64,000 nucleotides of DNA, taken from Eutreptiella sp. 'Long Island Sound 2002'. Lineage: Eukaryota > Protista > Euglenida. The position numbers and the translations under genes are program-made. Position 1 is the first letter of the stretch, and each line of letters starts with the position of its first letter. The notes beneath the pieces are model-generated. The model made no database searches. It was not told the DNA's origin and saw only the letters and a list, made by a program, of their open reading frames with translations. Of this stretch, positions 1 through 64,000 are shown piece after piece. The DNA lies in assembly GCA_964036045.1 (NCBI GenBank), contig OZ038378.1, positions 120,776,001 to 120,840,000 of the forward strand. Direction: 5' to 3'.

Positions 1-181
1 AGCACACGTGTACTGCAACCAACGGGACGCAACTCCCTTGCAGTGTGCCACCAAGGGTTGTCTCTCCACGTCTCATGCCCACCGAGGTTGGCAGAACCCG
101 AGCGGCCCTCAACAGCCACCAGGCCAGAGGGACACTTGGGATCCTTGCGCTCTCATCACCGCCGTGCCTCGCCACTCCCCA

Positions 182-1309
182 TCACTTGCTGGGGCTGGGG
201 CCCTGGCCGTACGTCCGGTTGAGGATGCTCAACGCCCGGTCACATTCCGTACCTTTCTCGTGCAGCAGAGATTCGGCCTTGACCTTGCCTGCCTGCGCCT
301 CGCGCGCCGCATCCTCTGCCGCCTCCATTCGGTCTTCCAGGGCATTCGGTCGTGCCTGCATACTTGCAATGGTTGCCTCGTGCTTGACCACCTGTTCCCG
401 TGCTTCGCGCTCCTTCTTGGTTGCCTGCTCCGTGGCCCGCTTTGCCCGGGTCTTGCCGCCACTTGCGATCGCCTTCTCGACGGCATCAGGCAACACCTCC
501 TTCAACGCCGTGCGCACGACCTCCTGCAACTCAAGTGCCAGCTGCGTGATCATTGTCCCCATGTCCATTGCCATTGGACTTGCCCGCCCCGGACTGCCAG
601 GTACGCGCCGCTTGGAGGGGGAGTTGGGGATGATTGTCCTCTGGGCAAGACGCGTCACGGATCCCCGCGCTGCCCTGTCTGATTGCTCCGGCTTGACCTC
701 GGCCCCAGGTTGCTGCCACAGTGGCTTTGTACGTTCCTCCGTGCGGGGCTCCTTCTTCACGTGTGAGCTTCCACGCAATTGACCCTGTTCTTGCCGCTTG
801 CGGTACTTCTCCAACCAATCGTCAACCGCGTTGTGCACCTCAATGGGGACACGGGCATCCAAACCCGTCAGCCTTGCTAGACTCTTCAGCGTCTTGAAGC
901 TAATCCGCTCGCCGTACACCAAGAACAACCATGTGTTGCTGGCCTTGGCATGGCCAACAAGGCACAAGTACTCCGCAACCACGTACGTCTTGCCATGTCC
1001 TGCATGCCCCTGGGGCACCTCGGCCAGACTGTCCGTACATGCCACTGGCAACCGCAATTGCAGGGCAGTGGCTGCCTTCCCCTTCCGGACGGTCAGTGTG
1101 CAGTCGCGATACCAGAACGTGCCCCCTTGCCTGGTCACAGGACTGTGCATGTCAGTGATGGTCAGCGTCGATTGCAACACCCATGTCGGAGGATCTTGAT
1201 GACTTGGTGCTCGCCCATCCACGGTCCGTGCAGCCTTCGATGGTGCCACTGGCGGTGGGGCCGCCTGCTCCTCCTCATCGACGTACTTCAGGACCAGGCG
1301 CCCGTACAT
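182..1309 (-). CDS. Unknown protein with C-terminal coiled coil (~375 aa), possibly TE accessory gene
   Basis: Open frame from MYGRLVLKY (ATG 1309-1307) to stop at 182. The C-terminus is Ala/Glu/Arg-rich and helical (KHEATIASMQARPNALEDRMEAAEDAAREAQ). The ATG is preceded on the minus strand by a pyrimidine run and CAAG. The ORF track extends to 2068 only by reading through the PAQEPP low-complexity repeat. Confidence 0.55.
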   Translation of the reverse strand: MYGRLVLKYVDEEEQAAPPPVAPSKAARTVDGRAPSHQDPPTWVLQSTLTITDMHSPVTRQGGTFWYRDCTLTVRKGKAATALQLRLPVACTDSLAEVPQGHAGHGKTYVVAEYLCLVGHAKASNTWLFLVYGERISFKTLKSLARLTGLDARVPIEVHNAVDDWLEKYRKRQEQGQLRGSSHVKKEPRTEERTKPLWQQPGAEVKPEQSDRAARGSVTRLAQRTIIPNSPSKRRVPGSPGRASPMAMDMGTMITQLALELQEVVRTALKEVLPDAVEKAIASGGKTRAKRATEQATKKEREAREQVVKHEATIASMQARPNALEDRMEAAEDAAREAQAGKVKAESLLHEKGTECDRALSILNRTYGQGPSPSK

Positions 1310-1364
1310 GTCGACATCCGCTTGAAGAGAAGTACGGGAAGTGCCAGCGACGAAAGGGGACAGG

Positions 1365-1655
1365 AAGTGGTCCAGGAAGGGGGGTTCCTGCGCAGGAAGG
1401 GGGGGGGTTTCCTGTGCAGGAAGGGTCCAGGAAGGGTCTAGTAAGGGTCTAGGAAGGGGGGTTCCTGTGCAGGAAGGGGGGGGGGGTTCCTGTGCAGGAA
1501 GGGGGTTCCTGGGGGGTTCCTGGGATGGTTCCGGTGCAGGAAGGGGGTTCCTGGGGGGTTCCTGGGATGGTTCCGGTGCAGGAAGGGGGGGGGGTTCCTG
1601 TGCAGGAAGGGGGTTCATGGGGGGTTCCTGGGACAGTTCATGTGCAGGAAGGAGG
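1365..1655 (-). repeat. AGGAACCCCCCCTTCCT-type degenerate minisatellite (PAQEPP when translated)
   Basis: Many copies of GGGGGTTCCTG(T/C)GCAGGAAGG on the + strand. Confidence 0.85.
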
Positions 1656-2394
1656 GGGGGTTCCAGAGTGACATGCACATGCCACAGCCCACACACGGTG
1701 CCCAATGGAAGTCCTCCAACGGCCCTCCCCTTGCATTGCCACCGCCGCTGACCCTTGGCACGCAGTACGGACCATATATTTGCCCCATTGCATTGTGAAC
1801 CCCTCCAACCAAAGGTCCTGCGATTCAAAGGGGATAGAGTGTCAACCTGCTGGCATGCACACCAAAAGGCCTGCTCCTGTACCACCTTGGTGTTCCGAAC
1901 GATCGCCCCGGTGGCCATCAACAAGCTCGGGTACACGGGTCTGGGCTCGGGTGGTGCCATCTCCATCCGGTACACCAAAACGTCACTGCTCTCCTCGGCA
2001 CCCCGGGCGAATCCTCCAAAGCGGCCATTTACCACCACCGAAATGCTCCCAGGCAGCGTAACCAACAAGGCGCGGTGTTCCGATCTCGTCTAGGGCAGAC
2101 CCTTGCTCACCTTGGGTAAACTGGTGGAAATACCTGGTGAAAGTGGTTCAACACAGGGTGTTTCATTGCTGCATACCATTTGTAGCACGACACATTATGT
2201 GCTTTCCGAGTTTTGCATGGGGTGCAGCCAAGGAAGGGTGGCCTAGGAACCCTCCCCCAAATGACATGGTAGTGCACCGCTCAAGTGACGGACCACACTT
2301 ATGGGGGGTGTTTTGGGCGTCAAAATAAGCGTATGGGAACTATCACGACCCCGGTGTGGGGCCAAGGGAGTCAACTTTTTTCGGGCAGCAACAC

Positions 2395-2545
2395 CCCTAG
2401 GAACCCCTTCCTAGACCCTTCCTGCACCCTTCCTGGACCCCTTCCTAGTAGGAACCCCCCTTCGTAGACCCTTCCTAGACCTCTTCCTGGCCAGGAACCC
2501 CCCCCTTCCTGGCCAGGAACCCCCCTTCCTATGGCCCTTCCTGCC
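2395..2545 (+). repeat. Same AGGAACCCC/CCCTTCCT repeat in inverted orientation relative to 1365-1655
   Basis: ctaggaaccccttcctagacccttcctgcacccttcctgg resembles the reverse complement of 1420-1470. Confidence 0.75.
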
Positions 2546-2570
2546 CCTCAAAGGCAGCCCAGTTCTCGCA

Positions 2571-4158
2571 ATGTCTGCATGTCCGTTTGCTTGGGATTGG
2601 ATGGCGGCCGTCACAGGCCGGGCCGGTACACGTGGTTGCTCCCTTCCGGAGGGGCAGACGTTCCACGACACGGCCATCGCAACCAACTCCGCCGTGACTT
2701 GGCCGCCGGGCACGAGCATTGGCCGGGTGCGCATCACCAAGTCCATCCTCCGTGAAAGGGACCCCTGTACCCTCTCAGACCTCATTGCAGAGACAATGCG
2801 CCGGAACCCCGAGATCACCGCTTTCCATGTGCGGCCTAGCGGAGCGGACTACTCCTCCTTGCTGGAGTCCCTGTCGACCCGCCTTCCCAGCGACCACGCG
2901 CGGATCCGCAGCCATTACATGGCTGCGCACCCGGTCGATGCCGAGCCGCCCACCACCCTCCGCTTCGCTTCTACGAAGCCCAAGCCTGCGACTTTCGCCA
3001 AGGAGGGGTGCCCCAAGGAGGCGGCAAGGCGGAAGCTCTTCCTCTTCGATCCGCGGCAGTCTGGTGAGGAGACGCTGGTCATCTACTCGCTCTTAAGTCG
3101 CTCGGCGTGGGAATGGGACGGCGACGGTCCCGGGCTCACCGTCCCGAGTGCGTATGCGGCCAGCGGGCTCCTTGCCCTCCCCGTCACCTCCACGCCGCTA
3201 TTTGTCGCGCACGAGGATCTGCTGTTGGAGCTGCCGAGTGACTGCCCCACTGCCGTGAACAGCGACCCAAGTCACCTTGCCGGCCTGCAGCACTTGTTCA
3301 TCCGGAGTTTTTTGCGGAGTATGAGGTGGAGGAGGCGCACAAGGAGGCACCAGCGATCGCCGAGGAGCGTTGGGCCCGGATCTTCAATCACAACCGCCCA
3401 GTTGCCGACGGAGCTCACGACCCACCGGACCGCAAGATGGTGTGGGGGAAGCCGGAGAACATGGCGAAGCATCCGGACGGGGAGGAACACATCTGCCTCT
3501 GGGACCTGCCGCGCCTGTCGGCCATGGTGACGCCGGTGAAGGCCAAGTTGGAGGCCATCTTGGGCAAGGCGCTGCACGTCATGACGCAAGGCTACATCAA
3601 GTCCATCAGCCACGTCTGCCAACTGCCGCACCGAGATTTCCCAGCAGCGTCACTTCCTGTGGATGGCATCGCCCTCTCCGTGTTCTAGGCTCTGTCGATG
3701 GACATCCCTGATGATGAGGTTTGCGTGCAGCTCGTCGCGATGTTTGCCCGTGCGTTTCCTCGGCCTTGGATCATCCACCGCATACCGATGAGAAGGGGTT
3801 CCCTCTGGGTGATCTGCTCGACATTGGTGCATGAAGGGGGCGGCCTGCCATTGGCTGCGGAACCGGGGTCCCGCCGTATCATTGGGTTCTGTGGATTGTC
3901 GATGCACACTGTGTCTTACGCCACCACGCACGCCATCACGCCCCCGTTCTGGGCGCACAAGGCCGCTATCAGTTGTGGAGTCCACGGATGCCGCCGGAAG
4001 CCGACAAGTGAGAAGTTCTTTGGGTGCGGAGTCCAAGTCTTTGCCGCAATCACACAGGGATGGAGTGCAGCAAGTGCGACACTGAAGCAGTAGCAGCAGC
4101 AGCATCCGATTCGGGGAGTGCCGAGGCCGCTGATCCAAGTCGAGTCCCTACCCTGTAG
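2571..4158 (+). pseudogene. Disrupted 2OG-Fe(II) dioxygenase (PhyH-like motif spacing) with C-terminal Cys/His zinc finger
   Basis: Joined frames give QLPHRD (HxD at 3629-3637), LSVF*ALS (TAG at 3686, probably from TGG), GSLWVICSTLVHEGG (His at 3830) and RRIIGF (Arg at 3872-3877). These are followed by CGVHGC..FGC..(fs)LCRNH..CSKC. There are frameshifts near 3270-3313 and ~4040. Confidence 0.6.
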
Positions 4159-6120
4159 CACATGGTGACGTGTTTGATTCCATCGGATGGGACGATGCTT
4201 TACACGGGGCATTACGAGGCAGCGCCCGCACCACATGTGATTTGGTGCCCTTTTCCCACACCCCAACTAGTACCTGCTCTACCTCTCGTGGGCTGTCTTT
4301 GTGTGCAGCCTGCTCGGCTTTGTCCCCGGCCGTAGCAGTGCTTTGGTCCGTGGCCCCCTGACCAACAACATTGCCATCTTTGTTGTCACGTGGAACAATA
4401 TCAGATCGCCCCTTGGGGATGGAAGCCAGTGCACGTTGCACTTTGGAGGTCCACCAGCGAATGCCGTTTGCTATGTTGCGCTCTTGTTCCTCTTGGAGGG
4501 CACCCCACCTCACTTCAGGACTCGCTTTTTCTGATTCTTGGTGCCCTTGCCTCATATTTTCAAACATTTTCGCTATCGCCGCCGTCCTGCGCTGCCTCAA
4601 TGGCCGTGGTTTCTTGTTCGAAGCAGCGACACCCAATCCCATGCGCTCTGCGAGACCCGCTTGTTTTTTTCTTATCAGCGACTGACAGGCCGCAGCGGAC
4701 TCCGGAACGTGTCGAGCGCACATTGCTATGGCTTCAATGTTGGCCACCGTGGAACGTGCGTATTCATCTTGGATGCGGGGGCACCTTGAGAACTCACTGG
4801 CAATGCATGGGTGGCCTTGGGAGGCAGTGCTTTTTTCCTCTGCTTGGACTCTGTCGTGGATGCAGGACTCGGCACAATAAACGTGACAGACGGACGACCT
4901 GGCGATGGGGATGGCGATGGGGAGGTCACCACAGAAATCTTCGCCTGCCCCAAGGCAAGTTGCCCTTGCAGTGTGGCCTCTGGTGATCCCATTCTGCCCA
5001 ACGGATTCAGGGCGGTTGACAATTCTGGCCGCCACCGCGATGTGAGCTCTTTTGGAGCAGCAGTGTGGGCGCTCTCTGCCAGCCACTTCGTTAGGCGCAT
5101 CACAGGCCACTTGCTAGTCTCCACAACACCACAGCCTCGCTCGTCGATGACGAACATGTTAGTCCCACTGCCAATCTGAAGGGCCTGTGACAACGACCAA
5201 GGAACAACGAACACCACATCACATGTAGCACTTTCATTGGTGAAGCGATGGCCTACACTTGTGAAATTCGTTTAGTGTAACCCCTGGGCATCAAAGTTTC
5301 ACCCCGTGTTTCACTGCGGTTTAGAATGAGGCACATGACAAATAGGCTGGTTCTCTCGGAGAACTGGCTGTTTTCGGTTGTGCCGTTGGCGTCATGCATA
5401 CGAGGAGAAGCCGCTCCCATGGATATCCCAACAGTGCCTGGTGCAGTTGCGGAAGTAGCGGCAGTAGGTGATCTCTTGTTGCTCTTGGTCCCTTTATAGC
5501 CACCACAAACGGACCATGAGTCAGCAGTGATGTTGGACTCCGTTTGTCTTACGCCAGCGTTGCATTTCCTTCAAATCAGCCAAGCGGGTAATCGAAGTTA
5601 GTGATTGGCTCAAAAAAATTTTGAGCCCACACCCAGTACCATTGCCTGCATCATTAGAATTCATCCGCGGCTTCCTCGTGCCCACGGCATAGAAGTCCCA
5701 AAAGTTGAAAACGGCATCGATATCCTCCTCTTGACAAGCAATTCGGAATGTAGGGTGTGTCTTCTTGCCGATGCACAAACCCTTGGAATTGGCCCACTTG
5801 GTGGGCCCGAAGTCCTTCATCGACCAAGGGGTATTGGCCGTTGTCTTCATGATCGTATTGGGTCTCACGCCCCATCCACAGGACCATACGACGCCGGAAC
5901 AGATACTTCACTGCGATACCGCCGAGCCAGGACCACTTGGTGTCGTCACGCGCAAGGACACCGTTGGCGTCCGGCCACCGGTGGTGCAGAATGTGTGAGC
6001 GGAGCGGAAACCTGCTTGAATCTTCTGGTTGAGTCTGCGGGATTATGACAAGGGGTGGCATCTCTGGGTAAGCCGCCATGACTACAGTGTGACGGGATTC
6101 CATGAAACGCACCATACATC

Positions 6121-7041
6121 GCACGAAGTCGCCCCCCCCCCCTACCTTGGAGGTAGGGGGGGGTAGGGGGGGGGGTGCAGGGGGGGTAGGGGGGGGTGTA
6201 GGGGGGGTAGGGGGGGCTAGGGGGGGCGGTAGGGGGGGAGGTAGGGGGGCGTAGGGGGGGGGTACGGGGGGAGGTAGGGGGGGGTCGAGAAGGTAGGGGG
6301 GGGGGTAGGGGGGCAGTGCACACTCAAAGCGGGGCATACACAAAGCGGTCCACACAGAAGGCGGGTTGTTACCACCGCAGGAGTGATTTTATTGAAGGCG
6401 CCACAGGCAAGGCGGTACACACAGAACGCGGTGCACACACAAGGAGGAACACACAAAAGGTGGCCTGTGGGCACCGCGGGAGTCATGTTATTTAAGGGGC
6501 CACAGGCAAGGCGGTGCACACACAAGGTGGTGCACACACAAGGCGGAACACACAAAAGGCGGTCTCTGGCCACCCCAGGAGTCTTGTTATTTAAGGGGCC
6601 ACAGGCAAGGCGGCGCACAGAGAAGGCGGTGCACACACAAGGCGGAACACCCAAAAGGCGGTCTGTGGCCACCACAAGAGTCTTGTTATTTAAGGGGCCA
6701 CAGGCAAGGCGGTACACACATATGGTGGTGCACACACAAGGCAGCACACACAAAAGGCGGACTGCGGCCACCGCAGGAGTCATGGTATTTAAGGGGGGTG
6801 CGGGGGTCGGCCCCCGCGTCGAGCGAAGCGAGCCGTCGGTCGCGCGAAGCAAGCCGAAGGTAGGGGGGGGGAGGTACGTGGGGGTTGTAGGGGGGGGGGG
6901 GTAGGGGGGGTAGGAAAGGGGGGGGGGTAGGGCGGGGGTAGGGGGGGTGCATGTGGGGGGGGCTGGGGGGGGGCCTGGAGGGGGTAGGGGGGGTACGGGG
7001 GGAGTAGGTAGGGGGGGAGGTAGGAGGGGGCGACTTCGTGC
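6121..7041. mobile_element. MITE-like element with terminal inverted repeats, G-rich arms and internal tandem array
   Basis: GCACGAAGTCGCCCCC at 6121 and GGGGGCGACTTCGTGC ending at 7041. The flanks atacatc / atactatc resemble an imperfect target duplication. No coding capacity seen. Confidence 0.65.
6315..6797 (+). repeat. 99-bp tandem repeat, ~4.9 copies
   Basis: CCACAGGCAAGGCGG anchors at 6401, 6500, 6599 and 6698. Confidence 0.9.
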
Positions 7042-8257
7042 ATACTATCAACGCACAAAGGAGGGATCCCCCTTCTTGAGAACGTCAGATATCAGCCAGA
7101 GTGACGCTAGATAAAGAGAAATGGGGCACCATGGACAAACAATAAGACGAGCATCATTCAATTGCAAGGAGGAGTTGGTTGTGCATGTTTTACGTTCATG
7201 TTTTCAGGTTCAAATGGTGAACGTGCCTGGATAATTTCACTACCAGCAGCGGTGAACGCAGGCTATTTCACTCTTGGAAGTGTTCAAGTGGGGGAAGGGG
7301 CACATCTACTCAAAGTTTGCCCGGAAATCTCGCATTGTTTGGGCAACTTGCTCAATAGTCTTTTGTGTGTGGCTCCGAATGGTTGCTCCACATCTAGAAT
7401 GCCATATGTGAGCAAACGAGGGCTCTCGGGGGTTTTGAAGGTGAGGAATCTGGATTTCAACTCCATTTCTTGCACTTTTGACATTTTGCAGGGCACGGCC
7501 CCATTTGTCGTGTTGGCTCCGGGTCCTACGTGTTTTGCATGTTCATAGCAGCGACGTGTGCAGCGTGCCCAGCGTGCTCTAAGATGTCGCGCCGAAGATG
7601 AGAATCACGTCCTCCGTGTTCTCCTGTTGGGCATCCTCTTCCCCAATGGCCCCGCCCCTCTTCCCCCGCAAGTACCAGCTCCCTGGTGTCCACCTCGAGG
7701 CCATGGACGCCATGAGCATGTTGGACACGCCCGGCACCAAGCAGGAGTCCGCAGCATCGGTGTTTCAGGTTAGACAGTAAACAATTTCGTTTCGTTGCCT
7801 TGTCGTTCATCACACACTATGCACGCGGACCGCAACCGGCTGACTAGCTCTGCGTCCTCTGCGTTTACCTCTTGGTGCTCCAGCGCTGTGAGTGTCTGGC
7901 ACGCTCCTTTGGACCTGTCACAGCTAGGTTCTACGCCGGTTGGGTTCAAAAGGTGACGACCATACACGGCGACCATGGGGAGGAGCGGTACAAACTCCAC
8001 TTGACCTAGGCGGTGACGTACGAGGTGGACACGACAATGGGCCGTGGCCACTTCATCCAAAAAACTACTGGCAAGGCAACATGGTAGTGGACATGGGCAA
8101 GATCCGAGCTGGCACTTTTTGGGGTTTCGTTACTGACGAGGTATTTTTTGGCATTATCGTTCAAGTGCAAATATTCCGTTTCGCTCACAGCCTCCTCGGT
8201 ACAAAGAGCGAAACACTATGTCACACAATGCCTTTTCCTTTTTTAGGAGGAACCACA

Positions 8258-8954
8258 TTAGCAAAAGAAGAAGAGAAAGAAGGAGGAGAGCAAGGAAGAT
8301 GTGGAACTCGAAGAGGTACAGGGCAAGAAGAAGAAAAAGAAGCACAAGCAGCCCAAGGAGAAGCAGGAACCGGTGCATGAAGAGGATTGACCCGTCCAGA
8401 GTGTGAAGCCCGCAAAGGAGGTCGGAAGGTCATGTGTGCCCCCCACCCCTTCATCAAGTGACCGGGCTGTTCTAGCTGACCCTAACATTAGGCTCTCTGA
8501 TCGTGACTCCACAGTGCCCTCCGCGTCGGGCGCGTGTTGCCATGCTCCATGTTTGGCCCCCGGTATGGCGGTACCTGTCCTACGCTTCCTACGCGTCCTG
8601 CACGTGCTCTGTTTATTCCGTAGGATACTCAGCGCGGGAAAGAAAGCCCCTCAGTCCACCATACTGGAGCAGTCCCCAACGTGCCCCTTGAAGGACGACT
8701 ACAAGGATGACGACATCCAAGAGCTTGGGGACACGCACAGCCGCGAACAGCAGCAGGAGGAGGACGAGGAAGAGGAGGAGGAGCCCATGGCAGCAAAATT
8801 GGGCAAGAAGGCGGCTCAAAAAGCCGCGCTAGCAATGGTCAAGAGTGAAGGAGCGAGCAAGAAGTGCCCCCACATTTTCATTACAAGGCAAGGCTCCAAC
8901 CTACCGCGTTGTGACACATGTAATGGACGCCGAGAAGTATGCGGAGGGGGATGA
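8258..8954 (+). pseudogene. Lys/Glu-rich low-complexity ORF remnant, unknown function
   Basis: One frame reads KEDVELEEVQGKKKKKKHK...HEED*PVQSVKPAKE...EEDEEEEEEPMAAKLGKKAAQK, with one internal stop. Confidence 0.3.
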
Positions 8955-11009
8955 GCACACCAAGAACCTCCCCATCATTCAGCATTCCTTGAAGAAGTTG
9001 ACAGGACGGTACCACAGGTGCAGCACCACTACTCCGTGTGTGTGGACGGGACGCTGAATGCGAAAGATGCGTGTTAAGCGAGTGGGCTCTTTTGGGTGTC
9101 GCTGATGTCACGCTCCCATCGTGGCTTCGGAGTGAACTCCGCTTCGGGCGCGTCCTGCATTCATGCTTCATGTCTGTGCTCTGGCACAGCGGCACATGCC
9201 CTGTGTGTCGTATGTGTTCCTACGTGTGTTGTTTCCATTCGGCAGACCGACAGCTTCTGGGCGTGGGCTTGTTGATGCGCAGCAAATCCTTCCCAAGAAC
9301 CGTGCAGAATATCGTGCGGTGCGGGGTGAAAAATGCACAAAGTTCAGCGCGTTGCAGTCGCGCCACCAAGTTTTCCCTACTTTGGACCTGGACAACACAT
9401 GTCGCACAATTGCACAGCACGGAATTGTTTTTTCCTAGGAGTTTTTAGATGCAGTGCCTGGCATGTTCTTTCCCAAATCCTCAGGCCAATTGGGCGTATT
9501 GTTGGGAACATCACCACCAAGTGGTCCAGCCGAGCTCCTGTTCAACCTGGGCATCCCGGAAGTGTCCCTACCGAAACGGGTCTGGAAATCATTCCGATCT
9601 TCGGGACCACCACTCCCGATGATTGCCTCCGTTTTGGCACACAATGCCTCCGAACATCGCTTCCGATGTTCGCAAGCACTGCTTCAGATGGTTAGTTGCC
9701 GTCATATACAACACTGCTTTCAGACGGCTTTCCGCAATGGCTTGGACGAACCAAGACGTCTACATCCCAAAACTCTACCCTAATCCCATGGGATTTGACA
9801 AAAAGTTGTGAAGTGACTCATGACACTGCCACCCAGATCAGTGCCCGCGAAATAGGTGAATTTGTACTTGGAGGACACCGTGACCGCAGAATGAAGGTAC
9901 TGTGTTCCGACCGGCAAGCCCCGTTTTTACAAAGCAATTGCGTCACCAATCATGCTCATGCAAGAGGGTTTTTGTCTCTTGCTTGGATCCATATTGAAAA
10001 CATAGTGAAAACATGACATCCCCGCCCCTCCCCCCAACCCCCAAAGGTGGTGACGCATGATGTGCTGCCACCTCTTGCATGGCAATTTTTTTTTGTTTTT
10101 TGGCCAGCCATCGCACCCACCCCAACCCTTTCCCCTGAAATCGGAATCCGTGGACCCCCGGCGGCGTGACTAACCCCTGTGATGCCTTTTGGGGATGTGG
10201 GATGCACAGATTCAGGTGCGTCTAACTTCTGGGGGATGGAGTGTCTTGCTTTGTGCGCGTTAGTTTGCGGACAATGCATCATTAGTGCCACACGTAGCCG
10301 CTCATATCAACTGGTGGCAGATCATGTATGAGAACCTTTTGCACTAAAGTTCAACTCGATTTCTGCACCCTGTTGGCAGGTTTTCTTGGAGTCGTGGTAG
10401 GTGGTTCTCGAACCCAATGTGTTTCTTTTAGTACACACGTAGTCCCCGGCTTCCCCTTTTGATTTTGAGTAGTATCCCCCCTTTGTGGATGCAGGATGGT
10501 CCCATCTGCCAGAAGTCTTGCAACGCGGAGACTTTTGGGAGGACCCATGGGACTTGGATGCCGAAAAACCCTTGGCAGAGCTTGCTGAGCGGGAGTCTTG
10601 CACACCACCATCCCAACCACCACAGCATGTTCTTAGTGCTACTGGAGTACTTTGCGGTGGTTGCCGCACCCTATATTGCTATATCTGGACGGTGGATGAT
10701 GCTCCCCCCCCCCCCCTCTTTGTAACGAACCAAGCAGTCCTCCTTTTTGTCAAGAAGAGGTCAGCCCTTTTTTTTGCCTGTTTGCCAGTTTTTAGTGCTC
10801 GTGGAGCGCCTTGCCGTACTTGGAGCACCGCATTTTCATATAAGTCGACGTTTTATGTTTTTCCGTGCTCTCTACAGCGTCTTCAGGTGCCTAGCGTGGT
10901 ATGAATATGCGGCGAGTCCTGAATTTCCGGAAATAGAATTATCATTTTTTCCCGGGTGTCCAACCATGGACTATGATTCACTAACTGCACCTTGGTGTTG
11001 ACTGGGCGT

Positions 11010-14000
11010 GCACGTGGGGATCACCAAGGTAGAAAACCCATGCCAAGCAGTGCAGACTGGGCCAAGGTACAATTTCGTTGAGATTTCGGGCTCACCAAGG
11101 CGAGTGTAGACCATCCGTCAATAATGATTTGAGGACAAGAAACCATGCCAAAAACTACAGTCATGTGTGGACTTGGCCATGGTAGTATTTCTTGGAGGGT
11201 TGGGGCCTCACCAAGACGAGTGTAGACCATCCGTCAATAATGATTTGACGACGAAAAAACATGCGAAACATTGCAAACATGTGTGGATTGGGTCATGGTA
11301 GTATTGTTTGCAGGGTGTGGGCCTCACCAAGGCGAGTGTAGACCATCCATCAATAATGATTTGAGGACCAAAAACCATGCCAAGCACTGCAAACATGTGT
11401 GGACTGGTCCATGGTAGTACTTTTTGGATTGTGTGGGGCTCACCAGGCTGAGTGTACACCATCCGTCAATAATGATTTGAGGACAAACAAACCATGCCAA
11501 GCACTGCGAACATGTGTGGATTGGGCCATGGTAGTGTTTTTTGGATTGTGCGGGGCTCACCAAGGCGAATGTAGACCATCCGTCAATGATTATTACCGGA
11601 CAACAAACCATGCCAAGCACTGCGAACATGTGTGGACAGGGTCATGGTAGTATTTCTTGGAGGGTGTGGGGCTCACCAAGGCGACTGTAGACCATCTGTC
11701 AATAGTGATTCGAGCACAAAAAAACATGCCAGGCATGGTTAAGATATGTGGACCGGGCCATGGTGGTATTTTTTGGATTGTGTGGGGCTCACCAAGGCGA
11801 GTGTAGACCATCCGTCAATAGTCATTAGGGCACAACAAACCATGCCAAGCACTGCGAACATGTGTGGATTGGGCCATCGTAGTTTTTTTTGGAGGGCGTG
11901 TGCCTCACAAGGCGAGTGTAGACCATCCCTCAATAATGATTTGAGCACAACAAACCATGCCAAGCACTATGAACATGTGTGGACTGGGCCATGGTAGTAG
12001 TTTTTAGATTGTGTGGGGCTCACCAGGCCGAGTGTAGACCATCCGTCAATAATGATTTGAGGACAAAAAACCAAGCCAAGCACTGCGAACATGTGTGGAC
12101 TGGTCCATGGTAGTACTTTTTCGATTGTGTGGGGCTCACCAAGGCGAGTGTAGACCATCCGTCAATGATCATTACGGCACAACAAACCATGCCAAGCACT
12201 GCGAACATGTGTGGACTGGGTCATGGTAGTTTTTCTTGGAGGGTGTGGGGCTCACCAAGGCGATGTAGACCATTTGTCAATAGTGATTCGAGCACGAAAA
12301 ACCATGCCAGGCATGGTTAAGATATGTGGACCGGGTCATGGTGGTATTTTTTGGATTGTGTGGGGCTCACCAAGGCGAGTGTAGACCCTCCGCCAATGAT
12401 CATTACGGCACAACAAACCATGCCAAGCACTGCGAACAGGTTTTGACCGGGTCATGGTAGTTTTTCTTGGAGGGTGTGGGGCTCACCAAGGCGACTGTAG
12501 ACCATCTGTCAATAGTGATTCGAGCACAAAAAACCATGCCAGGCATGGTTAAGATATGTGGACCGGGCCATGGTGGTACTTTTTGGATTGTGTGGGGCTC
12601 ACCAAGGCGAGTGTAGACCATCCGTCAATAGTCATTAGGGCACAACAAACCATGCCAAGCACTGCGAACATGTGTGGATTGGGCCATCGTAGTTTTTTTT
12701 GGAGGGCGTGTGCCTCACAAGGCGAGTGTAGACCATCCCTCAATAATGATTTGAGCACAACAAACCATGCCAAGCACTGCGAACATGTGTGGACTGGGTC
12801 ATGGTAGTTTTTCTTGGAGGGTGTGGGGCTCACCAAGGCGATGTAGACCATCTGTCAATAGTGATTCGAGCACGAAAAACCATGCCAGGCATGGTTAAGA
12901 TATGTGGACCGGGTCATGGTGGTATTTTTTAGATTGTGTGGGGCTCACCAAGGCGAGTGTAGACCCTCCGTCAATGATCATTACGGCACAACAAACCATG
13001 CCAAGCACTGCGAACAGGTTTTGACTGGGTCATGGTAGTTTTTCTTGGAGGGTGTGGGGCTCACCAAGGCGACTGTAGACCATCTGTCAATAGTGATTCG
13101 AGCACAAAAAACCATGCCAGGCATGGTTAAGATGTGTGGACCGGGCCATGGTGGTACTTTTTGGATTGTGTGGGGCTCACCAAGGCGAGTGTAGACCATC
13201 CGTCAATAGTCATTAGGGCACAACAAACCATGCCAAGCACTGCGAACATGTGTGGATTGGGCCATCGTGGTTTTTTTTGGAGGGCCTGTGCCTCACAAGG
13301 CGAGTGTAGACCATCCGTCAATAATGATTTGAGCACAACAAACCATGCCAAGCACTGCGAACATGTGTGGACTGGGCCATGGTAGTAATTTTTAGATTGT
13401 GTGGGGCTCACCAGGCCGAGTTCAGACCATCCGTCAATAATGATTTGAGGACAAAAAACCATGCCAAGCACCGCGAGCATGTGTGGATTGGGCCATGGTA
13501 GTGTTTTTTCGCTTGTGTGGGGCTCACCAAGACGAGTGTAGACCATCCGTCAATAGTCATTAGAGCACAACAAACCATGCCAAGCACTGCGAACATGTGT
13601 GGACTGGGTCATGGTAGTTTTTTTTGGAGGGTTTGGGGCTCACCAAGGCGAGTGTAGACCATCAGTCAATAATGATTTCAGCACAAAACCCACGCCAGGC
13701 ATGGTTAACATGTGTGGACCGGGCCATGGTAGTATTTTTTGGAGGGTGTGGGCGTCACCAAGGCGAGTGTAGACCTCCGTCATTGATGATTTGACGACAA
13801 AAAACCATGCCAAGCACTGCAGACATGTGTAGGCTGGGCTCTGGTAGTATTTTGCGGAAGGTGTAGGGCTCACCAAGGTGAGTGTAGACCATCCATCAAT
13901 AATGATTTGAGGACAAAAAACCATGCCAAGCACTGCAATCATGTGTGGACTTGGCCATGGTAGTATTTCTTGGAGGGTTGGGGCCTCACCAAGGCGATTG

Positions 14001-14755
14001 TAGACCATCCGTCAATAATGATTTGAGCACAAAAAACCATGCCAAGCATTGCAAACATGTGTGGATTGGGCCATGGTAGTATTTTTTGGATTTCTGTGGG
14101 GCTCACCAAGGCGAGTGTAGACCATCCGTCAATAATGATTTGACCACGAAAAAAGCATGCCACCCACCGCAAACATGTGTGGATTGGGCCATGGTAGCAG
14201 TTTTTCGCGGGTGTGGGGCTCACCAAGCCGAGTGTAGACCATCCCCCAATAGTCATTAGAGCACAACAAACCATGCCAAGCACTGCGAACATGTGTAGAG
14301 TGGTCCATGGTAGTGTTTCTTGGAGGGTGTGGGGCTCACCAAGGCGAGTGTAGACCATCCGTCAATAATGATTTGACCAAAAAAAAACATGCACCGCAAA
14401 CATGTGTGGACTGGGCCATGGTAGTATTTTTTGGAGGGTTTGGCACCTACTAGGGCGAGTGTAGACCATCCGTCAATAATGATTTGAGGACGAAAAACCA
14501 TGCCAAGCACCGCGAACATGTGTGGATTGGGCCATGGTAGTGTTTTTTGGATTGCGTGGGGCTCACCACGGCGAGTGTAGACCATCCATCAATAATGATT
14601 TGAGCACAAACAAACCATGCCAAGCACTGCAATCATGTGTGGATTTGGCCATGGAAGTATTTCTTGGAGGGTTGGGCCCTCACCAAGGCGAGTGTAGACC
14701 ATCCGTCAATAATGATTTGACCACGAAAAAACATGCCAAGCATCGCAAACATCTA
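11010..14755. repeat. 116-bp satellite array, ~32 monomers, with higher-order blocks
   Basis: CTCACC anchors at 11091, 11207, 11323 and 11439. The consensus includes GGGCTCACCAAGGCGAGTGTAGACCATCCGTCAATAATGATTTGAG and AAACCATGCCAAGCACTGCGAACATGTGTGGA. Confidence 0.95.
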
Positions 14756-14787
14756 TGGCGGAAGGGGGGCAGGGCGGAGGTTGGGGA

Positions 14788-14889
14788 ACCCGGCGCTCCG
14801 TGAGTGCGGTCCAGCATCGGGACCCTATGATTGGCCATAGCTGCCCATGGTAGCCGGGGCGGCTTCTCTTTGAAGAGTGGCGGAGCATT
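14788..14889 (-). repeat. 102-bp dispersed repeat containing GGCCAATCA (CCAAT box); inverted partner at 47390-47491
   Basis: Ungapped manual alignment shows 12 mismatches in 102 nt. Confidence 0.85.
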
Positions 14890-16136
14890 GTACATGAATG
14901 ACTTTTATATATGGGTGGTGGTGGTGGTGGTGGTGGTGGTGCTTGGAGGGGTGGTGAATTTGTCCCCCCCCTTTTTTTATATATTTAAGGTGTTTCGGGG
15001 GGGGGGCAGTCATTGTATGATCATCCCCAGGTATGGTGCACGCCTCACACCGGCGTGCGCACCCAAAATCGGCACCAAAAACGCTTCCGATGTCGGAAGC
15101 AATGCCCCATGAATGGTTGCAAATTGCTGACCACATTTGGGTGCCGTGCACCCACCGATCGCCCAGGTAAGCGCTTCCGATGTCGGAAGCGGCGCTCCCC
15201 CGTGGGCAGAGCATGATAGGACCCGTTGTTGACAATTTTGCCGCAAAAATGGAAGAATGACCGTCACCAAGGGTTGGCATGGTGGCAAGCATTTCGGTGC
15301 CAAAAATAATTTCAGTGTTGTGCGTTTGAGCGACATGTGAGGCGGCCGATGGTATTATTCGCAAGATTGCTCAATGTCACCTCGGATGCGCCAACGCCCC
15401 ACCGGCACCCTGGGCACACGGAGGACCGGTGGCCCTTGGGGCACTAAGTGCTGCTAGGGCACAACGGTAGCTAGCACGGCAAGGGCAGCAGACTGACCTG
15501 TGGAAGAAGCGCAAGGGCCCGGTGTCCACCATGTCGGCGATAGTGGAAACGAAAGAGGAAGAGCTCCTCCAAGCGAACGAGGATGTCATCAAGAAGGCCG
15601 GATGATGCGATATCTGCTGCAGACGGAGGACGGCATTGACAAGGAGCCATTGCGGAAGGGTTGGGCACTGGTGCCAAGAGCCAGCTACGAGGTTCTAAAA
15701 CGCCAAAAGGTACCCCCCCCCCCGCTTATTCCCTTGCTGCACGTGGCCTAGAAGTCTTCGATGTCACTGACATTGTGTTCTTGAGATTGCTCCCAAGTTG
15801 TCTTGATGTTCGCCGCGTCCGGCACGTCGCCCGTGTCGTGCTCTCACCGTGCCTGCAAAATTTTTTATGCGTCCACCGTGTTTTTCTCACAGAATGGGCG
15901 TCTGCCGCTGCTTATGGGCCCACCGTCGGTCGGCCTGTATCCTCCGCTACTGCCGCCACTGCCGCAACTACCGCAGCCAACCCCACCACCGTATCCCGCC
16001 GTGCAGGAGGACCCACATGCAAATTGCAAAGTCGGTTGGGAAGAATGGGAGAACGCGGAATTGGAGCAAGATGAGGCGTGCCGCGCCGAGTACAAGCAGT
16101 GGGAAGGGTGTGCATCGGACGATCGCCAGGGCCGCA

Positions 16137-16380
16137 CACGAGATGATGGCAAAGGCCCCCCCTGGGATGATGGCAAAGGTTGCGTGTACGCCGTTGGCAA
16201 GGGCTACGCGTGGGACGATGGCAAGAGCCACACATAGGCCCATGGCAAGGGCCGCACGTGGGATGATGGCAAGGGCCGCGCGTGGGTTATGGCAAGGGCG
16301 ACACGTGGGACGATGGCAAAGGCCGCACTAAGGACACTGGAAAAGGCCCCACATGGGACGACGGCAAGGGTCCCGTGGCA
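16137..16380 (+). repeat. Degenerate 24-bp coding-like repeat (xWDDGKGx)
   Basis: The GGGA(T/C)GATGGCAA(A/G)GG motif recurs about every 24 nt, at the end of ORF 15803-16237 and beyond its stop. Confidence 0.7.
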
Positions 16381-17444
16381 CGATCGCAAGCGTGACGACA
16401 GAGGCAAAAGAGCCATCCACAGCAGTGGAAATGGCCGAGTCGAAGAGAAGGACGGTGACGTGCCGCCCGAAGGAGGAGATGGGTTGTCAAGTGTATGCGT
16501 CAGGCACGTCTTGCACGTCTTATTCGTCCGGCTCCCATGTTGGCTCACGAGTGTCCTCTACGTCAAGCTCGTGTTGCACCTCTTTTTCGTCGGGCTCCCA
16601 TGTTGGCTCTGGAGCGTCTTGGTCATCGGGCACGTTCTCCGTGCTGGAAGCCGTCCGAGTTCCCTCTATCCTATGTGCTCTGCATGCTCCAGAGACGCGC
16701 TTCAGCTTGGGGAGCGCGTGCCCAAGGGCAAAGTGGAGGAACCCAAGTGGTCGCCCCCACGTAACAAGAGCACCCTTGGTGACACAACCTACGCAGCAAG
16801 TTCCGTCTGTGGCTCCAGAGGCAATGTATCGTGTTACGACCGTTGTGCGTGTTTTGTACATCAGGGACATGACCGGCTTCAAGGTTGTCCTCCGTGTCTG
16901 GCGCGTCCCAGTCGTTCCGCAGCAAGGTCCCGTGTGTACTCAAGCACTCCATGGCCACCTTAAACTCGTTGGTCTACACCGCCCTCAACCACACCCCTCC
17001 TTTCCTCCGCTGGGTGCCCCGAGTGGCCCGATGTGGACGGGTGGGTGGGCACACAAGCATCGCTGCCACAGCCACCCCGCGTGGAGATGATGCGATGCGG
17101 GACAAATAGTGCAACGCAACTCGTCGCCAATTGATGGGTCCGCTATGCATACGACAAATAGGGTGAGGTTTCAGTTCATAGCACCAGTTTTTTATACTCA
17201 TCAACTCCCACGCACCCTGCGGCTTGCGTTATTCTTGGTTTCATGTTTCTTGCATCATGGCCGGCGCTGCCTTTGGGACTACCGGTGTTTGGGATTTCTC
17301 GATGTTTCGCCTTTACATTTTGTCGATTTTCAAAGACTTGCCTCGGGCCCCTTTGCGGGTCTTGTACGTAATGTCATGGACGTGGTTTGACCAAGAATGG
17401 CAGAAAAATTGCATTGTGCCGTTTTGTTGAGGCCATTTGCCACA

Positions 17445-17670
17445 TTTTGCCAACCTTTCCAACAGGTTCCAAGAAGCTTGCAAACGCTTCCCCAACTTTC
17501 CCCGAAGTTTCCAAAAATTTCCCCAACTTTCCAAGAAGTGTCCAAACTTTTGCAAAAGTGTCCAAGAAGTCTCCAAACATTTCCTAAACCTTGCAACAAG
17601 TTTCTGACCTTTTCCAACTGGATGCGGAAGTTTCCACGATGGTTCCAAACGTTTCGAAGAACTTGCACGA
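17445..17670. repeat. ~11-bp periodic TTTCCAA-type repeat
   Basis: tttccaacag/ttccaagaag/tttccccaac/tttccaaaaa units. Confidence 0.65.
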
Positions 17671-18204
17671 GGGGATCTACAAAGCACTGTTTGATCACTT
17701 CCGTCACCATTGTTGTCAGGAGTGTCCTCCGTGTCCTGCATGTCCTACATGTCCTACACAATCATGCCTCTGGAGCTGTCAAGCGCTGTCAGCCACGTCC
17801 TACACGCCCTCCGTGTCCTCAAATTGTGTGGCTCCCGGGGTGTTGCACGTGTCCTACGTGGCACAGGCGTCACACAACACGCACGTTACAGTTTGTCAGT
17901 AGCTCACTAAAATGCCCAAGCTAGCCAACGTTGCGAAGGGTCCCTTTTCAAAGGCACAATGCGCCGCCAACATAGAATATGGCACCAAGCCTGGAAAGTC
18001 GCTGTTGGGGGTGTTCTCAATAGATGAGGTCAGCGACTACATGATATGACCAACTCAAGGGTTGCAAAGCACCCTTCTGCTAGTGGAACGCAAATACTGC
18101 CTCATGGACCTAGTGGAAAGGTAGGTTGTACGTCGCTCGTCGTCGACCGGTGGTAGCTTTAGCATTAGCGCTACCCTAGTGTACCACACTTCTTCGTTCG
18201 GTGA

Positions 18205-19350
18205 TTAGGTACAACGCCTTCCTCATATGGCTCCGCTAGGTGAGACCCATGCAAGCCGACGGGGTATGGGGGATGAACCACTTGGCTTACAACGGCTACA
18301 TGGCTAGCCTCTTACCAAGACGTAAGTACTCAAGCCTCCAGAAGGCCCTCCGTGCGTATGTGACGGACGTCTTGGAGGAATGCAACACCGCCTTCGCCGC
18401 TGCATGGGAGATCGGGGGGGGCAGTATGTGGGGACAAGGCTCTAGTTCCCCACACCGGGGAACGGAGCATTTGTATCCGCCGATACATTGCCCGCAAACC
18501 CCACTCCGCCTGCATCAAATTGTATGTCTTGTGTGACAACACGCATGGGAGACTTCTTGACGTTTAGCTCTATACGGTTCGACGTGGACATCTACGCCGT
18601 TATGGCTCGTGCAGCGGCCATCTCGATGCCAAAGGCATTCTTCATTTCTGGGCGATGCAAATCTTGCACACCACCGTGTTGTGTTGTGACTCCTTCTTCC
18701 GAAGCCACAACATAGTCCGGGAGCTAGCGGGAAACGGTCAACGGTTCCTCCTTCTTACAAAGCGGAAAAAGACGGATGAGACCTTGCATGAGGCCCAGCG
18801 GGCAACAAAGGAGGGGCAAGCCGCAAGGGTCGTTGTGAAGGGGGCGAAGTACGGAGCAGTGGTTTAGTAAAAACCCCAAGGCGGGACACAAGCGCCCACG
18901 GTTGGTCCCCTTCGTCACTAACTTGTGGTTCCCGGAGGAGGGACCCCAACATCGCTGGAGTGGTGAGGAGCTCAACTTGATGGTGGCTGTGTACCGGGAC
19001 TTCTCGCGGACTGTGGATGGTGCCCACCATATGGCCCTCCAAATGCAGCAGCTCGGACGGCAAATGACGTGGTCGCATGCCGTCCAGGCATTCATGCTTT
19101 GGTATGCCAGCGCCAACGCCTTCGCGGCGTGCAAGCGCTTGGGGCTCGTCGCCTCCGCGCTGAGCATGTGGGACTTCCAGTGGAGCATCCTCCTGCGGCG
19201 CTCCTTTGCGAAAGTTGGGGTGCGGGCCGTGCAACCAAGTGCACTGCACGGCCCAGTGAAGCGTTCCGCCGCCAGGGGAGCACCGCTTACGCATGTGCGG
19301 TATGTAGAAAGCACTTACACATCAAGTGCTTTGTGGCGGCCCACAACATG
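18205..19350 (+). mobile_element. Degenerate piggyBac transposase
   Basis: Motifs are in the canonical order: AVCGDKALVPHTG (D1), RRYIARKPHSACIKLYVLCDNTHG, VLCCDSFF (D2), MVAVYRDFSRTVDGAHHM (D3), RQMTWSHAV..ASANAF, then the C-terminal Cys-rich TAYACAVCRKHLHIKCFVAAH. Stops and frameshifts are present. TIRs and TTAA target duplication were not found. Confidence 0.85.
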
Positions 19351-19759
19351 TACTTTGTCGTGGACATACGGGGAATCAAGGAGACGGTGGTGCCGGTGGA
19401 GGCTTGTGCTATTCCCCCCTTCGGAGACCAGTGCGAACCCTGTGGGAAACCCTGCGTAGGCTGGATACCCAAGTATGAGGACGCCCCCCCCCCCCCCCCA
19501 CGCATACCGTCCTACGCTTCGTCCGCGTCCTACGTGTCGACTCCCGTCGCGGCTCTAGAACCACAAAAAATATCCTCCACATGATACACGTTCCTCATAT
19601 TGCAAACGTTTAGGCTTGATTTCCCGATGCCGCGCAGAACGTGTTGGTGGGGCTCTAGCAATAAATGGATGGTCCAAAGCCAAAGGAATGTGAACAAATG
19701 TCCTATTCTCCCCTCCCATACACCGCGGCAATTGCTTGTACAAGAACGCCCGCGTCATT

Positions 19760-20870
19760 GCTTAGTGCAACAACCGTAGTTCTTCTTCCAGCTCTGTCCC
19801 AAGCCCACCTTCCCGTGCACAGGCAACAAGAAAGAAGTTTTTTGGTATTGCATTCATGGATTCCACTACATCCCCAAAGAACATGGCCAATGGCCATGGC
19901 TTGATATTTTTCATAATGCGGCGTGCATTTTTTTGCAACCACAGGAAATACAATGAGCGCCCATTGGGCATGATGGCGGCATGGAAGCGCCTTGCTATCT
20001 TGCGGCATTTGAGGGTCTTCGCATTGAATTTGGTGCTATACATGTTACATAGCAAGCTGTACATCCCTGCCACTGCGTGGAGGGTCTCAGCGTCCACACA
20101 GAGGAGTTTGGACAATTTTGCCCATGGTTTTAGAAGGTTCCATGTCTCCTCACCACCCGGGGCGCCGACACCTCCGAAGCTCATCCCTATCTTTGACCGC
20201 CTCAGTACAACATTAATTTTCTTTGGCGTAACCCGCTTGAGTCTTTTTTGCCCGTCTCCTAATGAGCAACATCAAATACTTCCCCGTACACATAAGCAAG
20301 TTCAGGATACACAACACAACCAACATGTACCGGTCCCCAAGCTTGAGCACTGGTTTTGATACCCAACCCCCCATTGATGTCAATTTGTTTCCCTCGCGCT
20401 CTTTGTTGCGAATGGCCCTCCGGCACTTGAGAGACAGCTGCCGCTCCGTAGCCAGGGATCTTTCAACGTCAGTCTCCACCCATCTCTTCCCGTTCACCCA
20501 CATAGCATAGTTATTCAAGCCCCCAATTGTCCACGAAAGGGACAAACCGAATACATGATGGAGCCAACGGGAATCTGCTCCTACAATGGGACGGCATTTG
20601 CTGTATGCGCCACATATGTAGGTACAATGCTTTGTTGTCCAGAACCCATTGTAAGATTGTCAAGTTTACCCCCATGAGACGGCGAAGTACATCCCTCTCA
20701 TGCTCCGAGCACGATACCAAGTCTATTGTCTAATTAAAACCCACCGACCTTGCCAAGTCCATGTCATTGGCAACCCCGAGTGTAAGCTAACACCATGATT
20801 GGGCACCACACAAGTACCCATCTCCCCTGATTATGAGGACCATCTCCTCATCCTACCCAAGGAACTCCAT
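19760..20870 (-). mobile_element. Degenerate DDE transposase, Transib/RAG1/Chapaev-like (copy 1)
   Basis: VLIIRGDG (D1 ~20817-20831), CRPIVGADSRWL (D2 ~20570-20581), VVLCILNL (CxxH with H>N), GGEETWNLL and LAMFFGDVVESMN (E ~19860). Two frameshifts and several stops. Confidence 0.7.
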
Positions 20871-23800
20871 CTCTGCAAGCAAGTCTTGTTGGGATTCAAG
20901 TAGTCTAGGAAGTGTGTGAACGGCCAATGTACTCCAAAAGCCCATGCCACACAGCGTCCTCCAACCTTTGCAATGCAGCAAGCTCTTCCCATGCAGCATG
21001 CATGGTATTGTACGATGCAAATGGATGTCTGCATCGTGGTATTACCTCCTGCCTTGAAGGTGTCTTTTCCCCACCCCAGGACGCCATTTTCTTGTCCTGC
21101 AGTTTTGGCATTTGAAGCTAGATCACGAGCCAAACCGCCTCACAAGGGTTGAATAGCTCTTGAAATGCCTTGCTTTGTGCCCGAAGGAGAGATGTTGATG
21201 AGAGCAAATGTTCATGCACTTCATTGAAAACTTTGCGGCCATGTGTACCCTAGAAGCTCCTTGAGGTCATCTGCGAATTCTTGATTTGCCACTGTGTGTG
21301 GCCCATAGCAGGTCTTCAGCAATGCAAGCAACGAATCACTTGCCATAAATGCACAAAACAGGCTGAATAAGTCCTATTGCATACCCATATGTAGCCTTCG
21401 TTCCTTCGGGATGGGAGAAACTCATGGGTACTTTCACCGCCCAAGGAGTGAAACACCCCACTTTCAGTAGTATTTTCACCCGTTTGACCCCTTTCACCGC
21501 ATTAACAAAGCGGTGACCCTTCCACCACATGAACAACGTGGGGGACACAACATTGTGGAAGACAATTGTCACCATTGGGTGGCATGCTTTACCTTTAGTG
21601 GTGGGAACTTGCAAATGTGCTGCCAAAGTGATAATCTACTATATGTCGCGTGTAGAAGCCACCTTGATGAACCACATTACATGCATATTCGTCATTGTAG
21701 AGTCGTGTATCGTGGCCAAGCTTGCATTTCCCCATGACATGCACATTCGTCATTACATAGTCATGCATTACCACCAAGCATACATTTCACCAAGAGCAGC
21801 AATGTGCGAACGGCCTATTGAACAGCCATGCATCTCTCCATCAATAGCACAGTAATCAATGAAAATTGTCACGTTCGAAGGGTCATAGAGCATCGGGTGA
21901 ACGAAGCCCGGGTCAAAGGCATCGACGTCTCATAGAAGTAGATCCGTTCATAGTAATACGCCCTTTGGATGGTTAGCTCCGTAACAATAGTACAAGAGTC
22001 GAAGACTTGAGTGCGGACGGTGGTGGGTGGAAATTCCAGTTGAACGCGCACACTATCGGCGTGATCCATTGCCGTCCCGACCTGCACATAGGCATTGGGA
22101 TACCGGCACTGCAATGGGATGTTGGCACTCATGGTGTATTCCAATAATCCCTAGGATGTTGGACACAGGTGCATGCATGCAATGAATAGGTTTGTGCCTA
22201 AGTGAACTTGCAGAGCATAGTTTGCCGTCCTTGCTGTTTACTCAAGCTGTCAATAGTCAAACATTCATGTTGGCCCTAGCTTTCATTAGTAAAACATACA
22301 TGTTTCACCGTTGTACTTGATGAAAGCCTATTCACAGCGGCAACATCATACCCACGGAGCCTTTTTTCGGTGACAGCCATGGCGGCATGTGCATCTATGC
22401 ACACGTCAACTTTATATGTTGCAATAGCTAGCCACAGAGAGGCTTATTCAAATTTCGAGGTGTGTTTATGTCGGATTCAACATCGGCCTTACTGTAGTGG
22501 CAAGGCTGTTCATTTGAGTGGTTGAATTCACTTGCTTCACCACTTTCACCACTTGTTGCACCAGAAGACAAGCTGCGCCTACCGCAGGGACACGCTCGCT
22601 GGGGGCAAGCTGCGGCAGCGCAATCTACCATCTTTAGCACCAAAACTGTTAGAATGTGCATGGAGGCGTTGATTAGCATTCAATGTAGTGGATCTATTTT
22701 GTTCCGTGGTTGTGCCCACATCCCGGGCTTTTGCTATGGATATCCGCCGATATCCTAGGGCCCTTCTCATGGATGTAAGAGCGATTGCTCTGTATAGACC
22801 CCCCGCAAAAAAGGAAAGGTGCTATCCTCTTTGTTCTTATTGTTGCATGTTCTCGTTGGCTCCCACCAAAACAAGGCTTGAACTAGACGGCTTGTGTACA
22901 ATTTGAAATCACACGAAACTTATTGTGGCGTGGTGCCCATTTGCTCTCCAATTGTTTGGAGAAACCTGGATGCTGCGCGTTATTGCTACTTGGTGCCGCC
23001 TAAATGCGTTGCTCAACATGGACGCTTGCACCATCGAAGAATTGTGTATGCAAAGTTTCCGTTGACCCCAAGTCTGCAAGTGCACAAAACACTCCAACTT
23101 CTTCGCTATCTTAATATTGTTGAGAGCTGAGGGGGGGCACAAGATTCTGCCGATTTCGACTGTGATATTCTATAACCTTCATCTACGAACTGCTATTGAA
23201 CGAGAGCAAAGAGGGAGATATGGGAGGAAACTATAACGAAGTGCTTCAAAGTGCTCCAAAGTGATCTGAGTGCAACACAATGCAAAAGGGGCTAAACAGC
23301 TCAATAACATGGTAACCTACCGAGACCACAACATTGTGATGCGGGAAAACACGACCGGTTTGAGGGTTATAGGAGGCGGTATCCCCCACACCAGGGTGCA
23401 CTAACAGATCCAGAGAGGAGGAGGAAGACGGATAGGACGCGTCGCGCTTGTCCTTCCCGTTTTCAATTTGGACAAAGCATGGGAGATGATTTGCCATTAT
23501 TGAGATAGGGTATTCCATTCCTGCACTACCGATTGCATTTTTCTATCACCACCTCTTGATGCATTATGCGAATCATTTTGGGCTCGACATCCTCCACATC
23601 ACGGGCGCGTTTCGGTTAGTCATTAAAAGCTTCCCCAATGACATCACAGGCCGAAGACATGCTTTGTGCCAAAAGAACAAGCAATCACTAGGTTGTCCAA
23701 GGATTGTTAACATGCACACCACCACAAACGTCAGTCAAACACGAAACACAAACGTCGAATTGCATTGGGGTTGTCCTCAATCGTTGTAAAGGTGTTGCTT

Positions 23801-24689
23801 GCGTAGAATACACCAAACATAGACAAAGTGAAGTGCTTCAAACGATTGGCAAAGACTAGTGGGACCGCTCTTCTGTAACCAGTTGCTGCTCAACTGTTTT
23901 TCCTCAAGGCCGGTCAGACCGGCTTGTTTGTGTACTCTTTGCCAACAGAACTTTTGAGTGCACTCGGTAATGGTCATGCTGGGCAACACGGTACCCAGGG
24001 ACGTTGCCCCACTGGTCCTCTCAATACCATTGGCCGCAACACGCTTGTAATCCTATCTGGACACGTCGGAGCCTTTTTGAAGTACTGTGCACCTCTACAG
24101 GGGGTACTAGGTGAAGCCCAAAACGTCCCCTAGGACGCCCCGGCCGACGTTTCGTGCCCTAATGAAAAGGACACCCCCTTTGTCTTACAGAGTCGTTACG
24201 GAGATATCTTTGCTAATATCTCTGAGGATCTCTTGCTAGCCGTCCGTTTTTTTTTGGCGCAGTGTGTATGATTTTGCCCTAAAGTGGGAATCACACGATT
24301 CTGTAGGCGTCGCGGGGAGGGGGCCATCACTTGCCAGTGAACGTTCTCCCTCTTGCGCAAAGGCGCATCCAGAACGTTTACTTATGCCCTACTGGGTGCG
24401 GAACATACTAAGTGGATTGACCATGCATCCCGGAATGCCTCCTACATGTGGTGTTCCCAACTCCCTGCGCTCGTTTTCAAAAGGATATCGCATTCTTTGT
24501 TCTTGGATAACTTGATTGGGGTGCATCGTACGAAGGTGTGCACAAGAAGCCCCCCCTTCTAGCGCCCCTTTTGCATGTCTATCCAAGCCTCACCACCTTG
24601 TGTGGCCCAAAAATGGTTTGGGGTCAATCATCACATGTTTACACGCCTTATGGTGGCTGATTTGCACCGTTGCCCGAAATGGTGCATTT

Positions 24690-24905
24690 TCCTAGATTTT
24701 CTACACACACCCCTCTTGCGGAAAGGGGGATTCTATCACCCTTTCTGCACTCTTTTTGCACCCTTCGTGCACTGTTTTTGCGGCCCCCTTTCTGCGCTAA
24801 GAGCCCCTTCCTGCACCCATTCTGCACACCTTTTGTATGCTAGAACCCCCTTTATGCTAGGACCCCCTTTATGCACACTTTGTGCGGGGGGTTTCCGTGC
24901 CAAGG
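24690..24905 (+). repeat. Pyrimidine-rich CCCCTTT/CTAGAACCCC low-complexity cluster
   Basis: ctagaaccccctttatgctaggaccccc and similar units downstream of transposase copy 3. Confidence 0.55.
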
Positions 24906-25109
24906 CCTTTTGCACGAAGGGCACCAAATGCATCCACCAGGTTCAAATGTGGTTTCTCACGCAGACATGCATTGCCTTTTTCTTCGGATCCTCCTGGCTC
25001 TGCCAAGGGCAAGCCTCTGCCGAGCCGCTCGGTGTTAGAACCGCACGTCAAGGGTCTCCATGTTCAAAACGTGCGCGAGACCACGTCGTGAAACGTGTGG
25101 GCGGCGGAG

Positions 25110-26226
25110 GCACCGCCCACGCATGCCGTTTTTGACAGCTAGTTTGAAATGCTTATGCCTGTGTTCCGCAGGTATACTGCTAAACACATAAAGGTTGCAA
25201 TATTTTTGGAGCACCGTGCCACAATGGGCCACTGTCCGGTCCACCCATGGGGTTGACTTCCAACCCAATTTCAGCCATGCCTCACCGATTTTGCGACAGT
25301 GAGCCCTGGCCTCTTTCACCTGACCATGGGTCAAGGGTGTCTTTTACCTCCACAAGGCATATAGGCTACGCATGTTGTGCAGGCACACTTCAATAATGGT
25401 CCACAAAAGGACACCACCGAACATGGTGTTCGGAAAACGGTTCCTGAGGCCATTAACAAGTCGACCATGGTATTTGGAGTTGGTTAAAAACAACATGGAG
25501 GTGCTGATATCAAACTACCCTGCTTTGGTGGTTCTTTGGAAAAGCCTATCCGCAGGAGCCACATGCTTTACATACGCTAGCAGGCCAGACCAAATATGAG
25601 CAAAGTCACCGGCGATTCGCTCTACTTCAACAACACCCAACATGAGGGTGGCAATAGTTTCTGTCCGGCGCTTCTTGAAAGCTTTGGTTACCCTACAACT
25701 TGGGTGTGCATAGTCCCCGATACGAATGCAGAAACTTCGAAGAAATGTCCCCCAGTAAACTTTGTGGACCGCGTCCTCTATCCGAAGAACGGCAACCCCA
25801 CCAACATTTCCCCCCACCTTTGGTCACGAGCACTAGTTTACCATGCCCGGTTGGTTTACATTGAAATTTTTTGGACTCGTTGTTCACATAAAATGTACAA
25901 TTTCATTAAAGATGGATGATTTGGGTATTTAGGCCCGCATCCTCATCTAAGGCCTGCCGCCATGCAACGTCATTAGGGTCGTCCAAACACAGCCACATGA
26001 GCCATTCATGGATGTCCCGCGCAGCGAAAAACCCCGAGCCCCAGTAGTTTACAAAAAGGTAGATCTTCGTGACCCATGTGTGCACGAATGCCATTGCATC
26101 GGGGCACACTGAAACCCAAATACGCTCAGTTTCCACTGGAAGCTCTCCTAGGCTGTCGGCCATCTTAAGCTGCGTGAGAACACGGTCTTCCATTGTCTTT
26201 GTCGCTGCGCAGCGCAGCTCCACCAT
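25110..26226 (-). mobile_element. Degenerate DDE transposase, Transib/RAG1/Chapaev-like (copy 3, most divergent)
   Basis: IWVSVCPDA (D1 ~26098), FQCKPTGHGK..GGGKCWW (D2 position reads His, ~25843), RIGDYAH (DxxH ~25704-25718) and TPWVDRTVAH..NLYVFSSIPAEHRHKHFK (E ~25164). Confidence 0.65.
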
Positions 26227-26639
26227 GTTGGGGCTAATGATACCGCAAGTTGTGGTGGAGTATGGTGTTAATCTTGTGCGTGCTTCCGCAAGATCACGAT
26301 GCGTTCATTCCCACGGAAGGGCCAACATCTGGCGTATTGACAACTTCAATATCTTACCTGTGGCCCAAAGTCCAATTGCGTGCACTACACGATGGTCCTC
26401 ATCGTCGCAGCACCCGGCGAAACGGATGTACAATCCCCCACCACCCTCTGCAACAGCTGCTTATGGATCAACTAAAAGTTCCCCATGATGGTCTTTGTGA
26501 GGTGTTGCTGGTTTGCCCGTGCCTTCCCCTTGATGGCCGTGTGTGGCTTCAGCTGTGGTATGCTCCCTAGAAGAGCGGCAATGGCCTCTTGCATGGTTTC
26601 CGTGACAAATGGGACATTAGGCACCGCTGGAAGGCACAC

Positions 26640-26830
26640 TGGAAGCCGTTGCTAGAACCCCTTTCTTCGCCGGAACTCTCTGCTGGAACCCTTGAAGGAA
26701 CCCCTTCTAGCGTTGGCGTACCGTTTGAGCGCTGGAGCCCTTTCTGGCACCCCTTTAGGCACCCCTTGCAGCACTGGGACCCTCGTCCCCCCGTTTCACC
26801 TTGCTCTAGCATTGGGACCCCCCCCCCCCC
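26640..26830 (+). repeat. GGAACCC/CTAGAACCCC cluster between ORF remnants
   Basis: gctagaaccccttt...ctggaacccttgaaggaaccccttctagcg. Confidence 0.6.
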
Positions 26831-27454
26831 CCTCAAGGTACAGGCATAGGCAGAGTGAAATACACTGCTCGGTTGGTTAGTCGGTCACCAATGTTCTATT
26901 TATCGATGTAATATTTGTGGACAACGTTGCCAAAGGGTTCCACCCTGCACCCCAAGGCCCCACCCCTTGACTTGAATTCCTTCGGAAATTACAGAGAATA
27001 GAATACTATAGTAGAATTTTGGTCCAACGACACACTGCACCATCCATTGAGTCCTCATGGTACATGTGATACGAACAAAATCACTGCAGCCCCCTCCCAA
27101 CACCAAACACGAACTCGGCTCCCTTCTTGCCTTGTGCGCCCATAATGCGGACCACAAACGTGCACGAGACCTTCATGCTGCTCGCTGTCGCCACATTGAG
27201 GTCTAGACGCCCATACCATGGGGTTTCTCCAGACTAGAACATGAGCCCCCCGGGCCTTGCTTCCACACTCACTAGCCAGGTCACCACGTCACGGGCTTGC
27301 CACGCAGCCAACACCGCATCCACCACGGCTGCCGCGGCACTTGCATTGGCCCCTCTCGCCTCCGGCTCGGCCACCACCTCATCGCGGTTCACCATTTGAG
27401 GCTAACCATCAAAAGTTGCCTAAAAGAGGAACAACTTGAGGTGGTACAACCCGG

Positions 27455-27665
27455 GTTGCAACCACTGCTAGAACCCCCATTGGAACCCCCGCTGCAACCT
27501 TGCTGTAACCCGCCCTTCCTGCGCTACAACCCCCTTCTAGTGGACCCTTCCAACGGATCCTTCCAGCGATGGAAGCCCTTTATGTGCCTTCGTGACATCC
27601 TTGCAACAGACTCTTCTAGCACTGGAACCCCTCTAGCACCCCTTCCTACGGCCTTCCATCACCCC
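27455..27665 (+). repeat. GGAACCC/CTAGAACCCC cluster between ORF remnants
   Basis: gctagaacccccattggaacccccgctgcaacc...ctggaacccctctagc. Confidence 0.6.
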
Positions 27666-29294
27666 CCCCCCCAACGCAAGTTTTCCCTAAGGTTTTGGCC
27701 ACGGGGTACTCCATGCACGTACCTGTTGCCAAGGGCACCAGTGTTCCTTTGGGCTCTGAGGGTTGCCCACCAGAAGCCTCGATTGGACCAGGACGGAGGT
27801 GGTAACGACTCGTGGGTGGCTGCTTGCCACATCCCATCGCAAGACTTGGGCGGCGGAGGGGGCGGGGTCCACATCGTCCTCCACCAGTGCAATCCCACTC
27901 CCTTGGTCTTTGTGCACCACCATCAAGCTGCCCCGCAGCGCGGCAACAACATGGAACTTACTTAGTCTCGCGGCTGCCAACTCCTCCATGTCGTGGACAA
28001 CCGGGCCCACGGGACAATCTTGAGAGTTGCAAGGTTGGACGGACACGTCGATCACGGGGCCAGCCAAAATCTCTGCTCCGAGTGGCCTTGGGCGATGGGT
28101 CGTGTACATCACCGTTTGGTCCAAGGGCATCATCAGCACAGCTGCAAACAAACATAGATCCTCCTCCACAATCTTCTGCATACCCTCATCGACTTCCTCT
28201 GCTTCCTCGACATCCTTCAACAGCCACGGACATTCCTTTGGCTACTAGCACAACGATCTTGTCCAGTCTCGATTTTTGTGCAAAGTGTGACTTTATGTGA
28301 AAGGTCGGGTCAAGGTTATTTGCATGCGGCAGATCTTTTGGTTTTGGTGTTTTTTGATGATTGTATGAAGTTTTAGAGTTTCACATGAAGACCAATTTGG
28401 CATACCACGAGAGTGGTCTAGACCGTTCTTTGTGCCCAGTAGAACGAATCGGGCTGTCAGATGAGTTTGCGCAGCTCACCATGCTTCACACAATATGCAC
28501 GTACAACACACATACAAAGTGTGTACACAAACACCACGTACTCCACACTTTCTATGGGTGCTTCCCCAAGATTCTCGAGGTATTGGAACGCCTTAACACC
28601 ACATTATGGTCATGTAAATGTAGATTATTTGTGACAGATCATCTGATGCGGTTTGTTCAGGGATCGGTCCACAACGTTGTACTCGGGTCTCCGATTCAAC
28701 TGAAATAAACGGAGCGTTCGGACTCCTTCGTCTTTACGTTGCAGTTTATGGTTGGGCACGTGTTTTGTACTCTGTTCGCAGCCTTCTTTGGTGCCCGTTT
28801 TGTTCGTGTGCAATTGCCTTTCCTTACTAGCCATGTGTGTGTTTATGCGTGCTCTCTAAAGGACTATAGGCCAGTACAATAGTGTAATACCCTTTCCAAT
28901 GTAGCAAATTCAGTTTTTGGCATTTCACGCAGTTCGTACGAAGATTGGTCTGCACCCGTGTGGACCAGTCTCCTTCCACACTCAAATCAATGGGGCGGTG
29001 CGACTAGTTCGTGCAGTTCTTGCACTTTGCCACTTTGCAAGATTTGTTCTCACCTTTTGTGTTTAGTTTCTGCTTTGCCATGCCCACAAAAGCCCCTGCC
29101 AACTCCCTCATGCCACCAAGGATGGTAACGTGGTTCCCCAGTCTCTTCACGAACATTGAAAAAGGTCAATGGGTTGTTTTTTTGAAGAAAGGTTTTTATG
29201 GGGCCCGTTTTAGTGGGTTGGTGTCAAAGGTTGAGAAAGGGAAGGTGATGAAGATCAAAACGGAACTGTGAAAGGGTAACAACACAAGGGTGAT

Positions 29295-29911
29295 GTGGTG
29301 TTTGAGGTTGAAACGGTGGTGGGAGTTGCCTTATCCAGAAGGGTGCCAAGGCAAAGTCCGCCAAGGAGAGGGTGCAACAACCGTCTTCCGGGAGTCAGGC
29401 GGAGAGGTCCAAGGGGACATGGGATGGGGATGTGGACGAGGTTGAAGAGGACGAGGAGGGGGAGGAGGATGTCAACAAGGGGTCAGTCGTAGACGAGGAC
29501 CCGTTGGACGAGGAGAAGGAGTAGAACCCGAAGAAGCAAGAAAACGTTCAGGAAAGGCGCACGAAAACCCTGCAGCAAGAGTTTTTCTAGGAACAGGAGG
29601 ATCAGCCAAGGGGGGATTCAAAGAGGGGGCGCAAGGCCTCACAAGAATAGGATGCTACCCTCACTGACAGGGAGGTGGTTCGTGTCAGCAACGCGTTGGA
29701 ACCATATGGTGTTTCAATAGACTGAGTGGGGACTCATGTCAAGTTGTGTCCCAAAAAGAACGTGCATGCTAGGAAGCAATTGGCGGCCGCGTTGAGGCAG
29801 CTATTGGAGTTGCCCGACAATTTGCTGTGCTTTCACCTGTTTCGTAGGAGCAAGTACATCCCCACGCCCATGAACGTGGTGTGCAGGCTCCGCAGCCAAG
29901 CCTACAAGTAG
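29295..29911 (+). pseudogene. Acidic ORF remnant of unknown function, bracketed by ~34-bp inverted boxes
   Basis: VEEDEEGEEDVNKGSVVDEDPLDEEKE*...HVKLCPKKNVHARKQLAAALRQLLELP, with internal stops. Confidence 0.35.
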
Positions 29912-32900
29912 AAGGATTATGCAAGTTTACGTTTCTTACGCCAGAATTGCATAAACAAATCAAACCAGTTGCACCGCTCAGTGCATCACAATTTGTGCAT
30001 TTTGCTCGAACACCGTTCCAGACCGGCGCAGACCAGTCTTCGAACGAAGTGAAATTAACCGCTCGGTCCGGCCAGTTCGAGTAGTTCACCTCATTGTATA
30101 CTCTTCTTGGTGTGTTGCCTGTTGCAGAGGACTACTTGCGGAACATCACCAAGTGTAAGGTATGTGGTGTCAAGAAAGAAGAACAACCCCATGACTACCA
30201 TCCCTACTTCCCACCACACGAGCCAAGCTCCCCTTGTCCCGCCACGCGGCACAACCCCCTGACCAGCGCGAACCCGTGCCCCCCGTCCAAACCCATCCCA
30301 TTCAGGCAAGCGGTTCCTAGACCCACTCACACCCCGGCTTGCGGAGCTATCAGCTGCGGATGTGCGCCACCGGTACAAGTTGTTTTGACGTGAGCGTTGT
30401 CAGACGGAGCCGGAGTTGACTAAGGTACACCTTTGTGCCCTCCCGGCGTCAATTTTTCTTGTTCAATGGACCACGTCCCTTTATGCCCATAGGTGTGACC
30501 AAGGGAGCTGCCGGATGCCAGTTGAGAGGAACCCATGGAGATGACAAGGAGGGCCAAGGACCTCTGGGCGGAGATGTAGTCCGTCCCTTGGTTTGCCCGC
30601 CAATGGGAATGCATGGAGGAGGCAAAGGATAAATGGGCCTTGTGGAGGTTTGTTTTCGTATTTGTCACGGTTTGCGCTGTTGATCCAAAGACCAATCTAG
30701 ACCAGTCTTCGTGCCAACTGAAACATACTGTCCCGCTGCATCATTTCGATGTGTTTATACGGTTTGTCCACAGGTGGGCAAGAAGGCTTCCTGTGCTGTG
30801 CCATTGGTCACCCCCTGCCACCAAGGCGCCCATGTCTGGCAGAAGCGAAGGCATCGCGTACCCGGTGTTGTGGCCAACTAATGCACATTTGCACCACGCG
30901 TTGATGTGTGCAACGAGCTATGCCGGCAACACCGGGAGCAGCACGGGAAGGCCTTGAACGGCATGTTGCTGCGCATGGCATCTAGCAATGCATTCACCTC
31001 ATGCAAAGTGTAGAAACTTCGTGCGGAAACCATGCGCGGTTGCAGTGGCTCCTCATGCGGTACATCTTTTCAGCCCAAATAAGTGTCGTGCAAGCAAAGC
31101 ACCTTCCCATCCGTGCCAACCGTGGCACATGCATGTGCTGTCGGGGCCGCACATCGCTGTGGAAATGCCAAGGTTGTGGTGTTTTGTTGCACATTGATCG
31201 CTTTGCGGAGTACCATCAGTCCTGTTGAAGGATGGTCATATGTCAAGGGGGGAACTGCTCCATTGTGAAGGTCCCGCCGAAACTTACAGCTAACAACCCC
31301 GAATGCGGCCACCCCTCGACGGCTGTAGTTGGGCATGGAAGGCATTTGTATGTGGCACACACAGACAATCAGATGCAAGCACACAAATACACATACGCCA
31401 CATACACGCACGCACGCATACACACACACAAAAATGCTCTGAAGTGAAATGGATTGCGCAAATTGATCACATCGCTTGGTTTAAGGGGTGCCATGTAGTT
31501 GGTACAAAAACTAGACCACACAATAGAGACCTAAAGTTTATGGTTGGGGTCCGCCGCAACAAAGTTTCCGCACAAACCCTTCCCGTTTTCGGTACTACTA
31601 GAACCATATTGTGCACGCGTTTACGGTGCCTAATCAGTTGGGGATGGGATGGGGATGGGGATGAGTGGGGATGGAAGGCACCACCCTCTTCCTCGCAGGC
31701 CACAAGCCCACCAAGAAGAAGGCCGGGAAGGACAAGTACCCCTTCAAGCACACCCACCTGACACCCTCCGCAAAGTGGTGGACGGCAAACACGTCATGTC
31801 CCTCCCCATTTACTCCCTCGCAAGCCACTGTGTAGTGGAAACACTTCCGACTGGCAATCATGAAGCTCCTTGTAGAACTGTCCGTGCAGGCAAAAGCGGA
31901 TTTAAAGTCGGTGGTTATCAGACTGGAGGATGGTGGTTCTGGGAAGTCTACTGAGGACATTGTAGACGACGAAAGTCCAAGTCTCAGAATTATCCACGGC
32001 GGCACTTGCTACGGTGTACCAAGGGATGTGCTGGGCCTTCCATGCTGTGAGGTGTGTACTGCTTGTCATACTCATACTGTGTCTTTCGGGAAATGCATGC
32101 ATTGGGTGAACTTGTAGCAGCCGTTTGAACCATGCTACTGTAAACAACTAAACAGTGCGGCCTTGTGTCTACAGATCCTTGTAGAGGTTACTGGAGATAA
32201 ATGTGAGTCCATTCCCCCCTTGATGGGTAAGTATTTGCAGCCCGACGTACCTTTGGTGGCAACATGCACACATTTGGACATTCGGAATTTCAAGGCAGAG
32301 TGAACAAGACAGGAGGCAATGGACGGCTGGCATTATGTGGAGAGTACAATTTACGATCTGGGCACTTCGCACGCGGTGCACACCATTCGCTCATGTTCTG
32401 TGCTATTTGCCACACCAGTTAAATTTGCCAAAAAAGTTCCATCCTCTTTTTTGGGTCGACCACGGTCTGCTGAGCTCCAATATTACCCTGCCTGCTGCTG
32501 GTTATTTCCTTCAGAGTCTGGGCCTTGTACCTTCCGAAACACGCATGCCTGATGAGATGCCCTGGTCGTTAACATTTATGTCTGCACAGGCCTGGCAGCC
32601 CAACTTTTCCGTTCTTTGACTGAGTCTGTTTCATTGTCAGTCTGCTTCACTGGTATACCTGCCGCCTCTATTGCTTTTACACAGAGTGTTGCCAATTGCG
32701 TTAAGGACACTCACAGCCTTTACATTGCTGACGGGGAACGGTGGTCTGCTGATATTTGTGATGGTAGGAAGCTTAAGGTACTGACAGGTGAATCTTAGGA
32801 GGTGGATGATGATGATGATGATGGGGAGGATGTGGGGATGGAAACACCATCCAAGAAGCGGCCGAAGGCATCTGTAGCCGCCGGTACAGCTACCACTCCC

Positions 32901-33528
32901 CCCCCCCCCCACAAGAAGGGCAGTGCAAAGCCCAAAGCATCCCAAGGGAATGCTCTGTCCGCCCTGCAAGGCAAGGATGTGAAGGGTACGCGTACCAAGG
33001 GATAATATAATCTACTGTATGTATTTTTTTGGCGTTTGGGCGTCTTCCAAAGAGCGACTTGCAAGTCGCTCTTTTCGACGAAAAACAATCATCATCACTA
33101 AAGCATGGGAGCGCGTGACCACAAATCGAAGGTGGCTTACCGGCACAAGTATGTCGTCAATGTGCAATACAAAATGCATAACTTGCCTAAGCTCTACTCC
33201 TACCCCTTCGATGACCTTCCACCTTGGACCTAGGACCCTCGGCTAACGTACATGGCCCTTCTCAGTCCTCAGACGCCATGCTAAGACTCTCATAGAACTT
33301 TGGACGGTAGCCAAACGGACCGGATGTCCATTTCAGTGGGGATAAAATTCAAAACAGCAAGGAAAGGAGCGGATGTGTGCATAAAAATTGTCAACATCAC
33401 ATTCGTGCAAGGTGTGGAGGTGGCTTGTGGCACGGCCGAGCACCGAATGAGAAAAGGGGATTTTGTGTGTTCCGAAGTTCCAAACAACATGGCACCAAGC
33501 AACCACAATACAAAGATATCACATTATT

Positions 33529-34105
33529 GATACCCTCTCCCATTAAATCTACCGATGCCAAGCTCGATCCCAACACTCTAAGCTCTGTGTTACTCTAGGC
33601 AATCTAGACCCTTGCAAAATCGCGGCTTTGAGCCAAAAACTCACCAACGGCAGCCCTAGGCGGGGGCACAAAGTCTCAAAGCCCCCCCCCCCATTTCTTC
33701 GCGTGTCTATGCCTACCCAAACCGGCCATTTTTGCGCAAAAAACATCCAAATTTAAGAAAAGTGGAATGTGAACTTCACATGTAGCTTGACTTCCTCGTG
33801 TCCAAAGCGCCTTTGGTGCCCTATAACTCCATGATATGTCCAACAAAACCCCCAAAGAGACTCTACAAGCCGTACAATGTGCGCAAAAGGACCAGAAACC
33901 CCAAACCATGAAGAGGTTGTATCTTGGACAACGCTGCTTCATACCTGGGTCCAAGGGCACCTAGGTCCCCCCACACCACATTTTGGGGATTTCAACTTCT
34001 AAAAATCGGAAACATACACCCCCGTGCCGGTGCCCACTAGGCTAGCTGCAAGCCTAAAACCAAACGGGGTGGTGCCCAAATGGGGCAACGTGGCCTATCG
34101 GAGTA
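33529..34105 (+). mobile_element. Old, diverged, 3'-truncated copy of the TA-associated element family at 56490-61535
   Basis: ataccctctcccattaaatctac matches the family 5' end acacccctctccccttaaatctag. The segments cttgcaaaatc..gagccaaaaactcacc and gggcacctaggtccccc are colinear with the young copies. Confidence 0.6.
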
Positions 34106-34824
34106 AAAAAAATGACGGTATTTAATAGTGATCTAACTCCATGCAAACTGCCAACACATGTGATGATTGGATCGTATCAAGAAGGCGAACTGTGGTGACA
34201 GGAGAGGACAAAAACAGTGAGGTGATCCAAGTGCACAAGTGCCTATTTTTTTTAGGACATGTGTGCACATAAGGTGAAGGTCTACAAGAGGTATTATGAT
34301 AGAAATAATCTTGAGTTAGGGTGCAGAACATGAAAGATAGGGATGGATGCCAGGTGGCTGTGAACTTCTCGCTTGCACTCACCTTGTTTCAGTCTTTGAT
34401 CATGGATGATTGTTTTACTGGTCGTGTAGTAGCTAGCCCTCGCCCCACCTACCCGATACATCCTCCCCCCTAGGAAATGGTGTAAAATGGACCAGTCTAT
34501 TTAGTTGACAAAGACCGGTCTTGAGATGTGAACCATGGTGAAGGGGGTTAAACGGTCCTAAAGTGTAGTGGTCCATTCCGTTTATGACACTTCACAAAGA
34601 TTGGTCAACCGTTTTTTTGTGCCAGACCAGTCTTTGTCAAGTGATTCCTAAAGTGGTGCGTAGTGGAGCAGTCCGTTGAGTTTGTGGAGACCACTCTTAC
34701 CGGTCTTTGCCGACTGAGCGGACCGGTCCACTTTAGACCAATTTACCATTTGCTTGATGTCCAGTCTCGTCGGTGGTTCCTTCCCTCCCCCGGTAGACCG
34801 GAAGCAGGGGGTTGTATAGGCAAC

Positions 34825-35045
34825 ATTGGTGGCCCACTTGGTGCGGCACCCTCTGCATGCATCTTGATGGACGAACAACGCCACAAGCTCCAGCGGTGGC
34901 CCACTAGGTGCCGCACCCCCTGCATGCATCATTGCAGTTGACTGGCGCCACAAGGGCCTTGCACCCCACTAGGTGCCCCACCCCTTGCACACAAAGACAA
35001 TGGAACGTCGTGCTGCACGGACGGGCCACTAGTTGATGCATCCCT
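34825..35045 (+). repeat. ~65-bp degenerate minisatellite, ~4 copies
   Basis: GGCCCACTAGGTGCCGCACCC-like unit near 34830, 34899, 34964 and 35025. Confidence 0.55.
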
Positions 35046-35629
35046 GTGGCTCAAGATTGGGCCGTTATACTCCCTGCAGTCGTGGTGGGCTCCATAGCTG
35101 GATGCCTGCGCAGGTGGCATTGGCGTTGATGTTGGAGATGTTGGAGATGCTGCAGGCCCATCAATTGCAAACAACAACTATGTTGCAGCCTCCTCCTACC
35201 CAAGTGACATACAGTGCCGCGAGAGGCACATGCAGAACAGGTTGGGGCTGAGGAACCTAACCAGCCTCGCCGTATTATACGGGTCTTCGACTGGAAAATA
35301 ATACACTGTCCCCAAACTGCCCTATCAAGCAAGCAAGCTTTAAGGACTCCGCCCGTTCTCTTATACAACGTAGGGCGGAGCCCTGGGTAACCTAACAAGG
35401 GTTATACCGCGAGCACAGCGTGCTTGCCAAATGCAAAAATAAGAAAATGTGTGGCACCTGGACCCCCCCCCCCTCCCTCGTAAAGTGGCTTGAAGTGGAC
35501 AGTCCATTCAATTTCCAAAGACTGGTCTCACTGGTCTTCGCAAACCATCTAGACCGGTTCACTTTATCTTCGTTTCCTACATTTAAGGTGCAACATTGCT
35601 TTACAACCCTTGTCTAGATACCATTTTGT

Positions 35630-36290
35630 TACGACAGGGCCCTAAGGGAGTACCGATTGGGGGGGTCCTGTTGGCCCAAATCATGGTGCTCTGCGCAATT
35701 TACAGGGAGTCTGCCTTTTTTTTCAGCGAAAAATTCCCACATAACATGTCCAAGCTACAAAGTGCATTGTCCAAGAAAAAATCCCCGCCATGTACATTTA
35801 CACCCGGCCCACGGTTCACCTTCCCACAAGACATCGTACTTCCGAAGAACCAACAGTTTTTCTCCACATATGGAATGCGTGGCTGGTGCGACCAGACCAA
35901 CAAGACTATGGGTTGGGTCACGCTGGGAGAGATCACATTCAACCTGCAAGTCTATGGGACTCATTCCCGTCAAGGCGCTTTGGCCACATTACTGCGGCGG
36001 CCCCAAAAAAGGCGCGCCCCATGCTGGATGCACATTTCGATATGTTAAATTCCACAGACGTCATGTTGGCTGAAACTGCGGTTTTTGAAGGTTGCCTCCC
36101 CTAGTCCTCACCGCCGACCCCAGCAGGACCCACAATCCTGCTTAGTAAGTTCATGGACAATAACTACATTGGTTATGTCAACTTCCCTTACCCCGCTTAC
36201 GTCAACTTCCCTTCCCCCGCTGCATGTGAGCATGCGATTCTGTTTACACAAGTATTCCTTGATGAATTATATAACGTTCCCATAAAATGG
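35630..36290 (+). pseudogene. Reverse-transcriptase remnant, Penelope-like motif style
   Basis: RQGPKGVPIGGVLLAQIMVL..E (motif-4-like), SKFMDNNYIG (YxDD-like, 36147-36161) and FLDELYNVPIKWE. Frames are broken and there is a 21-bp internal duplication. Confidence 0.45.
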
Positions 36291-36812
36291 GAGCCAGTGG
36301 ATCTGTGGATCTGTCAACGACTGGTGTGAATCTAGGGTAATTGCCACACCACAGTTGGTGCTTCTTATGAAAGGTGTGCATTTCCAGCCCCCAGATACCC
36401 CCAACCCACAGCCTAACCTGGTGATTTGGGACCATTGGGTAGACTAGGAATCTCCAAATGTGCCAACCAATCAATGTCGCCCACAGTGGCAAACAAAGGC
36501 CTAATGTGTGCATTGTGTGAGACACACATGCAGATAAATCTATCTTCTGTGATGTGTGCCTGTGCGTACAAAGAAATTGCAAGAAGTTGGTGGTGGCCCC
36601 CGCTGCGCTCTGCCTTGTTGGGGGCAGGCAAACCGCATTTGATCCCAGCGCACCTCGTCACAAAGTGGGTAGGGGAGGGCAGGGAATTCAGGAGGACCCC
36701 CGGGCCGGCTCATGCTGCGCACTTCACACTGGCCCTTGAGTCCTTTCGAGCACACAAGTACATAGGCAGTGAGTGCCACAGAGAGTAACCTAAGGTAACC
36801 TGGGAACGCAGC

Positions 36813-36905
36813 CCAGCTGGTGCCTGGCCTGCGGGTGAGGCACAGGTAGTGTGTAGGCAGGCCAGCTGGTGCCTGGCCTGCGGGTGAGGCACAGGTAGTG
36901 TGTAG
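36813..36905 (+). repeat. Exact 44-bp tandem duplication (period 49)
   Basis: CCAGCTGGTGCCTGGCCTGCGGGTGAGGCACAGGTAGTGTGTAG at 36813 and 36862. Confidence 0.9.
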
Positions 36906-37903
36906 AGTCTTATGTGAAAACCGAAAACTGACCCAAGCCACTGCATTTTGTGACCTTCATTTGGTGACCTTCGGACAGGTTTTGTGTGTTGGCATCCCCT
37001 GTGTGCAGGCTCTGCCATTTTGTCCACTGACGATCCAGTGCTCGCTGCTTGTATGGATAGTGCTAGAAAGATCATCTCTGCCAACTTCAAAAATCTCCGA
37101 CCCAGTCCTTTCCCATCAAGTGATCAGTCGGTGCCGTGTTTGGACCGGTCTCCTGAGTGAGTCGTGTAGTTTTAAGTGAAATTGGGAGTTGTTGATTTTG
37201 GACCCCGGGATGGGGTGGGGCCAATCGGACGGGGACAGCTGGCCTTCCATGATCCATGAGCCTCGAGACCCAAGTACAGGAATGGCTCACACAGTTACAG
37301 TTGCAGTTACAGTGGGTGAGCCCCACCAACCGCCAAACTTGTCCATGAGGAGGAGCATCTTTTTCACATAACATAACATTAAACTTTGTGCTTTGGGAAG
37401 TTCACTCATGCGGTTGCCAATTTTCTAAGGGGGGGGGCTGGAGGCTTCTGCTAAGCAGTCTACGTGAATATTTGCTCGTGTTTTCTGACCCTAAGCAGCC
37501 GGAACCCAAGGACCAGGAGACCAGCCCTGAACATCCAAAAGAATATTTACCAACAGATCTGCAGAAGTTTTGAAAGACCCATCCTCCGGACCCTCGGTGG
37601 GGTAGAAGTGGGCTAAAACCACCCCTCCATCAGTGTGAATCATGCTGGATTCTCTCGTGGAATGCGATTCATGTCTCAAACACGCACACATCTCCAACTT
37701 TAGAATGCAGATTGCGACGCTGCCGAACTGGATTTGATATACAAAAAGGTTGTGCCAAAGGTACGTTGTGAGTTTTGTTGAAATTATTGATGCCCCACCT
37801 TTGATGTTTGTGGTGCGGAATAGTTGAGCGCATTGCTCTCAACCGGTGCGCATGGCAGCCTGCCCTCGAAGGCATGGATACGGAGCCTCCTCTATTCCTC
37901 TAG

Positions 37904-38020
37904 GGATCCCGGAAGATGGATTTCTCGGACTTCCTTTTGGCACTACAAATGATTGGGGCCAAAAAGTTTCCCCAGTTGGATCCGGATGCACAATTTTTCG
38001 GAATCGTCCATCTCCTCAAG
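37904..38020 (+). CDS. Candidate host exon, p25-alpha/TPPP-like helical segment
   Basis: Pyrimidine-rich acceptor cctctattcctctag|, then a 117-nt phase-0 exon GSRKMDFSDFLLALQMIGAKKFPQLDPDAQFFGIVHLLK, then donor aag|gt. It resembles the p25-alpha pattern RKxxFxxFxxALxxIAxKK. Confidence 0.45.
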
Positions 38021-39639
38021 GTCTCTTGCTGCCCCCGTAATTGGCCAACTGGTCAGCGTGGTCGGGTTCATTCACTGTCACGATACTCACCGCGCGATAC
38101 GTCAGCTTGACAACACACCGGGTGTTTTGCTTGTGTATACACCCCAAGCAGCCATGGAGTTGCAACCCACACCGCTACAACAATCTTCTCCACGCCCTGA
38201 GGTGGACATGCGCCTCTACGGTTTAGTAGATTGGGAGGTGAGTGGTGCCACTTCATTGCTAGGATCATCAACCTCCGTTTGACCGACGCCCGCCGGAACT
38301 GCGCAACTGCTCCGATGACGACCCCGAGAACGTGTTGTTCCCCGCTCCTGTGCACAACCACGACACCTCAACAGGTCAAATCCTTCAAGCTTGTGCAAAG
38401 CCAGCAGGCGATTGTGCGTTTAGCATGAAGGGGTGGTTTCTTGTGGTCGATGGACCCTGCTGTGTGCTGACATCCAAAACCTCCATAATGTCAATATCCT
38501 CACAGATGTGTTCGACAGGCTGTGCAATCCCAATCTTTTTACGGGCATCCACCGCAGCCATCCGAAAGAACCTGGACTGAAGAATAGCTCTGGGAAAAGG
38601 TTTCTGTAGTAGTGCCACATGGTGCTGATGAGTGCTAGGGCTGGGGCCTGTGCTGCGCTGATGCTCTGTTTGGTGCTCTTGTTACTGTGTCACATGCCGC
38701 TGCTGCTGGTGATTCTCTTAATTGTTGGTCGCCGTTGCGCATCAATAGTCTGGCCAGATTGAAGACCTCTTCTTCTGGGCTTACAGCTTTCTTTCGGTTG
38801 GGATACCCCCCAGCCCACCTGCAATGAAATTGCAACGTTGCTCTTCAGGCGGCCGATTAGAAGCCGATCGCAGCCCACATATTGCACGCCTTCTTCCAAT
38901 TCCTCCAGTACTGATAACAGCAGTTTCTCAGGCATGCCTGTCACCACGGCATGCTACGGGTATGTCTGTTGTTTGAGTACTGAGTGCGACTGGGTGCATG
39001 TCATTCTACCTGCGGCAGCATTTTCCTGCAGCCCTTCATCACAGTGCTGCCCACGATGTAGGGGGAACGCTGTCATGGCACGTCTGCCGGCCACCAGCCT
39101 CTGTGTCTGCGCTGGGTTATGCCTCCAAAAAGGCCCATGATTCAGCACAGGCCACACGACACATCCAGGGGCCATCAACCCCATGTGGGACAATTTTAAT
39201 GCAGCGCACACATGCGGACACTGCAGAAGTCCAACAAACACCCTCTCCAGGGCAGGCAGCGCTTCGACAGAGCCAAGCAGGGCACATGGACGGACACTGA
39301 GGCGCCGTCCTGACAGGTTGTGGTCATCATCGACTATCCTATTGAAGCTTCAGGGAGGGACGCACTTTGGGGCTGGGCTGACACCATACCACCCAGCCCT
39401 TCATATGATTCACTGTTCCAATCCTCCACGCGGTCGGCTGGGGGCTGTAAATGCCAGATGCAAACCGTCCTGTGCAATGGCACACCACAGAAAATGGCAA
39501 AACCCCTCAGAGTTTGTTGGTGTTTTGTCTTTAAGAGAATGCAGTTTAACATGTCCAACGGGGTGGTGTGCCAATGGTAGATGCCACCCTCCCTTCCTCC
39601 ACAAAAAGAAAGCACGTAGATGTTGCATTCGCAGTTATG

Positions 39640-39702
39640 CCTGTGTATGTGTGTCAGTGTGTGTGTAGAAGTGTGTGTGTGTGTGTGTTTGTGTGTGTGT
39701 GT
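39640..39702. repeat. (GT)n microsatellite, imperfect
   Basis: Direct read. Confidence 0.85.
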
Positions 39703-40071
39703 GGTTCCACTGTGCATGCAGCAGCACACACTTACATTTTCTTGCCCCTGACTGAGTACGATTGTAGTCCAATTCCATTCGGTGTAGTTTTGTTTTTCTC
39801 ACACAATCCCAAATCATGAAGGGCCGTACTGCTAAAAGGTCTTTGGTGCTAGAATCCAGTAATCTCCTAGATATCTATACTAGAGAACTAGTGACGGGCA
39901 TTCATCGCCCTTGCTACAGCATGGTATGGTAATGGTCATATTCTTTTGGCTATGAGACCGGACGGAGGACCGGTCTAGTCTTCTGTCTAAAATCATCGCC
40001 TTTTGGGAAGGGCTGGGGCAAGGGTTTTTGAAGGTGGTCTCCTTGCAAAAAAAATTCCTAAAGGGGGTGGT

Positions 40072-40976
40072 AGCTTTTTTTTCCCGGGGGGGGTGCCTCC
40101 GAAGGGGGGGGGGGGTACGAAAAAAATTCGTGCGAAATTTTTTCCACCCCCCAAGTGTCCGAAAGTGCTCCAAAACGCTCCAAAATGGTATGAAATGATG
40201 CCGAAAACAAAGACCGGTCTCACCAGTCTTTGAAATTGGTCTGACTGGTTTTCTCTAAGATGCTGTTGAATCTAACCAATTTGTAACCTTCACTTTGTTA
40301 CAATGTGTGCCATAACAAAAATATGCTTCATCTGGTAGAGAGTAAAAAAACTGGTTTTCACCCCATGTGTTTGTACTCAAACTACTCAGATTTTTCATGA
40401 GAACTCAGTAATGGCTGAAAACCTTATTTGGTCAACTATCAATACCATCCCTGTGCAGACGTCCATAAGAGATGGCCCGTACCCTAGTGGGTAAACAGTA
40501 CCTCTGTGATGGAAAGGTTCTGTTTAAATATCCGGGGCAGGCAATCTATGTGCTTACAGGTGGGATGTGGAACACGATAGAATTTTATTTGTTTTTTGTT
40601 GCTTTTATGTCATGGCTGCTTTTGTTGCTTTTATTAATGTGCTTTGATTTTGTCCCTTTTGTTGGGGACCCCCAGGAATGCAAGGGTTATGTAGCATTTC
40701 CGCCCCATTTTGGGTCCCCAAGAAGGCCAATTTTGGGCTTGCCGATAAGAGGCCAAGGTGGGCGCTACCTTGCAGCCCGAACAGACCGGGGGTCTTTGTC
40801 CCCTGAAACACAAAAACCACCCATATCGGCTGAAACATCAACGGCTACCTTGAAGAGTATCCTCCTTGCACCTTCCAAACTCAAAGAGGTGGGGTAGAAC
40901 TGAGGAAATTTCAAGTTTTTGGGGCACGGAAGAAAATTTTGCGCGAATTTTTTTGCCCCCCCCCAAAAAAAAAGCT
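40072..40976. repeat. Imperfect inverted repeat pair (40072-40146 / 40928-40976), possible MITE ends
   Basis: AGCTTTTTTT..G-run..AAAAAATTCG(T/C)GC(G/A)AAATTTT.TTCC in opposite orientations. Confidence 0.55.
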
Positions 40977-43900
40977 GTTAAGGGGGGGGTTTGCGGCGGA
41001 AACATTTCGCCATGCGATATTTCACGTTTCAAATTTATGCAAAAATTCCCACATAATTTCCAGTGTGAAATAAACCCACTGCGAAATTTAGCAAAATGTC
41101 TTGTCCAATAGTTGCCTAAGCACAAGTTTGTTGTGCCCTTGCACAAGAGCTGAAACATATAAATGTTGCCATCAAAATCTGTGTTTGGAGATCTTGCGAT
41201 CGTACGTTTCTCACCCCTGTACGCAATGTACATTCTTTGCAAGATTTGAGAATAATAGAGAGCAATCTTGTCCATAGCCAACTGCCAGCAATGGGGTACC
41301 GAACTGAGTTTGCCTTTGCCATGCATTGTTAGCCACGATGTGCACAAACGTATGCGGGGCAGGATAGTCGGATGACCAAGTCATATTGTACCTCTACTTA
41401 AAATCACGGGCCGAGTTATTGTCAAAGCACATGCACCTGTGTGTATGAAGCCTCTCGCCGTTGACTCTCTTTTTTTATTTCCACGCTCGCCCATTTTTTG
41501 CACACACTATGCAGTTTTCTCTCGGCCATGGTTCAGTTTTTGAAGCCCCATCCCTACACTGATGAACTTCATGAGGACATTTTTGCAATGGTCCAGCACT
41601 TGAAAGCCACTGCTGGAGCACACCGCAAAACGCATCGGGCTCCATATTTGGAAAACGTGTGTGCCGATTGGAATGATGATCAACGGCGGGAGGCCTCAAA
41701 ATTATATTTGTCAGCCGCTTAAGACAAATGTGTATTGAAGTATGGGGAAAATAGTTGCCCACCTTTCAGCAGTTTGCGCGATTAGGGCAAAATGCTGGCC
41801 ACTCAAGGCTGTACGAATCCAATGGGGTGGAAAAGTGACCCACAGCGAAGCCACCGCTTTCTTTGAGGACCTATTTTGATGATGTACACGTTGAAGGCGC
41901 ATGTGTAGAACCCGAACGAATTGCCATTCTAGCCATGGATGTGGTGGCCAAAAGTCGACCGCATTTTGTAGTGGAGTGTACCCCAAGTTTTGACAAAAGC
42001 TAGACCCGTGATTTCAACCCGAGTTACGATATGACTTGGAGGTCATCGGATACCGACCGCGCCACGTCTACGTTTGCGGACATTGTGGCTGACAATGCAT
42101 GGTGAAGGCAACAGACCGACGCGTTTGACAACCCCGCCGCGCGTGGAATTATTATGTCGGAGGGCCAGAGTTCAATATCCACGAGCTGCCGGTCGGCTGT
42201 GGATGAGACTCTTGTGCATTTTTTCCCGTCCATGCAAGGGATGTATGAGGATACAAGCATTTTCAACGTGTATGTTGCGTACATTGATGAGAAACCTATG
42301 ATCACGGGGTCCCCTGTCACAAATCCTGGTGGCAACAATTTTATGTTTCAGGTCTTGTGGAAGGGCAAACCAGACTTCTGTCGTCCGAACATTAGTCTTG
42401 CTGTGCCGCCTTATATCAGCCCCCTTATTTTGCATGTACAAGTGAAGAAGAAAGCACACCCATGAAACGTTCTCGCAGTTTTTTGACAAGGTCCTGAAAC
42501 GGGGGCTGAAGAAGGTCGCCCATATGCCATTGGACACACCCATGGTGCAAGTGACTGATAACGTCGCCAGCCACATTGATAGGCAACGGCTGGCCAAGAT
42601 CGAAGACAACCTTTTCCATTACAAAAATACGGGTTTGTATCTTTTTTTGGGTCGGCCCAGTAGGTCACACCTTCTTAATTCTGGTGACCAATACGTGAAT
42701 GTAACATTGCATGCCCATGAGGCAAAGATCAAATTTTCGATTGCTGAAAGACTGTATTGATATCCGCGAAGCGAAAGTCCCTCCCAAAAGCCCATTTCAT
42801 ATGAGCGAGCAAGCGATTAAATCCTGGTGACCCTCTAGGTTTCAGAAAGGATCGGAGAGTGGGTCATAGTTCTGCCTGCCCCTCCTTCAAAAAAATTCTG
42901 CTCCAATTATTGTGGAGCCTGGCAGGATTGATCCGGGGCGTCTTATGGAAGAGGTGCGTGCAACAGGAAGAAAGAAATGGTAGCGGGCACTATTGCGGAA
43001 GCGCTCTGGCCACGGTGAAGTGCTTGCAAAGCTGAACGAAGAACTTTCCTAGAGTGCCTCTTCTTCGGCCCAACAGGCCGTCCCATCCAGTGGCTCATGT
43101 CCTACTGTTTCTGTTTCCTGTGCTGAACCGTCTCTTGCTGTTTTTACTTCCACATGTGCAAATCACAAGGCAGTCATTTGCATTGAGTGTTGATAGTGGA
43201 GTTAACAGTGACAATGATAGTGACAATGACTGCCAGCCTGTTGCAAAAAAGAATAAGCAATGCAGCCCAGTTGCAGGGTCCGATATTGTGGCTGTTTTTA
43301 GAGCCCTCGGCTACCAGCAGCATGCAACACCTTTGGCTAGGGCAAGTTTTGCTCCTGTGGCTGGATTGGCCCTAATCATGTCAAAGTTTTTGAAGGCATG
43401 TGACGTATTGGATGGCCATGCACTCAAGGCAGTAGAGGAACTAAAGAAGCGCCGCACCCTAGGTGCGGTGCCTCCACACAAGCCATCCAAGAGGCGTGCG
43501 GACATTTCTTTTCTTATGGATTTGCGCAAGAAGCGGCAAAAATAGGAGGCACACACCTTTTTATGCCCCCTATCAAGGCATTGCCCGCGTGTTGTGTTCG
43601 AACAGCTCTTCAACGGCTTTAGTGCACCCCAGACACGTTTTCTCAACCGCAATTGTCAATTGCAGCCACCTTAAACAGTTCTTGAGCTGTTTAATGCGGC
43701 CTTTGTTCAATAGTTTTAGTACAGAGTATTGTGCCATGTAGGGATTGAACAGTAGCACCAATGCATCACAAAACACCGGCAGCCACCAGGTAATAACATC
43801 AACAACCATGAAGTAACGACAATGAGCAACCAACAACTCATGAGGAAGGAGCAACACCCCTCTAGGACTCAAGTGCAAAGCATTAGGACATAATAGCAAC

Positions 43901-45889
43901 CACCACCGACCAAAGGTCAGCCCACAGCATGTGGCTGCGAAAATTCCCACGGCAAATTAAGGACCACGTGTGAATTGAACCCACTGCGAAACATAACACG
44001 GGAAAAACTTCCTGTTGCAAACCCCCCCCCCCCTTATGCTAGTACCACGAAATTTTTCAACGCCCCTCCGGCTTGACCAAATTAGATAAAGTGAAACAAT
44101 ACGAACAGTTTGCAAACGCTGGCCGGGTTGCTCTTGCGTAGCTAGCTCCGGGTCCACCGCTTTGCTCTGGAGGTTCATTTTCACCGACCCGGGCAATTTG
44201 CTTCAATTGTTCCATTGTGCTGCTTTGTCTTATTTCTTATCTCCGGTATCACGACCGGGCTCCAAGATACATGGTGTGAGCCTAGTGGAGGCACCCATTG
44301 CGGCAAAGGTCATCAAGTTGAATGGCGGGGACCGTGTGGTTATCTTGTTGCGGGGATCACATGGGGGCTGCCCAGAGGGGGGGGTACAATGGGCAAACAG
44401 AAACTGTTATATAGAAGACACCAAAATAGGTGGTATCCAACACAATGTGTCCAAAGGGGATTTGGACTTCTAAAATGAGCAGGTGATGTCATCTGTGGGA
44501 CATGGCGGCCCCTAGTCCGATTCCGGCAAGGCCAGTGTTCGCTCGCTTGCAGAAACGAAAGCCGTAGGCGACGTCAAGGAAGAGGACACCGCTACGAACC
44601 AAGGCGACAAGGGAGAGGAGGAGGGGGAAGATGGGGGCGCGGATGAGGACGAGGACAAGGACGTTGCCCCAAAAGGGGAGGTGTTGGAGGTGCGTGAGTT
44701 CAAGATTGTTGTCGATATGTAGTTTTCTTTTTTGTCCTCTGCGTGGTGTGCCTAGTGTTGTGTCGTGTGTCATTGCAAACGGTTGTTCTTTCTTTACTCT
44801 TCGCGCACGAGCATGGTCCTACCTAGAGTACACCCGGCAATATCCAATAAACCATAACACGCAAGAATGACTAGTTCGATGCGCTTTGACATGCTATGTA
44901 AAGGAGATGCTTACAGCAATTCATTGAGAGCATCACCATGCTCGAAGTTTCTTGAATCAATGCCGCCATGGTGTTGGTCATGAGCATGTTGGTGAATAGA
45001 CGTGGCATGTGGGGGGAGCGCTTAGTCAAGAAGTCGTGCTTTCCTATGGGTAGACGTGTTAATGTGGTGAAGGCTATTGCGGCCTACATGGTGTCTTCGG
45101 CGTTAGAGTTGGAGATTGCGGGGCCAGTCCTTCAAGCCACCATCGGTCGACCTGTGAGCGGAAATGCACGACCTGCGCCTAGTGATGCGGGGTCATGCGC
45201 CCACGGCCAAGCTGGAGGCAAACCTTCAGGCGGTGACACCGCAGGAGTAAGCTAAGGCAGCACGAAAGCGAGGTTCTGTCCTCGCTGTATCCAAGGCGGA
45301 GGTCCTAAGGCTTAGACGGCTACGGAAAAAGCCATTGGCGATTTCGCTATCTTTGGTGATTTTCTCAACGTTGCTCTGGGTTCGTCAAGTGGGAGAACAT
45401 AGGTATGTGTCGGCATATCCCGTGAAGAGCAAGATTACCGAAGGCAAGCTCGACACGCTACTGCCAACCGATGATCCGGACGCCGACGAACGTGTTAAGG
45501 AATTTCGTCCGTTGGGCGACGGCAGGTTGAACCGGGTGAACTCCTTCATCAGGTGTATGTGGGCTTTGACCACGACTAGCCTTGCTGTGTATAGAGGTGG
45601 GCATGGGCTCACAAATAGGGTGTGTGAAGGATCGGGGAGTTCTTCCCAAGGTGATGAGCCGGAGTATGGTGATGGCCTGCCCACCATTTCACAAGGAGTC
45701 ACGGGGGGTGCGGCTCAGGGCATCATGAGGAAGCGTCTCCATGCCCTCTAATGCAAGTCCTCCGTGAAGGACAGCAGGTTGTTCTATACGTCACTCGAAG
45801 GCGCACAATTTTTGAATGTGTCCGAGGCATCCATCATGGCGTGCCGCTGTTGCAAGAATAGATGTGGAGGCGCCCGAAGACATTGGGCT

Positions 45890-46660
45890 GGTTTTAAGGC
45901 AATTGTCTTGACATTTCGCGACGATCGCCAGTGTGTGAAGTGGGCGTTTTCAATGATGGCCGTTTTTCTTTGGTAGCGATTGGGGTATCAAAGGAATGCT
46001 AACGGGTGTTCAATAAGGCATACACCATGCCGTCGTGCCACACGGTGGTCGGTTTTGGAGTCAACAGGAGCTTTTTTTGAGCCGTCTTTGAGCACTATCC
46101 TCCTGACTTTGGAGGAACTCTTCCAAAGCAAACATTTGGTGCCGCTCTTGGTAAGTGCTGCTGTGTGCTTTCTGGAGGTCTATTGATTTTGGCTTCCGAA
46201 ACACAACATTGCAAGGGTGATACACTCACGAGCGTAAAGATTTTCGAAGTCTCTCAAATGCAGCAATGACATTCGCCACCGAGGTCGGTCCTACTGTAAG
46301 TTGTCATTACCGAGCAGGGTTTACCTGTCGAGGCTTTACAACCCCACTCCGGGACTGAGGATGAGCAACACATTTTAGCAACAGCAAGCAGCAGCAAGCA
46401 GCAACAAGCAGGCAGATAACAAGTCTTTTTGTCGACACCGTGTCTCGAACGCGGCATGCAAAATGACCGTAGAGCAACTTCGCATCCAGAGAAGCACATT
46501 TTGTGCAATTCTGAGCCGTCTAGCCTGTTCTAGGGCCGGTTTAGTGGTCAAAACGGTCATTTTGAGACTGTTTTGAGGCAATTTTCAAGATGAACGTCCC
46601 GAAACTTCGGGACGATCACCAGTGTGTGAATTAAGTGTCTCAAATGCAACAATAACATCT
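45890..46660 (-). repeat. ~590-bp macrosatellite, left block (reverse orientation)
   Basis: Reverse anchor GAGCAACACATTTTAGC at ~46365 and GGTTTACCTGTCGAGG. Confidence 0.8.
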
Positions 46661-47389
46661 ACCTTTGGTACACGCTAGAAGCCCCAATCTTGTTCTAGCC
46701 TAGACGGCGCTAGAGGGCTAGAACGAAAAAAAGAGCCCCCCCCCCCCCTAGGGGGGATCTGAGGGTTGTAACTCGGACCCCCCTATCCGTACTCGGGGAC
46801 CCATGGATTTTTTTTCACAATTTCATCGTTTTCACCTGATGTTGGCGTCCAAAATTTTTTTCGTTCTAGCGACGTTTTAGCAACGTTCTAGCGAGCTCCG
46901 CTAGAGCGGCGCTAGAACGGTTCGCTAGAACGTCACTAGAACAATATATATAAACCCCCCCCCACTTATAACCCCCCCGGTGGTAGTAGCATTGCGGATT
47001 GGTTGAGGGTGCGGGGGGGTGGGTTATAAGTGGGGGGGGGGGTTATAAGTCCCTTCGTGGCATGGATCCAGACACATTTGCACCTTCAGACGTCATTCAT
47101 CATTTTGTAATGGAAATTGATTTGGACCTATCTTTGGGAGACACTGGTGGTGCTGCAGCTCCTGATGATGATGAGGTGGGGAAATTTTCAGATGAGGAGC
47201 TCGTGGACTTGCCTGAGGGGGATGAACAAGTATCAGATTCCCCATTATTGGCAATCCATCCGCTGGCACTTCTTGTTCTATGCGTGTGTGCTGAAAAAGG
47301 GGCGTTATAAGTCCCTGGGTGGCACGGATCTCCCGGGGGCTGGATTATAAGTGGGGGGGGTTATAAGTCGGGGGGGGGGGGGGGTTATG

Positions 47390-47491
47390 AATGCCCCGCC
47401 ACTCCTCAAAGAGAAGCTTCCCCGGCTACCATCGCCAGCCGTGGCCAATCACAGGGTGCCGATGCTGGACCCCACTCACAGAGCGCCGGGT
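47390..47491 (+). repeat. 102-bp CCAAT-containing dispersed repeat (partner at 14788-14889)
   Basis: ~88% ungapped identity by manual count. Confidence 0.85.
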
Positions 47492-47559
47492 CCCCCCCCC
47501 ACCGCAGGATTAGCCCGGTTAGCCCCCCACCCCACCCCATAGGTCACATGGAAGGTCAC

Positions 47560-48629
47560 TTGGCGGGCCGGCGCCAGCTCACTTGGTGGTGGCGCAGCCC
47601 GATTAGCCCGGTTAGCCGGATTAGCCCCCGTGCCCCCCAAGGCCCCCTTTCGCGAGTTGCGACACACATGTTACCCCTCCTCAAGGGGGGGGGGGGGTTG
47701 CCGGGGTGCATCTTTGCTCCGGGCGCCCCCCTTCTCACCCCCCGTGTCCCCTTCCGTCTCACCCCCCTTGTCAATCCCCACCTCACCCCCCTTCTCACAC
47801 CCCTCCCCCTTGTCGCCACCCTCCTCCCCCTCGTCATCCCCATCATCCCCGTCGTCTCCGTCGTCTCGCTCCCTCAAGGCCTCCCAGAGGTGGGCCTCCG
47901 CTTCCTCCCGGGTGCAGAAGAGGAGCTCCCCCAGCACCCGGAAGCTGCCCCCCTCTTTCTCCTGCTTCCTCCTCTTCCCTTTCTTTCCCCGCTCCCCATT
48001 AGACCCCTGCGACACTACCCAACAGTCCCGCAGGTCCAACTCCTCATCCCCATCCCCCACCGCCGTCACTTGGCTAACGGTCCCCCCATTGCCCCCCTCC
48101 CTCCAAGGGACATACCGGGTGTCCCCCACACCTGCCAGATTCCCATAGGGTTCCCGGCCCCTATTCTCCAGGGGAGGGGCTTGGGGTTCCGGGGGGTGCT
48201 TAGCCTTGCCCTTGCCCTTAGCCTTGTGCTTGGCCTTGGGTTTGGTCTGGGCTTCGGGTGGGGGGGGGGGGGCTCTTCGTCGCTACTCTCGAACTCGCGG
48301 GGCTTCTTCTTGGGGGCCTTGGGCGGGGTTGGGGTTTGGGGGTTTTGGCGTGGGGTATCCTCTCCACGCTGGTGCGGCTCCTCTTGCTGCTGCTGCTGCC
48401 GGTATCCCCTCCCCCCTCCTCCACCCTCACTCAACCCTTGCGCCGCAATTCCATGCTTCCCCCCCCCGACTCCTGCCCGCCTCCCACCTACCCCACCCGT
48501 GTAGCACTGAGAGGGCCGAATGGGGGTCATTCCCCACCATCCGGCCCAACTTAGTGACCCCCCACGAGGTGCGTCCGGCCTCCGCCATCGCGCCACTCCA
48601 CCGGCACCCCGCGGGGGTCGGCTCCACAC
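47560..48629 (-). pseudogene. Frameshifted accessory ORF (Pro/Lys-rich, small beta-rich segment, acidic Gly/Asp/Glu tail)
   Basis: PKAPKKKPREFESSDEE..(fs)..GDTRYVPWREG..DLRDCWVVS..LLFCTREEAEAHLWEALRERDDGDD. Confidence 0.4.
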
Positions 48630-48789
48630 GTCTGCACGCTCAAAACCTCAGAACAGAAACAAGAGGTAGGTGTGTTCTAGGTGCGTTCTAGGCAAAAGTT
48701 CGAGCGATGTTCTAGCGAAGATCTAGCGGCGACGGTGGGTAGATCAAAGCTAGAACGGTTCGCTAGATCAACGCTAGAACACAATGAAC

Positions 48790-50085
48790 ATACCGTGCCT
48801 TGCCGGTCAAGGGCAGGGGGGATGGCCCCTAGGGCTTTGGCGAAGGCCTCCGGGGGGTTGGTGGGGTTAGGCTGCGGGGGGGCCTCCAGTTGCGGGGATT
48901 GCGGGGGGCTTGGGCTTGGACTTGGGGCGGGAGAGACGATGCCGTGCACCAATCCGGCATACGCCCCCTGTTTGCCCGCCGCCGGGTCGAACCCACCCAT
49001 CTTCATGATCGCCCACCACGTCGGCGACCACATCCATGTCCTCCCCGCAAACTCCATCCCCCCCAGTGCCTGCGCCTGCCAACACATCGCCAGTTGCTCG
49101 CCCCCCCCTCCTTTTTCACCTCGGGGGTGAAGTGGTTGAGTTGGGCCAACTCAAACATCTTCACCCCCCACTTCCGCCCGGGCAACTCCCGCTGCCACCA
49201 CCACCACCCTGGGACCCCCCCCACCCGCAGGGGCTTGTCCTGGTGGACCCCCCCTCCGGGTCCACCCATACCCACCTCCCGTGCCCCAAAATTCTTTGAT
49301 GCACCCGCCGCATCAAAAAATGGAGAATCGAAACCAAACTCTCCGGGGGAAGAGGAGGGGGTGGTCCAAGTTTGGGCCCTAGGTGCCAGCCAAGACGGCC
49401 TGGTCCCATGGCACGTCCTGGATGGCCTCCGCCTCCCTCGTCCCCAAAAAACCCCCCAGCCACTGCCCTGCCCCCACAGCTTTCTCCTCCACCACCTTCT
49501 CCTCCACCTCCTATTTCAATGTCTCCTCCACCATCTCCTCCACCTCGACCTCTAGCACCTCATCCTCCACCACCTCCTTCACCTTTGCCTCCATCGCCAC
49601 GATCCCCTCCAGCCTCCTGACGCTCCTCTCCAGTTGGAGGATGTCCTTCTCCTTTTCCTTCAGCTTCTCCTTCTCCCTCGCCTTCCCGAGCCAAGCGACG
49701 GCCCAAGTCTCCTGCTGTGCATCCGCTTGGGCGCGCAACGCTTCCACCTTGGCCTCCAACCCACCACCCTCACCTCCGCCTTGGCCTTCGCCCCCTTTTG
49801 CGCCGCAATGAAACAGGAGAGAATTGGCAGCTCTTCACGCAGCTCCTCCCGCTCCGCATCCTCCGCCTTGATAATTTCTTGGCGGCCAACGGGTGAGAGG
49901 GTGGCAACGGGGGATGTTGGGCTTGGGTTTGGTGCTTCGGCTTGGGCTTGGGCTTGGCGAGAGGCGGTAGCTTGGGCTTGGCGTGGGCCGCGGGCTTGGG
50001 CTTGGTCTCGGCCTCGGCCTGGGGCTTGGCCTCGGCCTGCTGGCGCATCTCCTCGGCCAACAACTGCGCGGTATGGCGTTGCCAA
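48790..50085 (-). pseudogene. Frameshifted accessory ORF with coiled coil
   Basis: EIIKAEDAEREELREEL..EAKVEALRAQADAQQETW..KEKEKDILQLERSVRRLEG. Confidence 0.45.
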
Positions 50086-50459
50086 AACAAAGAGCGTAGC
50101 AGCGTTCTAGCGGCGTTCTAGGCAACCGTTCTAGTGGCGTTCTAGCGACGTTCTAGCGACTGATCATGCATCCTCGATCAACGCTAGAACGCTTCCCTAG
50201 ATCATTGCGCCAACGCACGATTAAATTCCCCTTCCAACATATGCTCGATCAAATCCTCCTGGGCGGTTATGTTGCTGATGCGGAAGAGTCTTTTCAAGGG
50301 AAGCCTGCATGTGGCCTTGGCCCCTCCTTACCACCATGGCATCCCTGCCCGAGCATGGCACTTAGGACCGGGGCCCCCCGTGCACAACCCATGACACTTT
50401 GAAGTCTGCAAACAGCCATGCCATGCACTGTGCTTGCACACCGGCCTCCCTGTGGATGC

Positions 50460-51330
50460 CTAACCACTTATGACCTGATACCTCGTCCACCGCCTCCACC
50501 CGATAGCCCCCCCCCCCCCCGGATTGCTATGCTCGTTATCACCATGTTTCAGAAAGCGGTTGATGCTTTCTGAAATGTCACCCGAGAACATGGCCAACCC
50601 GAATGGCTTAATGTTGTGCATCATGGCATCTACATCATGCTCCAGGCTCAATAGATACCATGATGCCGTATCAGCAGTACAGTGCCGCCCGAAATCCCTT
50701 GCCACGGCGGCACGATTCCATGGGTTAGGGCCCTCATATGTACAATAGAGGGCCTCTAGCAGGTCCCACAAGTGTGCGATGGCCTTGTACTGCGCCGTGC
50801 TTGGCCTAATGCCGAGGCACCTAGCAATATCCGGCCATGCCTCAACAAAATTGGCCGTTTCTTCCCCGTTCGGGGAAGCTGACCCATAAACGCTCCAACT
50901 TGCACGCCTCTCCGACAGGAGAACTTGCACGTCTTGACGGAGCGGAGGGGTAACCTCCTAGCCTCCCGGTCGACAAACTCCCCCAACAAGCGGCCTATGG
51001 CCATTGTCAAGTGCAAAATGTACAAGACGACCCAGGCACGTGACAATTGCAAAATCCGCTGTGTACTGCAGCAAGCGGCTTGCAAAAAAGGCGTCCCAAG
51101 GAGGAAGGCCGTCTACTGGGCCTCATTACCCCCCATGGTCCGCGGGATGGCACTACCCTCCCAAGTTTTCTTTTGGGCATTCCATATCCCGCATGGAACA
51201 TGGAGTCCACTTGGGGGTATATGGACACGCCGATCACCCTTCGTATCCACAATTGATCCCCCCCTCGAGGAACACCGTTGCCTCATCCTCCGAGGCCCCC
51301 CATTAGACAAGCTCTGTGCCAATGAGCTCT
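50460..51330 (-). mobile_element. Degenerate DDE transposase, paralog of copy 1 (copy 2; D1 region not seen)
   Basis: IWNAQKKTW..PRTM, RAWVVLYILHLTMAIGR, SPNGEETANFVEAW and HNIKPFGLAMFSGDISESINRFLK align colinearly with copy 1 (MWVNGKRW..RSL, VVLCILNLLMCTGK, PGGEETWNLL, KNIKPWPLAMFFGDVVESMN). Confidence 0.72.
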
Positions 51331-51479
51331 TGAATCACCTAATCACGAGACATGGGGGGTTGTTCATTTCGTTGTAGTCTAGTCTCGCCTACCTTCTAGC
51401 GACGGGTGTCCGAGGCTGACTAGATCAAAACTAGAACGAGTGAAAGGCAATAGGTGAGAGGAGTACCTCCCAACTGCTC

Positions 51480-54400
51480 TTCTGCATCTAGAGAAACCGG
51501 TGTCGTGCCCTTCTGACCTTTCTAGCCCGTTCTATGGCCGATTTAGTGGTCAAAGATGGCCATTTTTAGGCTGCTTTGGAGGCACCTTTCAGGACGATCG
51601 TCCTAAAGGTTTAGGACGATCGCCAGTCTGTCAAGAAGGTGTGTGAAATGAAGTAAAAACATCTACTAGCCAGCTCAGTCCTCGTCGTGAGTCCTGATTA
51701 CGGAGCTGGGTTTACCCTGTCGAGGTTTTACACCCCTTCTTAGGGTCCAAGGGTGAGCAACACATTTTAGCATCAGCAAGCACCAGCAACAGCACCAAGC
51801 AGCAGCATCAGCAGCAACAAGCGATTAAAAAGGCCTTGCGACGACACCGTGGCTCCAGAGCGGCATTGAAGTAGCTCAAAACGACCGGGGAGCAAACCTG
51901 CATCACCAGAAACAAGTTTCGTGCCGTGTCGAGCCGTCTTATGCCAAGCCTTATTCAAGACCCGTGTGCATCCCTTTGATAGCCCATTCGCAATGAAAGA
52001 CGAATGGCCCTTATGGAAAACGCCCACTTGACACACCGGCGATCACCCTGAACTCTCGGGGAGATCGTCTTGAAAACCGCCCCAAAACGGCAATTAATGA
52101 ACGATAAAACGGCTGTAGAACAGGCTAGACGGCTCAAAAGAATACAACACTTGTTGCAAGTGATGCGCATTTCCTCTGCTGTCGTTTTGAGCTCCTTGGA
52201 TGCCGGTTTTGGACACACAATGCCGTCGAAAGGAGTTTTCGTGTGTCCGCTGCATGCTGCTTGATGCTTGCTACTGCTGCTTGCTAAAATGTGTTGCTCA
52301 TCCTTGGGCCCTGAAGAGGGGTGTAAAGCCTCGATAGGGTAAACCCAGCTCGGTGATCAAGATGCAAATCAGGACCGAGATGGGTCCTAGTTTTGCGTAA
52401 CACATTGGAAATCACCGTCCAAGAAAGACCGCTTGATTTGAAGATGTGCTTCCATGGTTAGGACATTTTTCCTAAAACGCGGCTCTAAAACAGCTCATTT
52501 TCAGATCAAAAGGAACCACGGTGTGGCCTCAGGGCATGGTACGCTAATTTGCATTCCTTTTATAGCCCAATCGCTATGCAAGAAGAATGGCCCTTATGGA
52601 AAACGTCCATTTGACACACCGGCGATTGTCCTCAACTTTCAAGGTGATCGTCCTGAAAACAGCCCCAAACGGGCCCTTGTTGGACACTAAAACAGTCGTA
52701 GAACATGCTAGACGGCTCAAAATAACACAAAATCTGTTGCAAGTGATGCGCACTTGCTGCACGGTCCTTTTCAGCTACTTGCAACCCCGGTTTTGAGCAA
52801 CAATGCCGTCGAAAGGAGTTTCTTGCGTTTGCTGCTGCCTGCGGCTTGCTGCTGCTTGCGGCTCGCTGCCCCTTGCTGTTACTTGCTAAAATGTGTGGTC
52901 CACCTTTGGACCCTAGGAAGGGGTGTAAAACCTCGACCGGGTGAACCCAGCTCGGTAATCAAGACTCAAACTAGGACCGAGCTGAATCCTAGTCTTGCGT
53001 AACACATTGGAAATCGCCGCGGAAGAAAGGCCGCTTGCTTTGCACATGTGCTGCCACGGTTAGGACGATTTTATTGAATCCCGCCTCAACAACAGCTCCT
53101 TTTCACCGCAAAATGGACCACGGTGTGGCATCATGGCATGGTACATGCCTTATTGGTCACCGATTTGCATTCTTTAGATACCCCAATCGCTATGGAAGAA
53201 CAACGGCCCTCATTGCAAACACCCACTTGACACACCGGCGATCGTCCGGAACTTTTACGACGATGGTCCTGGAAACAGCCCAAAAACGGCCATTTTTGTA
53301 CACAAAATCGGCCATACAACAGGCTACACGCCTCGAAACGGCACAAAACTTGTTTCTGGTGATGAGCCTTCGCTCCCCGGTCGCTGTGAGGTACTTGGAT
53401 GCCGGTTTTGAGCCACGTCGTTACAAGGTGTTTTGGACTGCCTGTTGTTGAACTAGTCTTTTTTCCACGGGGGTTTCCAATGCCTTACACAAGACTAGGA
53501 CCTAGCTCGGTCCTAGTTTGAGTCTTGATTACTGAGCTAGGTTTACCCTGTCGAGGTTTTACACCCCTTCTTAGGGTCCAAGGATGAGCTACACATTTTA
53601 GCAAGTAGCATCAGCAACAGGAGCAAGCAGCAATGTCTTGCAAATGTGCTTCCACGCTTGGGACGATCGTCCTCAAACACGCCTTTAAAACTGCTCATTT
53701 TCACGTGGAAACGGACCATCGTGTGGCACCGCGGCATGGCACATTCCTGATTGAACACACATTTGCCATCTTTTGGTCGCCCAATTGCTATGAAAGAACC
53801 ACCGCCCTGATGGGAAACACCTACTCAGCACAGCGGCGATCGTCCTGAAGACAATCGTCGTTTCAAGACAATAGTCCTGAAAAGAGCCCCAAAAAGGCCA
53901 TTTTTGGATACTAAATCGGCCATAGAACAGGCGAGACGGCCCGCAACGGCACAAAACTTGTTTGTGGTGATGCGCATCCGCTCCCCGGTCTTTTTAAGGT
54001 ATTTGGATGCCGGTATTGAGCCACGGTGTCGTCGCGTCCTAGTCTTGTGTAACGCGTTGGGAATGACCGTGGAAGAAAGCCCACTTGCTTTGCAGATGTG
54101 CTTCCACACTCAGGACAATCGTCGTGAAACACGGCTTTAAAACAGCCCAGTTTCACCTCAAAATGGACCACCGCGTGGCGCCATGGCATGGTACATTCCT
54201 GATTGCACACCCATTTGTCATCATTTGATAGACCAATCGTTGTGAAAGAACAACGGGCCTCATCGGAAACACCTACTCGGCACATCGGCGATCGTCCTGA
54301 ACTTTCGGGACAATCCTCCTGAAAACAGCCCCAAAAGGGCCATTTTTGGACTCCAAATCGGCCATAGAACGGGCTAGACTGCTTCAAACGGCACAACATG

Positions 54401-56350
54401 TGTTCTTGGTGATGCCTCTTTGACCCTCGGTCATTTTGAGCTACTTGGATGCCGGTTTTGAGCCACAACGTCGTCGCAAGGACTTTTGGACCGCTTGGTG
54501 CAGCTACTGCTCCTGCTTGTCGTTGCTGCTTGCTGCTTGCGGCTGCTTGCTGGTTGCTAAAATGTGTTGCTCATCCTTGGAACCTAAGAAGGGGTGTAAA
54601 ACCTCGACAGAGTAAACCCAGCTCGGTAATCAAGACTCACGACTAGGACCGGGCTGGCGCCTAGTTTTGGTTAATCTGTTTGAAATCACGGTGCAGTAAA
54701 GCCCGCTTGCTTTGCCAATGTTCCTCCATGGTCAGGACGATCGTCCTAAAACATGGCTCACAAACGGCTTGTTTTCACCTCCAAATTGCCCACCCCATGG
54801 CACCACGGCATGGCACATGCCTTATTCCCCACCCATTTGCATTCTTTTGATGGCCCAATCGCCATGGAAGAGCAACGGCCCTCATTGGAAACACCTACGC
54901 GGCGGACCAACGATCATGCTGAGTTTTCAGCACGATCATCCGGAAAAGTGCCCCAAAACGGCCATTTTTGGACACTAAATCGGCCATAAAACGGGCTAGA
55001 TGGCTCGAAATGGCACATCTATTTGTGGTGATACAGTTTTGCTCTCTGGTCATTTTGAGCTATTTGTATGCCGGTTTTGAGCCACGGTGTCGTTGCAAGG
55101 CTATTTTACTCGCTGCTGCTGCTGCTTGCTTCTGCTGCTTGCTAAAATGTGTTGCTCACCCTTGGACCCTAAGAAGGGGTGTAAAACCGGGTGAATCCAC
55201 CTCGGTAATCAAGACTCACGACTAGCACCGAGCTGGGTCCTAGTCTTGCGTAACGCATTGGAAAACGCCGCGGAAGAAAGGCCGCTTGCTTTTCAGACGT
55301 GCTGCCACAGCTAGGACGAATTTCCTTAATCGCCGCTCAAAAACGGCTCATTTTCACGTCAAAATGTATGACGGTGGCGCATCACGGCATGGTACATGCT
55401 TTATTGAACACGGATTTGCATTCCTGAGATAGCCCAATCGCTATGGAAGAACAACGGCCCTCATTGCAAACGCCCACTTGACACACCAGCGATCGTCCGG
55501 AACTTTGAGGACGATGGTCCTCGAAACAACCGAAAAACGGCCATCTTTGGACACTAAACCGGCTATAGAACGGGCAGGACGGCCCGAAACGGCACGAAAC
55601 TTGTTTGTGGTGATGCGCATTCGCTCCCTAGTCGTTTTGAGGTATTTTGATGCCGGTTTGAGCCACGGTGTCGGCGGAACGACTTTTGGACCCCCTTTTG
55701 CTGCCGTTGTTTGCTGCTGCTGCTAGCTAAAATGTGTTGCTCATCCTTGGACCCTAAGAGGGGGTGCAAACCTCGACAGGGTAAACCCAGCTCGGTAATC
55801 AAGACTCAAACTAGGATCAGCTGGGTCCTAGTCTTGTGCAACACATAGGGAATCACTGTGGAAGAAAGACCACTTGCTTTGCAGATGTGCTTCCACGCTC
55901 AGGACAATCTTCCTGAAACACGCCTTTACAACAACTCATTTTCACCTCAACATGGACCACCCCGTGGCACCATGGCATAGTACATGCCCCATTGCACACC
56001 CATTTATCATCATTTGATAGCCCAATGGCTATGGAAGACCAACGGCCCTCATCAGAAACACCTACTCGGCACACCCTCGAGCGTTGTGACCTTTCAAGAC
56101 GTCCTGAAAACAACCCCAAAACAGCCATTTTTTGACACTACTTCGGCCATAGAATGGGATAGACGGCTCGAAACGGCACGACACCTGTTTGTGGTGATGT
56201 GTGTTTGCCCCCCGGTCATTTTGAGGTATTTGGATGCCGCTTTTGAGCCACGGTGTCGTCGCAAGGACTTTTGGACCGCCTGTTGCTGCTTGCTGCTGCT
56301 GCTTACTGCTTGCTGTTTGTTGCTTGTTGCTGCTGCTTGCGGAACAAAGC
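51480..56350. repeat. ~585-600-bp macrosatellite, ~8 units, mixed orientation, each unit with a (CTG/CTT)n tract
   Basis: Forward anchors GCTAAAATGTG at 52283, 52885, 54556, 55141 and 55726. Reverse anchors at ~51764 and ~53586. Confidence 0.9.
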
Positions 56351-56489
56351 ATTGAAGTATGGTCAAGGAGCACGGATATGAGCTTTTTACAAGTTGCACT
56401 GTTTTGAAAAGGGGCATGTTAGAGTACGCAAGTGGGCTTTCCCTTGCTGCTGAACAAAGTATTGGCTCGGTCAACAAGCATGGATATGT

Positions 56490-56964
56490 TACTACACCCC
56501 TCTCCCCTTAAATCTAGCTAACAAGCAAGCGACAACAAGCAACAAGCAACAAGCACTTCTCCTCACCGTTTTGGCCATTGCTCCGCCTCATCACTCCGAG
56601 CTCTACTCTACTCTAGCCATCTTGGAGCCCAGGTGGTGCCCTTGCCAAATCCAAGTTTATAGCCAAAAACTCAGCGGTGGCGGCCCGGGGCGGGGGTGCC
56701 AAGTCGGGAGGTGCCCTCCCAAATTTGCGCAGTTTTGGGCCAAAAACACCCATTTTTCGCCCAAAACACCCCCAAAGCCCGGGCGAAACGCCCAAACGAA
56801 GGGATACGGTGAGTACACTACACGTGCGGCTTGACTTCACCGTGTCAAAGAGCTCTCTAGTGCCCTTCAATTCCACGATATGTCCGAGAAACGGCCCAAA
56901 AAGGCGCCAAAAAGCCCCAAAAACCTGCGCAATGTGCACCAGCACCCCGAAACCAAGCACAGGC
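56490..56964 (+). mobile_element. TA-associated element copy A (5' part, runs into gap)
   Basis: Starts TACTACACCCCTCTCCCCTTAAAT, followed by an (AACAAGC)n tract and the conserved core. Confidence 0.75.
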
Positions 56965-57164
56965 NNNNNNNNNNNNNNNNNNNNNNNNNNNNNNNNNNNN
57001 NNNNNNNNNNNNNNNNNNNNNNNNNNNNNNNNNNNNNNNNNNNNNNNNNNNNNNNNNNNNNNNNNNNNNNNNNNNNNNNNNNNNNNNNNNNNNNNNNNNN
57101 NNNNNNNNNNNNNNNNNNNNNNNNNNNNNNNNNNNNNNNNNNNNNNNNNNNNNNNNNNNNNNNN
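56965..57164. other. Assembly gap (200 N)
   Basis: Direct read. Confidence 1.
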
Positions 57165-57867
57165 CCCAAGTGGTGTAGGAACAACTTTGGAAAAAATGAT
57201 TTTTTTCGCCCCGGGGACCCTGGTGGACCCACCGTTGGCCCCCACTGTGCGTGGGCTGGCCGGCCCTCCGGCTGCACCAAGTGACCACTGGTACGGGGGT
57301 CTACGTGTCTCGTTGGGCGATTCTGAGGCTTGGAAACCATAAAAAGTGGGGGGTTGCGGGTGGACTAGGTGCCCTCGGAATTCGTTTTTGAGCCACGTAG
57401 CCCAAGATACGGCCCGTTCTTGGTTTCGGGGTGCTAGTGCACATTGCGCAGATTTTGGGGCTTTTTGGCGCCTTTTTGGGCCGTTTCTCGGACATATCGT
57501 GGAGTTAGAGGGTAACAAAGGTCCCTTGGTCACGAGAAAGTCAAGCTGCACGTGCAGTGTAGCAGCCGTTTGCCTTCGTTTGGCTGTTTTGAACCCGTAC
57601 TAGGGCCGTTTTGGGCGAAAAATGGCTGTTTTTGGCCCAAAACTGCGCAGATTTGGGAGGGCACCTCCCGACTTGGCGCCAGTGCCCCGGGCCGCCACCG
57701 GTCAGTTTCTGGCTCAAAACTTTGATTTGGCAAGGGCACCACCTAGGCTCCAAGATGGCTACATGGGCAAAAGATCCGAAGCGTTGGGACGGAGCAATGG
57801 CCAAAACGGCACGGAGACGTGTTGTTGTTGTTGCTTGTTAGCTAAATTTAAGGGGAGAGGGGTGTAG

Positions 57868-57869
<2 letters not shown>
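57165..57869 (-). mobile_element. TA-associated element copy B (5' part)
   Basis: Ends AAATTTAAGGGGAGAGGGGTGTAGTA, followed by (TA)n at 57870-57909. Confidence 0.8.
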
Positions 57870-61950
<4,081 letters not shown>

Positions 61951-62599
61951 ATAGTCATAGTCATAGTCATAACCACTTATCATGCCGTCTACTGGAGTTA
62001 CCGGGCATCTCGCGCCGACAGGTGGTTCCTGCCTCGCTCGATCCCGTGGGTCCCAGGGCTGCGTGAGGTGGCCCACAGCATGACGGAGGACCCAGAGGAC
62101 CGGGGATACCGGTCGACCAGGCTTTGGGGGCAGTGGCGACCGCAAAGCGTTAGCATTAGCAACGGCGACGGACGCTAGCCCGTTTGTTCGCCGGGGGTAA
62201 GGGGGCAAGGCACAGCAATGCAGCAGCATCGCAACAAGTAGAAAGCAAAGCCTTCTCCGTCCGGCGCAAAGCGGCAACCAAGGCACAAAGCAGCACGCAT
62301 GCGGCGAAGCAAGAGCGGACTCTCCGTTATTCGCGTACCCCCGCCACCGTGGAGACGTCCAGTACCCGTGACCCCACGTAATTCACTGTCAGTTGCGTAC
62401 TCGTAAATACCCACCACCCCTGACTCCTCATATCCCACTGCCAGCACGCAATAACCCTTTTATGCACAGCCAGGATTTCTGGGAGGCTCCAGCCTAGCCT
62501 GGCCCTCAGCCTTCATCGCCCCCGTGTCCCCACAATGTACGCCGCCAACCCACCGCATTAGTCCCCTAGTATAGTACAGAAACACGGTATCAACTCCAC

Positions 62600-63260
62600 G
62601 TCCCCGTGGCCCTGAGCAGCACCTACACCCCAGATACATATACTGTGCCGGCACTCCTTGTCAGGGGCCAGAACCCAATCAGCTTCAAAGCATCCTCTTG
62701 CCCACGTATAATATAACCTTGGTCTACGGGGGGGGACGCTGGCCGCTACGCGACGGGAGTGGCACAACCCGTGAATATCGCTGGCCGGGATTCGGGCTGC
62801 TGGGTGCCGTAGCTTGATTATCGACCCCCTGCAGGGGTACCCACCAGAGGCTCGCCCCGGGCTGTGGTAACCAGGTGCACCTCATCTGGCCCACATACAT
62901 TGCCCTGGCGCCTACCCTTGACCCTTACCTGCACTGATTGGCCAACTCCCGTGGTTGCGCCTCTTCCGCCACAGCAGCGGCCAGGCCGCAGGTTCGGCCC
63001 CCACCGACGACGTGGCGAGCCTACTTATAGCATTGGCCCGCGCGTCACCCCCCGGACCACTCAGCATGCTGCTCCTCCCCGCCTCTAGCCGACCGGACTG
63101 GCGCCCCCCAAGGGTAAGTCGTTACTAATGGTGAGGCGACCGCATACTCTTCGCTACGACGCCGCGCAGTACCGCTGTAGCCACGCCGATGCCACTTGCG
63201 AGCCGCCACCACACGCACCACCGCAACCGCAAGGCCATGGTCAGAGGTTAGATTATGTAC
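62600..63260 (-). pseudogene. Heavily decayed non-LTR reverse-transcriptase remnant
   Basis: Ordered motif echoes: GIGVATAVLRGVVAKSMR, RQSG..AGRS, GDARANA, KGRRQG..GP, LAPDK and QYMYLG. Confidence 0.35.
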
Positions 63261-64000
63261 ATGCCCGCGGGCACGGTCCCTCTATTTTGTTAACGGGGCC
63301 AGGGGATGCCCCTACGCGCCCCCCGAGTTGTTAGAGGGGTCATGGGGGCCACCCCAGTACCGCCATGCATCGCCGCCGCTCCCCCACTGTACGGTTCCCC
63401 AGTACCGCCGCGTACCCCCACCGTACGGACCCCAGTTCCGCCGCGTATACCCCCAAGACGCCAGTACACCGTCACCTTGAACTCCGCGTGCCCCTCGTGA
63501 GTGCTCCTCCCAGGCTGCCACGCCGTCTCAAGTACGCCCGCCATACAGTCCACCTGACGACCTCGCCGCCACATCCCTCTATGCACACATCACCACTTCG
63601 TCGCCGTTCCCGGGGCCTGCAGGCTGTCCCCGCAACCCCGTGTAACACTCCCAGGGGGCGCCGCAACGCGTGCACCGTAGCGCCGGCAACGATGTCGCCC
63701 GCCCCTAGACAACTCTGTGCACCCCCGGTGTATCCCGAGCAACCACTCCCAATACTGCCGTAGCCAGGCCGCCAGTAGAGACCCCGGTGCCATGGGAATA
63801 CCCTACAGGGGTTTGGGCCTTATTACCCTGGTCGGGACGACCCATGACACCTCACTGTTGTATGCGGCGACCCGGGGCAGGCGGGTGAAGCATCCCTGTC
63901 CGACCCTCATGCACGGGGGCAGTACGGGTCACCATAAGGCCGGCACGTCCTCTCACATCGTGTTGGCCGTCATACGCCGCCTGCCAGAACCGCACAATCA

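Follow-up and report, generated by a model that had tools for sequence, protein, structure and literature searches.

The block at 46660..51482 of the window (the whole 64-kb stretch of DNA that was analysed) is a single dead copy of a cut-and-paste DNA transposon of 5.4 kb with terminal inverted repeats (TIRs), here called family F1. The full length of F1, 5.37 kb, was set by the copy L002:1202-6573, with a TIR of about 45 bp at its ends and a target duplication of 2 bp. Frameshifts, a nested insertion and a truncation at 51482 mark the window copy. It has lost the last ~970 bp, which hold the bulk of exon A, the promoter side and the right TIR, and a search of the rest of the window for this right part gave no further match. 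The features of the copy are collected in Table 1.

The sequence (TA)CCYTTGGTACAC forms the termini in 13 F1 copies. The flanking dinucleotide is duplicated, mostly as TA but as CC/CC in L005 and TG/TG in L010 and L012. Identical dinucleotides were found on both sides in 8 of the 9 evaluable copies, with no 3-bp repeat. The left end, about 290 bp, is reused by non-autonomous relatives. The small element nested in the window copy has inverted ends of its own, a C-run and then ACTTATAA. Exact terminus matches at 32016 and 32992 of the window were also met; no arrays occur there, and they were dropped.

Table 1. Features of the F1 copy in the window, from left to right
Feature	Position	Strand	Remarks
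F1 window copy	46660..51482	-	sharp edges against 29 other copies, 75-86% identity
Left TIR and first three motif sites	46660..46725		TIR ~45 bp; starts (TA)CCYTTGGTACAC; inverted match to right ends of full-length copies
Left subterminal fold-back array	46863..46942		3 forward then 4 reverse sites; 3' of gene 2; positions conserved in copies
Nested small unrelated element, outside the F1 family	46967..47385		missing in all other copies
Exon D, last exon of gene 2	47671..48632	-	minus-strand ORF; acidic low-complexity tail; stop codon 47671-47673
Intron 3, nearly all cluster 2	48633..48794	-	5 forward sites, then 4 reverse CTAG cores
Exon C, gene 2	48795..50082	-	coiled-coil region, then conserved domain (W-L/M-R/Q..G..PW)
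Intron 2, holds cluster 3	50083..50229	-	both splice sites mutated in window copy; other copies keep CAG/GTATTT and YAG in the same alignment columns
Gene 2 first exon (inferred), 13-14 codons	50230..50271	-	overlaps 3' tail of transposase frame; start codon is ATA in window copy
Exon B, transposase	50230..51339	-	second catalytic Asp (GGDQPW), C.LH motif, catalytic Glu (ES.NR.LK), alignment-invariant residues; ORF 50460-50930
Intron 1, holds cluster 4	51340..51467	-	splits transposase between first and second catalytic Asp
Exon A end, last 15 nt (transposase N-terminal half, first catalytic Asp)	51468..51482	-	alignment to full-length copies stops at 51482

Two genes on the minus strand and their products

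A full-length F1 copy contains two minus-strand genes, a transposase gene in two exons (A and B) and gene 2, whose product has no known function and is encoded by a short first exon and two long exons (C and D). The initial annotation had described three co-oriented ORF remnants. They are real and all read from the minus strand, yet they represent exons rather than genes, because the site arrays between them lie in GT..AG introns and intron 1 splits a single transposase. The splice sites of intron 1 (GAG/GTACTC and GTTTAG/GTG) are kept in all copies, and the reading frame switches across the intron. Two relatives lack intron 1, a copy at 19714-20846 of the window and the natural homolog P0116, in which the exon A/B junction is uninterrupted.

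In both subfamilies and in L038, the putative first exon of gene 2 reads as an ATG, 12-13 further codons and then a 5' splice site. Exon C is open in the best copies (391 aa in L015), and its domain is recognisable in two sister families (F2 and F3) as well. Exons C and D are in frame with each other, intron 3 being in phase 0 at either side, and the splice sites of this intron are conserved in the copies (5' ACG/GTATGT, 3' GTGCAG/ACG). By tblastn, exon D matched exon D of L015 at 51% identity. The transposase frame of F3 seems to be spliced in frame to gene 2. We infer the start of gene 2 and the mode of expression of both genes from sequence features. The long plus-strand ORFs (320-470 aa) were rejected as products of C-rich composition.

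One of the frames had been read as a DDE transposase from the start, and this reading stood: the F1 transposase is of the DDE type, and the predicted fold of its homolog P0116 is RAG1/Transib-like. The exons, searched one by one against Pfam, had no hit at E <= 0.1; ten homologs had none at E <= 0.01, and the long ORFs of both strands likewise gave nothing. Exon B had 762 homologous clusters in a large protein library. Modelled by itself, exon B gave a poor structure (pLDDT 50), which was set aside for that of the intronless homolog. The AF2 model of P0116 (pLDDT 79) found RAG1, RAG1L and Transib as its top 40+ Foldseek matches; its modelled catalytic core matched RAG1 (E 1e-9, TM about 0.5), followed by amphioxus RAG1-like and HzTransib. 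A sequence-profile search of the PDB gave RAG1L as the best, non-significant match (E 0.064). ESM Atlas returned a weak RAG1 lead for exon B (0.93, 154 shared features) and nothing for gene 2. Neither Pfam nor ESM Atlas recognised a DNA-binding domain in the transposase or the gene-2 protein. The D.P.....G.S motif of the F1 transposase presumably resembles that of CMC transposases.

Site arrays in the introns and at the left end

The repeat unit of F1 is a subterminal sequence of ~11 bp, CGTTCTAGCGR, which occurs at the left end and, in both orientations, in all three introns. On both strands of the 64-kb window GTTCTAG was found 28 times, against 3.9 +/- 2.0 in shuffled sequences (about 7-fold enriched), and 19 of the 28 sites fall within 46692-51437, in four clusters. 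These are the GTTCTAG/CTAGAAC clusters that had been noticed initially at 46672-46940, 48677-48780, 50107-50200 and 51379-51437. The first of them is the left end of the element; clusters 2 to 4 each fill one of the three introns. In every cluster the GTTCTAG copies precede the CTAGAAC copies, an order that had been noticed initially (in the first cluster for 46866-46940), and the 11-bp spacing of adjacent sites pointed out then is the dominant one. Among same-orientation neighbours in 14 F1 copies, 129 of 251 were 11 bp apart, 44 were 13 bp apart and 47 were 22, 24 or 25 bp apart. In clusters 2 and 3 the sites of the forward arm follow each other at 11, 13, 11 and 11 bp, and the site positions are fixed across the 14 aligned copies. 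The terminal motif CCYTTGGTAC was not found in the internal arrays and is confined to the element ends.

A genome-wide pattern search gave 767 triple-phased sites. This number proves nothing by itself, because the reversed control was likewise high (262 and 900). When other genomic array sites were sampled, all 12 lay in the F1 transposon family, its deletion derivatives or its non-autonomous relatives and none in host genes.

Two sister families are present in the same genome, with transposase amino-acid identities of 40% for F2 (two loci, L033 and L034) and 31% for F3 (one locus, L035), and no left end is among these loci. Loose first-look searches of the 2.3-Gb genome for the three families turned up 3,607, 26,921 and 7,376 candidate matches. 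F2 and F3 keep the terminus GTACC(A/C)(A/G)GG, and the position of intron 1 is identical in F1, F2 and F3. In place of GTTCTAG of F1, the motif is GTTCC[GA]G in F2 and GTTTAAA in F3. Each motif was found in its own family only, and there in termini and introns only, never in exons. The forward-arm spacing of 11, 13, 11, 11 is common to F1 and F2. Every intron seen in the three families holds an array (3/3, 2/2 and 3/3). Because intron 1 sits at one orthologous position, the arrays have persisted since the divergence of the families to 31-40% protein identity. Gene conversion between termini and introns could give such co-variation without function.

Possible role of the arrays

Protein binding is the best reading of the arrays, since they vary together with the termini across three families. 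We therefore lean towards the view that a protein encoded by the element binds the phased sites in the introns of this dead TIR element, and that the intron arrays are not cassette boundaries. The gene-2 product is one candidate for the binder, the N-terminal part of the transposase the other, and by analogy the arrays would play the role that the 12-bp TnpA sites have in En/Spm. Introns may be the sole sites in the coding body where arrays spare the proteins. With an array every 1.0-1.5 kb, the bound protein could zip up the element and pair its distant ends; alternatively, it might regulate its own transcription or splicing by feedback. A wider proposal, to which we give somewhat less than even credence, is that in this lineage the introns of the element serve as cis-acting modules for transposition or regulation. 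Every intron would be an array of the protein-binding unit that also marks the ends (with CTAG, CCGG or TTAAA cores), and this unit would co-evolve with the binding specificity of the element across the families. Splicing would keep the sites out of the proteins, whereas they stay in the DNA; in a variant of this proposal, the element may have built its introns from its own hairpin module.

The arrays had also been said to be able to fold back each. This was clear for the left hairpin (46855-46950; -53.4 kcal/mol as folded RNA, z -9.0) and for cluster 2 in F1 intron 3 (z -5.65), but not for cluster 3 (z -1.83) or cluster 4 (z -0.95). Over eleven array folds the z value ranged from +0.7 to -15.4, the strongest being the array of F2 intron 2, a near-perfect hairpin of -111 kcal/mol. 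Because some arrays are such near-perfect hairpins, a role at the level of RNA or single-stranded DNA is conceivable, in which the inverted arrays fold in the pre-mRNA and either join splice sites or are diced to small RNAs that regulate the element, and the match to the termini is secondary. The constant order of forward and then reverse sites fits this explanation, as does the filling of almost the whole intron by the arrays. Nevertheless, we regard it as quite unlikely. Five of the eleven folds were no better than shuffles (z -1.2 to +0.7) and two were marginal (-1.8 and -1.9); the arms are unequal (5 sites versus 2-4) and their site variants differ; and a need for structure alone would not tie the intron sequence to the terminal motif in three families. 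What is constant across the arrays is the site array, not the stem.

The arrays may instead be a by-product without present function, which we consider rather unlikely. The introns would have arisen in the manner of introners, when the element's hairpin module inserted, or repair would have copied the terminal arrays into them repeatedly, and gene conversion would keep them like the termini. Consistently, introns 2 and 3 are paralogous and 75-80% identical over the whole array, the element and its non-autonomous relatives carry the same hairpin module at their left ends, and the relatives without intron 1 exist. Two deletion derivatives break within cluster 3, suggesting repair activity there. 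However, the presence of an array in every intron of three families and its persistence at the orthologous intron-1 position argue against this origin, and the coding flanks of cluster 3 are less conserved than the cluster itself, intron 2 being an island of 81-86% identity between the subfamilies versus 49-70% in the flanks. Like the introner elements of algae, dinoflagellates and fungi, short inverted-repeat-like modules make up nearly the whole intron. Unlike introners, the F1 modules have no flanking duplication and the intron homology ends 10-25 nt before the splice sites, which lie outside the repeated part; moreover, the modules were found only in the transposon family, its derivatives and non-autonomous relatives (12 places sampled). 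Far less probable still is the proposal of the initial annotation that the arrays are recombination or excision sites making each ORF a separable, reshufflable cassette. The arrays do flank every long ORF, and two of the examined deletion junctions fall within cluster 3. But the ORF modules were colinear in all 30 fetched copies, with no change of order, deletions also break at places remote from the clusters and do not run from one cluster to the next, and one supposed boundary cuts the catalytic domain of the transposase in two. Given the 30 colinear copies and the internal arrays without terminal motif, the cassette idea is not supported; the arrays are neither cut sites nor the bounds of mobile cassettes. 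Of the protein-binding or recombination arrays initially proposed, what stands is thus the conserved, phased arrays of the end motif, with binding as their probable role.

Comparison with known elements

En/Spm of maize, like related plant CACTA elements, is a TIR element in which many copies of a subterminal motif of ~12 bp, in both orientations, are bound by the element-encoded TnpA, and the transposase and a second protein come from one co-oriented unit. F1 resembles EnSpm/CACTA elements in that copies of a short motif, some direct and some inverted, are arrayed subterminally. It differs from them in that its TIR starts with (TA)CCYTTGGTAC and not CACTA/CACTG, its target duplication is 2 bp and not 3, its transposase has no match to the CACTA transposase Pfam family, and its motif arrays fill every intron too. 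In EnSpm/CACTA elements the transposase and the motif-binding protein come from one alternatively spliced unit; the frames and splice sites of F1 suggest two co-oriented genes. The subterminal motifs of CACTA elements diverge between families, as described in soybean (PMC2613891). Neither intron-borne subterminal repeats nor the motif and terminus strings were found described in a literature search. The 2-bp duplication fits Mirage of the CMC supergroup. Transib/RAG1 is the best structural match to the modelled catalytic core of P0116, but F1 has neither a 5-bp duplication nor a heptamer-like CACAGTG (CACNNTG) terminus, and its transposase gave no significant sequence match to their models.

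In P elements and IR-DR Tc1-like elements, extra internal binding sites modulate transposition. The putative binding repeats of F1 likewise lie inside the element, away from the cleaved termini; however, the sites of those elements are within a few hundred bp of the ends, whereas the F1 arrays recur every 1.0-1.5 kb in introns across the coding body. Subterminal binding arrays are textbook features of CACTA, hAT and P elements and are thought of as end structures. Here they occupy every intron, are kept at orthologous positions and change their motif together with the termini in three families. If they are bound by an element protein, these would be mobile-element introns with a defined cis function, and the three families would offer three natural motif-protein pairs for specificity-swap experiments. 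A large transposase family that has no Pfam model, and whose homolog has a predicted RAG1/Transib-like fold, is also of interest for how that fold evolved.

Limits and gene structure of the element

The 2.28-Gb eukaryotic genome was searched with 46660-51460 as the DNA query, which gave 3,607 candidates and, from these, 125 scored matches, and 30 loci were fetched for comparison with the window copy. This comparison showed sharp limits of the window copy at 46660 and 51482. Because full-length elements of this family (F1; 5.37 kb at the fetched locus L002:1202-6573) extend ~970 bp further on the right, the window copy is truncated. Full-length copies have ~45-bp terminal inverted repeats (TIRs) starting (TA)CCYTTGGTACAC. 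The dinucleotide outside CCYTTGG was identical on both sides in eight of nine evaluable copies, including CC/CC and TG/TG, which indicates a 2-bp target duplication with TA preferred. Both flanks (46240-46660 and 51483-52400) belong to a ~400-bp dispersed repeat unit in direct and inverted orientation, with 81-nt arms 88% complementary at 51692/52282, and the element breaks at 51482 exactly where one such unit starts. A nested insertion private to the window copy has inverted ends made of a C-run and then ACTTATAA, with TTATAAGT boxes repeated internally; it resembles a small non-autonomous element from a different family.

Alignment of 14 copies revealed three introns with conserved GT..AG boundaries on the minus, coding strand. 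The frame switches across intron 1, from the end of exon A (..LWKSNWE) to the start of exon B (VIQDIIDTGL..). Intron 1 is real, because P0116, a natural intronless homolog, reads continuously through the junction (LWQHNLSAIQAIIDGHAL). It divides one transposase between the first Asp (RGDAYPVAGG) and the second Asp (GGDQPW). Upstream of intron 2, an ATG plus 12-13 codons would join exon C in phase 0, and intron 3 links exons C and D, also in phase 0. These boundaries and frames show that the three ORFs, which the initial annotation took for separate co-oriented genes, are indeed co-oriented but represent three exons (B, C and D) belonging to two genes.

Features of the F1 element and related sequence in the window (slash, splice site)
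Feature	Position	Strand	Details	Array
Intron 1	51340-51467	-	GAG/GTACTC and GTTTAG/GTG	cluster 4
Intron 2	50083-50229	-	CAG/GTATTT and YAG; both sites mutated in window copy	cluster 3
Intron 3	48633-48794	-	ACG/GTATGT and GTGCAG/ACG	cluster 2
Nested insertion	46967-47385		420 bp
Isolated F1 fragment	14783-14888		106 bp, 86% identity, from region adjoining left hairpin

The exons were searched one by one, each on its own. Pfam gave no match for the transposase, and a profile search of 1.84 billion proteins returned 762 clusters, none of them named and most of them fragments. An AlphaFold model of P0116 (29-sequence alignment, pLDDT 79) found its best structural matches in RAG1 (E 1e-9, TM about 0.5), amphioxus RAG1-like and Transib, with Hermes far behind. 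A PDB sequence-profile search placed RAG1L first, but at E 0.064. The 2-bp duplication and the termini of F1 fit neither Transib nor CACTA. Another transposase of this superfamily, frameshifted and closest to P0116, lies at 19714-20846 on the minus strand, where a 'Transib/RAG1-like core' had been noted earlier at 19760-20870. It has no intron 1 and is continuous at the position where the F1 family and its sister families F2 and F3 carry that intron. About 2 kb away, AGT(G/T)TCCAA-like units alternate in 20- and 11-bp steps at 17504-17657, and may be its subterminal array.

Motif arrays in termini and introns

GTTCTAG occurs 28 times on both strands of the 64-kb window; shuffled sequence gave 3.9 ± 2.0. 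Within 46692-51437 lie 19 of the 28 sites, in the four clusters described initially (numbered from the left), and forward copies precede reverse copies without exception, as had been noted. The clustering is real and far beyond chance. Clusters 2-4 lie entirely within the introns; the first consists of the left TIR and a subterminal hairpin, 3' of gene 2. Among 251 same-orientation neighbour pairs in F1 copies, 11 bp was the commonest gap (129), in agreement with the spacing first reported; 13 bp accounted for 44 and 22-25 bp for 47 more. The forward arms of clusters 2 and 3 both step 11, 13, 11, 11. A C-run with a G-run immediately after it (46726-46760) separates the left TIR from the hairpin in nearly all copies, with differing run lengths.

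A word search with exon B gave 91 unnamed proteins. The genome that carries F1 also encodes two distant types: F2 (P0073 type, 40% identity, 26,921 candidates in the genome search; two loci sampled) and F3 (P0082 type, 31%, 7,376 candidates; one locus). Exons A and B are homologous among the three families, and intron 1 lies at the identical codon, ahead of (V/A)(I/L)Q. The F2 terminus is ..GCGTACCAAGGGT, and its subterminal unit, based on GTTCC[GA]G, forms arrays in introns 1 and 2 with the same 11, 13, 11, 11 spacing as in F1. The F3 terminus is ..CGTACCCGAGG, with GTTTAAA in the right subterminal region and all three introns seen. Every motif was restricted to its own family, and there to termini and introns.

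In F3 the frame of the transposase (L035:1460-1560, 1300-1320) is in phase 1 when it meets the intron-2 donor, and its splicing to gene 2 would preserve the reading frame. The short ATG exon is the only one that fits at intron 2 in F1. The mode of expression of the two genes may differ between families.

What the arrays may do

Each cluster had been proposed to fold back. This held for the left hairpin (z -9.0) and intron 3 (-5.65) of the window copy, but folding was uneven, with -1.83 in intron 2 and -0.95 in intron 1. Across families hairpin strength ranged from z +0.7 to -15.4. Given these uneven hairpins, and a separate motif in the termini and introns of each family, the common feature is a terminus-tracking site array rather than a stem. 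We consider a role as RNA hairpins improbable, strong as some of the stems are. A less remote explanation, though still an unlikely one, is that the arrays arose as a by-product, either through self-insertion or through gene conversion. Introns 2 and 3 are paralogous across the entire array, and this homology ends before the splice sites; the terminal motif CCYTTGGTAC is confined to element ends. The F1 sites hold the same alignment columns from copy to copy, and cluster 3 is 81-86% identical between two subfamilies, against 49-70% for the coding sequence on either side.

From the observed anatomy of element, exons, introns and arrays, we infer a function in protein binding. The best fit, to which we give somewhat better than even chances, is that a protein encoded by the element binds the arrays as phased sites. 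The arrays would sit in introns because nothing else within the coding body can hold them. A literature search of incomplete coverage turned up no account of subterminal arrays carried in introns.

The proposal that the arrays make each ORF a separable cassette is close to excluded. It called for ORF modules varying in presence or order between clusters; every copy was colinear. Breakpoints of deletion derivatives lay mostly outside the arrays, with two of the four junctions read falling in cluster 3. The 12 other array-bearing genomic sites sampled were all copies, derivatives or non-autonomous relatives sharing the ~290-bp left end. A tandem array at L031 (G000:C1:117380000-117384000; 1,489-bp period, units 97-98% identical) is not a cluster-to-cluster unit: each repeat is a rearranged deletion derivative in which the left end is followed by part of exon C, and the sequence then continues across cluster 3 to exon B.

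The similarity of four loci (L040-L043) to F1 is confined to the ~290-bp left end, with its TIR, C/G runs and hairpin; their TG-rich interiors are unrelated, and they are probably non-autonomous relatives. Two internally deleted copies (L037 and L038) have one breakpoint each inside the cluster-3 array, and the arrays may be fragile during repair.
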